Source: Gammaproteobacteria bacterium | GTDB taxonomy: Bacteria; Pseudomonadota; Gammaproteobacteria; SG8-11 | Assembly: GCA_031421535.1 (NCBI GenBank) | Contig: JANOOV010000391.1 | Coordinates: forward strand, 1 to 61,122 | Length of the DNA: 61,122 nt | Direction: 5' to 3' | Shown: piece after piece, positions 1 through 61,122 of the stretch | Numbering within the stretch: position 1 is the first letter of the stretch | Layout of the letters: each line of letters opens with the position of its first letter | The notes under the pieces: generated by a model | Databases searched by the model: none | The model's input: only the letters and a program-made list of their open reading frames with translations | Told to the model about the DNA's origin: nothing | Made by a program: the position numbers and the translations under genes

Positions 1-11
1 GCAGTTTTGTG

Positions 12-131
12 TGTAGGAGCGCCGCCCTCGGCAACTGCTCCTGCGTTGCTCTACCTTCCGCCATCCATGGCGGTCGTCGGCGCGAGGGTGCTGCGGCTCG
101 AAGCCATCGCGGCGAGGGCGCCGCTCCTACA
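12..131. repeat. REP-like inverted pair downstream of the crp-like gene
   Basis: tgtaggagcgccgccctcg at 12-30 recurs as its reverse complement (one mismatch) at 113-131. ORF-track entries 7..249 and 9..197 are translations of this element. Confidence 0.55.
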
Positions 132-145
132 TGCTTCGCTGCCAC

Positions 146-922
146 TCATTCAAATTTATGTTTGGCTGTTTGGCCGGGTCGGCCGGGCGGCGGGTGAATC
201 TCCTGGCGGTACTGCACGTCGGACAACAGGCGCTTCAATTCCGTCTTGACCACGGCGTAGCACTCGCACGCCTGGGCTTCCAGTCCGGCACGGTTAAGCA
301 CGGTAATGTGGCCGCGCCGGTAACTGATCATACCGGCCTGCTGCAATCTCCCGGCGGCTTCGGTAATGCCTTCGCGGCGCACGCCGAGCATGTTCGAGAC
401 CAGTTCCTGGGTCATGACCAGCTCATTGGTCGGCAGGCGGTCCAGCGTCAACAACAGCCAGCGGCACAATTGCTGCTCGACCGAATGGTGCCGGTTGCAG
501 GCGGTGGTCTGGGCCATCTGGGTCATCAGCGCCTGGGTGTAGCGCAGCAACAACCGCTGCAATAATCCGGAGCGACTGAATTCCTGTTTCAGCACGCGGC
601 CCGCCAGCCGGTAAGCATGACCGGCGGTCTGCACCACCGCCGAACTGGGCGTGGTATTGCCGCCCATGAACAGCGAAATACCCACCACACCTTCATTGCC
701 GACTCCGGCGGACTCGGCCGAGGCGCCGGACTCCATCACGTAGTGTAGCGACACAATGCAGGTGGTGGGAAAATAGGCGTGCTGCAACTGTCCGCCGGGT
801 TCGTAGAGGGTGTCGCCGAGGCGCATCGGCACCAGTTCCAGATGCGCCGCCAAGGGTTCGAAATCCGCCGTGGGCAGTGCGGCCAGCAGATGGTTTTGAT
901 TCGGGCTATGGGGTGTTGACAT
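146..922 (-). CDS. Crp/Fnr family transcriptional regulator
   Basis: Part of ORF 146..1204, trimmed to the internal ATG at 922 (MSTPHSPNQNHLLAALP...) because the upstream part overlaps the neighbouring gene. It has a cNMP-binding-like beta-roll followed by a C-terminal HTH (QELVSNMLGVRREGITEAAGRLQQAGMI). Confidence 0.8.
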   Translation of the reverse strand: MSTPHSPNQNHLLAALPTADFEPLAAHLELVPMRLGDTLYEPGGQLQHAYFPTTCIVSLHYVMESGASAESAGVGNEGVVGISLFMGGNTTPSSAVVQTAGHAYRLAGRVLKQEFSRSGLLQRLLLRYTQALMTQMAQTTACNRHHSVEQQLCRWLLLTLDRLPTNELVMTQELVSNMLGVRREGITEAAGRLQQAGMISYRRGHITVLNRAGLEAQACECYAVVKTELKRLLSDVQYRQEIHPPPGRPGQTAKHKFE

Positions 923-947
923 GGTTGACCGTCCTTGACGCTGCGCG

Positions 948-1769
948 CTATTTTTTGAGTTCCACACCGATGCCCCGGTAACCGATGAAACGCGAGAACC
1001 GGTTGAACATCGGTTCGCCGCTGACCATAAATTTTTGTTGCGAGTGATCGGCATTGACACGGCTGAAGACGAAATCCAGGAACGGTTGGCGTGAAGTGAT
1101 TTTCTCCTGCAGCGCGGCGCGCTCCGCCTCATTCCAGCCGGTCGGCGGATCGGTGCGGGTCGTATCTGCCACCAACGCGTCGACGCGGATGCCGAGCATC
1201 TCAAGCACCGGGCCGAACACCTTGGTGAAGCTGCCGTGTTCGTCCTGCTCCCAATACCAGTCGGAGGCCAGTTCCGTCAGGCTGCGATAGCGCGCTTCGC
1301 TTTCGCGCAATTCGGCGGTGCGTTCCTGCACCGTCTGCTCCAGTATCTGGTTGTAATTCTCCAGTTGCTTGTACAGCAGCCGTACTTCCAGCATGTTACG
1401 GATGCGCATGACGACCTCGACCAGATCAAACGGCTTGCTGATGAAATCTCTTGCGCCCGCTTGCAGCGCGCGCAGCTTGTGGGCGGGTTGCGAGGTGATC
1501 ACCAGCACCGGCAGATAGCCGTCCGCCAAGTTGGTCTTGAGGCATTCCATGACCTGGAAGCCATCCATGACGGGCATCTGCAAGTCGAGCAGGATCAGGT
1601 CGTAACGGTGCTTGCGATGCAGTGCGCAGACCTCCTGCGGGTCCATGGTCGAAGCCACCTGGGTGTAACCGGCTTCACGCAGTAATTGCGCCAGCAGCGT
1701 CACGTTGATTTCCTGATCGTCAACGATCAGCAGGCTGGCATTTAAAATGTCGGGCTCGGTCACTTTCAT
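948..1769 (-). CDS. Response regulator (REC domain) with C-terminal PAS-like domain
   Basis: The N-terminus has REC motifs (LLIVDDQ ... DLILLDLQMPVMDG ... KPF). A coiled linker and a PAS-like C-terminus follow. Its ATGA start overlaps the stop of the upstream kinase. Confidence 0.85.
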   Translation of the reverse strand: MKVTEPDILNASLLIVDDQEINVTLLAQLLREAGYTQVASTMDPQEVCALHRKHRYDLILLDLQMPVMDGFQVMECLKTNLADGYLPVLVITSQPAHKLRALQAGARDFISKPFDLVEVVMRIRNMLEVRLLYKQLENYNQILEQTVQERTAELRESEARYRSLTELASDWYWEQDEHGSFTKVFGPVLEMLGIRVDALVADTTRTDPPTGWNEAERAALQEKITSRQPFLDFVFSRVNADHSQQKFMVSGEPMFNRFSRFIGYRGIGVELKK

Positions 1770-3592
1770 ATGCTTTCCCTTTTGACGGCAGGAGTGGATG
1801 CGGTTTCTAGATTTAATGTCAAGTCCAGCGTCTCCATGAGCTCGTGGACCTTGATCGGTTTGGTGAGATAACGGACGAACCCGGCCTTCAGACCGCTCGC
1901 GATATCATGGGGCAAGGCATAGGCGCTGAGTGCCACCACCGGGATGTGCGCGGTGGTCGGGTCTTGCGCCAGGATACGCAGCGCTTCGATACCGCTGATG
2001 TCGGGCAGACAGATGTCCATCAAAATCAGGTCCGGCTGCGCGCTGCGCGCCAGCTCGATGCCCTGCTGGCCGTCGATCGCACTGAGCAGGCGCAGATCGG
2101 ATCGGCGCTCGATGAGTTCTTGGACCAGCATCAGGTTGGCCGGGTTGTCCTCGACATACAGCAGGGTGCGTACCGGCGCGTCGGCTTGAACGTGCGTCGG
2201 GGCGAGCGGGGGTCGTTGCGTCGTCAGGTTCAAATCAATCCAGAACATACTGCCGGTGCCGACCGTGCTTTCCACGCCGATGGCGCCGTCCATCAATTCG
2301 ACCAGTCGCTTGCATACCACCAAACCGATGCCGGTGCCGTTCACGCTGCTTGCCTCGCGACCCAGGCGATTGAAGGGCTGGAACAGTTGTGCGAGTTTTT
2401 CCGGGGATAAGCCCTCTCCGGTGTCCTGAACAGAAATGCGCAGGCGTCCGGGGGCGCGCTCGAAATAGTTCACGACCACGCTGCCGCCGCGCTGGTTGTA
2501 TTTGATCGCGTTGGACAGCAGGTTGATGAGCGTCTGCTTCACGCGCAGTCGGTCGGCGTGTACAAAGTGCGATTTTTCGTCGGGCAGGAAAGTCATACTG
2601 ACGCCGTATTTTTGCGCTTGCGGTTCGACCATTGCCAGGCATTCCTGGATGGCCGCCGTCAGCGCGATCGGTTCCAGCGCCAGCGGCAGCTTGCCGGACT
2701 CGATCTGCGCCAGATCGAGAATTTCGTTGATCAGATCCAGCAGGTACCAACCCGCCTTGATAATCTGGCCGAGGCTCTGCTTCTGCGAGGGCGTCGGTGC
2801 TTGCGGGCCCGCGTCGATGAGCTGGGCAAAGCCCAGAATCGCACTCAGCGGCGTGCGCAGCTCATGGCTCATGCTGGACAGAAAATCCGATTTCGCCAGG
2901 TTGGCTTTTTCCGCCACGGCCCTGGCGCTCTCAAGCTCGACATTTTTTTGTAGCAGCACCTCACTCAGGGTGCGATAGCGTGACTCGCTCTCCTGCATCG
3001 CCGCCGCCATGATCTTGCTTTCGGTGATCTCGGTCAGCGCCATGCGCAGCACCGGCGCATGGCTGTCGTCCAGCGCATAAGTGGTCGCCAGATTAACCCA
3101 GCATTGCGTGCCGTCATTCTCCACCAGCCGCAACTCGCAGGTCTGCGGTCTGCCGGTCGCAATGAGCTGTTGGTGGCACAGGTAATAAATGTCCTGGTCG
3201 GCTTTGTCGATGAAGCGGCTGATCGGCTGCGCGATCAACGCTTGCCTGCTCATGCCCAGCAAGGTGGCGGCGGTGAGGTTGGTCTGCTGGATCAGCCCCG
3301 ACTCGCTGATGGTGCAATAACCGACCGGCGCCAGATCATAGAGGTCGAAATAGCGCGACCGTTCCTGCTCCAGCTCGGCCTGGGTGCGGCGCAGTTCGTC
3401 GTTCTGCATCTCCAGCTCGATTTGATGCACATGCAGGTCGTGCAGCATGTGCCGGATCGCGTCCGGAGACGGGGTCTGGATATTTTCCGACAACGGGGAA
3501 TCCATTTCCCCGGCGAGCTGTTCGGCCTGCCAGCGCAGTGCTGCGTCTGCCTGAGGCAGGTTAGTGTCCGAGTGTTTAGCCATGTTGGCCAT
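1766..3592 (-). CDS. Hybrid sensor histidine kinase (PAS-HisKA-HATPase_c-REC)
   Basis: H-box SHELRTPL, N/G boxes (NAIKYN, DTGEG, GTGIGL), and a C-terminal REC domain (LLYVEDNPANL ... DLILMDICLPDISG ... KPI). Confidence 0.9.
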   Translation of the reverse strand: MANMAKHSDTNLPQADAALRWQAEQLAGEMDSPLSENIQTPSPDAIRHMLHDLHVHQIELEMQNDELRRTQAELEQERSRYFDLYDLAPVGYCTISESGLIQQTNLTAATLLGMSRQALIAQPISRFIDKADQDIYYLCHQQLIATGRPQTCELRLVENDGTQCWVNLATTYALDDSHAPVLRMALTEITESKIMAAAMQESESRYRTLSEVLLQKNVELESARAVAEKANLAKSDFLSSMSHELRTPLSAILGFAQLIDAGPQAPTPSQKQSLGQIIKAGWYLLDLINEILDLAQIESGKLPLALEPIALTAAIQECLAMVEPQAQKYGVSMTFLPDEKSHFVHADRLRVKQTLINLLSNAIKYNQRGGSVVVNYFERAPGRLRISVQDTGEGLSPEKLAQLFQPFNRLGREASSVNGTGIGLVVCKRLVELMDGAIGVESTVGTGSMFWIDLNLTTQRPPLAPTHVQADAPVRTLLYVEDNPANLMLVQELIERRSDLRLLSAIDGQQGIELARSAQPDLILMDICLPDISGIEALRILAQDPTTAHIPVVALSAYALPHDIASGLKAGFVRYLTKPIKVHELMETLDLTLNLETASTPAVKRESI

Positions 3593-6500
3593 TGTGTATC
3601 TCCATTATTCCCTCGGGCTTAAGATCGCTCGCCCGTTCGGTGGTTGCAATTGCATACACCTGCCCGGCTGCATTCACCAGCGCCGTGGCGGTCACCGCGA
3701 CCGCCACGACCGTACCGTCTTGCGTGATTCGTTGGGTAGGATACAGCGCCAATGTTTCAGCTTGGCTCAGCCGGACTACCTTGGCCAGCTCCAGGTCGCG
3801 CAGCGCGGGCGGCAGGCGGTCGCGGATATTCAGCGTCAGCGCCTCGGCTTCGCTCCAGCCATACATGCGTACCGCGCCGGGATTCCAGGCCAGCATGCGG
3901 CCCTCCAGATCCTGCACCGTGATGGCGTCGTGCGCGTCGCGCACCACCACCGCCAGACGTGCCAGGTCGTTGGCTTTACGCAGCGCCTCGCGGGTGCGCA
4001 CCATCTCGGTGATGTCGATAAAGGTAATCACCGCGCCCTCGATCACGTTGTCAACGGTGCGGTAGGGCAGGATGCGCATCGTGTACCAGTTGCCCTCCAC
4101 CGTCTGCACATCCACCTCTTTGGGGATCAGCGTGTTCAGCACGCCCTGCGCGTCGGCCACCATCTGGTCATAACCGACCAGATTGGTGACGGTATGCGCC
4201 ACCGGTCGGCCGACGTCGCTGGGGATCAGATTGATAATGCGGGTGGCGGTGGGCGTAAAGCGCAGGATATGCAGTTGATGATCCACAAACACCGTGCCGA
4301 TGCCGGTGCTTGACAATAAATTGTTCATGTCGTTGCTGGCGCGCAACAGATCCGCCACCTTGGTTTGCAATTCGGCGTTGACCGTGGCCAGCTCTTCGTT
4401 GACCGATTGCATTTCCTCCTTGGAGGTTTCCAGTTCCTCGTTGGTGGATTGCAACTCTTCGTTGACCGACTGCATTTCCTCGTTCGACGATTTGAGCTCT
4501 TCGTTGGAGGTTTCCAGTTCCTCATTGGTGGCCTGCAGGTATTCCTTGTTGGCCTGGAGTTCGTCGTTGAGCGCGGCGATCATTGCGCCTGCGGCCAGAC
4601 GGTCGAATCCGCCGTCGTTCGCTCCCGCGCTCACCGGCACGGGGGTTTGCGGCGCGGTTGCGTGCTCCGGCGGTAGCACCAGCAACTCCTGCGGCGCGCC
4701 CACGCCGGGCGCTTCTTCAATCATGACCAGGTACAACAGCGATTCCGTAATACCGGACGACACCGGGCGCACGGTCAGATTAAGCGTGCTGAAGTGGCCG
4801 TTGGTTTTGACGTGCAGGCCGGGGTAGCGCACCCGCGCTTTGGTCCGGGTGGCTTTATGCAGCGCGGTGATCAGGTCGCGGCGTAATCCTTCGCGCGCCA
4901 TTTTCAGGATGTTGTTGATGCCCGCTTCGCCCGCCGAAGGTTCCAGGTACAAGCCGGTGCGGCCATAAATGTAAAGGATGTCGCCCAGGCCGTTCACCAG
5001 TGCGCCGGACAGCGCGACCTCCTGCAACAGCGCCTGTTCGGTCAGCTCGCGCAGCGACAGTTTCACCGGAGTGGTTCGGGTCGGTTGCAGCAGCGCCGCA
5101 CCCGCCGCATCCAGCGCCTTGCTGGGCGGCAGATACCGCCCCAGGGTTGCGCGCTCCGCGCCATGCACGTCGGGCTTGCGCTGGTACAGCTTCGCCCGAT
5201 GGTCGAGGGTGTTAAACAAGGTGCCAAATTCGCCCACGGTTTCCGAGGTGCCCAGGAACAGGATGCCGCCGGGATTCAGCGTGTAGTGAAACAACGGAAT
5301 GATTTTCTTCTGCAACTCCGCGCCCATGTAGATCAGCAGATTGCGGCAACAGACCAGGTCCAGCTTGGAGAAGGGTGGATCTTTAATCAGGTCCTGCTCG
5401 GAAAACACCAGCATATCGCGGATGCTTTTGTGGATGCGGTAGGCGCGGCCATCGGCCTCGGCGGTAAAAAAGCGCGCCAGCCGCTCGGGCGTGATATCCG
5501 CCGCGATGCTGGCCGGATAGAGTCCGGCGCGGGCGGTCGCAATCGCGCGGCTGTCGATGTCGGTGGCGAAAATCTGCACCTTGAAGGTTTGTTTCAGTAC
5601 CTCCATATGCTCCTGCAGCAGGATGGCGATGGAATAGGCCTCCTCGCCGGTGGAGCAGCCGGTGGACCAGACGCGGATCGTGTCGCCCGTGCTCTTGCCG
5701 CTTAAGAGTTTGGGAATAACCTGATTCTCCAGCGCCAGAAACGCCGCCGGATCGCGGAAGAAATTGGTCACGCCGATGAGCAGATCGCGAAACAACGCCT
5801 CCACCTCGACCGGCGTCTGCTGTAGATAGCGGACGTACTCGTCCATCGCGTCGATTTGATGCACTGCCATGCGCCGTTCAATGCGGCGGTGGATGGTGTT
5901 CGGTTTGTACTGGGAAAAGTCATGACCGGTGTGGACGCGCAGCAGAATGAAGATTTTCTTCAGCGCGCTCTCGGTCCTGGGTGTGGTGGCCAGCGCGGGC
6001 TGGCTGAGATTGCCGAAGGCGTGCGTGGCATAGGCAATGAGCTGGGCCGCCATCTGCGCCGGGGGCAATTCGTAATCCACCAGGCCGGTGGCGATGGCGC
6101 TGCGCGGCATGCCGTCGAACTCGGTGGAGTCGGGGGTTTGGGCCATGACCATGCCGCCCTCGCCCTTGATGGCGCGCACGCCCAAGGTGCCGTCGCTGCC
6201 GGTGCCGGAGAGCACGATGCAGATGGCGCGTTCGTGCTGGTCTTGCGCCAGCGAGCGGAAGAAAAAATCAATCGGCAGGCGCTGGCCGCGCGGCGCGGCG
6301 GGTTCGAGCAATTGCAGCGCGCCGTGCAGAAACGCCATGTCGCGGTTGGGCGGAATAATGTAAGCGCAATTCGGCTGCACCGTCATGCCGTCTTCGACCT
6401 CAAACACCTGCATGCGGGTGTAGCGCCGGATCAGGTCGGTGAGACTGCTTTTGTGGGCGGGTGCCAGGTGTTGAACCAACACAAACGCCATGCCCGGATC

Positions 6501-6674
6501 GACGTCGGCAGGCATGCCGGAAAAAAACGCCTCGAACGCCGCCAGCCCACCGGCCGACGCGCCGATGCCGACCACCGGAAAAGCGGCGCTGGTGGTTTCG
6601 TCTGCTGCTTTGCTCACCTCAACATCAAGCGGCGTTTGCCGGGCTTGCCCCGTGCCTTTTTTTCTTGTTGGCAT
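3576..6674 (-). CDS. CheB methylesterase / CheR methyltransferase fusion protein with coiled coil and PAS domains
   Basis: N-terminal CheB-like domain (VVGIGASAGG ... VLSGTGSDG), then a CheR SAM-methyltransferase core (IRVWSTGCSTGEEAYS). A NEEL-rich coiled coil and two PAS-like segments follow. Confidence 0.9.
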   Translation of the reverse strand: MPTRKKGTGQARQTPLDVEVSKAADETTSAAFPVVGIGASAGGLAAFEAFFSGMPADVDPGMAFVLVQHLAPAHKSSLTDLIRRYTRMQVFEVEDGMTVQPNCAYIIPPNRDMAFLHGALQLLEPAAPRGQRLPIDFFFRSLAQDQHERAICIVLSGTGSDGTLGVRAIKGEGGMVMAQTPDSTEFDGMPRSAIATGLVDYELPPAQMAAQLIAYATHAFGNLSQPALATTPRTESALKKIFILLRVHTGHDFSQYKPNTIHRRIERRMAVHQIDAMDEYVRYLQQTPVEVEALFRDLLIGVTNFFRDPAAFLALENQVIPKLLSGKSTGDTIRVWSTGCSTGEEAYSIAILLQEHMEVLKQTFKVQIFATDIDSRAIATARAGLYPASIAADITPERLARFFTAEADGRAYRIHKSIRDMLVFSEQDLIKDPPFSKLDLVCCRNLLIYMGAELQKKIIPLFHYTLNPGGILFLGTSETVGEFGTLFNTLDHRAKLYQRKPDVHGAERATLGRYLPPSKALDAAGAALLQPTRTTPVKLSLRELTEQALLQEVALSGALVNGLGDILYIYGRTGLYLEPSAGEAGINNILKMAREGLRRDLITALHKATRTKARVRYPGLHVKTNGHFSTLNLTVRPVSSGITESLLYLVMIEEAPGVGAPQELLVLPPEHATAPQTPVPVSAGANDGGFDRLAAGAMIAALNDELQANKEYLQATNEELETSNEELKSSNEEMQSVNEELQSTNEELETSKEEMQSVNEELATVNAELQTKVADLLRASNDMNNLLSSTGIGTVFVDHQLHILRFTPTATRIINLIPSDVGRPVAHTVTNLVGYDQMVADAQGVLNTLIPKEVDVQTVEGNWYTMRILPYRTVDNVIEGAVITFIDITEMVRTREALRKANDLARLAVVVRDAHDAITVQDLEGRMLAWNPGAVRMYGWSEAEALTLNIRDRLPPALRDLELAKVVRLSQAETLALYPTQRITQDGTVVAVAVTATALVNAAGQVYAIATTERASDLKPEGIMEIHNGQHG

Positions 6675-6763
6675 GTTGGTTTCTGTCTGCGCTAGTGTAG
6701 TGCTGCACTCTTGATGGGACTTAAAAATTGCAAATAAACATTGGCCGAATACAGCGAAGCGCT

Positions 6764-6862
6764 CCTTCCCCCTGCAAGGGGGAAGGGGATGGGGGTGTTC
6801 TTATGCGCCAGCCCGATTCAAACCACCCCCATCCCGACCTTCCCCCTTGCAGGGGGAAGGAG
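6764..6862. repeat. Compound REP-like palindrome between two minus-strand genes
   Basis: ccttccccctgcaagggggaaggggatgggggtg (6764-6797) and its near-perfect reverse complement cacccccatcccgaccttcccccttgcagggggaagg (6824-6860). Each arm also contains its own hairpin, cttccccctgcaagggggaag. Confidence 0.7.
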
Positions 6863-6914
6863 TGTAAGCGGTAGCGCCATGCGCACGATGTTTTGATTTT
6901 TCGTGCGCCTGGCG

Positions 6915-8555
6915 CTACGCGGCGCGTCCGGGCGCCGTGAGTGCGAATTTCAATGCCACATCCAGCGCATCCATGAACTCGTTGACCTTAATGGGTTTGG
7001 TCAGGTAGTTCATGAATCCGGCGTCGAGGCCTTTCTGGATATCACGCGGCACCGCATTGGCGCTGAGTGCGATCACCGGGATATGCGCCGTGGTCGGATC
7101 GTCACGCAGAATTTTCATTGCTTCGATGCCGCTGATGCCGGGCAGGTTGATGTCCATCAAAATCACTTCCGGCAGATAAGCGCGCGCAAACTCAACGCCC
7201 AGATTGCCGTTCGCTGCGGAGAGGAGTCGCAGGTCGGGACGGCGCGCAATCAGTTGCTCGACCAGCTCCAGGTTGGCGGGGTTGTCTTCCACATACAGCA
7301 AGGTGCGCTGCGGTACGCCTTCCAGTGTCGGCGGCCGCGCCGACGCGGTATGTTCGGTTTCATGCGCGGTGACCTGCGGTGCGTTGGTCAGCCCCAGTTC
7401 GATCCAGAACACGCTGCCCACGCCGACGGTGCTGTCCACACCGATGTTGCCATCCATCAATTCCACCAGCCGTTTGGTCACCACCAGACCGATGCCGGTG
7501 CCTTCTTCCGCGCTGGTTTCCTTGCCGAGGCGATTGAACGGCTGGAACAGTTGGGCAAGCTGCTGCTCCTCAAGACCCACACCGGTGTCGCGGACGCTGA
7601 TACGAACCGTATCCGGGGGACTCGGGGTGCATTCCACAGTGACGGTGCCGCCCGGCGTGTTGTACTTGATGGCGTTGAACAGCAGGTTGATGAGCACTTG
7701 CTTGACCCGGGTCCGGTCCGCTTTGACAAAGCAGGGGCTGGCGAAGCGCGGAAACGTCATGCCGATGCCGCGCTTTTGCGCCTGCGGCTCGATCATCGCG
7801 CGGCACTCGATCATCACTTCGGCGAGCGAAACCGGCTCGCGCGACAGCGTCACCTTGCCGGACTCGATCAGCGCCAGATCGAGAATTTCGTTGATCAGTT
7901 CCTGCAGGTACCAACCGGCTTTGAGAATCTGGTCGAGGTTGCGTTTCTGCGAAGTCGTCGGCGTCGGCATGCCGGTGTCCATGAGCTGGGCGAAGCCAAG
8001 AATCGCATTCAGCGGCGTGCGCAGTTCGTGGCTCATGCTGGAAAGAAAATCGGATTTCGCGAGGTTGGCTTTTTCTGCGGCGGCCATGGCCTGGTTCAGT
8101 TCCGATTCGACGCGCTTGCGCATCGAGTTGTCGGCGCCGATCAGCAGGTAGCCGATCAGGTCGCCGTAATCGTCGCGCAACGCGGTGATCGACACGATGG
8201 CCGGGAAACGGCTGCCGTCTTTGCAGATGTAGGTCAAGTCGTAGCTGTCTTCGATGCCGCGTGACGCCTTGAAGGCCAAAGCCTCGAAGCCCGGCGCAAT
8301 GGGAGTGGCGAGTTCGAGGCTCAAGGCCTCCGCACGCGCCTGCACTTCCGCCGGATCATGAATATCGCTGGGGTTGATCTTGTTCACGACTTCGGCGGCG
8401 GTGTAACCCAGCATGCGCTCGGCGCCGACGTTGAAAAGCTGGATGATGCCTTTCTCGTCGGTGGCGATAATCGAAAAATTGGCGCTGGTGAGGATCGCGT
8501 GCTGCAAGGCCCCGGTTTTAAGCATCGCCTTTTGGCGTCGTGCTTCGTCGGACAT
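6915..8555 (-). CDS. Hybrid sensor histidine kinase (PAS-HisKA-HATPase_c-REC), paralog of 1766..3592
   Basis: Same H-box context as the paralog (AEKANLAKSDFLSSMSHELRTPLNAILGFAQL), an ATPase domain, and a C-terminal REC domain (LLYVEDNPANL ... VILMDINLPGISG ... KPI). Confidence 0.9.
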   Translation of the reverse strand: MSDEARRQKAMLKTGALQHAILTSANFSIIATDEKGIIQLFNVGAERMLGYTAAEVVNKINPSDIHDPAEVQARAEALSLELATPIAPGFEALAFKASRGIEDSYDLTYICKDGSRFPAIVSITALRDDYGDLIGYLLIGADNSMRKRVESELNQAMAAAEKANLAKSDFLSSMSHELRTPLNAILGFAQLMDTGMPTPTTSQKRNLDQILKAGWYLQELINEILDLALIESGKVTLSREPVSLAEVMIECRAMIEPQAQKRGIGMTFPRFASPCFVKADRTRVKQVLINLLFNAIKYNTPGGTVTVECTPSPPDTVRISVRDTGVGLEEQQLAQLFQPFNRLGKETSAEEGTGIGLVVTKRLVELMDGNIGVDSTVGVGSVFWIELGLTNAPQVTAHETEHTASARPPTLEGVPQRTLLYVEDNPANLELVEQLIARRPDLRLLSAANGNLGVEFARAYLPEVILMDINLPGISGIEAMKILRDDPTTAHIPVIALSANAVPRDIQKGLDAGFMNYLTKPIKVNEFMDALDVALKFALTAPGRAA

Positions 8556-8759
8556 GGTGGATTCCCGTGGAAAGCGTTCTTACAAGCTACTGATGAGAGT
8601 GAGTGGCCCGATGCCTAAATATGGATAGTCGCGCTCCATACTAATGTACGTCGGTACGTTAGCGCACATTTAAGCCGGTTGCAGAGTACCAGATAATGAT
8701 AATGCCCGGCGGCCCTCGATACTCGGTGGCATCAATGAAAAATCAACCTGCCGCCTACT

Positions 8760-9770
8760 TTACAGCGGTACCCTGAAAAACTGCGCGAGCGGCCGACGGC
8801 GTAGCCACCAGCGTTTGAGCGCCGACGCGTCGATGCTATAGGCGGCGCCGTTTAAAAGATGCAAGGTCAGGCGCTGCAAGCGTCGGTTTTTTAGTGCCTC
8901 GGACAACGGCGCAAACCAGGCGGCGTTCATGCTCACCAAAGCTTCGCGCGTTACGGCGGGCAGCACCAGTAAATGATCACCGGGCGTGATCGCGGCGTTC
9001 AGCCAGGCGCGCGCAGCATCGGGTGCGCCGGTGCGCGGTACGTGCGACAACTTGGCCAGACCCAACGCCACGGCATCGTCGCTCCACACCTGCGCCCACT
9101 TTTTTTGCGTAAGCGACGGCACGTGGCCACCGCCCCAGAACCACACGCTGTTAATCGGTAACTCGCCGCGTGCCTCACGCGCGTTATTGACCGGGTGTTC
9201 GTGTAGCAGCATTTGAACTTCGTTGAGCACACCCTGCCAGCGTTTGCCGTGCGCGCCGAACGGCAGATAGTCGTGCAACGAGGCGCCGATGGTGTGCGCA
9301 AGCGGATGCGTGCGCAGCAACGGATCAGCGGATAACATCAGATACCAACGCTCCGGCCGAGGGGCGATGAAGTGCAATCCATCCTGCGTGAAATGCGAAT
9401 TTAATGTCGCGACCAAGTCCCTGGCCTCAGACGGCGCGATGGACAATGTGCGCGGATCCAGCATGCGCAGCACATCACGGTCGGCGACGGCGTGCACCGG
9501 GTCGGCACGCAGACAGTACCCCGGCGGAGGTTCGCCGTGATCAAGAGCGTAGGTGACCGGTGCAATGGGCACGTCGCTGTCGGGCCGCAGCGTGACATCA
9601 AACAAGCGGCACAACACTGTTTCGATATCCGTGTCGGCTGGCGCGCGTTGCGCACGCGTCAATAATAATTCCAGCGCCGCAGCATTACGCTGCACGGCAG
9701 CGTTGGGCGTCGCGCCACGCACATCGGGAATCACTAACGTAAGCGTTAAATGATGGTAACTATTCAGCAC
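8760..9770 (-). CDS. Conserved hypothetical protein (WFWGGG motif)
   Basis: ORF 8760..9890 trimmed to the GTG at 9770, because the first 40 codons are a translation of a REP-like element. I recognise no confident family. Confidence 0.5.
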   Translation of the reverse strand: MLNSYHHLTLTLVIPDVRGATPNAAVQRNAAALELLLTRAQRAPADTDIETVLCRLFDVTLRPDSDVPIAPVTYALDHGEPPPGYCLRADPVHAVADRDVLRMLDPRTLSIAPSEARDLVATLNSHFTQDGLHFIAPRPERWYLMLSADPLLRTHPLAHTIGASLHDYLPFGAHGKRWQGVLNEVQMLLHEHPVNNAREARGELPINSVWFWGGGHVPSLTQKKWAQVWSDDAVALGLAKLSHVPRTGAPDAARAWLNAAITPGDHLLVLPAVTREALVSMNAAWFAPLSEALKNRRLQRLTLHLLNGAAYSIDASALKRWWLRRRPLAQFFRVPL

Positions 9771-9834
9771 AGTTTTATCCCGACGTGTTTCTTGCGCTTT
9801 GATACAGCACTGCCTCGGCGGCCGCTGTTGTTTT

Positions 9835-9888
9835 GGAGTGCGGCGGCTTGCCGCCGCTTTGAAAAGCGGGAGCAAGCTCCCGCACTCC
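9835..9888. repeat. REP-like element predicted to fold as a Y-shaped, three-way junction
   Basis: ggagtgc-[gcggcggcttgccgccgc]-tttgaaaa-[gcgggagcaagctcccgc]-actcc: two internal hairpins enclosed by an outer 7-bp stem. Confidence 0.6.
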
Positions 9889-10103
9889 ATGAGTGCCCGG
9901 GCAGCAACCTTTCGGAGAGACCAAAGAAGGCAGAATAAAATCGGGCTGAATCGTTACAAATGATGTGCATCTGACGGCATGGAAATTCCGGTGGTTGACG
10001 ACCTGTTCACGACGACCGGATTCTACGCGAAATCCGGCAAGCGCATGGCGCACGCGGCGGCGCAACGGTGAATTTCTCACCGCGCCGTGAACAGATTTGA
10101 ACA

Positions 10104-10131
10104 TTGTCACTTGCAACCCGCCGACTATAAT
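10104..10131 (+). promoter_or_regulatory. Candidate sigma70 promoter for the 10198.. operon
   Basis: TTGTCA (10104-10109), a 16-nt spacer, then a perfect TATAAT (10126-10131), about 65 nt upstream of the ATG at 10198. Confidence 0.4.
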
Positions 10132-10197
10132 TTTTCCTCAACACCCGGCGTATATGCGCAGTCGCCGTGAATGCCCCCTACCCACCGGAGCCTGATC

Positions 10198-10470
10198 ATG
10201 AACACCGCGACTGCACGCATCGGTTTACTGTTAGTGGTTTTTTTTCTGCACAGCCATGTTGCGCTGGCCATAGACAATCCATCTGACTCCGTACCAACGC
10301 TGATCGCTGTGACGGAGCAGCCGCCAAGAAGCCAGGCCAGTGCGTTGGTCAGCTTCAGCTCGGGATGTTTGGGTGGCGCGGCCTTGGGCACGGTGCTTCC
10401 GGGCATCGGCAACATCATCGGCTGCATTGCGGGCGGTGCGTCGATGTGGTGGTTACGGCGCACTCCATGA
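10198..10470 (+). CDS. Small exported or membrane protein with a glycine-zipper-like C-terminus
   Basis: Signal-like N-terminus (MNTATARIGLLLVVFFLHSHVALA) and a GxxxG-rich tail (GCLGGAALGTVLPGIGNIIGCIAGGA). The stop overlaps the next start (ATGA). Confidence 0.55.
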   Translation: MNTATARIGLLLVVFFLHSHVALAIDNPSDSVPTLIAVTEQPPRSQASALVSFSSGCLGGAALGTVLPGIGNIIGCIAGGASMWWLRRTP

Positions 10471-11243
10471 AGCCGGTCGCGCTGCTCACCGAGTACGGCG
10501 TTACCGGCGGGGTGTTTCTGCTCAACCTGTTTATTTTTGCAACGCTGCTGGGCCAGCACGAGATCACTGTGCCGAATACCGTTGCGGTGTGGCAGCACTG
10601 GGCGGAACGCTTCGTCGCATTTGCCGCACCGTTGGCCAACAGCAACCTGCTGGAGCCGGTGTTAAGCACCGTCATCGCGACACTGGCGGTGATTCTGATT
10701 TTCTGCACCGGCTTGCTGCTGGAATTGACCGCACCGTGGTTTTTCGCCCCGCTTGAAATCTCCGCGTTCAAACGCTGGCTCGCGCGCAAGGACTACGCCT
10801 GGGTCGGTAAATTGATGCAGCTTCACCACCCGCTGATTGAAGAAGAGTACACGCGCTTTGTAAACGATCCGCCCTCGGCATGGCGGTCTCCGCAGCGCTT
10901 GCTGGCGCAGCGCGCACGCTACGCGCGCCTGCATTCCTTCATTTTTTCCTATTTGTTTTACAACGCGCGCGGCGCAAACCTGGAGCAATTGCAGGAACAA
11001 ATCCGCCTGTGGCGCACCAGCCGCGCGGTATCCACATCGATGATCTTTCTGGGCATTGCACTCACGGTCTACGCACCGGGCGACAACTTTGCCGCACACG
11101 TCTTCATCGCCTTGGGCATTCCGATTGCGTTGTTCGCCGTGTCGGCGCTGATCACCTACACCATCTACACCCGCTTGTGCATGACGCTGTGCGCGCTGCT
11201 GTATTTGAGCAGCCAAACCGAAATATCAAAACCAGCGCCCTAG
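10467..11243 (+). CDS. Hypothetical polytopic membrane protein
   Basis: Start MKPVALLTEYG is coupled to the upstream stop. The protein has several hydrophobic helices. No family recognised. Confidence 0.55.
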   Translation: MKPVALLTEYGVTGGVFLLNLFIFATLLGQHEITVPNTVAVWQHWAERFVAFAAPLANSNLLEPVLSTVIATLAVILIFCTGLLLELTAPWFFAPLEISAFKRWLARKDYAWVGKLMQLHHPLIEEEYTRFVNDPPSAWRSPQRLLAQRARYARLHSFIFSYLFYNARGANLEQLQEQIRLWRTSRAVSTSMIFLGIALTVYAPGDNFAAHVFIALGIPIALFAVSALITYTIYTRLCMTLCALLYLSSQTEISKPAP

Positions 11244-11372
11244 CCGCCTGTCGGACTTAAATTGCTACAACCTGCAACGCCCACATTTCAGTTTCAAAAA
11301 CAGGTGTCGATATAACGGTGGCGAACCCATTGCTCGCAAACCCACGCCCCCTAACCTGACTGCGTGATCGCC

Positions 11373-12155
11373 ATGCCAGAAATACTACCGCTCTCTTCAG
11401 ACGCCCTCACCGTCATTAACATCGCCACCATCGCGGCGGCCCTGATCGTCATGATGGTGGTCGCGTTTTATGCTATCGCCACGGTGCGTTCGGTCAAAGC
11501 CGAATTCAACAAAGTGAAACAGGCGCTGGGCCAGGTTGCCGCAGGCTCCTACAACGAGCAGATGCCGCACCCCAGTTTTAAAGAGAGCGCCGAAGTCCTG
11601 ATCTACATTGAACGGCTCGCGCACAGCCTCCAACGCCAGCGCGAAGCCGTCGCGATCCTGGCGTTCTCCGACCACCTTACCAATCTCGCCAATCGCGTGC
11701 GTTTTGAAGACGAACTGGGGCGCGGTTTCAACTTTGCCAAGCGCGGGCTGTCCATCTGCGTGGTGATCATCAACGTGTCCGGATTCAGCCAGCTCAATAC
11801 ACGCGGCGGCCGCGCATTGGGTGACCAACTGCTGCGCGTGATGGGCAATACACTGCGCCAGAATATTCGCAAAACCGATCTGGCCGCGCGCTTTGATTCT
11901 GACGAATTCGCCCTGGTGCTGCCCAGCATGGAAACCAGCGTTGTGGTCGGTTGGCTGGAACAACTCGAACAACATTTCATCACTGCACAACGCGGCGACG
12001 AGCTGCTGAAAACCTTCGAGCCGTGCCATCTGCGCTTCGGCTACTCGTTCGTCAGCGAAGTCGCGGACAAAGATGCGCAGGAAGTATTCGACCGCGCCAA
12101 CAAAGCCCTCGCGCAAGCGACGCCCGACGAAAAAAATCGTATCGTCGGCGTGTGA
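11373..12155 (+). CDS. Membrane-anchored GGDEF-domain protein with a degenerate active site (DSDEF) and a retained RxxD I-site
   Basis: An N-terminal TM helix and a HAMP-like linker precede the GGDEF fold (LTNLANRVRFEDEL ...). The signature reads IRKTDLAARFDSDEFALVL. An alternative GTG start lies at 11364. Confidence 0.8.
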   Translation: MPEILPLSSDALTVINIATIAAALIVMMVVAFYAIATVRSVKAEFNKVKQALGQVAAGSYNEQMPHPSFKESAEVLIYIERLAHSLQRQREAVAILAFSDHLTNLANRVRFEDELGRGFNFAKRGLSICVVIINVSGFSQLNTRGGRALGDQLLRVMGNTLRQNIRKTDLAARFDSDEFALVLPSMETSVVVGWLEQLEQHFITAQRGDELLKTFEPCHLRFGYSFVSEVADKDAQEVFDRANKALAQATPDEKNRIVGV

Positions 12156-12206
12156 TTGCAACACAACACCTGACTTAACCGTGCTCGCGCAGTGTGTTGA
12201 GCTTGA

Positions 12207-12431
12207 AATTCATGCAATAACGGTATCTCCTTTATCGATGCACAACTGCTATGGCATGACCCAAGGCTATTGGAAATCCCTGCAAAGACAGACGATGAGC
12301 CACGATATCTGGTGATAGGACTTATTCACGGGAAACATTGGTCAAGCATCGTTACTTATCGCGGCACCAATATTCGACTTATTTCTGTTCGCCGATCACG
12401 AATTGAGGAGATAGCACTCTATGAAAGCTAA
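12207..12431 (+). pseudogene. brnT: brnT-like (DUF497) toxin gene lacking its 5' end
   Basis: The open frame reads NNGISFIDAQLLWHDPRLLEIPAKTDDEPRYLVIGLIHGKHWSSIVTYRGTNIRLISVRRSRIEEIALYES* and overlaps the brnA ATG. In-frame stops lie at 12198-12206 and there is no start codon. A possible vestigial start, TTG AAA TTC (MKF), sits at 12203 in another frame. Confidence 0.6.
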
Positions 12432-12648
12432 AGCGTTCGATAAACAATTTGACGCAGGTGCTGATATTACGACTTCTCTGAACCTGTCCAAGGCGAAACG
12501 AGCTTTACAGGAGCAAAAGCGCGTGAATGTTGATTTTCCTGTGTGGATGATTGAATCACTTGATCGAGAAGCAGGAAAACTCGGCGTTACCCGACAATCC
12601 ATTATCAAAGTGTGGCTTGCCGAACGTCTTGAAGAATCAACTTCATAA
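12421..12648 (+). CDS. brnA: BrnA-type (CopG/RHH-like) antitoxin
   Basis: 75 aa. The C-terminal RHH-like segment is KRVNVDFPVWMIESLDREAGKLGVTRQSIIKVWLAERL. The start overlaps the end of the brnT-like frame. Confidence 0.75.
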   Translation: MKAKAFDKQFDAGADITTSLNLSKAKRALQEQKRVNVDFPVWMIESLDREAGKLGVTRQSIIKVWLAERLEESTS

Positions 12649-12696
12649 TGCTTGATTAGGACCAACGGTGCCCGGGTCTCGTCCCGATTCCAAAAT

Positions 12697-13530
12697 TTAC
12701 GATGCAGCGTCCTCTTCTCCCGCCATTCGCGCCCGTTTTTTCTGTTCCCGCCGCGCCTGCTCCACCAATTCGGTTGATGCTTGCCACGCTTGCGCGCAAA
12801 AAACGCTAAACAACGTGAGCAACTCCGGTTGCGGCAGCAAGGGTGTGTCGGTGGTTGCTGTGCCCGTGGCGAGCTCATACGCAGCGAGCAGACCGATATA
12901 CTCGCGCCGCTTTTCTTTGGGAATAGTGATCGGGGGCGAGCCGCTGCGCAGCACGGGCAAATTTGCCAACAAGCGCGCCATCCTGCCGTTGCCGTCGGAG
13001 AACGGGTGAATGCGCACGAAGCTGATGTGGATCTCGACATAGGCGGCTAATGCGGAATCGACATCGGTTGCAGCGCGCAGCTGCTGGTTCAGCAATTTCA
13101 ACCACGTGCGCATCAGTTCGGGCACAGCGCGTGGCGCCGCGTAGTCGATAAACACTTGTGCGCCGCGCGCATCGACGGCATAGGTTCCGTTCGGTTCCTG
13201 CTTCCACCGGCCGACGGGTTGCAGCATATCGGTAACGAGTTCCGTCTGGACCGCCGTGTGCAGGTCGAATACGTCTTGCTCGGTAATTAAACTGTCACGG
13301 CGGGTCAGGCTGTAAACAAGGTCAATCGCCCGTGCATGTCCGATGACCTCGTGATGATCTTTGAGCGATTTTCCGGATACCGTCAGGCCTTCATCGATAA
13401 CGAAGGCGGTTTCGCCCAACGTGAGGGTGTTGCCTTCGAGCGCGGTGGAGGTATGCGTCCAAAGATTGCGCAGTTGCGCGATCAACGCCGCGCGAATGTC
13501 TTGATCGAGTCCGTCAAAGAAATTGGGCAT
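12697..13530 (-). CDS. Fic family protein (AMPylase-type) with an N-terminal auto-inhibitory motif
   Basis: Fic motif HPFSDGNGRMARLL. The N-terminal STALEG matches the [ST]xxxE[GN] inhibitory-helix signature. Confidence 0.85.
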   Translation of the reverse strand: MPNFFDGLDQDIRAALIAQLRNLWTHTSTALEGNTLTLGETAFVIDEGLTVSGKSLKDHHEVIGHARAIDLVYSLTRRDSLITEQDVFDLHTAVQTELVTDMLQPVGRWKQEPNGTYAVDARGAQVFIDYAAPRAVPELMRTWLKLLNQQLRAATDVDSALAAYVEIHISFVRIHPFSDGNGRMARLLANLPVLRSGSPPITIPKEKRREYIGLLAAYELATGTATTDTPLLPQPELLTLFSVFCAQAWQASTELVEQARREQKKRARMAGEEDAAS

Positions 13531-13709
13531 GGTGTTGATGATGACCTTTTCCGGAAGCGCGTCAGTGAATCAAATGGCGTCGTGAAAAAACCACGGGCAT
13601 CGTAGCATGTGACTCAAGTCGTCAGATATCGGCGAAATCAGGGGTCGATTCATGATATGAAATGACGGCATACTTTGCGTAACCGGATTTATTTAAGAAC
13701 GGCGCGCCC

Positions 13710-14009
13710 GTGATCATCATCTACGACAAAAAAGGCTTTAATCAACTGCTGTGCCTGAACGCGGAAACGCTGCGCGATGCCGATCTGGCGGGCGCCAATC
13801 TGTTTGAAGCCAATCTGGTGCAGTGTGATTTACGCAGTGCTAATTTACGCGGCGCGAACCTCAGCCACGCCGATCTGCGTTTGGCGGATTTAACCGGGGC
13901 CGATCTGCGTGACGCCAATCTCGACGGTACGGATTTTACCGGTGCCGTGATGCACGAAACACGGTTTTCAAAAACGGTTATCCCGATCCAGCCCGTCAGT
14001 GGAACTTAA
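13710..14009 (+). CDS. Pentapeptide-repeat protein
   Basis: Runs of A(D/N)LxG/A pentads (ADLAGANLFEANLVQCDLRSANLRGANLSHADLRLADLTGADLRDANLDGTDFTGA). GTG start. Confidence 0.75.
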   Translation: MIIIYDKKGFNQLLCLNAETLRDADLAGANLFEANLVQCDLRSANLRGANLSHADLRLADLTGADLRDANLDGTDFTGAVMHETRFSKTVIPIQPVSGT

Positions 14010-14056
14010 AAGAACACTACACTGTAACCAACCACTCAAGGCCTAACTGAATCGAC

Positions 14057-14632
14057 ATGGCACACACCCCGCGCTTTCGCATCGACGTTAACGGCTGGAT
14101 CGCGCCCGCCCGCCACGTGCCCTCGCCAAATTTCAATACCCGGCCCGCCGACGCGCGCATCAGCTTGCTGGTGATTCATTCCATCAGCTTGCCGCCGGGC
14201 GAATTCGGCGGGCCGTGCATCGACGCTTTTTTCACCAACAGCCTCGACCGCGACGCACATCCCTATTTTCAGAGCATTGCCGACATGAAAGTGTCGTCGC
14301 ACCTGCTGATTCGCCGTGACGGCGCCGTAGTGCAATACGTGCCCTTTACGCAGCGCGCCTGGCATGCGGGCGCATCACAGTTCCAGGGTGTGACAGAATG
14401 TAACGACTACTCGATCGGGATCGAAATGGAAGGCTGTGACGAATACGGCTACGAGACGGCGCAGTACCGCACGCTGGCGGCCATCACCAAACTGCTGCAA
14501 AAAAATTATCCGGACATCACCACGGAACGCATCGCCGGTCACTGCGACATCGCCCCGCAACGCAAGACCGACCCCGGCCCGCATTTCGATTGGGAGCGTT
14601 ACCGAAAATCCATCCAGCCAAAACAAAGATAA
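14057..14632 (+). CDS. ampD: 1,6-anhydro-N-acetylmuramyl-L-alanine amidase AmpD
   Basis: Amidase_2 fold with AmpD-typical segments (PSPNFNTRP, LLVIHSISLPPGEFGG, VSSHLLIRRDG, AWHAGAS, NDYSIGIEMEG, AGHCDIAPQRKTDPGPHFDW). Confidence 0.9.
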   Translation: MAHTPRFRIDVNGWIAPARHVPSPNFNTRPADARISLLVIHSISLPPGEFGGPCIDAFFTNSLDRDAHPYFQSIADMKVSSHLLIRRDGAVVQYVPFTQRAWHAGASQFQGVTECNDYSIGIEMEGCDEYGYETAQYRTLAAITKLLQKNYPDITTERIAGHCDIAPQRKTDPGPHFDWERYRKSIQPKQR

Positions 14633-14645
14633 CAAGCGGCGCGCG

Positions 14646-15359
14646 TCAACGTAAAAAAGTCCAGCGTTCCTCCGTACCCATCAAGCCGGTGCGTGCGCAG
14701 TTAATCTCCGACGCTGCAATGTAAAGCATCCACACCTGCTGTCCGATGGGCTGCTTTGTCGCAAATACCTTCGGGCTCAAGAGCGCGACATTAAAGCTAC
14801 CCGCAATATCACGCACGGATTCATAGCGCAGCACGTCAACTTTCGCGGCACGCGCCACATCGGCGAAATCCTGGGTCGCCGTGTAGTCCGTGGGATGCAT
14901 CCAACGTGCGCGCTCTTTTAGCCACGGCGGCAGCGTCAAATCCAAGCAATGCTTTGAGGCATATTTCACCGAGAAAACAGTGACCAGAAAATCCGCGCGC
15001 GGCAGCGGCGTTTGCGGCGAGGCATCGAAGAAGCGCACGCGGTAATAGGCAAATTCCGCCAACGAGGTACGAATATGTTCGGAGGCGTAGTACACCCCTT
15101 CATGCGAGCGCGCGCGGCGAAAACGTGACCCGTGGGGAAACGGGTAATAGCGAAATGGTGTTTTCAGAAGATAGTGTAAAGACTCTGCACCGGCAGGATA
15201 CTGGGGTTTGCTTTCCTCCAGGATTTCTTCGAGTAATTCCTGTTCGGCGCGCGTATCGACAATTTTTCGCGTCGAGACGGTGTGCTGGTGTTCGACCGCG
15301 CGCCACACGATACCGCTCTTCCTGCGAATCTCAGACGCGAGCGCGGCAGGCGTCAACAT
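14646..15359 (-). CDS. RES-domain toxin (ParT/MbcT-like NAD-targeting family)
   Basis: R...E...S arrangement (GSRFRRA ... YASEHIRTSLAEFAYY ... S). It lies immediately downstream of, and overlaps, a DUF2384-type antitoxin gene. Confidence 0.75.
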   Translation of the reverse strand: MLTPAALASEIRRKSGIVWRAVEHQHTVSTRKIVDTRAEQELLEEILEESKPQYPAGAESLHYLLKTPFRYYPFPHGSRFRRARSHEGVYYASEHIRTSLAEFAYYRVRFFDASPQTPLPRADFLVTVFSVKYASKHCLDLTLPPWLKERARWMHPTDYTATQDFADVARAAKVDVLRYESVRDIAGSFNVALLSPKVFATKQPIGQQVWMLYIAASEINCARTGLMGTEERWTFLR

Positions 15360-15708
15360 AAGTGACCGTATCGACCAGGCCCGTCACGTGCCGGATCAGT
15401 TCCATCGGCGTGCCATTCAGGTCTTTGTTATGGTTCCGCATCCATGCCTGCGTGGATTTTTCATCACCTGCCATAATCGCATCAAGTCCGCGATACAGCC
15501 GGATGAACAACGCCGCAAGCTCCCACTCTTTCGACCCCGGAGTGAAATGGCATTCACCCGACCGCATTCGCGAAATATACGACTCGCTCTTGCCTACGAT
15601 CTCCGCGATGTTCGCCTGCTTCAAACCCAATGCCTCGGCTGATCTGAGCAGCGCCTTGCCCAGAACGATACTTTTTTGCTCTGCCGATGCGGAAACTGAC
15701 GTTTTCAT
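15331..15708 (-). CDS. Xre-like antitoxin with a DUF2384 (ParS/MbcA-type) C-terminal domain
   Basis: HTH segment LGLKQANIAEIVGKSESYISRMRSG and C-terminus WMRNHNKDLNGTPMELIRHVTGLVDTVTYVDA. ATG at 15708 is preferred over the TTG at 15735. Confidence 0.75.
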   Translation of the reverse strand: MKTSVSASAEQKSIVLGKALLRSAEALGLKQANIAEIVGKSESYISRMRSGECHFTPGSKEWELAALFIRLYRGLDAIMAGDEKSTQAWMRNHNKDLNGTPMELIRHVTGLVDTVTYVDACRARV

Positions 15709-15775
15709 GGCATGCCCGGAAAATTGATAATGCAAAGTATAACGCGAGTCGTTGTATATGCAATAACGGCCTGCA

Positions 15776-16705
15776 TCACATATTCCTGCATATTGCGGCT
15801 TCAGGTACAGCGGTCAGGCTGCTATTTCCAAGCAACGCACACTCGATAACCTGCGCATCGGTGGGACACAATGCGCCGACGCTCAAGCGCGCCAATACGT
15901 CATGCACCGGCACACCAAAATCAAGCCTGGCCAGCGTACGCGCCACATCGCTCTGCGCCACATGCGATAACACGTCTGCCGCACTCTCCTGCTCCGCACG
16001 CAAATGGAACTCAACCAGAATGGCGCGCAAATACTGCAAACTGTGCACCGGATGCGTGTTCATGTCGCTGATCAAATAATCGAAACGGGCGCGAAATTCC
16101 GCATCGCACGCATACGCTGCAAACACGCCACGCTGTTGCGCTGCCTGCAACGCGGCAAATAAACCGCGCTGTAATTCGTGCAGACGCGGTGCGTGGAAAA
16201 ACTTGTAAGCATGTTCCAGGTCGTGAGTCATGAACGCGAACGCATCCGGCTTGCGTAGCACCGGCTGACGTGCGCGCGCCGCGTCGCAAATGAGCGTCAC
16301 CGGGCGCAGGCCGCGCGCTTGAAAATCCAGCACTTCGGTTGGTAACGGTACATGCTCGCACAATACCAGCGGCCACCCGCCCCGCAGCCACTGGGCGAGC
16401 GCGATGTTGACATTAGGAATGACGCCGAGGAATTGATAACGCTCGAAGTAATTGATCAACAGGGCGTCACGCGCGACGTCGCGCGCCTGTGCAAGCTCAT
16501 GGCGCCACTGCACGGGATCAGGACGCGCATCGTGCCTAGAACGGCGCGCGGCGAAACGTCGGCCATGCACATGGATTTGCCAGTGCAGAAAATACCCGGC
16601 GGCAAAAGCTGCATCGCGCAGCTCTCCAGCACGCCAGCGGGTGGTTAAGGTGGTGATTGCTGCGGCGAGCGGGACGTCTTCGACTCTGTACACGGCCGAC
16701 CCCAC
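15776..16705 (-). CDS. Hypothetical protein (309 aa, His/Arg-rich, contains HDLEHAYKFFH)
   Basis: A long ORF with a GTG start, on the same strand as its neighbours and only 35 nt and 67 nt from them. No family recognised by eye. Confidence 0.5.
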   Translation of the reverse strand: MGSAVYRVEDVPLAAAITTLTTRWRAGELRDAAFAAGYFLHWQIHVHGRRFAARRSRHDARPDPVQWRHELAQARDVARDALLINYFERYQFLGVIPNVNIALAQWLRGGWPLVLCEHVPLPTEVLDFQARGLRPVTLICDAARARQPVLRKPDAFAFMTHDLEHAYKFFHAPRLHELQRGLFAALQAAQQRGVFAAYACDAEFRARFDYLISDMNTHPVHSLQYLRAILVEFHLRAEQESAADVLSHVAQSDVARTLARLDFGVPVHDVLARLSVGALCPTDAQVIECALLGNSSLTAVPEAAICRNM

Positions 16706-16740
16706 TCCTGATTTTCTGCGCTATCGAAATGAATCGCGGG

Positions 16741-18141
16741 TCAATTCAAAAGCTTGATGCTCTTCCAGGTTCCCGCTCCCCCACTCAGATCGCCCTCGAC
16801 ATTGACGATACTACCCAGCGACACCGCAGCAAAGAATGCATCTCTGCTACTCGGCCCGCCCACGTTGAAACTCGAAATGCCGGCAGTATTCACACTGACG
16901 CCCATCAAGCGCAGCGTCAGGCCAGCAACGTCCAGCTCGTTGACCGGACCCTGTAAAATCACTTTTGTATCGCCGCTTAATTCAGCTTCGATATGCGTGG
17001 CAATCACCTTGTTTGCGCTTGCGTCGTAGCGTCCGCGTACTGACACGCGATGAGTGTCCAAGGGAATAGTGGCAATACTGGTTATTTTATTGCCGCTACT
17101 GTCTTCACCGCTGTATTCGGTTGCACTGTCATCCGTAATGATTAATCCGCTCATTCCTTTTAGGGTCAAGGCATTGTTGGAATTAGTAGCGGCATACGAC
17201 AGCAGCTTCACACTTCCTTTAAATTCCACTTCGTGTGCGGCGACAACCCCACCCTGCAACGCGCCTTCAACTTCAACAAATGCACCGGCTACCAAATCCG
17301 CTTTCAGCCCCGCGCTGAATTTTGTCGATGCAGAAGTCTGCACGGTGACATTGTTGACGGTGAACGACGCGCCGTCGCCCGACACGGAGCCGACATAACC
17401 CTCGATCTCGAATTTATCCGCATCGGCAACGTCGAGTATGTCAGCCTTCAGGCTGGTGGCCACAAATACACCATTCACCAGTGACGATCCCTTCACCTCC
17501 ACCCGCAACCCGTCCGCAGGTACACCACTGGGCAACCCGGACACACCGGCATAATTGATCGTCAACACACCGATCATAAAGCTGTAAGCACCGGGCGTGG
17601 AATTGCTGACGATGCCCTTGAGCTTGTAGGTGCCCAGCGAATCCTTACGCTCCACGCGCGTTGCGATGATGACACCCGCACTCTTGACGATGCCGCTGAC
17701 CTCGACAAAATTCCCGACCGTCAAACTGGCGAGCGTCAGACCATCTTCATACCGGGTTGTTTCGTTCACAACGACTTGCTGTCCCAGCACCGTGAACGCA
17801 CCGGTACCTGTGTCGCTGACCGGCCCCTTGATCACCTCGTCCACCGAAATGGCATCTGCTGTTCCGCTGACGCTGTCGGCATTGATCTTGCCCTTGACGA
17901 CGACGACCATGCCAAGCCGCAACGCGCTGGTTGAAGCACCCACGCCTTCCACCTTGACCTGCGTCGCGCCGGTCTCAAACTCCACGCCATTCACCCACAC
18001 ACTGCCAAATTTGGTGATGGTCCCGACGGACACATCCGGGGCCGTCACCCCGGTTCCTGTCTCACCACCACCATCGGCGCAGGCCTGCAATAACAGCGCG
18101 AACGCCAATACAACACTGCGGTTTGCATGCAATACGCTCAT
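16741..18141 (-). CDS. DUF5666-type repeat lipoprotein
   Basis: Lipobox (LLLQAC) followed by repeated small-barrel modules (GTITKFGSVWVNGVEFET..., VEVKG..., VEVEG...). Confidence 0.65.
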   Translation of the reverse strand: MSVLHANRSVVLAFALLLQACADGGGETGTGVTAPDVSVGTITKFGSVWVNGVEFETGATQVKVEGVGASTSALRLGMVVVVKGKINADSVSGTADAISVDEVIKGPVSDTGTGAFTVLGQQVVVNETTRYEDGLTLASLTVGNFVEVSGIVKSAGVIIATRVERKDSLGTYKLKGIVSNSTPGAYSFMIGVLTINYAGVSGLPSGVPADGLRVEVKGSSLVNGVFVATSLKADILDVADADKFEIEGYVGSVSGDGASFTVNNVTVQTSASTKFSAGLKADLVAGAFVEVEGALQGGVVAAHEVEFKGSVKLLSYAATNSNNALTLKGMSGLIITDDSATEYSGEDSSGNKITSIATIPLDTHRVSVRGRYDASANKVIATHIEAELSGDTKVILQGPVNELDVAGLTLRLMGVSVNTAGISSFNVGGPSSRDAFFAAVSLGSIVNVEGDLSGGAGTWKSIKLLN

Positions 18142-18989
18142 GACTTCTTCTCCTGGGAGGATTTTTTCTCATCGGCATCCGGGTCTGCAAAATAATAAAT
18201 GCCGATACCCGCTGCTTTACGCCCCGTGCCACCGACGCGTGGATGCACGTCGCGATCACGTTGCGCCATCCAGTGATTGATGAATTCCAGCAACACCTGA
18301 CTGCGCTCGGCAATCAACAGTCGCAGCTCTGTAACGGCTTCTTCGGACAGGTTGTCGTAATAAACCTTGCGCTGAAAATAGGGATCTTTTGCGCCGACCT
18401 GAATGTTGTGATCGATGGTTGCAATCAGCCCCGCAACGTCGGTGCCGAGAATGCCGAGTTTTTCGATCTCGCCGGTTTTCGGGATATACACGCGCTGCAC
18501 CAGGCGCAACTTGCCATCCGCCTCGCGCTCCACCAGGCCGTTGCGCAGCAGCTCGTCGAGCACCGCACGCGTCGGCATATCACCGCTGAACATTTTTACC
18601 AGCGCAGCAAAGCTGACTTCGCCGCCGTCAAAAGGTAACCGGGCAGGCTCTCCGTTCTTGGCGCAAAACTGTTTCGTATGTATCCAGCCCGAAACCACGC
18701 GCGCGGTACGATGGTATTTCTCGATCACCTCAATCGGATCGCCGATGCCTTCCAGCGCTTTCACGCGCTGCACTTCCTTGCGCGACAAGCCAGTGATCGT
18801 GGCCACCCGCGAGCTGGTCTGCTTGCGGCCGGGAACCTCGAATTCCTCCGCAACTTTCACATATTCATGTTTGGCGAGATCGGCAAAGGCGGCGTAGGGG
18901 ATGCTGTGACGCAACAACATACGAATGAGCGGCCGCAGCAGCTTCGCGACCGCATTGAAGAGTGCATGTTGCCGTTGATCGTGAGCCAT
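18138..18989 (-). CDS. Hypothetical HTH-like protein, translationally coupled to the downstream lipoprotein gene
   Basis: Putative HTH (SSRVATITGLSRKEVQRVKAL). The stop overlaps the downstream ATG (ATGA at 18138-18141). Confidence 0.5.
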   Translation of the reverse strand: MAHDQRQHALFNAVAKLLRPLIRMLLRHSIPYAAFADLAKHEYVKVAEEFEVPGRKQTSSRVATITGLSRKEVQRVKALEGIGDPIEVIEKYHRTARVVSGWIHTKQFCAKNGEPARLPFDGGEVSFAALVKMFSGDMPTRAVLDELLRNGLVEREADGKLRLVQRVYIPKTGEIEKLGILGTDVAGLIATIDHNIQVGAKDPYFQRKVYYDNLSEEAVTELRLLIAERSQVLLEFINHWMAQRDRDVHPRVGGTGRKAAGIGIYYFADPDADEKKSSQEKKS

Positions 18990-19029
18990 TCGTTACACTT
19001 TAAAGTTAAGTATTTCCTGTACCTTTGAA

Positions 19030-19047
19030 TGGGATCATATTCCCAAC
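19030..19047. promoter_or_regulatory. Candidate operator half-palindrome TGGGA-N6-TCCCAAC (copy 1)
   Basis: tgggatcatattcccaac in the divergent intergenic region 18990-19218. Confidence 0.4.
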
Positions 19048-19136
19048 CTTAGGTACAGCACAAGCTGCGCAGCTTTGATACATAGCACTCATTTCTTCCA
19101 TATAAATAATTTTACCTCTTGACCTCGGGCATAGTT

Positions 19137-19154
19137 TGGGAAAACAATCCCAAC
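19137..19154. promoter_or_regulatory. Candidate operator half-palindrome TGGGA-N6-TCCCAAC (copy 2)
   Basis: tgggaaaacaatcccaac, 107 bp from copy 1. It lies just downstream of a TTGACC hexamer at 19119-19124. Confidence 0.4.
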
Positions 19155-19218
19155 ATTGCTTTACAGCGCAATACAACAACCTCGCATTACGAAATGCGTC
19201 ATCTCAAGGAGAATATCC

Positions 19219-20478
19219 ATGCACACCTTCCAACTTAAAACCATTACCCTGGCCGTTTTCGGCGCGTTGATCCTTGCTGGCTGCGGCGCGGATTCTACCG
19301 GTAAAGATGCTTCTGGTAAAAACGCTGCAACCCGTCTACAACACGCCGGCGTCATCACCGGCTTCGGCAGCGTGTTTGTTAATGGTGTTAAATACGAAAC
19401 TGGCCGCAGCAGCGTCACGCTGGATGGTGTCGCCAGTAGCGAAAGCACTCTGAAAGTTGGCATGGTAGTCACATTGGAAGGCGATGTGAATGACGATGGC
19501 GTCACCGGCACCGCAACCAGCATCCAGTATGCGGATGAGCTCGAAGGCACCGTCAGCGCCATGAATATCGCGCTGGACGGCACCGGAACACTGACCGTCA
19601 TGGGTCAGACCGTCACCATCGATAGCGCCACGGTATTTGAAAGTGACATCGTTTCGGTCACCGCCATCGGCAACATTGCGGTGGGCAATATCGTGGAAGT
19701 CAGCGGTTATTCTGCGGGCAGCGGCAGCATCCTTGCCACGCGCGTGGAAGTGAAAAAAGCCATCAAGGAGCCCGGTGACGAAATCGAACTGAAAGGTGTG
19801 ATTGCCGGTCTTGATACGACCGCCAAGACCTTCATGCTCGGCGCGTTGATGGTCCACTACGGCGATGCAAAAGTTGAGCACACTCCCGCCAACGGCCTGT
19901 ACGTGCAAGTGAAGAGCACCACCACCCCCAGCGCCGACAACATGCTGACGGCATCGAAAGTGGAAGTTGAAGGCGACGGCGACACCAGCATGGACGGCGA
20001 AACCGGCGCTGAATTCGAACTGGAAGGCATCGTCACGTCGATCGTATCAAGCACGGAGTTCGTGCTGAACGGCCAGCATGTTCTGGTCGATCCGGGCAAG
20101 ACCGAATTTGAACACGGCTCCGCAACTGACATCATCCTGAATGCCAAACTCGAAGTGGAAGGCACGCTGAATGCCGACGGCAAACTGGTGGCCGATGAAA
20201 TCGAGTTCCGCATCGCAGGCAAGGTCGGATTCGAAGGATTCCTGGAAAGCGTCGATGTGACGGCGGGCACCGTCACGCTGCGCGGCAAAACCATCAAAGT
20301 GAATAACCTCACCGTGATGATCGACAAACGCGATGAAAACGGCGTGATTCCGGAACATTTTTTTGATCTTACCGATCTCATCGCAGGCCAACGCATCCAG
20401 GTAAAAGCCTACGCCGATGCTGGCGGCGCACTGATTGCGACACTGCTCAAACGCGAAAACGGCACGGTGCCTCGGTAA
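19219..20478 (+). CDS. DUF5666-type repeat lipoprotein (paralog of 16741..18141)
   Basis: AAGGAG sits 8 nt before the ATG at 19219. Lipobox LILAGC, then the same module pattern as the paralog (GVITGFGSVFVNGVKYETG ..., VEVSG, VEVEG). Confidence 0.7.
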   Translation: MHTFQLKTITLAVFGALILAGCGADSTGKDASGKNAATRLQHAGVITGFGSVFVNGVKYETGRSSVTLDGVASSESTLKVGMVVTLEGDVNDDGVTGTATSIQYADELEGTVSAMNIALDGTGTLTVMGQTVTIDSATVFESDIVSVTAIGNIAVGNIVEVSGYSAGSGSILATRVEVKKAIKEPGDEIELKGVIAGLDTTAKTFMLGALMVHYGDAKVEHTPANGLYVQVKSTTTPSADNMLTASKVEVEGDGDTSMDGETGAEFELEGIVTSIVSSTEFVLNGQHVLVDPGKTEFEHGSATDIILNAKLEVEGTLNADGKLVADEIEFRIAGKVGFEGFLESVDVTAGTVTLRGKTIKVNNLTVMIDKRDENGVIPEHFFDLTDLIAGQRIQVKAYADAGGALIATLLKRENGTVPR

Positions 20479-20520
20479 CCGTAAGCGGCTGTTGCCGATA
20501 AATTTCTCGTCCTCCTTGAC

Positions 20521-20550
20521 GGGCGGCGCTGATGCGCCGCCCGTTTTTTT
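20521..20550 (+). terminator. Rho-independent terminator
   Basis: gggcggcgc-tgat-gcgccgccc followed by gttttttt. Confidence 0.8.
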
Positions 20551-20717
20551 GCCTGACTTGTAATCAAGGAACCTCATATAAGACAGACCGGCACCTGAGC
20601 AAGCCCGCTGATTCAAATCCAGATCATCTGCTGCGTAAATTCCAAAAATGTCTACACCTACGTCCTGGGTACGGCAACACACAGACACCCCATCCGCAGA
20701 CGCTTAGTCTGCGTCTC

Positions 20718-22199
20718 ATGAATACTTCAGAAAAATCTTTGGGCAGTCTAACGGCGCGATCCATGCCACGCAGATCGAATCGCAAGATGGCTTCTTTAGC
20801 CAGCGATCTACTTCCGCTATGTGATTTTTTGTGCCTCCTCCTCGCGGCCTTCCTCAGCACGTTGCTCTATACCTATTGGCTGGCGCCGTTGAGCCTCGCT
20901 TCCGGTGTTGGCAATGAATTCGATCAGGCAACGTGGGTTGCGGCGGTGCTGGCGGCGTTCATTCTTTATGACCGGCGTTTCGGCGCAGCCGCAAGTGGTG
21001 GCCAAATGTCATTGCTGGTTCGTTCTTATGCCCTGCGCTTTACGCTGTTTGTCGGCGTGACCCTGGCGTTGGGCGGAATCAGTCAAGTACTGGAATATTT
21101 TCCGGGCGGCTGGCTGGCGATGTGGTTTGCGACCAGCCTGCTGCTGACCTCGCTCACACGGGTACTGGTCGCCAAGGTTGTGCGCCGCTTGCAACAGCAA
21201 GGCGCGTCAACCGAAGTCATCGCCGTGGTCGGCGCCGGCCCGGTGGCGGACCGCCTGATCCAGTCGCTGCGTCAAACCCGGCCGGAGGCCATCGAGCTGC
21301 TGGGCGTCTTTGATGACAAAAGTTTTAGTTCGACGCTCGGCGGGATTAAACCCACCGGCACCCTCGCGCAACTCATCGAGCTGGGCAAGACCCGCAAGAT
21401 CGATTGGATTCTGTTGACGCTGCCGCCCACTGCCGAGCAGCGGGTGTTGTCAATGGTGCAGCGCTTGAAGACTTTGGCGGTGCCCATCGGGCTGTGTCCG
21501 CAACACATGGAATTGGCCGGGTCGCATCGCAGCATCAATTACGTGGGCGGCAGCGTGCCGGTGAGTTTGCTGGCGGATCGCCCGATCCAGCGCTGGGATG
21601 CGGTGCTTAAAGCGGCGGAAGATTTTTTAATCGGCGGGATCATTACGCTGCTGCTGTTACCGGTGCTGGCGATCATCGCGCTGGCGATCAAGATCGACAG
21701 CCCGGGGCCGGTCATTTTCAAACAGCGGCGGCACGCGTTTAACAACCACGAATTCGATATTTATAAATTTCGCAGCATGCGTTGGAACCCTGCGCCCGCG
21801 ACCGGCGACCTGCAGCAAACCAGCCGTGATGATGCACGCTTCACGCGCTTGGGCCGCTTCCTGCGCGCGTCGAGCCTGGATGAGCTCCCGCAACTTTTTA
21901 ACGTACTCAAAGGCGACATGTCACTGGTCGGGCCGCGACCGCATGCAGTCAACATGCGCACCGAAGATCGTCTGGGTCATGAAATCACCGGCACCTACGC
22001 CCACCGCCATCGCGTCAAACCCGGCATGACCGGATGGTCGCAAGTCAATGGCGCGCGCGGCGCGACCGATACCACCGCGCAGTTGCGCCGTCGCGTGGAG
22101 CTGGATTTGCACTACATCGAAAACTGGTCGCTGCTACTGGATCTGAAAATTCTGGTACTGACCTGCCGCGAAGTCGTCAAGCGCACTAACGCGTATTAG
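20718..22199 (+). CDS. Undecaprenyl-phosphate hexose-1-phosphate transferase (large WbaP/WcaJ/EpsB-type initiating enzyme)
   Basis: N-terminal TM bundle, a Rossmann-like loop (VIAVVGAGPVADRL) and a C-terminal bacterial sugar-transferase domain (DSPGPVIFKQRR ... YKFRSM ... LDELPQLFNVLKGDMSLVGPRP ... KPGMTGWSQV). The start at 20718 is chosen by length match to the paralog. Confidence 0.85.
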   Translation: MNTSEKSLGSLTARSMPRRSNRKMASLASDLLPLCDFLCLLLAAFLSTLLYTYWLAPLSLASGVGNEFDQATWVAAVLAAFILYDRRFGAAASGGQMSLLVRSYALRFTLFVGVTLALGGISQVLEYFPGGWLAMWFATSLLLTSLTRVLVAKVVRRLQQQGASTEVIAVVGAGPVADRLIQSLRQTRPEAIELLGVFDDKSFSSTLGGIKPTGTLAQLIELGKTRKIDWILLTLPPTAEQRVLSMVQRLKTLAVPIGLCPQHMELAGSHRSINYVGGSVPVSLLADRPIQRWDAVLKAAEDFLIGGIITLLLLPVLAIIALAIKIDSPGPVIFKQRRHAFNNHEFDIYKFRSMRWNPAPATGDLQQTSRDDARFTRLGRFLRASSLDELPQLFNVLKGDMSLVGPRPHAVNMRTEDRLGHEITGTYAHRHRVKPGMTGWSQVNGARGATDTTAQLRRRVELDLHYIENWSLLLDLKILVLTCREVVKRTNAY

Positions 22200-22209
22200 G
22201 AATGGAACG

Positions 22210-22235
22210 GCGGGGCGCCGCCCCGCTATTCATTT
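22210..22235 (+). terminator. Weak candidate terminator hairpin
   Basis: gcggggc-gcc-gccccgc followed by a T-poor tail (tattcattt). Confidence 0.3.
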
Positions 22236-22256
22236 AATTGGTAAGGAGAAAACACC

Positions 22257-24056
22257 ATGTCACATCAAAATACTACCCGCTTGCTGCCGCTCATCGCAGG
22301 AAGCGTATTACTGAGCCTGCTCACCGCCTGTGGCAGCAGCAATGGCAGTGGTGATATCCCACCCGCCCAAGGAAACTTACCGGCGACACCGACTCTGAGC
22401 ATCGCTTCCAGCATCAAACAAATGCATTTCTCGTGGAAGGCCGTAAGCGATGCGACGTATTACAAAATTTATCAAAACCTGGATGGCGCTTCAGGCTTCA
22501 CGCAAATGGGCGAGAACATCACCGCCATGTCGCATGATCATGAGCTTGCTGTTCACCGGCAAAATTGGTCGGCAGCGCGCTATCTTCTGGAAGCGTGCAA
22601 TGCCGCCAGTTGTACCGCCTCCCACGAAGTAAACACTCTGGGCGCGGTATTACAGGCGATTGGTTACTTCAAGGCATCCAACACCAATACCTACGACAAC
22701 TTTGCGACCGCCATCGCCTTGAGTAGCGACGGCAGCACCCTCGCGGTAGGCGCACCGGGCGAGTCCAGCGGTGCAACCGGCGTCAACGGCGATCAAGGCA
22801 ATAGCCCCAGTGCTGACCGCTCCGGTGCCGTTTATATTTTTACCCGCCGGGACAATGTCTGGTCGCAACAGGCTTATATCAAAGCCTCTAACACTTCAGC
22901 AGGTGACTTCTTCGGCCGCTCAATTGCTTTAAGCAGCGACGGCCACACGCTCGCGGTGGGCGCCTATTTAGAAGACAGCCCCGGCACCGGGATCAACGGC
23001 AATCAAGGCGGTATTGCCGACAATAATTCCAATGCCGGCGCCGCCTATGTCTTTACCCGCAGCGGCAGCGCTTGGTCGCAACAGGCTTATGTAAAAGCCT
23101 CGAACACCAAAGCCAACGCCTACTTCGGTCACGCCGTTTCTTTAAACGGCGATGGCAACACACTGGCGGTGGGCGCCATCGGTGAAAACACCGGCGGTTT
23201 GGGCGCAGGCGCCGTGTATGTTTTTACCCGTAATGCAGGTGCCTGGTCGCAACAAACTTTTGTAACAGCCTCCAACGCTGGAGCCAATGATGCCTTCGGT
23301 ACGTCGCTCGCTTTGAGTAGCGACGGCCACACTCTGGCTATAGGCGCCACCGGTGAATCCAGCAGCGCCACCGGCATCAACGGTGATCAAAGCCGCACCG
23401 CTCCCACGTATTCCGGCGCGGTCTATGTGTTTACCAGCAGCGCAAACAGCTGGTCGCAACAGGCCTACGTGAAGGCTTCCAATACCGGGCCTTACAACTA
23501 CTTCGGTTCCGCTGTTGCTTTAAGCGGCGATGGCAACAGGCTGGCCGTCGCCGCCAACGCCGAAGAAAGTGTCGCGACCGGCATCGACGGCAATCAAGCC
23601 GATAACAGTGCTGGCGGTGCGGGCGCCGTTTATGTCTTTACCCGCGACGTAAGTGCCTGGTCGCAACAAGCCTATGTAAAAGCCTCCAACACGGCGGCAA
23701 CCCATGCCTTTGGCAGCTCGCTGGGTTTCAGCAGCGACGGCAACACACTGGCGGTGGGAGCCCTTGGCGAAGCCAGCGCCGCCGCAGGCACCAGCGGCAA
23801 TCAAACCGATAACAGCAGTGGCTATGCTGGTGCGGTTTACGTCTTTACCCACAGCGGCAGTTCCTGGTCTCAACAAAATTATGTCAAGGCTACCAATACC
23901 AGCGCCGATGACTACTTCGGCGCCTCCATTGCGCTAAGCGGCGACGGCAACACGCTCGCGGTGGGCGCCTTCGGTGAAGATAGCGTCGCGACCGGCATGG
24001 GCGGTGATCAAGCCGACAACTCGGCCGCAAATGCGGGTGCGGTCTATCTTTATTGA
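22257..24056 (+). CDS. Lipoprotein with seven FG-GAP/integrin-alpha-like repeats (predicted beta-propeller)
   Basis: AAGGAG RBS and lipobox LLTAC. Seven units of roughly 57 aa follow the pattern ASNT..D.FG.S(I/V)ALS.DG.TLAVGA..E.S..TGING.Q.DNS...AGAVYVFTR....WSQQAY. Confidence 0.75.
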   Translation: MSHQNTTRLLPLIAGSVLLSLLTACGSSNGSGDIPPAQGNLPATPTLSIASSIKQMHFSWKAVSDATYYKIYQNLDGASGFTQMGENITAMSHDHELAVHRQNWSAARYLLEACNAASCTASHEVNTLGAVLQAIGYFKASNTNTYDNFATAIALSSDGSTLAVGAPGESSGATGVNGDQGNSPSADRSGAVYIFTRRDNVWSQQAYIKASNTSAGDFFGRSIALSSDGHTLAVGAYLEDSPGTGINGNQGGIADNNSNAGAAYVFTRSGSAWSQQAYVKASNTKANAYFGHAVSLNGDGNTLAVGAIGENTGGLGAGAVYVFTRNAGAWSQQTFVTASNAGANDAFGTSLALSSDGHTLAIGATGESSSATGINGDQSRTAPTYSGAVYVFTSSANSWSQQAYVKASNTGPYNYFGSAVALSGDGNRLAVAANAEESVATGIDGNQADNSAGGAGAVYVFTRDVSAWSQQAYVKASNTAATHAFGSSLGFSSDGNTLAVGALGEASAAAGTSGNQTDNSSGYAGAVYVFTHSGSSWSQQNYVKATNTSADDYFGASIALSGDGNTLAVGAFGEDSVATGMGGDQADNSAANAGAVYLY

Positions 24057-24190
24057 TGCAGTCCGACGTGCTTCGACAAGAACCTTGTTGAAGCCCTCTG
24101 GAGTGGACAGACATTAGGATAACTCGGGGGTAACGACACCCCGCTGCGTTTCACCAACTTGTGCCGAAGATGTCGGCACCCACATTTCAC

Positions 24191-26878
24191 ATGGAGGTGA
24201 ACGTGCTCACGCTATCTGCTTTCCGTCATTGTTGGATTATCGCGCTTTCGTGTGCGCTTTATGTCATGACCGTGCCCGCCCAGGCACAAACCATCACTAT
24301 CCCGCTTACGGAACTCGTGGGAGTGCCCAATGCGGCGGGATCGCCCGGTACGGCGATTAACCAATATCTGGCCAACCAACTCAAGAAACAGTTCGACGCT
24401 CTGGGATTCGATACCAACAGCGCCCTGGTGTTTGGTGAAGTGGCGCTTGATGAATTCCGCGAGACACTTGCCACCGTGTGTCCCATACCGTTGCCTAAAG
24501 AAGTACATATCGATGCGAGCGTCGCGCATATTGTCTTCGACAGTCATTCCGGATTAGCTCTCAACGTCCCGGCATTGCAAAACATCACTGTCACTGCGCG
24601 TATCAGCGGCCGCATCGATACCCAAGCGCCTGCCCAGGTGACGTGGGGGCAAGCGATTCCGTTCGCCGGTAATTGTAAAAGTATCGCAACCGACGACGGC
24701 ATGATCGCGGTGTCCCTGCCGTTTTCGATGGTGCTGACCGCAGACGTGAGTCTTGAGCCGCGTTACGACGAAGCGCAGGTGGCGATCATCGTGAATAAAA
24801 ACGCCGTGGTGTCCGGCGGCGTGTCGTTTGGCACAGGAAGTATCAATGCCGATTTCGGTAACGCCTCGCCTACTGAATCCATCATCAACGTATTTGAAGA
24901 TTACTTGTTGAAAGAACTGAAGCGCACCGCAGAGCAGAAATTTTCCGAAAAACGGAGAGTTCTAAACCACCGGTTAAACGGGCTCGATGCGAATGGCAAT
25001 CCTGACCCCTCGATTGAAGCGTTTAATCAGCCGTCGGTGTTCGCAGTCGAAGACACCCCACAAAACCAAGAAGCGGTGCGCGCACTACTGCGTGCGTTTG
25101 ATGTTCCTGAAATCATAACGGAGATCCTGGGGACCCAGGGCGCGGAAATACTGTTGCGGCTCGCCACCATGAATGAGAGCGAACGCAAAGCCTATCTTGC
25201 CGAGCTGGGCGCGGGCATCGGGTGCGACGCGTTGTTGCGCAAATATGAATTACCTTTGCCACAAAAAACGCTTTACGTAAAAAGCGCGAACAGCTGTTTA
25301 GCGGCGGATCTGTATGGCGCCGATGCTGGACAATATTTTATGGACGACGCCTGCACGCAGGAAGTCGCGTTTCGTCCCACGACTCCGGCGGAGTTTTGCG
25401 CGGAACGAACCGGCGAGCGCGAGAAAGTCGAATTGGGCAACGCCGCATGGACACCCGATAGCGGGCAAGCGAACGATCCATTGCCGCAAATTCCCAGCAA
25501 GAAATGGACGACGCTGCCATCGACCCGGCTGGGAATCGGCGTCGTCACCGCCAACGATACGCCGCAACCCTTCGTCAAACAGGTGCGCTACAAAACCATA
25601 CCAGGCATCCCGCGCGGCAACGGAACTTGCCAGCTTGAAATGCGCATGTATAAAAACGACATCACGGCGGCGAATCTGAAACCGATGCTCGCGCTCCACG
25701 GCGGAACCTGGAGCGGCCGTGGTTTCTCGGTGTTGGGATTGGAGGCGACCGTGCGCATGTTCACGGCACAGGGATTTGTTGTTTTCGCTCCATTTTACCG
25801 CTTGATTGGGGATTCCGACGGCAACGCAGAGTGCAATCGCGTGAGCTGGCGTGAAGTCACTGAAGACGTGCAGGACGCGCTGCGCTGGGTGGTGCAAAAC
25901 GGCCCGGCATTTGGAGCGCGACAGGAGAAGGTCACGCTGTTTGGCCAATCGGCAGGCGCGCATTTGGCGGCTTGGCTCGCGACGCATGATCCGGCGGCGG
26001 TAAAAAAGTCCGTGTTGTTTTATCCGGCCCTCGATCTATTTGAATTTCTCGACGGCGCTGTTCCGGCGGGCGGACGCTATGCAGCGTTTCGCGGTTTCGG
26101 CTTGAAGACCATCGCCAACTTGTTTGGCTCCAGCAACGGCAATATCGAAATCCGATTGGAGGACATCGACTTAGGCGCAATCGATCCCGCACGCCTCACT
26201 GCCGGTATCGAGGCCCATATTCCGGATCGCGTTTTCAACTTGGGCAGCGTTAACACGGCCAGTCCGCCACCCTACCTGGCGCGTTGCGTGGCGCTCACCG
26301 TAACCGATCTCGCGCGCGTTGATCTGCTCAGCCCACCGCCCGAGTTACTGCGGTGTTTGAAACAAGATCTAAGCGAATTCCTGGTCGCAAATTCGTTCAA
26401 TCATCAAATCAGCGGCAATGTCGCGCCTATCTTCATCGTTCACGGAACGAGCGACACGCTGGTGCCGCATGCGCAAGCCATCAACTTATGCAATGCCCGT
26501 GACGGCGGTACGCGCCCGGTTGACGTTACCGCTCCCGGCCTAAGGTATACGTGCGGGACAGCAGATGAAATTCGCGTGATCAGCGGCGCGCAACATGCGT
26601 TGGATTTGGGTCTTTGTTTCGGGACGGTGTGTCCTGCGGGTGCGCCCGGGAGCATCATGCGCACGGAGGTCTCTGCCGCACTGACTTCAGCATATCAGTG
26701 GGCGGGGATAGAGACCGCACTACCAACCGATACGGCGACCGACATCGCTGGCAACACAAATGCGTCAGATGTAACGAGTCGCAAGCGCGGCGGCGGCGCA
26801 TTGTCCATTTTTGTCTTCTTGATCGCGCTTGGGCTAGTCTGGAAAAAGTGGATGCCGTCGTTGAAGCAGGATGCTTGA
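24191..26878 (+). CDS. Secreted alpha/beta-hydrolase (esterase/lipase fold) with a large N-terminal domain and a GlyGly-CTERM-like tail
   Basis: Signal peptide (...VPAQAQT). Nucleophile elbow FGQSAGAH after HGGTWSGRG, and the late segment FIVHGTSDTLVP. The protein ends RGGGALSIFVFLIALGLVWKKW.... Confidence 0.7.
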   Translation: MEVNVLTLSAFRHCWIIALSCALYVMTVPAQAQTITIPLTELVGVPNAAGSPGTAINQYLANQLKKQFDALGFDTNSALVFGEVALDEFRETLATVCPIPLPKEVHIDASVAHIVFDSHSGLALNVPALQNITVTARISGRIDTQAPAQVTWGQAIPFAGNCKSIATDDGMIAVSLPFSMVLTADVSLEPRYDEAQVAIIVNKNAVVSGGVSFGTGSINADFGNASPTESIINVFEDYLLKELKRTAEQKFSEKRRVLNHRLNGLDANGNPDPSIEAFNQPSVFAVEDTPQNQEAVRALLRAFDVPEIITEILGTQGAEILLRLATMNESERKAYLAELGAGIGCDALLRKYELPLPQKTLYVKSANSCLAADLYGADAGQYFMDDACTQEVAFRPTTPAEFCAERTGEREKVELGNAAWTPDSGQANDPLPQIPSKKWTTLPSTRLGIGVVTANDTPQPFVKQVRYKTIPGIPRGNGTCQLEMRMYKNDITAANLKPMLALHGGTWSGRGFSVLGLEATVRMFTAQGFVVFAPFYRLIGDSDGNAECNRVSWREVTEDVQDALRWVVQNGPAFGARQEKVTLFGQSAGAHLAAWLATHDPAAVKKSVLFYPALDLFEFLDGAVPAGGRYAAFRGFGLKTIANLFGSSNGNIEIRLEDIDLGAIDPARLTAGIEAHIPDRVFNLGSVNTASPPPYLARCVALTVTDLARVDLLSPPPELLRCLKQDLSEFLVANSFNHQISGNVAPIFIVHGTSDTLVPHAQAINLCNARDGGTRPVDVTAPGLRYTCGTADEIRVISGAQHALDLGLCFGTVCPAGAPGSIMRTEVSAALTSAYQWAGIETALPTDTATDIAGNTNASDVTSRKRGGGALSIFVFLIALGLVWKKWMPSLKQDA

Positions 26879-27391
26879 GCAACGGCTGGGGATGCTCATC
26901 TTATGGGTCGAAATCCTGAAATCTGTCCGCTGCTCTTTCGTGTACACCCGCCCCGGTATCTTTTCCCACGACCCGGCACTGATTCCCCACCGCGTTGACT
27001 TTACGCGGGGAGGGGGAAAGTCGGCGCCGACGCGAATCACATCGCACGCCTCCTTGTTAAATCTCATTTTACTGCAACGATAGCGTCCGCTTATTTGAAC
27101 CTGCCGCGTTTTTTTGAGGCCGTTGTCGCAGACGTTATGCTCACAAAAACACCCGGTTTTCTGGACCCATCTTATTCATCCCCATCGACCTCTGTTGTCG
27201 CCACGCAGTAAAAAATCTCGGTAGCAAACTCACTCACAGCGGATTGCCGTGAGTTGATGACAAGCGCCCCCTTCAGAACATCCATGTGCGCCAGCGTACT
27301 GAGTATGGCGACGCACAGACGCTGAATTTCTCGAAGCCTATCTTCAATTCCTGAACTCAATCAACCCACCTTTCTATCGAGCGAACGCGCC

Positions 27392-29287
27392 ATGAACCTG
27401 ACCACGGATTACCCAATAAACGTAGCCAACGAAACGTTGCTCAGCATGCCTGCGCAAACGAAATCCAGCTTGAGTTATAGCGTGGTTTCGATGGTTGGAG
27501 GCCTGTTGTTAGTTGCCGATATCCTCTGCCTTCTGCTTGCCGCCTCCCTCAGCACTCTTTTCTACACCCAGTGGCTGGCGCCGCTGAACTTCGCCGCTGC
27601 CGGTTTCGGGAATGGCTTCGAGCAAGCGGCATGGGTCGCCGCCGTGTTGGCGCCCTTCATTCTTTACGACCGGCGCTTCGGCGCGGTGGCCAGCCGCAGC
27701 CAGATGTCGCTGCTGGTTCGTTCTTATGCGCTGCGCTTTACGATATTTTCCGGCGTGATTCTGGTGTTGGGCGGAATCAGTCAAGCACTGGAAAACTTTC
27801 CGGGCGCTTGGCTGGCGATGTGGTTTGCAACCGGCCTGTTGTTGACCTCACTCACGCGGGTGCTGGCCGCGCAGGCGGTGCGGCGTTTGCAGCATCACGG
27901 CGTATTGACCGAAGTGATCGCCGTAGTCGGCGCGGGTCCGGTGGCGGATCGCCTGGTGCAGACGCTGCGTCAAACGCGGGCCGACACCATCGAACTGCTG
28001 GGCGTCTTTGACGACCCAATCGAGGGTGCAGCGCAGGGCATGATTAAACCGGTGGGCAGCCTCGAACAACTCCTTGAGTTGGGCAAGACCCGCAAGATTG
28101 ATTGGATTCTGCTGACGCTGCCGCCCACGGCGGAGCAGGAAATACTCGCAACGGTGCAACGCCTCAAGGCCTTGGCGGTGCCCATCGGTCTGTGCCCCCA
28201 GCACATGGAATTAGCGCTGCCGTCGCGCAACATCGATTACGTCGCTGGCAGCGTGCCGGTGACTTTGTTGGCAGATCGCCCGAGCAAGCCTTGGGATGCC
28301 TTGGTTAAAGCGGCGGAAGATTTTCTGCCCCGCTGGATCATCACCTTGGCACTGTTGCCCTTGGCAGTGCTTGAAGTGCTCACTGCCAGATTCGTAAAGT
28401 CTGCCGCCCGCATTTCGCAACCCCGCGCCGCAAAATTAACCTTCCAGTTTGATAATTATGATCTCGCCAGATTCACGCAGGTGGCCGCCAATTTCGGCCA
28501 GCACCGCTACGGCTATGTGGTGACGCCGAACGCCGATCACATGATCCGCTTGCATGAGCACGCGTCGTTTCGTGCGCTTTACGCCACAGCCAATTACATC
28601 CTCCTCGACAGCCGCTTTCTGTCGAAGATTTTGCACTTCACCAAAGGGATGCAACTGCCGGTGTGCACCGGCAGTGATCTGACCGCAAAACTCTTTGCCG
28701 AAGTGATCGCGCCCGACGACGCACTGGTGCTGATCGGCGGCACGGCTGAGCAGGCCCGCCAACTGGGCGCGCGTTATGGTGTGCGGCGCTTGGCGCACTA
28801 TAACCCCCCGATGGGATTCATCCATGACCCGGAAGCGGTTGAAACCTGCTTGCGTTTCATCGAGTCGCACAGCCCGTTTCGTTTCTGCCTGCTGGCGGTG
28901 GGCTCGCCGCAGCAAGAAATCATCGCACAACACCTGAAGGCACGCGGTATTGCTCTGGGCTTGACATTATGCATCGGCGCATCGATCAACTTCCTCACCG
29001 GCGACGAACGCCGCGCGCCGTTGTGGATGCAGAATGCAGGGCTGGAGTGGTGTTACCGCTTGATGCAAGCCCCCGCACGCATGGCCAAGCGCTACCTGGT
29101 GCGCGGGCCGCGCGTGTTCGGATTGCTGCGTAATGCGCAGATTGTGCTGCGCAAGGACTCGACGCCGATCCTGCGGCTGGTGCCGACGCTCAATCAACCC
29201 GCGCTGCCCGTGGCTCAAGAATCCGCACGCATTGTTGAGAGCAAGAATCAACAAGTTTTAAGTGGTGGTGTGAAGGGCCGTTTTTAG
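27392..29287 (+). CDS. Chimeric protein: N-terminal membrane/Rossmann module of a phosphoglycosyl transferase fused to a WecG/TagA/CpsF (GT26) glycosyltransferase domain
   Basis: Residues about 35-330 align closely with 20718..2199's paralog 20718..22199, up to KAAEDFL plus one TM helix. The C-terminus carries GT26 hallmarks (VVTPNADHMIRL, GSDLTAKLF, LIGGTAEQA, AVGSPQQEI, RAPLWMQNAGLEWCYRL). Confidence 0.85.
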   Translation: MNLTTDYPINVANETLLSMPAQTKSSLSYSVVSMVGGLLLVADILCLLLAASLSTLFYTQWLAPLNFAAAGFGNGFEQAAWVAAVLAPFILYDRRFGAVASRSQMSLLVRSYALRFTIFSGVILVLGGISQALENFPGAWLAMWFATGLLLTSLTRVLAAQAVRRLQHHGVLTEVIAVVGAGPVADRLVQTLRQTRADTIELLGVFDDPIEGAAQGMIKPVGSLEQLLELGKTRKIDWILLTLPPTAEQEILATVQRLKALAVPIGLCPQHMELALPSRNIDYVAGSVPVTLLADRPSKPWDALVKAAEDFLPRWIITLALLPLAVLEVLTARFVKSAARISQPRAAKLTFQFDNYDLARFTQVAANFGQHRYGYVVTPNADHMIRLHEHASFRALYATANYILLDSRFLSKILHFTKGMQLPVCTGSDLTAKLFAEVIAPDDALVLIGGTAEQARQLGARYGVRRLAHYNPPMGFIHDPEAVETCLRFIESHSPFRFCLLAVGSPQQEIIAQHLKARGIALGLTLCIGASINFLTGDERRAPLWMQNAGLEWCYRLMQAPARMAKRYLVRGPRVFGLLRNAQIVLRKDSTPILRLVPTLNQPALPVAQESARIVESKNQQVLSGGVKGRF

Positions 29288-29334
29288 ACCTTATGTAAAT
29301 ACCACCTTGGGTTCACATGTTAGAGGGCAGAAAA

Positions 29335-29523
29335 ATGCATAGTGCCAAGCGCGATATGGAAGAGCTTCTGAAAAATATCCCGGACGGCGGGTCGTATGAG
29401 GACATTCAGTATCAAATTTATGTCCGGCAGAAGACTGAGCAAGGAGACGCGGACGCCGAAGCGGGCCGCATGTTGACACAAGAAGAAACGGAAAAGCGGA
29501 TGGAAAGGTGGCTAAGAGGCTGA
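29335..29523 (+). CDS. Small antitoxin-like protein (type usually paired with RelE/ParE toxins), apparently orphaned
   Basis: MHSAKRDMEELLKNIPDGGSYEDIQYQIYVRQKTEQGDADAEAGRMLTQEETEKRMERWL. A GAGGG sits before the ATG at 29335. An alternative ATG lies at 29317. Confidence 0.4.
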   Translation: MHSAKRDMEELLKNIPDGGSYEDIQYQIYVRQKTEQGDADAEAGRMLTQEETEKRMERWLRG

Positions 29524-29559
29524 TCTGGAAGCTGTCGCCGACTACCTTCTCGCGTTCTT

Positions 29560-29710
29560 CGGCTTGCACAAATTCGGCATCGGGCCACGCCTCTGCCAAG
29601 GCAAGCATGTATTTGAGATTGCGTGGAGAAAAACCCTTCATGTGAGGGAAATCCGTGCGCAGGTCATGTGCCAGCCGCTCGATGACCTTTGTTTCCCAAC
29701 CTTCCTGAGA
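29560..29710 (-). pseudogene. Fragment of a YhcG/DUF1016-type (PDDEXK nuclease family) gene
   Basis: The minus strand reads QEGWETKVIERLAHDLRTDFPHMKGFSPRNLKYMLALAEAWPDAEFVQ. It is bounded by a stop upstream and by unrelated sequence downstream, so only about 50 codons of a protein that is normally much longer remain. Confidence 0.55.
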
Positions 29711-29802
29711 TCACGGCACCGTTATTAATTGCGATTGTTGACGACGCGTCGTTTCCCGGTACCGATATGTAGCGCTATTTGCTGTTGTGTTTAAGCCTTA
29801 CG

Positions 29803-32305
29803 CTACGTTCGAGCTGTGATGACAACCGGCGTTTTTATCTTCTCGGCGACCGCGTTGTAAATGTCAAGGCCTGTTTCCGGTGTACGGATGGAAACGATCA
29901 AGCTGTAGTGGGCGGGTAAATTGTAACGTTCCAGTTTGGGGCGAGTGCGCCACCAACCCATCGCAGGATAGACAGCAAGAAAACCTCGGCTGGCTAGGTC
30001 AGCGGCAGTGCCCTCCCACACATCCTGATGCAGCGAACCCCTGTGTCGCTGCCGTCCGCCGAGTAACCAATCCGGGTCCTTGGGATTGGTATGTTCACCA
30101 TCTTCTTCCATGGCCGCAGCTGCATTGATGCGAGCAAGAAATTCTTTTTCCGAATCATGTTGATGGCGCACATCAAATCGCAGCCGGTGTGAGGGGTAAT
30201 GGTACTTCGATGCGGTGCCTCGGGCAGATGGGTTGGGTTCGATGAAATAGGAAAGCGTCACCCGCATATTTACTTTGGTCTCGCCAAGAGACTCCAGTTG
30301 ATCTTTCGGCCAGGGCAGCGTGTGCAGATTCATGTCGCGGGTTTTGATTTTCCCCTTTGCCTTTTGATACGGGTGAACCAAGTCCTCGACGATCAACGTC
30401 AGCGAATTAGCCGCGCTCCATCGTGCACGTTCCAGGTCAGGGACGCCCCAGCCGCAGTGGCGGATCAGATAGGCGTAGTCATTTTTGGTAGGCAGCTTGT
30501 CCGCTGGCAAATATGTCTGCCGCATGGCGTCTGTCCAATCGGCGGAATGGGCGATGAGGGCACGGATGGTTTCAGGCCGTAGTTGCGGGTAAGCAGCCAT
30601 GAGTTGCGCGGCCATGCGTGCGCACAGCGCGGATGCTGCGCTGGTGGCATTGGTGGTAGTGAAGAGTTTTTCGGTCGGCTTGAAGTACGTCGTCAATAAG
30701 TCGAGACTTGGCATCCCTACCGCACCGAGCGCATCTTTCGCTACATTCCCGCCTTCGAATACCACATCAGGCTTTAGCGGCCATGCCTTGTCCCAAGTTG
30801 CCGAGGTTGTGGTAAACTGACTGGGCCCGCCAAACGGTGCCACAGGCTCCACGCTGGGAATTTCAGTTTCAACTTTTTCCGTGAATGCACCCACCGTCAG
30901 CGCGTTCCAAGCTTGACCGGGATCGTGAATCAGATTGGTTGAGAGGCTGTTAGGGTAAGTGATCCAGGCAGCGTGCTCTCTGGTATTCCCAGAGGATAGG
31001 ACCATGAGCCGTGGAAATTTTCCGCTTCCATCCGCATCCGCCGCCAACCGGTCCACTGTGGACGACCACGAGGAAGGGCGACCGCGATCACGGTAATCCG
31101 AGGCCGTCACCGCCGAACTAAATAGTCGGGGACGCTGTGGTGCAGCGATTTCGGGCCGACTTACCGCTTCGGCAAATAGGTTCGCGTGAAATTCGCCATT
31201 CCCCGCATTTTCTCCCTCTTTCCGAGTGAGTTTGACCGATTCAAGAAGATGATCAATCCGGATAGGTTGATCGGTGCTGAGGGCATCGGTTAAGTCGCCG
31301 TAGATGGCGATGCCTGCCAAACCGGTGCCGTGATTGCATTCGTCATCAGCACCCCAGGCCGGTTCCACCGTGTGCAGATCATTGCTCGTCATTACGGGGG
31401 CGAGCAATGGATGGCCCCCGGTTCACGCCAGTATCGAGAAGACAAACGCGTGGCACATTGTCAGTGTGTGCGGGGAACGTTGTTCGGGCCAGCAGCTCAT
31501 CCTTCCAAACGATCTGTTCCTCGGCATTCATGCCGTCAAACAACTCAGCCGTTTCTTTCGCGCGGCGAAGTTCCGCCACACAATTCAGTGTCAATACTGA
31601 TTGGGAGAACTGGTGTTCCGAGCCATACATCAGTACGACCGTCCGTTCGGGAAAATCCACACGAGCTGCGCTAACCGAACAACCGACTGCGGCGGCCAGT
31701 TTGCGAAAATCTGCGACCACCTGTTCACCTGCGCCACGAACAGTCAGCCAGACCTCCCACCAAAACTTTTCATTGGGGTCACTCGGCAGTTCAATCTCGT
31801 CTTGCCATAGACCGCGAATGGCTTGTGTACGGATTGAAGAGAGGGTATTCAGCAGCGCTTTATGGTCGATAGGTTTGCCATTCTTGTTTTTCTTCTCCGC
31901 AAGGTACTCGGCAATGTATTTTTCAAAATGCGCGAGTTTGCCATCGGGCACGAATACGTTGGCGTAGGTGAACTCACCTTCCTTGCGGATGCTCAGCAGT
32001 TCAATGTGCTGCGGCTCGTTGGCGAGACTTTCAAATGCCAATTCGACATCAGGCTGGCTGCGGAATTGAATTTGAAGCCCGATTCCGCTTTCGAGGCCCA
32101 TTTCATGCTGCTTGGCTGCGGCATCTTCAGCAATTGGCTTGAGTGCTTGGAGCTGGGTTTGGAGGAATGCGCCGTGTTGGGCGCGAGAAAGCTCTGGGAC
32201 TTCTTTCGAATCCCCACCGCCAGCGGAGTGGGCGGTGAAAGGTTTAGCTACTGAAGTTTCGGAAAGGACAATATGCGGGCGATTATCGGGCACTTGATTC
32301 GTCAT
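29803..32305 (-). pseudogene. ietS: IetS-like S8 (subtilisin) family serine protease, interrupted by a 1-nt frameshift
   Basis: ORF 31379..32305 ends ...VCLLDTGVNRG (catalytic Asp). ORF 29803..31407 continues in another frame as HPLLAPV...HGTGLAGIA (His) and ...TSAASA... (Ser region). Removing one base from the C5 run at 31415-31419 restores DTGVNRGHPLL. Confidence 0.75.
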
Positions 32306-33320
32306 CGCTTGGCGATTGGTTATTGTTGTTGCTGGCCAATTTTCCGCTGATCAATTTGCGTTCTTCCAGCATGCGCACGAGGTCGGCTTCTACCACAGAG
32401 TTGCAGTCGCGGATGATGCTGTCCTTGATCGCCTCGTCGGCGGCTCTCGAAATCTCTGCGTAACTTAACCCAAACGCATGCCCAGCAATCTTGCGCCAAG
32501 AAAAACGCTTGCTTTGAAATCCAGCGAGCCGCGCTTTGAGCATCGAAATGATTTGCTCCTGATTGGGCAGGCCGTACTGAATCATGTCGTCAAAACGGCG
32601 GAAGAGCGCGTAGTCGAGGACATCAGGATGGTTGGTTGCGGCGATGATCACGCTGTGTGATTGATCCTGCTCGATCATTTGCAGAAAACTATTGAGCACC
32701 CGCCGTATCTCGCCAACATCGTTGGCAAGACTTCGTTGCGAACCGATCGCATCGAATTCATCAAAAAAATAGATGCCACGCACGTCGGCAATAGCATCGA
32801 AAATCTGTCGCAATTTAGCCGCAGTTTCCCCCATATATTTTGTAATCAACACATCGAGTCGAACAAGGAATAGCGGAATTCCTAATTCTGCCGCAAGGGC
32901 TGCGGCCGTCATTGTCTTACCTGTTCCTGGAGGGCCAACAAGAAGCAACTTACGTCGTGGCGATAAGCCATGTTCTTTCAACTTGGCGAAAAATCGCTGT
33001 TCCTTGATGGTTCGCTTGAGTTTCTGCAATACGCAGTCGTCGAGAATCATGTCGGACAGGCGAGTGCTTGGATACGACACGCTGAGGAGTCCTACCAATT
33101 CGCCGCGTGGTTTGTTGAGCGGGACCAACTTGCCAGCACTGCCTGCAGCTTGTCCTCGGGACTTTGCAGCATCAATCATGTCGCGAAGTTCTTCGGCTAA
33201 TTTCCCATGACCTAGTTTGGCTTCATGGGCGGCAACCTGCATAGCAATGGACAAAAAACGTCCCTCATCACCCTCGATGTGTGACTTGAGAAGTGCTTTT
33301 AGTTGCTCGGCGCTTGCCAT
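32283..33320 (-). CDS. ietA: IetA-like AAA+ ATPase
   Basis: Classic AAA domain: Walker A GPPGTGKT, Walker B IYFFDEFD, and the second region of homology (ATNHPDVLDYALFRRF). The ATG at 33320 is preceded by GGAG. The 3' end overlaps the protease start by 23 nt. Confidence 0.8.
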   Translation of the reverse strand: MASAEQLKALLKSHIEGDEGRFLSIAMQVAAHEAKLGHGKLAEELRDMIDAAKSRGQAAGSAGKLVPLNKPRGELVGLLSVSYPSTRLSDMILDDCVLQKLKRTIKEQRFFAKLKEHGLSPRRKLLLVGPPGTGKTMTAAALAAELGIPLFLVRLDVLITKYMGETAAKLRQIFDAIADVRGIYFFDEFDAIGSQRSLANDVGEIRRVLNSFLQMIEQDQSHSVIIAATNHPDVLDYALFRRFDDMIQYGLPNQEQIISMLKARLAGFQSKRFSWRKIAGHAFGLSYAEISRAADEAIKDSIIRDCNSVVEADLVRMLEERKLISGKLASNNNNQSPSDDESSAR

Positions 33321-33417
33321 GTTTTTCTCCAAACCATTTTTACTTTTTGGAGTATACGGATTCTTGGGGAAATGTAAGCAGGTGCTATGCAGCTCAGTGC
33401 CCTGCTGTCGCGCCCGC

Positions 33418-34530
33418 TCATTTCATCCATTTAGGTTGCAAGCGGCCCTGTTCGTCGAAGCGGTACTGGCCGTCGAGCCAGCCTTTGCCAAATAAAATCA
33501 GCACCTGATCGTAGTAGTGTGTCGGCCCGCTGCGTTTGGTGCGCAGCCGGTCGCGCTGCTTGTTCAACGCCGGGGCGTCGCCGAGCGCGCTGAGGAACGG
33601 CAACACCGCCGCTGAATATCCAATGGGCGAGTAATCGGATTTAATCGCCGCTGCGGTCTGCGGATTCACTTTCTCGGGCGGCGCACCGTGCTGGTTAATC
33701 AGCGCCGCATAAGGGGCGAGCAGCTTGATTTTTTTTGCGCTGCTCTGCCCGGACATTCCCGCCCACAGATAAACGCGGATGGCGTCGTAGCTGCCGGAGG
33801 GTTCCGTCTCGGTATCTGGCATGACCAGACCCTTGGCATCGACGACGAATAAATCCGGGGCGATGCCGCTACGGTATATTTCCGGCGCCATACGCATGTA
33901 GCTGTCCCATACCGACTGCCATGGTCCTTGCGGGTCAGCCGCCGCCAGGTAACGAAACATGAACTCGGGTAAATAGCTGGGGTTGATGCGGAAACGCCCT
34001 TTATCGAGCGCGAAGCCAATTGCGCCGGGCAGCAGTACCGTACCGGCGCTCCCGGCCTGGGCAATCTCATGTCGTTGAATCTGTGCCAGCAGCTTGCGGC
34101 CGGTGTCGGCGTACTCCGGCGCTTTCCACAAACGTGCGGCTTCCAACAAGCTGTAAGCAATCCACAGATCCGCATCGGAAGCGGAGTTCTCATCCTTCAC
34201 TCCCCAACTGCCATCGTCGCGTTGCCCCCACAACCAGGCCGGAAGTTTGTTGCCGAGTTGTCCGGCAGCGAGATGGTCAGAGGTCCACTTGAGAATAGCG
34301 TCGAACCGGGGGCGCTGATTCGCGACCAACGCAAAGAACAATGCGTAGGATTGCCCTTCCGACGTGCTCTTGCGTTCAAAGGTCACGTCAACTACGCGGC
34401 CGTCGGCCTGTACAAAATGGCCGACAAAATCGTCCCACTCCGGCCAGTCAGACAAGGGCTTGGGAGACGCACAGGCACTGGGCATCGCAAACAGAAAAAT
34501 TACCGGCAACACAATGGTCTTGATGTGCAT
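33418..34530 (-). CDS. bcsZ: Glycoside hydrolase family 8 endoglucanase (BcsZ-like)
   Basis: Signal peptide and GH8 hallmarks (TSEGQSYALFFALV, ASDADLWIAYSLLEA, SYLP). Confidence 0.8.
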   Translation of the reverse strand: MHIKTIVLPVIFLFAMPSACASPKPLSDWPEWDDFVGHFVQADGRVVDVTFERKSTSEGQSYALFFALVANQRPRFDAILKWTSDHLAAGQLGNKLPAWLWGQRDDGSWGVKDENSASDADLWIAYSLLEAARLWKAPEYADTGRKLLAQIQRHEIAQAGSAGTVLLPGAIGFALDKGRFRINPSYLPEFMFRYLAAADPQGPWQSVWDSYMRMAPEIYRSGIAPDLFVVDAKGLVMPDTETEPSGSYDAIRVYLWAGMSGQSSAKKIKLLAPYAALINQHGAPPEKVNPQTAAAIKSDYSPIGYSAAVLPFLSALGDAPALNKQRDRLRTKRSGPTHYYDQVLILFGKGWLDGQYRFDEQGRLQPKWMK

Positions 34531-34658
34531 TACGTTCTCCCTTAGTCGTCAATTCAACCGACGATTGTTCGCGCGGCACGCGGCGCGGTCTGTGCGGTCT
34601 CGTACATACGTGGGCAGCGCGGTGTATCGAACAGAAGCAGATCAGGCGTGGTGAAACA

Positions 34659-34824
34659 CTAGTATCACGACTCAGAAATATCGAAACATGAAACGGCGGC
34701 TTTTTTCGCCCTGCGTTGTTGCAGCCCCTTGCAATACGTACAGTATTGCTGCGGGTCCGCGCCTAGCAGGGCAAAAAAATTCGTCCGTTTCATTTGTTCC
34801 GATATTTCTGAGTCGTGATACTAG
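34659..34824. mobile_element. 166-bp MITE-like long palindrome
   Basis: ctagtatcacgactcagaaatatcg... (34659-34696) pairs with ...cgatatttctgagtcgtgatactag (34785-34824). Complementarity continues inward (cttttttcgccctgc / gcagggcaaaaaaa) to a central hairpin, gcaatac-gtaca-gtattgc, at 34731-34749. Confidence 0.6.
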
Positions 34825-34856
34825 CAGTAGTACTGCGATACAACTCCGGAATCCAA

Positions 34857-36041
34857 ATGAACCTCCATGCCGTATGGGCTTACTTCGTCTTGTTAGCCGT
34901 CGTTATGGCAATGGCGGCATTACCCGTGTTTCGCTGCATCGACAGCCCGCCTGATTCCAGCATCCGCTATTCCGCGCTTGATGGACTGCGGGGATTCCTG
35001 TCGCTCACGGTATTTGTTTTTCATCTGGTTTTGACACACCGCTTTATCGAAACCGGCGTCTGGGGCGATCCAAGCTCCCGCTTCTACGCCTTGCTAGGGC
35101 CGGTCGCGGTGTCTTTATTCTTCATGATTACCGGGTTTCTGTTTTGGGGAAAACTGCTGCGCGCGCAGGGGCGGCCACGCTGGCGCGACCTGTACCTCGG
35201 CCGGCTGTTTCGTATTGCTCCCATGTATCTGTGTGTTGTGCTCGTGATGTTTTTCATCGTATTCGCACGCACCGGTTTTCAACTCCACGCGCCTGCGGAG
35301 GTTGTGCTGGGGTCGATGCTTCAATGGCTGGCGCTGGGCATGATCGATACGCAACCCGATGTGAACGGTTACCCGGCCACACACGTGCTCGCCAGTGTGA
35401 CCTGGACCATTTGGTACGAATGGGCGTTCTATGCCTCGCTGATGGCGACCGCATATTTCGCGCGCGGTAGAGCACATTTGTTATTTGTTTGCGGGGCGCT
35501 TGCCCTGTGTCTTTCCGGGAAAGTAGTGCTGAGTGTTGACACCATGGGTTTCGCGGCACTGTTTTTGAGTGGCATGGCAGTCGCCTCACTTTTGCATGCC
35601 AACATCAAGCTGCGCATGTCGCACAACCTGTCTTCCGCCCTGGCGCTCGCATGCTTGACAATTATTTTCGCAACATCGAGTCGCGGCTATGGAACGTTTA
35701 CCGCAATGCTCCTGGCGGTATTTTTTTATCTCGTGTGTTCGGGCGCGTCGTTGTTTGGCTTGCTCACGACGACGCCTGCGCATCGGTTGGGGAACATTAG
35801 TTACAGCCTTTACTTGATGCAAGGCCTGGTATTGACACTTGTTTTCGCGATCCCTCCGGTCAGAAGTTTCGCGATGTCCGCGCCGCAAAATTATTGGGCT
35901 ATCGGCAGCGTCTGCGCCGCTGTGCTGCTGTTGAGCGCTGCGTTTGGCTATGCGTACATTGAACGGCCTGGAATCGCGCTCGGCAAAAGTCTGATCCGGC
36001 GCCGCATATCTTTGACAAGCTCGCCGCAGCACAGCACATAA
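34857..36041 (+). CDS. Acyltransferase family 3 (O-acyltransferase) membrane protein
   Basis: Signature LDGLRGFLSLTVFVFHL followed by about 10 TM helices. ATG 34857 is preferred because the GTG at 34815 lies inside the palindromic element. Confidence 0.75.
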   Translation: MNLHAVWAYFVLLAVVMAMAALPVFRCIDSPPDSSIRYSALDGLRGFLSLTVFVFHLVLTHRFIETGVWGDPSSRFYALLGPVAVSLFFMITGFLFWGKLLRAQGRPRWRDLYLGRLFRIAPMYLCVVLVMFFIVFARTGFQLHAPAEVVLGSMLQWLALGMIDTQPDVNGYPATHVLASVTWTIWYEWAFYASLMATAYFARGRAHLLFVCGALALCLSGKVVLSVDTMGFAALFLSGMAVASLLHANIKLRMSHNLSSALALACLTIIFATSSRGYGTFTAMLLAVFFYLVCSGASLFGLLTTTPAHRLGNISYSLYLMQGLVLTLVFAIPPVRSFAMSAPQNYWAIGSVCAAVLLLSAAFGYAYIERPGIALGKSLIRRRISLTSSPQHST

Positions 36042-36207
36042 CCTTGACGACCGTCGATTCGAGAAATTTCAGTACCTTCCTGCGTTTGCCAACGAACCGA
36101 CCGCCTGCCCTTCCTGCGCCCATCATTACTTCCAGATACAAATCCAATTTCTTGTAAGCACAGTTGACAGCGTGCCCAAAACCTATTTGCAACTGGCGGG
36201 GGAAGTT

Positions 36208-37689
36208 ATGAAAAAGCAGACGGTACTCGTCGCCTCAAGGCTGCCCGGTGTCCTGCGGATTTCTTGCATCACCGCCTTGTTGTTCACACTCGGTGCTTGC
36301 ATACCCAGCGGAGATGGCCGTGAGCCAGATAGCGGCGGTCCAGACAGCAGCGCCCCGGCGATTAAAGTCTTCGCTGCCAACGATGGCATCAACGGTGTTG
36401 AGCTCTGGAAAACTGACGGCACCGCCGACGGCACGGTGCTAATCAAGGACATCAATCCTGCGGTCGGCGAGAGTTCCTACCCTTCCGGCTTCGCCGAGTT
36501 CAACAGCGCATTTTATTTCCAGGCCAACGACGGCGTGCATGGCAGGGAGCTCTGGAAAACCAACGGCACGGGTCAAGGCACGTTGCTGGTGAAGGACATC
36601 AATACCCCGGCTGGGGAGAATTCTTACCCGTATGGACCTTCCGGCTTCACGGTATTCAACGGAGCGCTTTACTTCGTAGCCTACGATGAAATCAACGGCG
36701 CTGAGCTCTGGAAAACCAACGGCACCGCAGACGGCACGGCGCTGGTGAAGAATATCAATACCGCCGTCGGGATGAGCTCCTTCCCTTCCGGCCTTACGGT
36801 CTTTAATGGCGCGCTTTACTTCGCAGCCAACGACGGCGTGAATAGCGTGGAGCTCTGGAAAACCGACGGCACCACCGACGGCACGGCGCTGGTTAAGAAC
36901 ATCAACCCCGCGACCGATGCCGGCGCAGGTTCCTTCCCTTCCGGCCTCACGGTCTTCAATGGCGCGCTTTATTTCCATGCCTACGATGGCGTCGATGGTT
37001 TTGAACTCTGGAAAACCGACGGCACCCCTGCGGGCACGGTGCTGGTGAAGGACATCAATACGACTGGGGCGGGTTCCAATCCCATCGGCTTCATCAAATT
37101 TAACGACGCACTTTATTTCAAAGCTAACGACGGCGTGCACGGCCAGCAGCTCTGGAAAACTGACGGCACTGCCGACGGTACGGTGCGGATGTCGAACATC
37201 AATAGCACCGCCGGGGTGGGTTCTCCCTTTTACGGCTTCACCGTCTTCAACGGCGCGTTATATTTCGGTGCCTCCGACTACGCAATCGGCTATGGGGTCT
37301 GGAAAACCGACGGCACTCCCCCAGGCACCGTGCGGGTGATGGATAATAGAGAAGTCTCACGTCATCCTTACCCTTACGGCTTCATCGTCTTCAACGGCGC
37401 GCTTTATTTCAGAAACGACGACAGCGTGAGCAACCATGAGCTGTGGAAAACTGACGGCACCACCGCAGGTACGACGTTGGTGAAGAACATAAATGCTGCG
37501 GTGGGAACAATTTCCATCCCACCCGTACCCGCAGAGTCCAACCCTTACGTCTTCATCGAACTCAATGGTGCACTGTATTTTCCAGCCGACGACGGCGTGA
37601 ATGGCAAGGAATTCTGGAAAACCGACGGCACCGAGGCGGGCACGCAACTGCTGAAAGATTTATGCCCCGGAAAATGTGCCGGGTATTGA
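36208..37689 (+). CDS. ELWxxDGT-repeat lipoprotein (9 repeats)
   Basis: Lipobox LGAC. Nine units of about 48 aa follow the pattern ELWKTDGT..GT.LVK(D/N)IN ... FNGALYF.A.DGV.G. The protein ends LLKDLCPGKCAGY. Confidence 0.8.
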   Translation: MKKQTVLVASRLPGVLRISCITALLFTLGACIPSGDGREPDSGGPDSSAPAIKVFAANDGINGVELWKTDGTADGTVLIKDINPAVGESSYPSGFAEFNSAFYFQANDGVHGRELWKTNGTGQGTLLVKDINTPAGENSYPYGPSGFTVFNGALYFVAYDEINGAELWKTNGTADGTALVKNINTAVGMSSFPSGLTVFNGALYFAANDGVNSVELWKTDGTTDGTALVKNINPATDAGAGSFPSGLTVFNGALYFHAYDGVDGFELWKTDGTPAGTVLVKDINTTGAGSNPIGFIKFNDALYFKANDGVHGQQLWKTDGTADGTVRMSNINSTAGVGSPFYGFTVFNGALYFGASDYAIGYGVWKTDGTPPGTVRVMDNREVSRHPYPYGFIVFNGALYFRNDDSVSNHELWKTDGTTAGTTLVKNINAAVGTISIPPVPAESNPYVFIELNGALYFPADDGVNGKEFWKTDGTEAGTQLLKDLCPGKCAGY

Positions 37690-37699
37690 CGAAGCGACG

Positions 37700-37780
37700 A
37701 GGCCATTCTCTTCAACAGCGTGCTGCATTTCCAAGCCTCGGTACGCAACTACTGAAGGACTGCTGCCCCGGGCTGCGTTG
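37700..37780 (+). pseudogene. Relic of the 3' end of a further ELWxxDGT-repeat gene
   Basis: gccattctcttcaacagcgtgctgcatttccaagcc encodes AILFNSVLHFQA, and ggtacgcaactactgaaggactgctgccccggg encodes GTQLLKDCCPG in a different frame. Together they mimic the terminal repeat and the LLKDLCPG tail of the neighbouring genes. Confidence 0.5.
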
Positions 37781-37991
37781 AGTGCAGCAGCGCATGTGCG
37801 CGTCCATGATGCGCTTGCATCGTTCCCGGAACTGTTTTGGTTTGGAAAATTGCAGCACCCATTTGGTTTGCCAACGAACAGACCCCTCTTCGTCCTGCGC
37901 GCATTGTTACTTCCTGGCACGAATTCATCTTGTTCGTTTAAGAGCAGTTGATTCCACGCCCAAAACCCAGGTTCAAGCGACAGGAGCAGTT

Positions 37992-39455
37992 ATGAAAAAC
38001 CAGCAGGTATTCCTCACCCCAAGGCTCTCCGGTTTCGTGCACATTTCTTGCGTTATGGCGTTGTTGTTAACACTCGGCGCTTGTATACCGAACGACGGAG
38101 GTGGCAGTGAGCCCGATAGCAGCGGTGGTCCAGACAAAGGTGCATCGGACGCCACCCCGACAATTAGATTCTTGTCCGCCAACGACGACGTTAACGGGTA
38201 TGAACTCTGGAAAACGGACGGCACCACCGAGGGCACGGTGCTGGTGAAGGACATCAATACCACCACCCCTGCAGCGACATCCCAGCCGTCCGGCTTCACC
38301 GCACTCAATGGCGTGATTTATTTCAGAGCGGACGACGGCGTGCATGGCCGTGAACTGTGGAAGACCGACGGCACCGCTGACGGTACGGTATTGGTGAAGG
38401 ACATCAACCCCACTCCAGGAGAGTCGTCCACCCCCACCGGCTTGACCGCGTTCAACAGCGAACTTTATTTCGCAGCTAACAACGGCGTAATCGGCGAACA
38501 GCTCTGGAAAACCGACGGGACTGCTGAAGGTACGGTTCTGGTGAAAGACATGAATCCGGGAGAAGACCCACTTTCTGGCACTTATCTTTCCGGATTTATC
38601 GTCTTCAATGATGCGCTTTATTTCCGGTCCAGTCCTCTCGCCTCTAAAGGCGCGGATCTTTGGAAAACCGACGGCACTCCCGAGGGAACGGTAAAGATAG
38701 TGAATTTAGGGGCCTCTCCTACTGGCTTCACCGAACTTAACGGTGCCCTTTATTACACCTCGCAAAGTAGTGTCTTGAAAACCGACGGCACGGCAGTCGG
38801 CACGGTGCGCGTGAAGGAATTCAATGTCGGCTACGCGATACCGCCCGTTGCCTTATACGCATTCAATGACGCGCTTTATTTCAGTGCCAACAGCGACGCC
38901 GGTGCGCTCGGCGTTGAACTCTGGAAGACCGATGGCACCGCCGACGGCACCGTGCTAGTGAAGGATATCAATACCGTGGCCGGGGCGAGTTCCTATCCTT
39001 GGGGCTTTACCAAGTTCAACGGTGCGCTTTATTTCCAGGCCAACGACGGCGCAAACGGCTATGAACTCTGGAAAACCGACGGCCATGCGAACGGCACGGT
39101 ACGCGTGACGGACATCAGTAATGCCAGCGGAAGTTCCTACCCTAGCGGCCTCACCCCGTTCAACGGCGCGCTTTACTTCCAGGCCAGCGACGGCAGCAGT
39201 CCCGCGCAGCTCTGGAAAACTGATGGCACAGCCGACGGCACGGTATTGGTGGTGGCCATCAAAAACGCGATTGGAAAGGATGCTGCCCCGGCCTTCTTCA
39301 ACGTGCTCAATGGCGCGCTTTATTTCCGGACCCGGGACGGCGTGAACGGCTTGGAGTTCTGGAAATCCGATGGTACTGCCGAGGGAACGCAGTTGCTGAA
39401 AGACATCTGTCCAGGTCAGTGCGATGGACCGATGAGCTATTACGGAATGAGTTAG
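37992..39455 (+). CDS. ELWxxDGT-repeat lipoprotein (9 repeats)
   Basis: Start MKNQQVFLT with lipobox LGAC. Nine (E/Q/D)LWKTDGT units. The protein ends LLKDICPGQCDGP.... The 5' UTR resembles that of 36208. Confidence 0.8.
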   Translation: MKNQQVFLTPRLSGFVHISCVMALLLTLGACIPNDGGGSEPDSSGGPDKGASDATPTIRFLSANDDVNGYELWKTDGTTEGTVLVKDINTTTPAATSQPSGFTALNGVIYFRADDGVHGRELWKTDGTADGTVLVKDINPTPGESSTPTGLTAFNSELYFAANNGVIGEQLWKTDGTAEGTVLVKDMNPGEDPLSGTYLSGFIVFNDALYFRSSPLASKGADLWKTDGTPEGTVKIVNLGASPTGFTELNGALYYTSQSSVLKTDGTAVGTVRVKEFNVGYAIPPVALYAFNDALYFSANSDAGALGVELWKTDGTADGTVLVKDINTVAGASSYPWGFTKFNGALYFQANDGANGYELWKTDGHANGTVRVTDISNASGSSYPSGLTPFNGALYFQASDGSSPAQLWKTDGTADGTVLVVAIKNAIGKDAAPAFFNVLNGALYFRTRDGVNGLEFWKSDGTAEGTQLLKDICPGQCDGPMSYYGMS

Positions 39456-39835
39456 CTGGCCGTGGCAGCGCGGCGAAAGCAACGCCGCGCGCGCTGCATC
39501 GTCACCGGCAGTGAACGCCCAGGCAGGACGACGTCATCGCAGTATGTTTCCTGTTGGGGTGGCGTCGAATGCACCAAGGTTGAAAAGCATCTCGGCTGCT
39601 CACCCTTGGGCCTTCGGTTCCCCGCGTAACGTCGTGCGCGAGAGTCGTATCTGCTGATCACCGCGCGTCACTTTACTAAAATGTTTTGGCCCCGAGAATT
39701 TTCACAATGCCTGGTTCGCCATCGAACAGACCGTGCTACCACCCAGGCTCAGTATGGCCCTCAAGCATAAATCCACCTGTGTTAAGGACGGTTGATTTAC
39801 GCGCCCAAGAAAATTGAACAAGGTGAGGAAAACTT

Positions 39836-41839
39836 ATGAAAAAACAGACTGCGTACATGACCTCAAGGTTCTCCGGTTTTTTGCGCATTTCTTGCGTCAC
39901 GGCGTTGTTGTTGACACTCGGCGCTTGTATACCAAAGGACGGAGATAGCGGCGGCGGCGGAGGATCGGTCAGCGCCCCGGCAATTAAGTTCCTGGCCGTC
40001 AATGACGGTGTGAACGGCAACGAACTCTGGAAAACCGATGGCACGGCCGACGGCACCGTGTTGGTGAAAGATATCAATGCCACGGCCAAGGGGAGTTCCA
40101 ACCCTTCCGGCTTCACCAAGTTCAATGGCGTAATTTATTTCCAGGCCAACGACGGCGTGAACGGCAATGAGCTTTGGAAAACCGACGGCACCACCGCCGG
40201 TACGGTGTTGGTGAAAAACATTAATCCCGCCACCGGAGCGGATTCCTCCCCGGACAGCATCACCGAACTCAACGGTGCACTTTATTTTGCGGCCGGAGAC
40301 GGCGTGACGGGTTATGAGCTCTGGAAAACTGACGGCACCGCCGAGGGCACAGCTCTGGTGAAGGACATCAATACCGCAGCCGGAGCGCATTCGGTACATC
40401 CCGGGTTCACGGTACTCAACGGCGCGATTTATTTCCGGGGCGACGACGGTGTGAATGGCACTGAGCTCTGGAAAACCGACGGCACTGCCGCCGGTACGGT
40501 GTTGGTGAAAGACATCGACACAGCGCGACCTGGGGCGAACTCCTTCCCCGACGGCTTCACCGTTTTCAACGGTGCCCTCTATTTCACAGCCAATGACGAA
40601 GTGCACGGCCAAGAGCCTTGGAAAACCGACGGCACCACGGCCGGCACGGTCATGTTGAAGGATATCAATCCTATCGTGGGAAATTCTAATCCTCACAGCT
40701 TTACCGCCTTCAACGGAGCGCTTTATTTTAGCGCCGGGGACGGTGTACTCGCTGGACTCTGGAAAACCGACGGTACCGACACCGGCACAGTGCTGGTGAA
40801 GAACATCATTGCCTTCGCTGGGAATTACTCTTCCGTTCCCAACGTCACCGAGCTCAACGGCGCACTTTATTTTGTGGCCAGCGAGGGCTTGACGGGGCTA
40901 GAGCTCTGGAAAACCGATGGCACCACCGACGGCACCGTGTTGGTGAAGGACATTAATCCCACACCTGGGTCTGGTTCTTCTCCTTCCGGCCTTATCAAAT
41001 TTAACAACGCTCTTTATTTCAATGCTCGCAATGGTTATGTCAGTGAGCACAATGGCATGGAGGGCGCCGAGCTCTGGAAAACCGACGGCACTGATGCTGG
41101 CACGGTGCTGGTGAAAGACATCAATACTGCAGCGGGGATGAGTTCCAACCCCGCTGAATTCAGCGTCTTGAACGGCGTACTTTATTTCAAAGCCAACGAT
41201 GGCATCAGCGGCACTGAGCTTTGGAAAACCGACGGCACCAACACGCAGTTGCTGAAAGACCTCTGCCCGGGGTCATGTGGGATCGGCGGCAAAGGCTCGC
41301 CTCCCTCCTTTACCCGCGCCATCGCACTACCCAAAACCGGCCAGACCTGGTGTGACGGCCCCTCGGGTTATCCGTCTGGGTGCGCCAATAACACCCAGAA
41401 AGGTCCCGACATACCCGACCAGGATGGTGATCTCAAGGTCGGGGTGGCTTGGCCGAATCCGCGTTTCAGCGTGGACGGCACCAGTCAGTGCATCACCGAT
41501 AACCTCACGGGCCTGATGTGGGTTCGGCAGGACGCTGTATTTCAAACCTGGCAACAATCGCTCGACTACGCCAACAACCTCGACCTTTGCGGCTTTACTG
41601 ACTGGCGAATGCCGAATCGCAAAGATCTGCGCAGCTTGGTCAATTACGGGCTTAGTAATGTCGGGGTCTGGCTGCGAAACAACGGGTTCACGTTTCAGAC
41701 TGAATCGATCTTGTGGTCGTCAACCAGCGTTGCCGGAAGTGCGTCTGATGCGTGGGGGTTCATTGTAATAAACGGCATCGTGTCGCCCCAGGCGAAGTTT
41801 GCGGGCAACTACGTCCTGCCCGTGCGCGCCGGGAAGTAG
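39836..41839 (+). CDS. ELWxxDGT-repeat lipoprotein (9 repeats) with a C-terminal DUF1566 (Lcl C-terminal-like) domain
   Basis: Same architecture as the two upstream genes through LLKDLCPGSCG. A domain of about 180 aa follows, with TDWRMPNRKDLRSLVNY and LWSSTS motifs. Confidence 0.8.
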   Translation: MKKQTAYMTSRFSGFLRISCVTALLLTLGACIPKDGDSGGGGGSVSAPAIKFLAVNDGVNGNELWKTDGTADGTVLVKDINATAKGSSNPSGFTKFNGVIYFQANDGVNGNELWKTDGTTAGTVLVKNINPATGADSSPDSITELNGALYFAAGDGVTGYELWKTDGTAEGTALVKDINTAAGAHSVHPGFTVLNGAIYFRGDDGVNGTELWKTDGTAAGTVLVKDIDTARPGANSFPDGFTVFNGALYFTANDEVHGQEPWKTDGTTAGTVMLKDINPIVGNSNPHSFTAFNGALYFSAGDGVLAGLWKTDGTDTGTVLVKNIIAFAGNYSSVPNVTELNGALYFVASEGLTGLELWKTDGTTDGTVLVKDINPTPGSGSSPSGLIKFNNALYFNARNGYVSEHNGMEGAELWKTDGTDAGTVLVKDINTAAGMSSNPAEFSVLNGVLYFKANDGISGTELWKTDGTNTQLLKDLCPGSCGIGGKGSPPSFTRAIALPKTGQTWCDGPSGYPSGCANNTQKGPDIPDQDGDLKVGVAWPNPRFSVDGTSQCITDNLTGLMWVRQDAVFQTWQQSLDYANNLDLCGFTDWRMPNRKDLRSLVNYGLSNVGVWLRNNGFTFQTESILWSSTSVAGSASDAWGFIVINGIVSPQAKFAGNYVLPVRAGK

Positions 41840-41897
41840 AGAGAGCGTGCATCACCTTGATCACAATGACCTGAAACCTGATATGGAGAACCTTAAC

Positions 41898-42467
41898 ATG
41901 CGTAACCTGCCGCTGATTTTGACACTTGCCACAAGCCTGTTGCCACTCACCTGGGCACAAGCCGCGCCCGCAGACCTGCCGGTAACCGGCCAGATTACGT
42001 GCAGCGACACGGCGGGTGCGGTGATTGCGTGCGCCGGTACCGGCCAGGACGGCGAACACCAGGCCGGTGTACCCTGGCCGACTCCGCACTTTACTGTCGA
42101 CGGGACCGGCAATTGCGTCATAGACAACGTGACGGGCTTACTGTGGGTCAGGAGTCCGGAGGCCATAACTCGAACCTGGTTACAGGCTCTGGATTTCGCT
42201 AACGATCTTGAACTTTGCGGTTACACCGACTGGCGGATGCCCAATGTCAATGAGCTGGAAAGTCTGGTGAACAGTGAGGCAGCCGATCCAGCCGCCTTCC
42301 TGAACGGTGAGGGCTTCAGCGGTATTCAGGCCGGAGCTTATTGGTCGTCGACGAGCTATACCAACGGTAGTGCGGGGTTAGCGTGGTCCGTCAACATGAA
42401 CCGTGGCGACGTGTCTTTCATTCCAAAGGCTGGCAACAACTACCTCTGGTCGGTCGCCGGACAGTAG
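41898..42467 (+). CDS. Secreted DUF1566 domain protein
   Basis: GGAG RBS and signal peptide MRNLPLILTLATSLLPLTWAQA. TDWRMPNVNELESLVN and YWSSTS motifs parallel the C-terminus of 39836..41839. Confidence 0.7.
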   Translation: MRNLPLILTLATSLLPLTWAQAAPADLPVTGQITCSDTAGAVIACAGTGQDGEHQAGVPWPTPHFTVDGTGNCVIDNVTGLLWVRSPEAITRTWLQALDFANDLELCGYTDWRMPNVNELESLVNSEAADPAAFLNGEGFSGIQAGAYWSSTSYTNGSAGLAWSVNMNRGDVSFIPKAGNNYLWSVAGQ

Positions 42468-42573
42468 GAGTTTGGATGGCTGATATCGGAGCCACCCAAA
42501 ACAGGCAAAAATTGAAAAGTCCGATGGCGCCGGTGGCCGCTCCTGATGGGAGCATCACCTGCCTTCCGTACTA

Positions 42574-45207
42574 CTACGATAACGCCCACCGCGTGTGACC
42601 GTAACGCACGCGCCGCACCATTCCCACCAGCGCCAGTAACAGCACCGCCCACGGCCCGAGTGCTCCGCCTTTCGTGACGCCCGGTTGCGGGTCAGTCGGA
42701 GCCGTGTCGGTTGAAGCCGTACCGGTTGGCGGCGTTGATTCAGAACCAGCCGTGCCGGTTGGCTGCATGGATGTCGAACCGAGTGCCGCGCGCATCACTT
42801 CCAGAAACTTCTGTGCGATTTTGGCATGTGCCGCTTCCGTCGGATGAATGCCGTCGTATAAATCCGCCGTCGTCAATACCGAGTTAACGTCAACAAAGCG
42901 CACGTTTTGGCCCGCTGCGACACGCGTCGCCACATTCTTGCGAATGACAGCGTTGAATTGCTGAGCCAACACCGCGCGATCAATATTGTTAGGTTGAATG
43001 ACCACTGAAGATTGCGGCGGAATAGACGCTACAAATATCCAGGCCTTGGGACGTGCGGTCCGGAGCTGATCGATCAATGCGTTATGGCGGGCTCCGATCT
43101 GGTCGGCATTCTCTGCGGTCCACCACGCGGTGTCGTTAGTCCCGATCATGAGCAGAATAATGTTGGGTTGCGTGGACGCTATCCAGGTATTGACACTTCC
43201 CGCGATTTGCTCAATACCGAATCTTGGATGCCCCTCGTGATCATGGTCGGCAATCCGTGTGTACTGGTCAGATTCCGTTCCTACGTAACTCACACCGCAG
43301 TTGTTTTGCTGTAACCCCGTATACAGATTATTGCGATACCCACCGTTCATGCCCAGTGTGATCGAGTCGCCCAGTGGCATGATATTAGTACAACCTGAAA
43401 GCTGGACGCCGCCCGATACCGGGGGCGTAACCGGGCTGGCGGGGGAGGTCGGCGGCACCGCCGCATTGCGGTTAACCAGCTCGACCTTATCGACATAGAA
43501 CGTCAGATTCGACGTGCTGTTATTTTGAAAAACAATTTTCCGGAATGCGACGTTGTTTGGATTCATGACCGCAAGTGGAATCTCGACGTGATACCAGGCG
43601 CCCGGCGCAAACGAAGTGACGTAGCTTGATATTTTTGCGGACAAGCCCCAACCGAGATCCAGGCTCGCCTCAAGCGCGCCTATCGCCGCGCTGACCACTG
43701 CGCCTGCGGATACGTCGAAACTCAAATGGGTATAAAGGCCGGCGGATTGATCCGTCCAGTTCCAGCTGGAATCGCGGCTATCAAAACTGACTCCACCCCA
43801 GGTGGTTGCGTCCACCTTGACGGCGCTGGCGCCGGACTTGACAAATTGACCCTGGACCGTCGCAGTTGAACTCCAGCCCGAAAGCGCCCACAGCGACGTC
43901 ATGGCATCGTCAAAAATGGCTTGTGATCCACCCGATGTTGGTGGCGGTGTCACGGGTGCCGGTGGCGGAACAGGTACAGGAACGACAGGGACGGGCGGCA
44001 GTACACCGGACGCTGGCGCTCCCCAGAATTTTTTCAACAACGCCAGCTTGTCCTGGCGCACATTCAAACTGTCGTCGAGGATGCCGCCGGTATCGCCGCT
44101 GTTCGGGGTGTAGCACCAATAGAAACTGTTGCGGATACCTTTGCCCAGCAGATAGTCAACAAAAGTATTCTGCCAAATGACGTCCTGCAGCCCACTCACT
44201 CCCTGCCCATACTGGCCACCCCACTCGCCGATCACCACGGCATGCGTTTGCGCGAACTTGCCAAACAGGGCGTCCCAATTAGCCACCAGATTGCCCGGAA
44301 AGTCGAAAGCGCTGAATGAAGATTTCGGGAACACATCCGGGCCATAGGTATGCGGCGTCAGTACCAGCTTGTTGTTGGGAATATTGAGCGGCTGATACGC
44401 CTGGGGCTGAAAGTTTTCGCCCCAGTTCATGGGAATGTTCGAGTTCTCTTTGCCGTCGTAGTTCGCGTTGACACCCTGCACAAAAATCAGCAGCTTGGGG
44501 TTCGCCGCCAGGATCGTCGCCGAGGCGAGTTCCGCCGCCGCCTTCCAGAAGTAAGCCGGGTCGGTGACGCTCGGATCTCCCGTGCTCCAGCGCACTCGGC
44601 CATTGGGCTCGTTATAAATATCGATGCCGAAAAAGTGGGATAGATGGGCGTAGCGCTGGGCAACCAACGTGAGGTCGCGCAGCCAGTGTTCCTTGGTGTA
44701 GGCCTGATTGTTATAGACGAGGTTAAAGTCCGCCGGGTTCGACACAAACCAGGTCGGGTACAGGCGCTGCATCGACACGCTTTGGAAATCGAGCAGAACG
44801 TACATGCCTTGACGATTCGCCTCGGCCATCCACAGATCGAGAACCTGCAGCGAAGTCTTGCCGATCAATTCCGGATTCAGAACCGGGTCAACGTGAACCA
44901 ACAGATTAACGGGAGTGGTGTTGTACAGCGCATCGGGCACAAAGGGCAGACGGATGGCGTTAAACCCGAGGCTCTTCATCTGTGCGATCTGTTCCTTCCA
45001 GCCCATAACCCACAGGTATTGAGGCTGCAGAATCGGAGTGTTGAAACCAAAATGGGTAACACCGCGAACCTGGATTTCCTGGCCGCCCGCATCGTATATC
45101 TTTCCCGCCTGCGCGAAATAACCGACCGCCATTACATTCGCCGTAGCGGTTGCCAAGGTAAGTAGAACTAACGCCTGAAATGCCCGATGAACCAGACTCT
45201 TCTTCAT
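42574..45207 (-). CDS. Secreted multidomain enzyme: GH5 glycanase, carbohydrate-binding-like module, SGNH/GDSL esterase, and a GlyGly-CTERM-like tail
   Basis: Signal peptide from M at 45207. GH5 motifs (DIYNEPNG, IGEWGG). A Pro-rich linker, then a middle module of about 160 aa. SGNH block I is MPLGDSITLG and the late block is DGIHPT. The protein ends KGGALGPWAVLLLALVGMVRRVRY.... Confidence 0.75.
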   Translation of the reverse strand: MKKSLVHRAFQALVLLTLATATANVMAVGYFAQAGKIYDAGGQEIQVRGVTHFGFNTPILQPQYLWVMGWKEQIAQMKSLGFNAIRLPFVPDALYNTTPVNLLVHVDPVLNPELIGKTSLQVLDLWMAEANRQGMYVLLDFQSVSMQRLYPTWFVSNPADFNLVYNNQAYTKEHWLRDLTLVAQRYAHLSHFFGIDIYNEPNGRVRWSTGDPSVTDPAYFWKAAAELASATILAANPKLLIFVQGVNANYDGKENSNIPMNWGENFQPQAYQPLNIPNNKLVLTPHTYGPDVFPKSSFSAFDFPGNLVANWDALFGKFAQTHAVVIGEWGGQYGQGVSGLQDVIWQNTFVDYLLGKGIRNSFYWCYTPNSGDTGGILDDSLNVRQDKLALLKKFWGAPASGVLPPVPVVPVPVPPPAPVTPPPTSGGSQAIFDDAMTSLWALSGWSSTATVQGQFVKSGASAVKVDATTWGGVSFDSRDSSWNWTDQSAGLYTHLSFDVSAGAVVSAAIGALEASLDLGWGLSAKISSYVTSFAPGAWYHVEIPLAVMNPNNVAFRKIVFQNNSTSNLTFYVDKVELVNRNAAVPPTSPASPVTPPVSGGVQLSGCTNIMPLGDSITLGMNGGYRNNLYTGLQQNNCGVSYVGTESDQYTRIADHDHEGHPRFGIEQIAGSVNTWIASTQPNIILLMIGTNDTAWWTAENADQIGARHNALIDQLRTARPKAWIFVASIPPQSSVVIQPNNIDRAVLAQQFNAVIRKNVATRVAAGQNVRFVDVNSVLTTADLYDGIHPTEAAHAKIAQKFLEVMRAALGSTSMQPTGTAGSESTPPTGTASTDTAPTDPQPGVTKGGALGPWAVLLLALVGMVRRVRYGHTRWALS

Positions 45208-45640
45208 TGAAACCTCGCTGTACCTGCTGATTGCATTGATCTGGCTAAGCTCCTTTCGCATGCATTACCCACACTCCTTGAGTGTGTCCACGCAGGCACC
45301 GCCGTTGTAACGACCCAACCTGCACTGTTCTGTGCGGTAACACACATATGAGGCCTAATCTTTACATTTAAGTTCATTATCCATACGCCAACGCATGCTG
45401 GGCATTTACAACGGATAAATGTAGGAGATGAGGTAACGCTGGTAAGTTTTTTTGATTCGCCAGTGCGCGTGGGTCAATCCGTCCCGCACAAGATTAATAA
45501 AGAGCCCGGCACCGTTTTGGACTCCTCAACCACCGCCGCATTAAGAGGGGTGCGGCTTAACCACAGCTTATGGATACGATTATTGTGCTGTTTGATTCGT
45601 GTACTGTGAGCAACCGCACTAAAATCCGCGTGAATTATTG

Positions 45641-46381
45641 TCAACTCGCCGCAAGCACCATCGCCGTGACAACATAGTTTGCGTAGAACTCGAAGCGCCC
45701 CGTCCAGGGCATCGCGTATTGCTCCAATAACTTGATTTTCCTGCGCGGCCGCACCGCGTAGCATCCTGCGTCCAGATCGCTTAAAGAAAAATCCAGCGTG
45801 ACATCGTCAAATTCAAGCCACTGCCGGGTCACGTTGTACTGGCACTTATAAAACGCTTCTTTGGCGCTGAAGAGGAGCGCGGCATAGCGCGCTTGCTCCG
45901 GCGCACGCAGCGTGGCGAGCCAGTGCATCTCTTCCGGTGTACAGAGTATCGGCCAGATTTCCGGGTTCACCTGCTCGACAATTTCAATATCCAGGCCGAT
46001 GCCGCAGAATTGCTCACGCTCGGCAACCACCACGCCACACATTCCGGTAGTGTGGCTGATGCTGCCGACGACGGTAGCGGGCCAGCGCGGTCGCCGATCA
46101 CTAGCCATGCGCAGCGGGTAATTGGCCAATCCGAATTGGCCTAAAGCGCGGCGCGCGCAAACCCGTCCGGCGGCGAACTCCTGAAGTCGTCGCGGGCTTG
46201 CGCGTCCAAGCGATTGCACTTCGTCGGGAAATAACTGTGACGGATCAACTGCGCTCCGCAGCTCGGCGCCCACCACGCCCCGCGGGAACAAACGGCCTAG
46301 CAGCGGCGAAAGGCGGGCAGGATTGTTCTGATGCGGGTCGCATGCGTCGACAGCAGCAGCGGGGCGACGCATCGGAAACAT
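45641..46381 (-). CDS. 4'-phosphopantetheinyl transferase (Sfp/EntD type)
   Basis: GSISHT, GIGLDIE and FSAKEAFYK motifs. The ATG lies 2 nt after the NRPS stop codon. Confidence 0.8.
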   Translation of the reverse strand: MFPMRRPAAAVDACDPHQNNPARLSPLLGRLFPRGVVGAELRSAVDPSQLFPDEVQSLGRASPRRLQEFAAGRVCARRALGQFGLANYPLRMASDRRPRWPATVVGSISHTTGMCGVVVAEREQFCGIGLDIEIVEQVNPEIWPILCTPEEMHWLATLRAPEQARYAALLFSAKEAFYKCQYNVTRQWLEFDDVTLDFSLSDLDAGCYAVRPRRKIKLLEQYAMPWTGRFEFYANYVVTAMVLAAS

Positions 46382-46383
46382 AT

Positions 46384-49300
46384 TTATAGGCTTACGCGGG
46401 GTCGTTTTCTGCGGTCGTTATAAACATCCATCACCGCCGAAATGTGCGCGGCCATCTGCTCCAGACCCTGGCCTTTGAACATGGTGAAGTGATCGCCGTC
46501 GATGACGGCGACATCAACACCCCCAGATGCAAAGGGGCCCCAACCCATCTGGGGATCCAGAAATAAACCGTGGGGTTCCTCGGCACTGCACAGCAGCATT
46601 ATTTTTCCCGGATAAATTTTGGGTTCGTAACGTTGTTCGGTGTCCTCAAGATAGCCCAGCAGCCATTGATCGTAATTTTCAGCGCTCACATCGCGCGCCT
46701 CGAACTCAACGCGCGCGGGCGCCTCGCCTTCTGCACGGCCCAACCAACTGAGCAGTTTTTTAGACAGGGCGCGGCGTGCCAGAAACATCGCCAGAGTCTG
46801 TTCGCCCTTGACCACTCTGCGCCAATCCGTAGCAATCAACTGCCAGCGAAACGAGTAATCGGCGAGAGTGGCGCGCACGCGCGAAAGTCTTTTGTTATGA
46901 CCTGGCGCCCAGGCGTCGATCATGGCGAGCAGCGACACTTCATGCCCTGCTGCAACCAGTTGACGTGCGACCTCGAAGGCCAATACCCCGCCCGCGCACC
47001 AGCCGAGCAACTGGTAAGGCCCGGTGGTTTGAAACTGGTAAATAAGCTGCACGTACTCGGCAGCGATCTCTTCTATCGTTTGCGGCAAGTGGGGGCGCGT
47101 TAGCGCCGGATCGAAGAGCTGCAGTGCCGTGAGCGGTTGGTCTGCCGCGAGCCGCTTGGACAGATGGTAATAATAAACGCCGGTGTTATGAATCGCGATC
47201 AAAGGCGGTTTTGTGCCCTGTGGGTGCAGCCGAACCACTTGCCGAAAGTCGTACTCGCGCTGATCGCCTTGCATCAACAGCTTCGCCTGCGCTTCGATAT
47301 TCGGCGCCTTGAACAGCGTCAACAGGCTCAAGCGTTGTCCAAACTCCGCCTCAATGCGGGCTAATAGCCGTGCCGCGAGCAGTGAATGCCCACCCAGCTC
47401 GAAGAAGTCGGCGGTCTTGTCGATGGCTGCAAGCCCAAGAATCGAACTCCAAATTGTTGCCAGGCGGCGCTCAACCTCATTGAGCGGCTGCGAGGGTTGC
47501 GTGCTTTGCGGCACGGACGTCGGCGGCGGTAAAGAGCGGCGGTCGATTTTGCCATTCGGCGTGCGCGGCAGCGCCGCGAGGATCACGATGGACGCAGGAC
47601 ACATATAGCCCGGCAAAGATTGCAGCAGACGAGTGCGCAAGGCGACGGTCAAAGCTTCAGACGCCTCCGGTTGGGCAGGCGACGCCACCGCATACGCCCA
47701 GATTGCACCCTCTCCCGCAGCGTCTTGCCCGAGGATGGCGACCGCTTCGGAAATGCCCGGATGGTGCAACAACACCGCTTCGATTTCTCCCAGTTCGATG
47801 CGAAAACCGCGCAGCTTGATTTGGTGATCGCTACGGCCCAGATATTCCATTTGCCCGTGCTGTTTCATGCGCACCAGGTCGCCGGTACGGTACAGCTTTG
47901 CGCCATGAATCTGGGAGAATTTGTCGGCAACAAATTTTTCCTTCGTTACCAGCGGCAAAGCGAAGTAGCCGAGCGTGACACCATCGCCACCGATAAACAG
48001 CTCGCCGGGCACGCCGTGTGGCACCACCTGTTGATGGCTATCGAGAATATAAAACTGCGTGTTGGCTATCGGTGGCCCGATCAGAACCGGGCCATCACCC
48101 GACACCACGTGCAGCACTGAAGACCAAACCGTGGTCTCGGTCGGGCCATACATATTCCACAGCTCGCCGCCGCATTGCAGCAGTCGCTGCGCCAGCTTGC
48201 GCGGCAGCGCTTCGCCGCCGCACAACATTTTGAGCGGCGGCTGCCCCCGCCAACCGGCTTCCAGCAACAACTGCCATGTCACCGGCGTGGCCTGCATGAA
48301 GGTGGCCTGGTGCCGTTGCAACAGCGCCAACAACGCCACGCCGTCCACGCGCTCCGACTCTTGGGCCAACACCAGTTTGGCGCCAAAGGCCAACGGCAGA
48401 AATAAATCCATCACCGAGATATCAAAAGAAATCGTCGTGACGCACACCACCGTATCTTCCGGGGTGAGTCCCGGTTGGCGGCGCATGGCGTAAAGCAGAT
48501 TGACCAGACCCCGGTGATGAACCACGACGCCCTTCGGGCGGCCGGTCGAGCCGGAGGTGTAAATAATATAGGCCGGGTCATCCGGCAAGGCGCTGGGGGG
48601 TAACGGCGCCGCACTTTGTGCTGCGATCTGCACCGCTTCCGTATCGCACAGGAGCATCGGTATCGCGTTCTGCCCCAGACGCTCGCGCAACACCGCGCGG
48701 GTAATCACTGCGGCGGGTTGCGAATTTTCGAACACATGGCCGAGACGCTCGGCGGGATAGGCCGGGTCCAGCGGAATATAGGCGCAGCCGGACTTCAAAA
48801 TCGCCACCAGCGCCACCACCAAATCGGTGGATCGATCCAAAAATACCGCGACCCGGCTTGCCGGTGCGATGCCGCGTCTGCGCAATTCATGCGCCAGCCG
48901 GTTCGACGCCAGGTCGAGCTCACGGTAAGTCAGCGTCTGCGCGCCGCACACCAGGGCAATCGCTTCCGGGGTACGTGCGGCTTGCGTCTGAAAAATCTGC
49001 GGAAAGGTCAAATGCTTGGGGTAGATCGTGCTGGTGCGGTTGTTTTCCACGACCAGCGTGCGACGTTCATCGGCGTCGAGAATCGCCAGGCTGGAAATTT
49101 TTTGCCGGGGTTCGGCCACGACCGCACGCAATAGTATTTTGAAATGCTGCAGCAGCCGCAGAATGGTTTGAGCGTCAAACAGATCGACGTTGAAGGCACA
49201 TGCTGTTTGCCAGCCCTCGGGGCCTTCTAGCAGAGAGAAATTCAGATCGCAGATCGCGCCCGCTGCATCCGACGGCAAGGCCACGAGGTTGCGGCGGGCG

Positions 49301-49965
49301 TCGGCGTCATTGTTAATCGCGGCGAGTTGGAACAGGAAGTTCACCGAAAATAACGGATTGCGGCTCGGGTCGGGGTTAGGCGTGACAATTTCGATGAGGG
49401 CTTCCGTCGCAATCGACGGATGCGCCAGCGCTGCCGCAACACGGTCGCGGCAGCGCGCTAACAGCTCGATGAAATCCGGCTCACCTGACAAGTCGTTGCG
49501 TAGGACCAAACTGTTGCCGAACAAGCCCACCCGGTTTTCGAGATCGGCGGCGTTGCAACCGGCAATCTGGCTACCGATGGCAATATCGGTTTCGCCGCTA
49601 TAGCGGTGCAGCAGCGTCAACAACGCCGCCAGGCTCACCAAAAACAGAGTGCTGCCGTGCTGCTGGGCAAGCTCGGTTAAAGCCTGCGTCAGTTCTTTCT
49701 CCAGTTGCACCGACAGCACACTCCTGTTCGCGCTCAACACCTGCGGACGGGGATAATCGGGCTGGATCTCGAAAGGCTTCACGCCTTGCAGTGTGCGTTT
49801 CCAAAAATCGGTATCGGCCTGCCGGGCAAAAGCGTCTGCCAGCCCGGGTGCGTTAACCCGATCAGCCATTGGAGCGTCCGAGCGACGTAACCGTTCGCGG
49901 GTTTTGAGTGCGGCATCCACACAGGCCACATCGGCTGACAGCAAGGCAACTGGGGGATTAAACAT
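46384..49965 (-). CDS. Single-module NRPS: truncated condensation domain, adenylation, thiolation, and a thioesterase with Cys in the nucleophile position
   Basis: The N-terminus aligns only to the C-terminal half of a C domain, with no HHxxxDG. A-domain cores are YIIYTSGSTGRPKGV, NMYGPTETT, YRTGDL, GRSDHQIKLRGFRIELGEIE and NGKIDR. T domain: FFELGGHSLLA. TE: LLGWCAGGVLAFE ... DGDHF. Confidence 0.85.
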   Translation of the reverse strand: MFNPPVALLSADVACVDAALKTRERLRRSDAPMADRVNAPGLADAFARQADTDFWKRTLQGVKPFEIQPDYPRPQVLSANRSVLSVQLEKELTQALTELAQQHGSTLFLVSLAALLTLLHRYSGETDIAIGSQIAGCNAADLENRVGLFGNSLVLRNDLSGEPDFIELLARCRDRVAAALAHPSIATEALIEIVTPNPDPSRNPLFSVNFLFQLAAINNDADARRNLVALPSDAAGAICDLNFSLLEGPEGWQTACAFNVDLFDAQTILRLLQHFKILLRAVVAEPRQKISSLAILDADERRTLVVENNRTSTIYPKHLTFPQIFQTQAARTPEAIALVCGAQTLTYRELDLASNRLAHELRRRGIAPASRVAVFLDRSTDLVVALVAILKSGCAYIPLDPAYPAERLGHVFENSQPAAVITRAVLRERLGQNAIPMLLCDTEAVQIAAQSAAPLPPSALPDDPAYIIYTSGSTGRPKGVVVHHRGLVNLLYAMRRQPGLTPEDTVVCVTTISFDISVMDLFLPLAFGAKLVLAQESERVDGVALLALLQRHQATFMQATPVTWQLLLEAGWRGQPPLKMLCGGEALPRKLAQRLLQCGGELWNMYGPTETTVWSSVLHVVSGDGPVLIGPPIANTQFYILDSHQQVVPHGVPGELFIGGDGVTLGYFALPLVTKEKFVADKFSQIHGAKLYRTGDLVRMKQHGQMEYLGRSDHQIKLRGFRIELGEIEAVLLHHPGISEAVAILGQDAAGEGAIWAYAVASPAQPEASEALTVALRTRLLQSLPGYMCPASIVILAALPRTPNGKIDRRSLPPPTSVPQSTQPSQPLNEVERRLATIWSSILGLAAIDKTADFFELGGHSLLAARLLARIEAEFGQRLSLLTLFKAPNIEAQAKLLMQGDQREYDFRQVVRLHPQGTKPPLIAIHNTGVYYYHLSKRLAADQPLTALQLFDPALTRPHLPQTIEEIAAEYVQLIYQFQTTGPYQLLGWCAGGVLAFEVARQLVAAGHEVSLLAMIDAWAPGHNKRLSRVRATLADYSFRWQLIATDWRRVVKGEQTLAMFLARRALSKKLLSWLGRAEGEAPARVEFEARDVSAENYDQWLLGYLEDTEQRYEPKIYPGKIMLLCSAEEPHGLFLDPQMGWGPFASGGVDVAVIDGDHFTMFKGQGLEQMAAHISAVMDVYNDRRKRPRVSL

Positions 49966-50225
49966 GGGTTCGTCCGTTTTTTGCTCGTCACGATTGCAGG
50001 GAAAGAAATAGCGTGCAGGAAAGTCCTACCTGCCAATTTCAAATTGATAATAGAAGCGAGGATAGGGTTACTAAAAAATCGGGTCTGTGCGCGGACGTAC
50101 ATAATCCGTTGCAGCTCGCTTTAGGTATGGCACCGTACAGAACTAATGCCCGAGTTCTATTACAAGCTATCGCTGAATATGCAGCGCCAAATTACAGCCT
50201 GCAGATAACTCGTGGGAGAAAAATA

Positions 50226-51260
50226 ATGAGCAGAACTTGGGGCGCTGGTGCAAAGCGCATTTTATTCAACGCGACCTGCGCATTGCTTGTCGTCGCGCTT
50301 GCATCCTGCTTAAACGACGGCACCACTGTGCCTGACACGGCTATAACATCAGATCAACCGGAAACAGTAGTACCAGTCACACCGGTCACGCCAGTCACAC
50401 CGACCGAGCCCCCGGTAACGCCCCCACCGCCGGACCCCTCGGAACCGACACCCCGGTCGGATCAGATCGCGGTTTGGGGAGACAGCACGACTTCGGGCAT
50501 CGGCGCATCCAACCCTGATCTGAGTTATCCCGCGCAACTGCAGTTGTTGACGGGACGCATCACCTTTAACGGGGGTGTTTCAGGACAAACCAGCGATCAA
50601 ATTGCCGCGCGCCAGGGTGGCGCACCGGCACGCGTGACGCTGCCGGATAACGCCCTTCCCGCGACCGGCTCCGTGGTGCTGCAAGCTCAGTCCACCGTTC
50701 CCATAACGGCTGAAGGCCCCGGCCCGCTCACCGGAACGATTGGCGGGTTTCACGGCACGCTGAGTTATCAGCCCGGCCCACAGTTAACATTCACGCGCGA
50801 TGCGGCGGGGATGACGGAATCGATACCCGCCGCAAGCGCTTTCCTTCCCGATACCTTTGCGCGCGAAACACACCTCAATGTGTTCTGGATGGGGCAAAAC
50901 AATTTTTACGATCCGCAGGGCGTAAAATTCGACATCGCCAAGGCGGTTGCTTTCCTTTCCAGGAATACTTTTATCGTCATGAGCCTGCTGAACGCGGGCG
51001 ATGAAGGCGTCGGCACGTCATCCTACGATCAGCTCGCGCAGATCAACGCGCATCTGGCGCAAACTTACGCGGGTAATTTTCTCGACATCCGCAAAATTCT
51101 GGTCAACCACTACGACCCCGCAGCACCGCTGGACGTTCAGGACTATATCAACGACGTTCCGCCCCTCTCGCTGCGCAATGACAACTGGCACCTCAACGAT
51201 AAAGGCTACGGCATTGTGGCGCAGCAGATCGCAGACTTTATTGCTGCAAAGAATTGGTAG
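50226..51260 (+). CDS. SGNH/GDSL-family hydrolase lipoprotein
   Basis: Lipobox LASC, then a Pro/Thr linker (VTPVTPVTPTEPPVTPPPPDP). Block I is IAVWGDSTTSG and the late block is NDNWHLN. Confidence 0.65.
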   Translation: MSRTWGAGAKRILFNATCALLVVALASCLNDGTTVPDTAITSDQPETVVPVTPVTPVTPTEPPVTPPPPDPSEPTPRSDQIAVWGDSTTSGIGASNPDLSYPAQLQLLTGRITFNGGVSGQTSDQIAARQGGAPARVTLPDNALPATGSVVLQAQSTVPITAEGPGPLTGTIGGFHGTLSYQPGPQLTFTRDAAGMTESIPAASAFLPDTFARETHLNVFWMGQNNFYDPQGVKFDIAKAVAFLSRNTFIVMSLLNAGDEGVGTSSYDQLAQINAHLAQTYAGNFLDIRKILVNHYDPAAPLDVQDYINDVPPLSLRNDNWHLNDKGYGIVAQQIADFIAAKNW

Positions 51261-51418
51261 GTATGCACACGAATCCGGCGGTGCCAACATCTTGTGTACG
51301 ACAGCGTACAGACGCTGACGCCGGTCCTCTATAAAAAGCTATTTCATAATCTAATTACCCAATCGTTGCAGGATGGTTTTTCTGCCACGCCGTCGCCTCG
51401 CTCGCCAACAGGTTACTT

Positions 51419-52861
51419 ATGACTGCCGTCACCCACAACCTTCCTGCGGTCTCCCGGGACACACCGATGTCGGTGTCCACGCCGATGATTCCGCTGAACT
51501 TCGTTTATCCAGGCCTTTCGCTGGCGCAGATTGTTGCGATTATCAAGGGGCATTGGAGGCTCAGCCTCCTTATCCTGCTGGCGGTTTTGTCGCTTACGGC
51601 GCTGTTCATAACGTTGTGGCCACGGACTTACATGGCCACGGTGACGCTGATGGTGAGCTACGAAGTCAACGATCCGTTAAACGGCAAGGAATTACCGGTC
51701 GGCCAGGTGGGTAGTTACATCGCGACGCAGCTGGCGTTGATGCAAACCCCGGAGGTGTTGCTGACGGTGGTCGACCGTCTCAAGCTGACGGAGAACAAGA
51801 AATATACCGAGGATTACCCCGGCGGCAACGCGACGCTGCGCGAATGGGTGGCGCTAAAACTGAGCAAGAATTTGTCGATCTATCAGGCCCAGCTGGGCAG
51901 CCAGTTGATCTATGCGACCTATGCGGCGAACAGTGCAATAGAAGCGGCACAGGTGGCGAATACGGTGGCGGAGGTTTACAAAGAGCAGGACGAGGCACGC
52001 TCCTCCGGCCCGCCCGGTGAACGTGCCCAGCGCTATACGCAACAATTGAATGAACTCAAAAGCAAAGTCGATCAAGCGCAGCAGCAGGTTACGACATTTC
52101 ACCAAGTCAACGGCTTGATCAACGGGGAAAACAAAGCCAGCCTCGATATCGTTCTGCTCGCGACGCTTGAGGGTCGCTTGCCTGAAGCGCAGAACACGCG
52201 CCGCGCGGCCGAGACCCGCGCGACCGTAGACCAATCCGTCAACGATCAGGTGCTGTCTTCGATTTTGATTCAGGCATTGAAAACACAGCTCGCCACGCAG
52301 GAGTCGCGACTGGCGCAACTGAGCGCCACCCTCGCCCCACAACATCCCGACATCCGGGAATTGCAGCCACAAATTGAAATCACCCGGCGCTCGCTTGCGG
52401 CTGCCCTGCAAAGCTATTCCGACAACGCTAAAGCGGGACTGAGCATGGCGAAGTCGCAGGAACAGAATCTGGAGCAGGCCATCGCGGAACAGCGCACCAA
52501 GGCGCTCGCTAAAGGTCAGCTGCATGACGAGGCGGCGAAATATCTGCTGGAGCTCGAATCCGCACAAGTCATCTATAAGCGTGCGCTCGAAAGCTACGAC
52601 CAGATCATGTTCGCCGCCAGCCGCCACTACACCAACATCAGCTTCGTCAGTCACGCCAAGCCGCCGGTAAAAGCCAGCAAGCCCAAAGGACTAACCGTGT
52701 TGATCCTGGGCATTGCCGTCGCCGGTCTGCTGGGGCTGGGCATTCCGATGCTTTATGAACTTTTCAACCGTCGCGTGCGCTGCCGTGACGATCTCGAACG
52801 CCACCATGGTATTCCGGTACTGATGGAATTCGGGGCGCTACCTATGAGGGCAAGGACATGA
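51419..52861 (+). CDS. Polysaccharide chain-length determinant (Wzz/GumC/EpsF-type PCP) protein
   Basis: An N-terminal TM helix, a long coiled-coil periplasmic region, and a C-terminal TM helix (LTVLILGIAVAGLLGLGIPMLY). Coupled to the downstream ATPase gene (ATGA). Confidence 0.75.
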   Translation: MTAVTHNLPAVSRDTPMSVSTPMIPLNFVYPGLSLAQIVAIIKGHWRLSLLILLAVLSLTALFITLWPRTYMATVTLMVSYEVNDPLNGKELPVGQVGSYIATQLALMQTPEVLLTVVDRLKLTENKKYTEDYPGGNATLREWVALKLSKNLSIYQAQLGSQLIYATYAANSAIEAAQVANTVAEVYKEQDEARSSGPPGERAQRYTQQLNELKSKVDQAQQQVTTFHQVNGLINGENKASLDIVLLATLEGRLPEAQNTRRAAETRATVDQSVNDQVLSSILIQALKTQLATQESRLAQLSATLAPQHPDIRELQPQIEITRRSLAAALQSYSDNAKAGLSMAKSQEQNLEQAIAEQRTKALAKGQLHDEAAKYLLELESAQVIYKRALESYDQIMFAASRHYTNISFVSHAKPPVKASKPKGLTVLILGIAVAGLLGLGIPMLYELFNRRVRCRDDLERHHGIPVLMEFGALPMRART

Positions 52862-53598
52862 GCATAAAAACAGCGGGCCTGAATTCCCGCGATATAAAAC
52901 ATATGGAGCATGACAGCATCGATCAGGCACCGGAGTCCAGACACCCCATCACGCCGATGGAGTACATGGTGGAGCCCGATGAACGTCGGATCATGGCGCA
53001 CGATACTTACAACCCGCGCAGCGAGAAAATCAGTGCGCTGCGCACCGAGCTGCTGTTGCGGCGTGAATCGCCGGAGGGCGCCGACATCGTGGCGTTGTTG
53101 AGCCCATGTGCGGGCGAGGGACGCTCGCTGCTGGCCGCAGAACTTGCCATGTCCTTCGCGCGGACCGGCCGTTCGACCTTGCTGGTCGATGCGGATTTAC
53201 GCCACCCGCACCAGCATATTCTGTTCGGTACCAACAACCGCCTGGGGTTGTCGCAGGCGATCGAATCCAGAGCAAAGCCCCAGATGCACGGCGTGCGCAC
53301 CCTGCCGTACATGTCGATACTCACGTCAGGCGCGATTCCGGACAATCCGCTGGAATTACTCTCCAGCAGTCACTTCGGGGCGATGATCGAAGAATGGCGC
53401 AACAGTTTCGAGTTTGTCGTGATCGATACCGCCCCGGTGGCGCAGTTTTCGGATGGGCTGGTGGTTGCGAATCTCGTCGGCCGCGTACTGGCGCTGAGCC
53501 GTGCACAACACACGCCGTACAAGGAGATGCAAGACATGTTGCGCCGACTGGCCGCGACACGTTCACGGACGCTGGGTGCTGTGATCAACCATTTCTGA
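52858..53598 (+). CDS. BY-kinase-like (CpsD/EpsG-type) P-loop ATPase with an atypical Walker A and no Tyr-rich tail
   Basis: Walker A reads SPCAGEGRS (Arg where Lys is expected). Walker A' is LLVDADLRHP and Walker B is FVVIDTAPV. The C-terminus ...TLGAVINHF lacks a tyrosine cluster. Confidence 0.7.
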   Translation: MSIKTAGLNSRDIKHMEHDSIDQAPESRHPITPMEYMVEPDERRIMAHDTYNPRSEKISALRTELLLRRESPEGADIVALLSPCAGEGRSLLAAELAMSFARTGRSTLLVDADLRHPHQHILFGTNNRLGLSQAIESRAKPQMHGVRTLPYMSILTSGAIPDNPLELLSSSHFGAMIEEWRNSFEFVVIDTAPVAQFSDGLVVANLVGRVLALSRAQHTPYKEMQDMLRRLAATRSRTLGAVINHF

Positions 53599-53677
53599 TT
53601 CATGCCACACGCCATTCGTCGGGTTACGGTGCAAACACCGCACCTAACCCGACCTACACCAATCCGAAACCATTGTT

Positions 53678-55120
53678 ATGAGCCTAAACACATCGAACAC
53701 CGCGTGGCCGCAGGGTACGACGTGGCTGCGGGACGACCGCTACTCCTTCTTCCTGGCAGGAATGATGTGGGTGCTGATCGTGCTGATGATCGTGCCGGAC
53801 GGCTTCGATTACCAAAGTCTCGCGACCACCACGCAGCCCAGATGGCCCAGCTCGGGTGGCGTTATCAGCCGCTTGTTGTGGCTCATCCTGCTGGCGCTGA
53901 GCATCATCATTATCCTGTCGCGCGCCGGTCTGGCGTGGCTGCTGGCGCGTCTGTTGAATCCGTTTTTGCTGTTATTCGCCGCACTGGCAATCGCCAGTGT
54001 CGTCTGGTCGATTGATCCTTCGCTGAGTGCGCGGCGTCTGCTGCGCCTGGTCACGATCATTCTGACCTGCATCGCGTTCGTGCTGGTGGGCTGGCATGCG
54101 CAGCGCTACCAGAATGTCGTGCGTCCGGCGCTGACGGCGGTGCTCGTGGGCTCGATTTTTTTTGGTCTCGCCTTCCCCGTGCTGGCCATCCATGATGAAA
54201 CCGCGCCGGAACTCCTGGGCGCGTGGCGCGGGCTTACCAATCACAAAAATGGGCTGGGCGCCCTCGCCTGCCTTGCGTTTCTTTTCTGGTTCCATGCCTG
54301 GCTGGCCCGAGAAGTCAAGCTCTGGCCCGCAGTGGCCGGTGGCGCCATCGCCATAACCTGCCTGCTGCTGTCGCGCAGCTCCACGGCGTTGGTCGTCACG
54401 CTAATCGGAGCCGCCTTGTTGCTGGTGTTGTTGCGCTCAACGCAGGGCCTGCGCCCCTATATCCCCTATCTGGTCGGAGTGCTGACGACGATCCTGTTGC
54501 TCTATGCGCTGGTCATTCTGAATCTGATTCCCGGACTGGGAACCTTGATGTCGCCCATTGCCGCACTGACCGGTAAAGACATGACCTTCACCGGCCGCAC
54601 CGAAATCTGGGCGATCCTGGCCGAACACATTCGTTACCACCCTTACCTCGGGACCGGCTACGGGGCCTATTGGGTCGCCGTGCCGGTCTCCGGAAACGAA
54701 TCCTACGAATTTGTGCTACGCATGGCGACTTTTTATCCCGGCTCCGCCCACAACGGCTATCTGGAAATCGTCAACGATTTGGGCTGGATCGGCTTGCTGT
54801 GCCTGGTCGCTTATATCGTCAGGCATATCCGGCAGTCGCTGCAATTACTGGGCATCGACCGCAATCAGGGCGCGCTGTATCTGGTACTGCTGTTCCAGCA
54901 AGGCATCACGAACTTGTCCGAAACCCACTGGTTCAGCGTGCTGAGTGTCGATTTTGTGATCATGACATTGGCGAGCACCGCACTGGCACGCGGCCTTTTG
55001 GAGCACCGGCTGCGTTTAGTCTTGGGTGCGCCGCAAACCCCCACGAACGAACCCACCCACAGTAGCGACTTAGCGCTTGCGCAACCCTCAAGCAGACGCG
55101 CTCACAACGGTGGAGCCTGA
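53678..55120 (+). CDS. O-antigen ligase/polymerase (Wzy-like) family membrane protein
   Basis: Ten or more TM helices with a large loop containing GRTEIW ... HNGYLEI, typical of the Wzy_C/O-antigen ligase domain. Confidence 0.7.
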   Translation: MSLNTSNTAWPQGTTWLRDDRYSFFLAGMMWVLIVLMIVPDGFDYQSLATTTQPRWPSSGGVISRLLWLILLALSIIIILSRAGLAWLLARLLNPFLLLFAALAIASVVWSIDPSLSARRLLRLVTIILTCIAFVLVGWHAQRYQNVVRPALTAVLVGSIFFGLAFPVLAIHDETAPELLGAWRGLTNHKNGLGALACLAFLFWFHAWLAREVKLWPAVAGGAIAITCLLLSRSSTALVVTLIGAALLLVLLRSTQGLRPYIPYLVGVLTTILLLYALVILNLIPGLGTLMSPIAALTGKDMTFTGRTEIWAILAEHIRYHPYLGTGYGAYWVAVPVSGNESYEFVLRMATFYPGSAHNGYLEIVNDLGWIGLLCLVAYIVRHIRQSLQLLGIDRNQGALYLVLLFQQGITNLSETHWFSVLSVDFVIMTLASTALARGLLEHRLRLVLGAPQTPTNEPTHSSDLALAQPSSRRAHNGGA

Positions 55121-55124
55121 CGTC

Positions 55125-56246
55125 ATGACGCCATCAAATACCGGTTCCCAATTTCCGACCGGAGCCATTCCATCTCTGGATGGAATCCGCGCGATCGCGG
55201 TGCTATCGGTGTTCCTGTCGCACAGCAGCCTGGAAAAATTTATCCCCGGCGGCCTGGGGGTCACCATTTTTTTCGTGCTGAGCGGTTACTTGATCACCAC
55301 GCTGATGCGCATCGAGCACGCCCGCAACGGCGCGATCAACTACCCCAGTTTTTATTTGCGCCGCCTGCTGCGGCTGATGCCACCGTTGTTTATTGTGGTC
55401 GGGGTCGCCAGCGTGTTCGCCGCATTTTCTCTCATTAATGGCTATTTCAGTGCGGGTGGCCTGTTCTCGGCATTGTTTTATGTCGGTAACTACCACGTGA
55501 TCGCAAATAATTACAATGGCATGCCCGGCGGCATCGGGGTGGTCTGGTCGCTGGCCATTGAGGAGCACTACTACCTGATTTATCCGCCATTGGCGGCGCT
55601 GATACTGCGAGTCGGTCGCGTCGAGCTGTCTGTCACCGTGCTCGTGGCCCTCTGTATCGCGGTGTTGACCTGGCGCTACTGGCTGGTGTTTCACGGCGCA
55701 TCGGAAGCCTATCTCAGTATGGCGACCGACACGCGGGTCGATGCGATTCTGATCGGCTGCGTGATGGCGCTGCGGTGCAATCCTTGGCTGGATCATGTGC
55801 CTGCTGCGAAGGTGCTCAACGACTCGGCGCTCGTCGCGCTGTGCGTCGCGGTGTTGATCGGCACGTTAGTTTATCGCGACGAAACCTTCCGGCTCACGCT
55901 GCGCTACACCCTGCAAAGTTTGGCGATTGCGCCGTTGATCTACCTGGCCGTGGCCCGCGCAGACCGGTGGCCGTTCCGCTGGTTGAGCGCCAAACCCCTG
56001 GTGTATATCGGCACGATTTCTTACACGATTTATCTTTCGCATCACGTAATTCTGCTCGGGCTGACCAAGCACTGGCCGCAATGGGGCTGGCTTTGGCTGA
56101 CGCTGATGGGCGCGGTTCTTACCCTCTTGGTGGCGGAACTGATGCGCCGTTGGGTTGAACAACCTTGCGCCAAACTGCGCCAACGGCTGCATCAAAAAGC
56201 TGTCGCGGGCAAAGCCGCGCCGCTGGCTTGCTCCGGCGCGCCATGA
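55125..56246 (+). CDS. Acyltransferase family 3 membrane protein
   Basis: LDGIRAIAVLSVFLSH signature, polytopic, VWSLAIEEHYYL motif. Confidence 0.8.
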   Translation: MTPSNTGSQFPTGAIPSLDGIRAIAVLSVFLSHSSLEKFIPGGLGVTIFFVLSGYLITTLMRIEHARNGAINYPSFYLRRLLRLMPPLFIVVGVASVFAAFSLINGYFSAGGLFSALFYVGNYHVIANNYNGMPGGIGVVWSLAIEEHYYLIYPPLAALILRVGRVELSVTVLVALCIAVLTWRYWLVFHGASEAYLSMATDTRVDAILIGCVMALRCNPWLDHVPAAKVLNDSALVALCVAVLIGTLVYRDETFRLTLRYTLQSLAIAPLIYLAVARADRWPFRWLSAKPLVYIGTISYTIYLSHHVILLGLTKHWPQWGWLWLTLMGAVLTLLVAELMRRWVEQPCAKLRQRLHQKAVAGKAAPLACSGAP

Positions 56247-57679
56247 AATACGCTACAGCCACCACACCGCACGATGTTTCTCCCGAGGTTGCTCTCGACG
56301 CGCTGCTCAGTCACAGCGGGCCGATCCTGCTGGATCTGGATGAGACGCTGTATCTACGCAACTCCACCGAGGACTTCATCGACTCGGCGCGCCCGCGTGT
56401 TCCGGCACTGTTGCTGATGCGGATACTGGATGTCATCAAGCCGTGGCGTTGGAGCGGCGGCGAAGTCACGCGCGACGTGTGGCGCGTGCGCCTGATATCG
56501 ATCTGCTTTCCCGGCACCGGAAATCGCTGGAGCATCCGGGTGGTCGAGCTGGCGAAAAACTTCACCAACCTGCGCCTGATGGAGGCGCTCAAGACCGGCA
56601 CGCTGCCGATCATCACCACGCTTGGATTCCATCCGATTGTCGCGCCGCTGGTGGCCGCGCTCGGTTTGCCGCAGGCGCAAATCGTGGCCGCACGTTTTTC
56701 GACTTGCGCCGACCGGCGCGCCGGAAAATTGCATCTCGCCGTCAACGTGCTCGGTCATGACATCGTGAGCCGCGCGCTGGTACTCACCGATTCGGCGCAA
56801 GACCTCGCACTGCTCGACGCCTGCGCGCTGCCGTTACGCACCGTCTGGCCGGAAGCGCGCTATCGCCGTGCCTTGAGCGGCGTCTATCTTCCGGGCCAGT
56901 ATTTGACACATGTAAAACGCCCCGGCGCGCGCTACATCGTGCGGAGCATCCTGCAAGAAGATTTCGCGCTCTGGTTGTTGAGTTCGATAGCGCTGGCGGC
57001 GCTGCCGGTACCGCACATTCTGGGATTGTTTTTTCTGTTGGCGTCATTCTGGGCCATCTACGAACGCGGCTACGTCGATAACGACCTGATCGCGGCGCGC
57101 TTCGAAGCCAGCCCAAAACTCAGCGCGGCATTTCTGGATGCACCGGTGGCCACACCGCGCTGGCAGCCGTGGATCTGGGCATTTGCCTGCGGCGTAATCG
57201 CCATTGTTCTGCTGCGCTGGCCGGTGATTCCGGTACCCGCCGACTTCGCCGCCTGGATTGCGGTACTGCTGGGCACCCACGGCTGGTTCACGCTGTACAA
57301 CCGCTTCGACAAAAGGTCACGAATCTGGATGTTTGCGGGATTACAGCTGGCGCGCACCGCAGCCTTTGTCGCACTGGTGCCGATCGGTCTGATCGGCACG
57401 GTCGCGCTCGGTGCTCACGTGCTGGCCAAGTGGGTGCCTTATTACGTCTACCGGCTCGGCGGTAAAGAATGGCCCGAGGCGCCGTTTCATTTAACCCGTT
57501 TGTTGTTCTTCGTGGTGCTAGCGCTGTTGCTGGGATTTTCCCAAGGGCTCGCGTCGCTATTGACCTGGACCGCGCTGGCGTTACTGGCGTGGAATTTATT
57601 TAGAGCCCGCCAGGAGTTGGCCACGGCATTGATCGCCGCCAAACGTCTGGATCGAACGGATACCCCGCTACCTCTATGA
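56243..57679 (+). CDS. HAD-like phosphatase domain fused to a polytopic membrane domain
   Basis: HAD motif I is LLDLDETLY, and a later LVLTDSAQD follows. The C-terminal half has about 7 TM helices with YERGYVDNDLI. The start overlaps the upstream stop. Confidence 0.55.
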   Translation: MKYATATTPHDVSPEVALDALLSHSGPILLDLDETLYLRNSTEDFIDSARPRVPALLLMRILDVIKPWRWSGGEVTRDVWRVRLISICFPGTGNRWSIRVVELAKNFTNLRLMEALKTGTLPIITTLGFHPIVAPLVAALGLPQAQIVAARFSTCADRRAGKLHLAVNVLGHDIVSRALVLTDSAQDLALLDACALPLRTVWPEARYRRALSGVYLPGQYLTHVKRPGARYIVRSILQEDFALWLLSSIALAALPVPHILGLFFLLASFWAIYERGYVDNDLIAARFEASPKLSAAFLDAPVATPRWQPWIWAFACGVIAIVLLRWPVIPVPADFAAWIAVLLGTHGWFTLYNRFDKRSRIWMFAGLQLARTAAFVALVPIGLIGTVALGAHVLAKWVPYYVYRLGGKEWPEAPFHLTRLLFFVVLALLLGFSQGLASLLTWTALALLAWNLFRARQELATALIAAKRLDRTDTPLPL

Positions 57680-58602
57680 ACATGAACATCAGCCTGTGCA
57701 TTGCCACCTATCGCCGCCCGGAACGACTGAGCGCGCTACTGCAGGACCTGGTCGAACAGCAACGTCCGCCGGACGAAGTGGTGATAGTGGATAACGACGC
57801 CACCGGCAGCGCCCGCGCCGTGGTGGAACAGCGGCGCGCGTCAGGTGCGCCATTCCCGATTTACTACGACATTCAGCCGGTGAAAAATATTTCGCTGACG
57901 CGCAACCGCAGCGTCGCGATGGCAGGCGGCGACTGGCTCGCCTTCATCGACGATGACGAGCGCGCACCGGCCGCTTGGTTAGAACAACTGGCGACCACCG
58001 TCACTCGTTATGTGGCCGATGGCGCGCTCGGCCCGGTCGAGCCGATTGTGCCGGTCGATGCGCCGCGCTGGATTCAGCGCGGCAGTTTTTATGCTTGGGC
58101 GCGGATGAAAACCGGCACCGTCATTCCGATCAACAAACTGCGCTTCGGCAACGTGTTATTGCGTGGCGCGCTGTTGCGCGTCACGCCCACGCCGTTCGAT
58201 CCGAACTACGGCCTGACCGGCGGTGAAGACGGTGATCTGCTCGGCCGCCTGGCACTGCAAGGCGCACGCATTGTCTGGTGCGACGAAGCCATCGTGCACG
58301 AACCGGTCGAAGCCGCGCGGCTGTCATTGCGCTGGTTGCTGCTACGCTCATTGCGCGGCGGGCAAGATTTTGCGCGCCACAAGCTGAGCGGAAGTTTTGG
58401 ATCGTTAACCTCGCTCGGCCGCGCGCGTCTGTTTCTGCGCGCACTGATGCAATCGGGAATAGCGGCCGGATTGGCGCTGCTGTTCTGGCCACGGGGCCGA
58501 CATCGTGCCGTGTACTGGCTACTTAAAGCGTCAGCCAATCTCGGCAAAATGTCGATTTTCCTCGGCTGGCATTATCGCGAATACGGAGACAAAGTCACAT
58601 GA
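57676..58602 (+). CDS. Glycosyltransferase family 2
   Basis: ISLCIATYRRPERL ... VVIVDND ... FIDDDE (DxD). Confidence 0.8.
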   Translation: MNMNISLCIATYRRPERLSALLQDLVEQQRPPDEVVIVDNDATGSARAVVEQRRASGAPFPIYYDIQPVKNISLTRNRSVAMAGGDWLAFIDDDERAPAAWLEQLATTVTRYVADGALGPVEPIVPVDAPRWIQRGSFYAWARMKTGTVIPINKLRFGNVLLRGALLRVTPTPFDPNYGLTGGEDGDLLGRLALQGARIVWCDEAIVHEPVEAARLSLRWLLLRSLRGGQDFARHKLSGSFGSLTSLGRARLFLRALMQSGIAAGLALLFWPRGRHRAVYWLLKASANLGKMSIFLGWHYREYGDKVT

Positions 58603-59783
58603 TAACGATTACACATTGGGTCTTGTTTGCATTGGCGCTGCCCGCCACGGCAGTCAGTTTGTATTTGCTGTTGTTCACGCTGCTGTCGCGTGCGCCAGCG
58701 GCGGCGTTACGTTCAACGCGGCCGATGCGCTTCGATGTCATCGTCCCGGCGCATAACGAGGCCGCAGTGATCGAAGGCGTGGTCGGAAGTTTACGCAAGC
58801 TCGATTGGCCCGCCGAGGATTTCCGCATCCTGGTCGTCGCCGATAATTGCACCGATGCCACCGCCGCCCTCGCGCGTGCGGCGGGCGCCGAGGTACTGGA
58901 GCGCCATGATGAAACCCTGCGCGGCAAAGGTTATGCGCTGGATTTTGCATTTCAGGTGAGCCGAACGCGCGACTGGGCCTACGCCGTGGTGGTGGTGGAT
59001 GCCGATTCCGAGGTCTCGCCGAATCTGCTCGAAGCCTGTGCCACGCGCATCGAGAGCGGCACTAAAGTCATTCAGGTTCACTATAGCGTGTTGAATGCGC
59101 AGACCTCCTGGCGCACGCGTCTCATGTCGATTGCCATGGCCGCATTTCACCAGGTGCGTTCGCGCGCCCGCGAACGCTTGCAGCTTTCCTGTGGAATACG
59201 CGGCAATGGTTGGTGTATTACCCATCAGCTGTTGCAGCAGGTGCCCTACCGGGCCTTTTCCTTGACTGAAGATCTCGAGTACGGCATCGCGCTGGGGCTG
59301 GCCGGCCAGCGTGTGCACTATGCCGACGAAGCCCATGTCGCCGCGCTGATGGTGTCGGGGGAAGACGCGTCCCGCACGCAACGCCAACGCTGGGAGGAAG
59401 GGCGTTTGCAGCTCATCCGTTCCAAAACCCTGCCGCTGCTGCGCGCCGCTCTGGGTCGCGGCAGCGCCGTATGTCTGGATCTGGCACTGGATCTCCTGGT
59501 CCTGCCCCTGTCCTATGTGGCGATCAATATCGCGTTACTGATGCTGTTCGCCGGTCTTGCTGGCTTATGGGAACCGTCCATGGCGATCTGGTGGTGGCTG
59601 GGTGTGGGCTGCGGCATCAGTCTGCTGCTTTATGTTTTGCGCGGCTGGCAACTGAGCGGCATGGGTCTGCGTGGCCTGCTGGATTTGTCGCGGGTACCGT
59701 TTTTCGTGGTTTGGAAAGTGTTGCTGATGATGCGCGCGCATGGCTCGGCGCAGTGGGTGCGTACCAAGCGGGAAAAATCGTGA
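58599..59783 (+). CDS. Membrane-embedded glycosyltransferase family 2 (processive-type architecture)
   Basis: N-terminal TM helix, GT2 core (DVIVPAHNEAAVI ... VVADNCTD ... VVVDADS), a QRQRWEEG (QxxRW-like) motif, and C-terminal TM helices. Confidence 0.75.
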   Translation: MITITHWVLFALALPATAVSLYLLLFTLLSRAPAAALRSTRPMRFDVIVPAHNEAAVIEGVVGSLRKLDWPAEDFRILVVADNCTDATAALARAAGAEVLERHDETLRGKGYALDFAFQVSRTRDWAYAVVVVDADSEVSPNLLEACATRIESGTKVIQVHYSVLNAQTSWRTRLMSIAMAAFHQVRSRARERLQLSCGIRGNGWCITHQLLQQVPYRAFSLTEDLEYGIALGLAGQRVHYADEAHVAALMVSGEDASRTQRQRWEEGRLQLIRSKTLPLLRAALGRGSAVCLDLALDLLVLPLSYVAINIALLMLFAGLAGLWEPSMAIWWWLGVGCGISLLLYVLRGWQLSGMGLRGLLDLSRVPFFVVWKVLLMMRAHGSAQWVRTKREKS

Positions 59784-61063
59784 GTGATCACCGTCGGCAC
59801 TTTGCCTTTGCGCGTTTGCTCAGCAGTGCCGTGGTCAGCCAGGCCTTGCTGTCTGCGGCCAGCTTTGCCATCGGCCTGACGCTGATCCGCAACACGACCG
59901 ACGTTCAATACGGTTATTACGTTCTGGCGTCCAGCGCCATTCTGCTGCTGGTTTCGCTGCAAAATGCGTTTTTCAATCCCCCCTTGGCGATCCGCCTGAC
60001 CCGGCTTGACCGTTTGGGACGCGGCGAGCTGGTCGGCGGTCTGTATCGCGAGCAACGCCGAATTCTACCCGCCGTCGGCGGGATGAGCCTCGTCATTGCG
60101 CTAGGCCTGTGGTATGCCCAAGTGCTGGATGCCCACACCGGGCCGTTAGTGCTCGCCACCATCGCTGCCGCTCTGGCGATCCTGCACCGTGAATACTTTC
60201 GCATGGTGTTGTTCGCGCACCGCCGCCCCCACGACGTGCTGCGCACGGATATTTTCTACGCGGTACTGATCGTGACGGGAGTCTGCGTCGCGACCTTTAC
60301 CTCGGTGCCTGCAGTCACCACAGTTTTGGCGCTCGGCCTCGCTGCGGTCGCGAGCGGTATTTTATTGTCGCGAACACTCCACCGCCACGAGCCCTGGAAC
60401 CTTCAAGGTACGCAGGGCATCCTGCGCGAGATCGCGCCACTCGCCGTCTGGTCCACGGCGGGTGCCGCCATCCATTGGAGCTTTAGCCAGGGATATATTT
60501 ATCTGGTCGCCGCCACCCTGGACGTTGCCGCCGTAGCGGCGATTGCCGCCACGCGCCTGCTGCTGATGCCGGTGAATTTACTTTCCACCGGCATCGGTTC
60601 GCTGATGCTGCCACTGGCGTCGGGCTGGCTGCATCAACATGGAGCCGCGCTGTTGTGGCGGCGCCTATGTCTGTTCGCGTTGGGACTGGCTGCAACGACG
60701 TTGTGCTATTTCGCCATCGTGTGGTGGTTGCGCGATTGGGTATTTGTCGTCGCGCTCAAAAAGCAGTTCGTCCAGCGTGATGAATTGTTAATGCTGTGGG
60801 GCGCGATTTTTCTGGTGATCGTGATCCGCGACCAACTGGCTTACCTGCTGGCCGCGCAAGGGCGCTTCCGTATCCTGACCTTGCTCACCCTGGTGAGCGC
60901 CGTAGTATCACTCACCGCCAGCTATTGGGGCATGCGGCAATTCGACATGGTCGGCGCGCTGCTGGGAATCCTGATCGGTGAAGTGATCAACCTGATCGGC
61001 GTAGTGATTTTCTCATTCCGCAAAACACCTCATCCAGCGCTGGGTACGGCGGCGCCGTTGTGA
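59780..61063 (+). CDS. Wzx-like oligosaccharide flippase / polysaccharide biosynthesis protein
   Basis: The GTG at 59780 overlaps the upstream stop, and the ORF-track extension from 59471 overlaps the GT2 gene. About 12 TM helices. Confidence 0.65.
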   Translation: MSDHRRHFAFARLLSSAVVSQALLSAASFAIGLTLIRNTTDVQYGYYVLASSAILLLVSLQNAFFNPPLAIRLTRLDRLGRGELVGGLYREQRRILPAVGGMSLVIALGLWYAQVLDAHTGPLVLATIAAALAILHREYFRMVLFAHRRPHDVLRTDIFYAVLIVTGVCVATFTSVPAVTTVLALGLAAVASGILLSRTLHRHEPWNLQGTQGILREIAPLAVWSTAGAAIHWSFSQGYIYLVAATLDVAAVAAIAATRLLLMPVNLLSTGIGSLMLPLASGWLHQHGAALLWRRLCLFALGLAATTLCYFAIVWWLRDWVFVVALKKQFVQRDELLMLWGAIFLVIVIRDQLAYLLAAQGRFRILTLLTLVSAVVSLTASYWGMRQFDMVGALLGILIGEVINLIGVVIFSFRKTPHPALGTAAPL

Positions 61064-61122
61064 AGCATTAAGCCTAATTAAAAGCTGCGTTTGTGGCAGC
61101 GGGGTTCAACCCTGCGGTTGTC

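Follow-up and report, generated by a model that had tools for sequence, protein, structure and literature searches.

An AAA+ ATPase gene followed by a subtilase gene occupies a small islet between polysaccharide genes in a Sulfuricaulis-like (Sulfurifustaceae) metagenome-assembled genome. IetAS, a system of the same composition, was reportedly found to be anti-phage by Gao et al. 2020. The question raised by this locus is whether the islet encodes a working system of this kind or the remains of one. The window is the complete stretch of DNA that was analyzed, namely the 61,122 nucleotides of contig JANOOV010000391.1 (assembly GCA_031421535.1); the features discussed below are listed in Table 1. 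The scenario that we consider probable is that the islet is a horizontally acquired ietAS pair of the pTiC58 type in which ietS was recently inactivated, leaving the system non-functional as a defence or addiction module.

Table 1. Coordinates and main characteristics of the features of the ietAS islet and its flanks
Feature	Position	Strand	Remarks
WecG-type glycosyltransferase gene (Glyco_tran_WecG)	27392-29287	plus	one flank
Whole inserted segment	29288-33417	none	bounded by the stop codons of the two flanking genes (WecG-type glycosyltransferase and GH8)
68-aa ORF	29317-29523	plus	left edge of the insert; antitoxin-like by eye only
DUF1016/YhcG-type gene fragment	about 29530-29710	minus	left-edge debris with just the N-terminal domain (Pfam DUF1016_N, 1.1e-10; positions 41-87 of the 137-position profile)
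ietAS cassette	29745-33389	minus	ietA and ietS with their promoter region and a 3' tail of about 58 nt; conserved at the DNA level in L015 and L031
ietS, 3' part	29803-31413	minus	remaining S8 catalytic domain (His325, Asn440, Ser555) and C-terminal domain; +1 frame relative to the 5' part
ietS, 5' part	31379-32305	minus	308 aa; Y4kK_N-type N-terminal domain and catalytic Asp291; out-of-frame tail, premature stop
Frameshift site	31414-31420	minus	one extra base relative to intact relatives; coding strand CGGGGGCC
ietA	32283-33320	minus	345 aa; classical-clade AAA+ ATPase, putative antitoxin; intact
Sigma-70-like promoter candidate	33351-33378	minus	CTTACA-16-TATACT, upstream of ietA; consensus match only
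GH8 gene (Glyco_hydro_8)	33418-34530	minus	other flank, followed by Acyl_transf_3

The gene pair and its family

The longest form of the ietA ORF starts from a TTG (32283-33332, 349 aa). Translation probably begins at the ATG at 33320, which is preceded by GGAG and yields the 345-aa product. This product is the classic AAA+ ATPase that had been predicted, with intact Walker A (GPPGTGKT, residues 129-136) and Walker B (FFDEFD, residues 185-190) motifs, a further motif, ATNHPDVLDYALFRRF, and a pore loop 1 of the aromatic-hydrophobic-Gly type (KYMGE, residues 161-165). It matches Pfam AAA (3.9e-31) and the PADLOC IetA profile PDLC02196 (4.4e-76; residues 7-329 aligned to positions 3-325 of the 374-position profile), and the nearest solved structures found by phmmer in the PDB are p97, Cdc48, NSF and AFG2 (1e-49 to 1e-44). 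The presence of both the AAA module and the pore loop would place IetA with the classical-clade AAA+ unfoldases such as p97/Cdc48, PAN and FtsH. Comparison of ietA with its counterpart on the Logan contig L015 gives a dN/dS of 0.05, and the promoter candidate falls within the stretch conserved in that contig. Exact-sequence look-up of IetA and of the 308-aa ietS fragment recovered their own record and no other contig.

As written, the protease gene consists of two minus-strand ORFs of 308 and 534 aa. Removal of one base from the GGGGGCC tract at the frameshift site produces a single frame of 833 codons with no other stops, so the S8 protease of roughly 835 codons in the original prediction exists in the repaired frame but is split in the sequence as it stands. 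The 534-aa ORF (29803-31407) matches Pfam Peptidase_S8 (1.7e-43) and, on its own, the PADLOC IetS profile (4e-23); for the read-through, the latter match improves to 2.5e-33, with residues 71-786 aligned to profile positions 56-746 of 795. A second locus, on contig C61, matches this profile more strongly than the read-through (3.6e-160). The long N-terminal region, previously described as unassigned, is indeed present and can be assigned to Pfam PF27160 (Y4kK_N) on the basis of precomputed hits on homologues, the 308-aa fragment itself having no match in the local Pfam and NCBIfam libraries. This N-terminal domain is common to the pTiC58-type clade.

A sequence search of solved structures with the protease found nothing at E <= 0.001, and, in fold, the IetS model is closest to the pro-subtilases Tk-SP, PCSK9 and furin. 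The AlphaFold model of the N-terminal domain has a pLDDT of 61.5, with weak matches to tandem ferredoxin/ACT-like folds (E about 1e-3, TM 0.2-0.3); the Y4kK_N region is accordingly only weakly predicted to comprise two ferredoxin-like, propeptide- or ACT-like modules ahead of the catalytic domain.

ietA lies immediately upstream of ietS on the same strand, as in the PADLOC/Gao_Iet arrangement, and overlaps the next ORF (start at 32305) by exactly 23 nt, as originally noted. The same gene order and 23-nt overlap are found in L015, L016 and L017, and the same arrangement in L020. At the protein level, IetA is 55% identical to the pTiC58 ATPase over the full length (E 4e-125). The ietS N-fragment aligns collinearly with the pTiC58 S8 peptidase over residues 1-302 of the latter (E 6e-26), and P0001, an intact relative that is 92% identical to the window protein, shows 38.7% identity to pTiC58 IetS over 99% of the length. 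The matching genes are the only AAA/S8 pair in the pTiC58 record, which does not carry the names ietA and ietS; from this correspondence, we take them to be the founding IetAS toxin-antitoxin pair. In the passages of PMC13069673, PMC8562856 and PMC5006074 that cite Yamamoto et al. 2009 on pTiC58 IetA/IetS, the antitoxin role is given to the ATPase and the toxin role to the S8 protease. The window pair resembles the pTiC58 pair in the two-gene order and in homology that includes the N-terminal Y4kK_N region; unlike the latter, it is chromosomal, resides in a Sulfurifustaceae genome, has a frameshifted ietS, and has overlapping genes in place of the 3-nt gap on pTiC58.

The scores against the NCBIfam equivalog models, 210.8 bits for IetA against IteA_antiphage (NF042959; cut-off 510) and 65.5 bits for the intact relative P0001 against IteS_antiphage (NF042956; cut-off 900), are far below the cut-offs, which assigns the pair to the pTiC58-type clade rather than to the clade of these models. 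The same low scores, along with the NCBI labels of the homologues, simply 'S8 family peptidase' and 'ATP-binding protein', would also be expected of a generic AAA+ ATPase next to a secreted or housekeeping subtilase, with no role in defence or as a toxin-antitoxin. Such an association is almost certainly not what the window contains, given the full-length collinear homology to the pTiC58 pair, the level of identity to that pair, which matches the 50% and 36% of the validated SgiAT of SGI1 (PMC5006074), the sporadic, mobile distribution of the homologues in defence islands and on plasmids, and the fact that no signal peptide was seen by eye at the IetS N-terminus (MTNQVPDNRPHIVLSETS...). The neighbors of the homologues include restriction-modification, BREX/DISARM-like, MobI and HigBA genes, and 494 plasmid records, including 342 of conjugative plasmids, carry homologues. 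The predicted IetAS composition is thus borne out by the PADLOC matches and by the homology to the pTiC58 pair.

Among the characterized relatives, SgiAT (S026-S025) of Salmonella Genomic Island 1 consists of an AAA-ATPase antitoxin and a subtilase toxin that stabilise the integrated island, and is 50% and 36% identical to pTiC58 IetA and IetS, respectively (PMC5006074). Judging by these reported identities, SgiAT and the window pair are at a similar distance from pTiC58; SgiAT is intact and functional, whereas the window pair has the frameshift in ietS. The anti-phage examples of IetAS, namely the system of Gao et al. 2020, the B. cereus m1293 homologue (10.1101/2022.08.27.505566), the ECOR52 system (10.1101/2022.08.21.504612) and ietHAS (PMC13069673), require the protease active site and defend through abortive infection, which a phage protein sets off. 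These systems share with the window pair the PADLOC families and the ATPase-then-protease architecture, whereas the window pair belongs to a different clade, has no helicase partner and has a broken protease gene. In the literature searched, no member of exactly the subclade of the window was found to have been tested against phage. The Mycoplasma TA132/133 system, a chromosomal pair of an AAA-ATPase antitoxin that cannot be deleted alone and a subtilisin-like S8 toxin, with signs of horizontal transfer (PMC8562856), is only a distant relative, likened to the window pair by description.

The insert and its site

The position between polysaccharide genes and the gene debris on one border, both noted originally, are confirmed by the Pfam assignments of the flanking genes and of the DUF1016_N fragment (Table 1); the 68-aa ORF next to this fragment has no match in Pfam or NCBIfam. 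The AT-richness judged by eye is confirmed by computation as well: the GC content of the insert is 53.4%, compared to 57.7% for the contig and 57.3% for the genome, making it the lowest-GC 4.13-kb segment of the contig (6th percentile genome-wide), and GC3 is 0.54-0.59 in the insert compared to 0.63-0.72 in the neighboring genes. In two congeners and one further relative (G002, G004 and L023), the two flanking genes are directly adjacent and convergent, with an empty site, and in three other cases (L022, L024 and L029) the site is filled with other cargo. The ietA of the window was found in none of 40 relatives, and its IetS clade is represented in just 10 of the 401 genomes of the class. The cassette itself is 93.3% identical over 3649 nt to L015, where the flanks are unrelated, and 92.7% identical to L031.

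Given the empty site in three relatives, the low GC content and the 93%-identical cassette on an unrelated contig, the pair is a horizontal insert, in agreement with the original suggestion. Neither of the two outcomes that would have spoken against the original reading, a lack of significant IetA/IetS profile matches or presence of the pair at this site in related genomes, was observed. Among the ORFs of the insert, none encodes an integrase or transposase, and a search for repeats across 29150-33520 yielded short imperfect matches only, none of which is convincing as a target-site duplication or as terminal inverted repeats around the insert.

The frameshift in ietS

The extra base is located six codons past the catalytic Asp and separates it from the His and Ser. 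Asp291, in the LLDTG motif, is encoded at 31433-31435 in the 5' ORF, which stops 11 codons past LLDTGVNRG, and His325 and Ser555 are encoded in another frame, so that no single polypeptide contains the triad. In the read-through, all three residues are present and conserved. The corresponding site is CGGGGGC in L015 and L031 and CGTGGCC in L016.

Apart from this single base, ietS shows no relaxation, which implies that the lesion is either recent or an assembly error: of about 400 conserved columns, the read-through deviates in 7, a number equal to the median of the family, and dN/dS is similar on the upstream (0.165) and downstream (0.176) sides of the shift. Two scenarios can be considered: (i) the frameshift reflects real decay of the toxin gene, or (ii) it is an error of assembly or consensus calling, or a variant of a minority strain, in which case the organism would have a functional IetAS serving in abortive-infection defence, as an island-stabilising toxin-antitoxin, or both. 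The 833 open codons with family-typical conservation, the equal dN/dS on both sides of the shift, the location of the extra base in a G5C2 tract and the origin of the sequence from a fragmented metagenome-assembled genome (570 contigs, 6% contamination) are all compatible with the second scenario. Nevertheless, we consider an artefact unlikely. No other long ORF of the contig is broken, even at lengths of up to 1193 aa, which indicates a low indel error rate, and intact relatives carry the same G5 run, so that a simple miscount of this homopolymer does not explain the extra base. Furthermore, a sister allele (about 93% identical) recovered from three separate runs (L031-L033) has an ietS that extends across three frames, with lesions at sites other than that of the window, next to an intact ietA whose product is identical at 340 of 345 residues. 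This sister allele shows that, in this clade, ietS can be lost independently of ietA. We therefore favour genuine decay of the toxin gene in the window as well, and the window allele is probably non-functional.

A third possibility is that the split is deliberate, with a programmed +1 ribosomal frameshift at CGG-GGG-CCA limiting the synthesis of a toxic protease. Low toxin dosage would suit a toxin-antitoxin pair, the shift lies within a G-rich tract, and a perfect 9-bp stem (CATTGCTCG / CGAGCAATG) follows directly. The comparative evidence makes this highly improbable: the best 120 of 7231 significant homologues are each called as one protein, about 760-850 aa long; L015 and L031, the nearest relatives at the DNA level, retain the same stem yet lack the extra base; the stem is missing in L016; and, by our own assessment, no recognised +1 slippery or stall motif is present. 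Programmed frameshifting was rejected because the extra base is absent from the relatives.

Fate of the locus and its implications

In an intact cassette, IetS, a cytoplasmic subtilisin-like protease, acts as the toxin and is neutralised by the AAA+ ATPase IetA; the toxicity of IetS can be unleashed by a phage protein, leading to abortive infection, and defence depends on protease activity (PMC13069673, 10.1101/2022.08.27.505566, PMC8562856, PMC5006074). The biochemical mechanism is still open as of 2026 (PMC13069673). Given that IetA appears to be a classical-clade, pore-loop AAA+ ATPase like p97, PAN and FtsH, it would most likely restrain IetS through ATP-driven engagement or remodelling rather than passive binding, and the likely handle would be the N-terminal Y4kK_N region of IetS. 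The islet of the window would have arrived as a compact, self-promoted ietA-ietS cassette. With His325 and Ser555 out of frame with the Asp, no active protease would be made, and the locus would now consist of an intact antitoxin gene beside a very recently inactivated toxin gene, without function in defence or addiction.

Repeated decay of ietS through different lesions, in the window and in L031-L033, accompanied by an intact ietA under strong purifying selection, raises the question of whether selection acts on the orphan IetA in its own right, for instance because it confers immunity to, or prevents addiction by, IetS proteases on incoming plasmids or islands; we regard this as a rather doubtful proposition.

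Taken alone, the finding carries little weight: the family is already catalogued among defence and toxin-antitoxin systems, and the window pair is an ordinary, probably dead copy of a widespread known system. The original view that any natural allele would be worth recording overestimated its rarity, given that there are thousands of intact homologues at 70-92% identity, with the window allele 92% identical to database proteins, so that this allele adds little. The locus is nevertheless a clean example of a self-contained 3.65-kb cassette, lacking a recombinase, that lodged within an exopolysaccharide locus at a variable intergenic spot. It also provides natural evidence of ietS being lost ahead of ietA, in keeping with IetS acting as the toxin and IetA as the antitoxin, as described for other hosts. 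The PF27160 domain, shared across the pTiC58-type clade and with its weakly predicted ferredoxin-like modules, is the obvious target for finding out how the ATPase restrains the protease.

Gene layout and family assignment

The region 29803-33332 of the window, which spans all of contig C391 from a metagenome-assembled genome (570 contigs totalling 3.49 Mb, with 87% completeness and 6% contamination), contains three consecutive ORFs, all on the minus strand (ORF listing; see table). These ORFs agree with the original prediction of an AAA+ ATPase gene overlapping by 23 nt an S8 protease gene of about 835 codons that is interrupted by a frameshift. Removal of one base from the coding-strand CGGGGGCC (31414-31420) fuses the two protease ORFs into an open 833-codon frame that reads DTGVNRGHPLL and holds Asp291, His325, Asn440 and Ser555. 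The likely start of ietA is the ATG at 33320, preceded by GGAG, which yields a protein of 345 aa, the same length as called in relatives, with Walker A GPPGTGKT (129-136), pore loop KYMGE (161-165), Walker B FFDEFD (185-190) and ATNH...FRRFD motifs.

Features of the insert and its cassette
Feature	Coordinates	Strand	Description
ietA ORF	32283-33332	-	classical AAA+ ATPase, Pfam AAA 3.9e-31
ietS 5' ORF	31379-32305	-	308 aa, stops soon past LLDTGVNRG; 23-nt overlap with ietA ORF
ietS 3' ORF	29803-31407	-	534 aa, Peptidase_S8 1.7e-43
68-aa ORF	29317-29523	+	no family match
DUF1016_N gene fragment	29530-29710	-	adjoins 68-aa ORF

The predicted IetAS composition was upheld by PADLOC, which assigned the ATPase to IetA (4.4e-76) and the protease to IetS (4e-23 for the C-terminal fragment, 2.5e-33 over residues 71-786 of the read-through). 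Intact proteins of about 830 aa homologous to it number in the thousands; the top match is 92% identical, and many others, from Gallionellaceae, Sterolibacteriaceae, Methylococcales and Herbaspirillum, are 70-80% identical; among the matches listed, all IetS homologues carry PF27160 (Y4kK_N) together with PF00082. A tblastn search of plasmids with the closest intact IetS relative matched 494 records (342 conjugative, 213 from Klebsiella), including the Agrobacterium Ti plasmid pTiC58 (38.7% identity over 99% of the length). In pTiC58, an AAA gene, whose product is 55% identical to the window IetA, is followed by the S8 gene, with which the 308-aa N-terminal fragment from the window is collinear from residue 1. 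This plasmid has no second such pair, and we assume that the one present is the toxin-antitoxin IetA/IetS described by Yamamoto et al. 2009, which PMC13069673, PMC8562856 and PMC5006074 cite as the founding member. Given that the validated SgiAT pair of Salmonella Genomic Island 1 shows 50% and 36% identity to the pTiC58 pair (PMC5006074), the window pair (55% and, via the intact relative, 38.7%) is comparably far from pTiC58. The cut-offs of the NCBI curated IteA/IteS equivalog models are missed widely (211 vs 510 bits and 65 vs 900 bits). Taken together, these sequence comparisons place the pair in the broad IetAS family, within the pTiC58-type clade, and not as an equivalog of the clade behind the NCBI models. 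The pair is an ordinary member of a family that is very large and has already been catalogued.

Over 200 plasmid records from Klebsiella, most of them conjugative, carry a homologue with about 59% identity (plasmid matches H2-H18) whose annotation is simply 'S8 family peptidase / ATP-binding protein'; CP110579.1 shows the match divided into two parts, beneath which an IS5-family transposase is annotated. The same assembly also encodes a second, more canonical IetAS locus on contig C61 (L002: 1-2421, minus strand; IetA 6.6e-101, IetS 3.6e-160, truncated by the contig end), whose IetA is 34% identical to the window IetA and which could belong to the contaminating 6%.

Insertion of the cassette

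The predicted horizontal insertion is supported by the absence of this ietA from all 40 relatives searched, 5 of them congeners, and by the direct, convergent adjacency of the orthologues of the flanking WecG-type and GH8 genes in two congeners, G002 (72% and 77% identity, respectively) and G004 (70% for both), an arrangement also found, by ORF position, in contig L023. Among named taxa, the GH8 gene has its nearest relatives in Sulfuricaulis sp. (80%) and a Sulfurifustaceae bacterium (76%). As had been noticed by eye, the 4130-bp insert is AT-richer than its surroundings (GC 53.4% vs 57.7% for the contig, the lowest such window in the contig and the 6th percentile of the genome), with GC3 of 0.54-0.59 vs 0.63-0.72 in neighbouring genes. 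Positions 29745-33389 match an unrelated Logan contig, L015, with 93.3% identity and different flanks, so that the mobile unit is a cassette of 3.65 kb, within which lies a promoter-like site (33351-33378). The rest of the insert (29288-29744) holds the 68-aa ORF and the DUF1016_N fragment, the latter accounting for the gene debris described at this border; as neither is part of the segment common to the window and L015, they may be left over from an island that was older or larger. Neither a recombinase gene (ORF listing) nor clear terminal repeats (repeat search) were found in the insert.

The gap between the WecG-type and GH8 genes (29287/33418 in the window) varies in content among Sulfurifustaceae-like genomes (L013, L014, L022, L023, L024, L029): it contains nothing, a PLD-domain gene (L029; a similar-sized ORF in L024, both 560-580 aa), MipA and BON genes (L022), or IetAS. 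Elsewhere, the neighbourhoods of homologues include type I restriction-modification, BREX/DISARM-like systems with MobI, and HigBA. Of 401 genomes sampled evenly from the class, just 10 have this IetS clade.

A working model and decay of ietS

IetS-type proteases are toxic and are neutralised by the cognate ATPase in pTiC58, SgiAT and Mycoplasma TA132/133 (PMC8562856, PMC5006074). In E. coli ietHAS, ietA mutants are uncloneable and defence needs protease activity (PMC13069673), and B. cereus IetAS acts through abortive infection triggered by the SPbeta protein YosG (10.1101/2022.08.27.505566). The anti-phage mechanism was called unknown as of April 2026 (PMC13069673), and our literature search found no mechanistic paper on IetAS. 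The AAA module of IetA is closest to p97, Cdc48, NSF, AFG2, PAN and FtsH, and its pore loop is aromatic, which speaks for an unfoldase that engages its substrate and against a protein that binds passively. The best fold matches of the AlphaFold model of the intact IetS relative (pLDDT 74) are the subtilase pro-forms Tk-SP, PCSK9 and furin, and the N-terminal domain modelled alone (pLDDT 61.5) shows a weak likeness to tandem ferredoxin-like or ACT-like modules. Under our working model, IetA, using ATP, would hold IetS inactive by way of the propeptide-like N-terminal region of the protease; a phage trigger would lift this restraint, and the freed IetS would cleave cellular targets. As sequenced, the window copy is incapable of any of these steps because Asp291 is split from His325 and Ser555, and it is probably defunct.

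At the frameshift site, the closest DNA relatives, L015 and L031, read CGGGGGC and L016 reads CGTGGCC, so the window has one extra base. The number of conserved columns at which the ietS read-through differs, 7 out of about 400, equals the family median, and its dN/dS vs L015 is 0.165 for the part upstream of the shift and 0.176 for the part downstream. Given that ietS otherwise looks fully constrained, the lesion is either very recent or an artefact. An artefact or a minority variant appears unlikely, given that every other long ORF on the contig (the longest being 1193 aa) is unbroken and, most strongly, that ietS of a sister cassette is broken elsewhere; programmed frameshifting is highly improbable. 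A real lesion is thus the quite probable explanation. An imperfect inverted repeat (31367-31422) spans the site; its perfect 9-bp core, CATTGCTCG / CGAGCAATG, is also present in the intact L015 yet missing in L016 and, from this distribution, is probably incidental.

The sister cassette, with 92.7% DNA identity, is found on the Logan contigs L031, L032 and L033, which come from three different runs (SRR33270636, SRR33230143 and SRR33270639). Its ietS is intact at the frameshift site of the window and split over three frames further on, and its ietA is intact (340 of 345 residues identical to the window IetA), so that in this clade ietS undergoes independent decay and ietA, with a dN/dS vs L015 of 0.05, is retained. 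The twofold difference in dS vs L015 between ietA (32283-33320; 0.10) and ietS (29803-32305; 0.23) points to recombination inside the cassette or to a separate history for each gene. That the toxin gene is lost repeatedly and the antitoxin gene kept is the sole mildly new point here, and such toxin-first loss fits the prediction from the published toxin and antitoxin roles.
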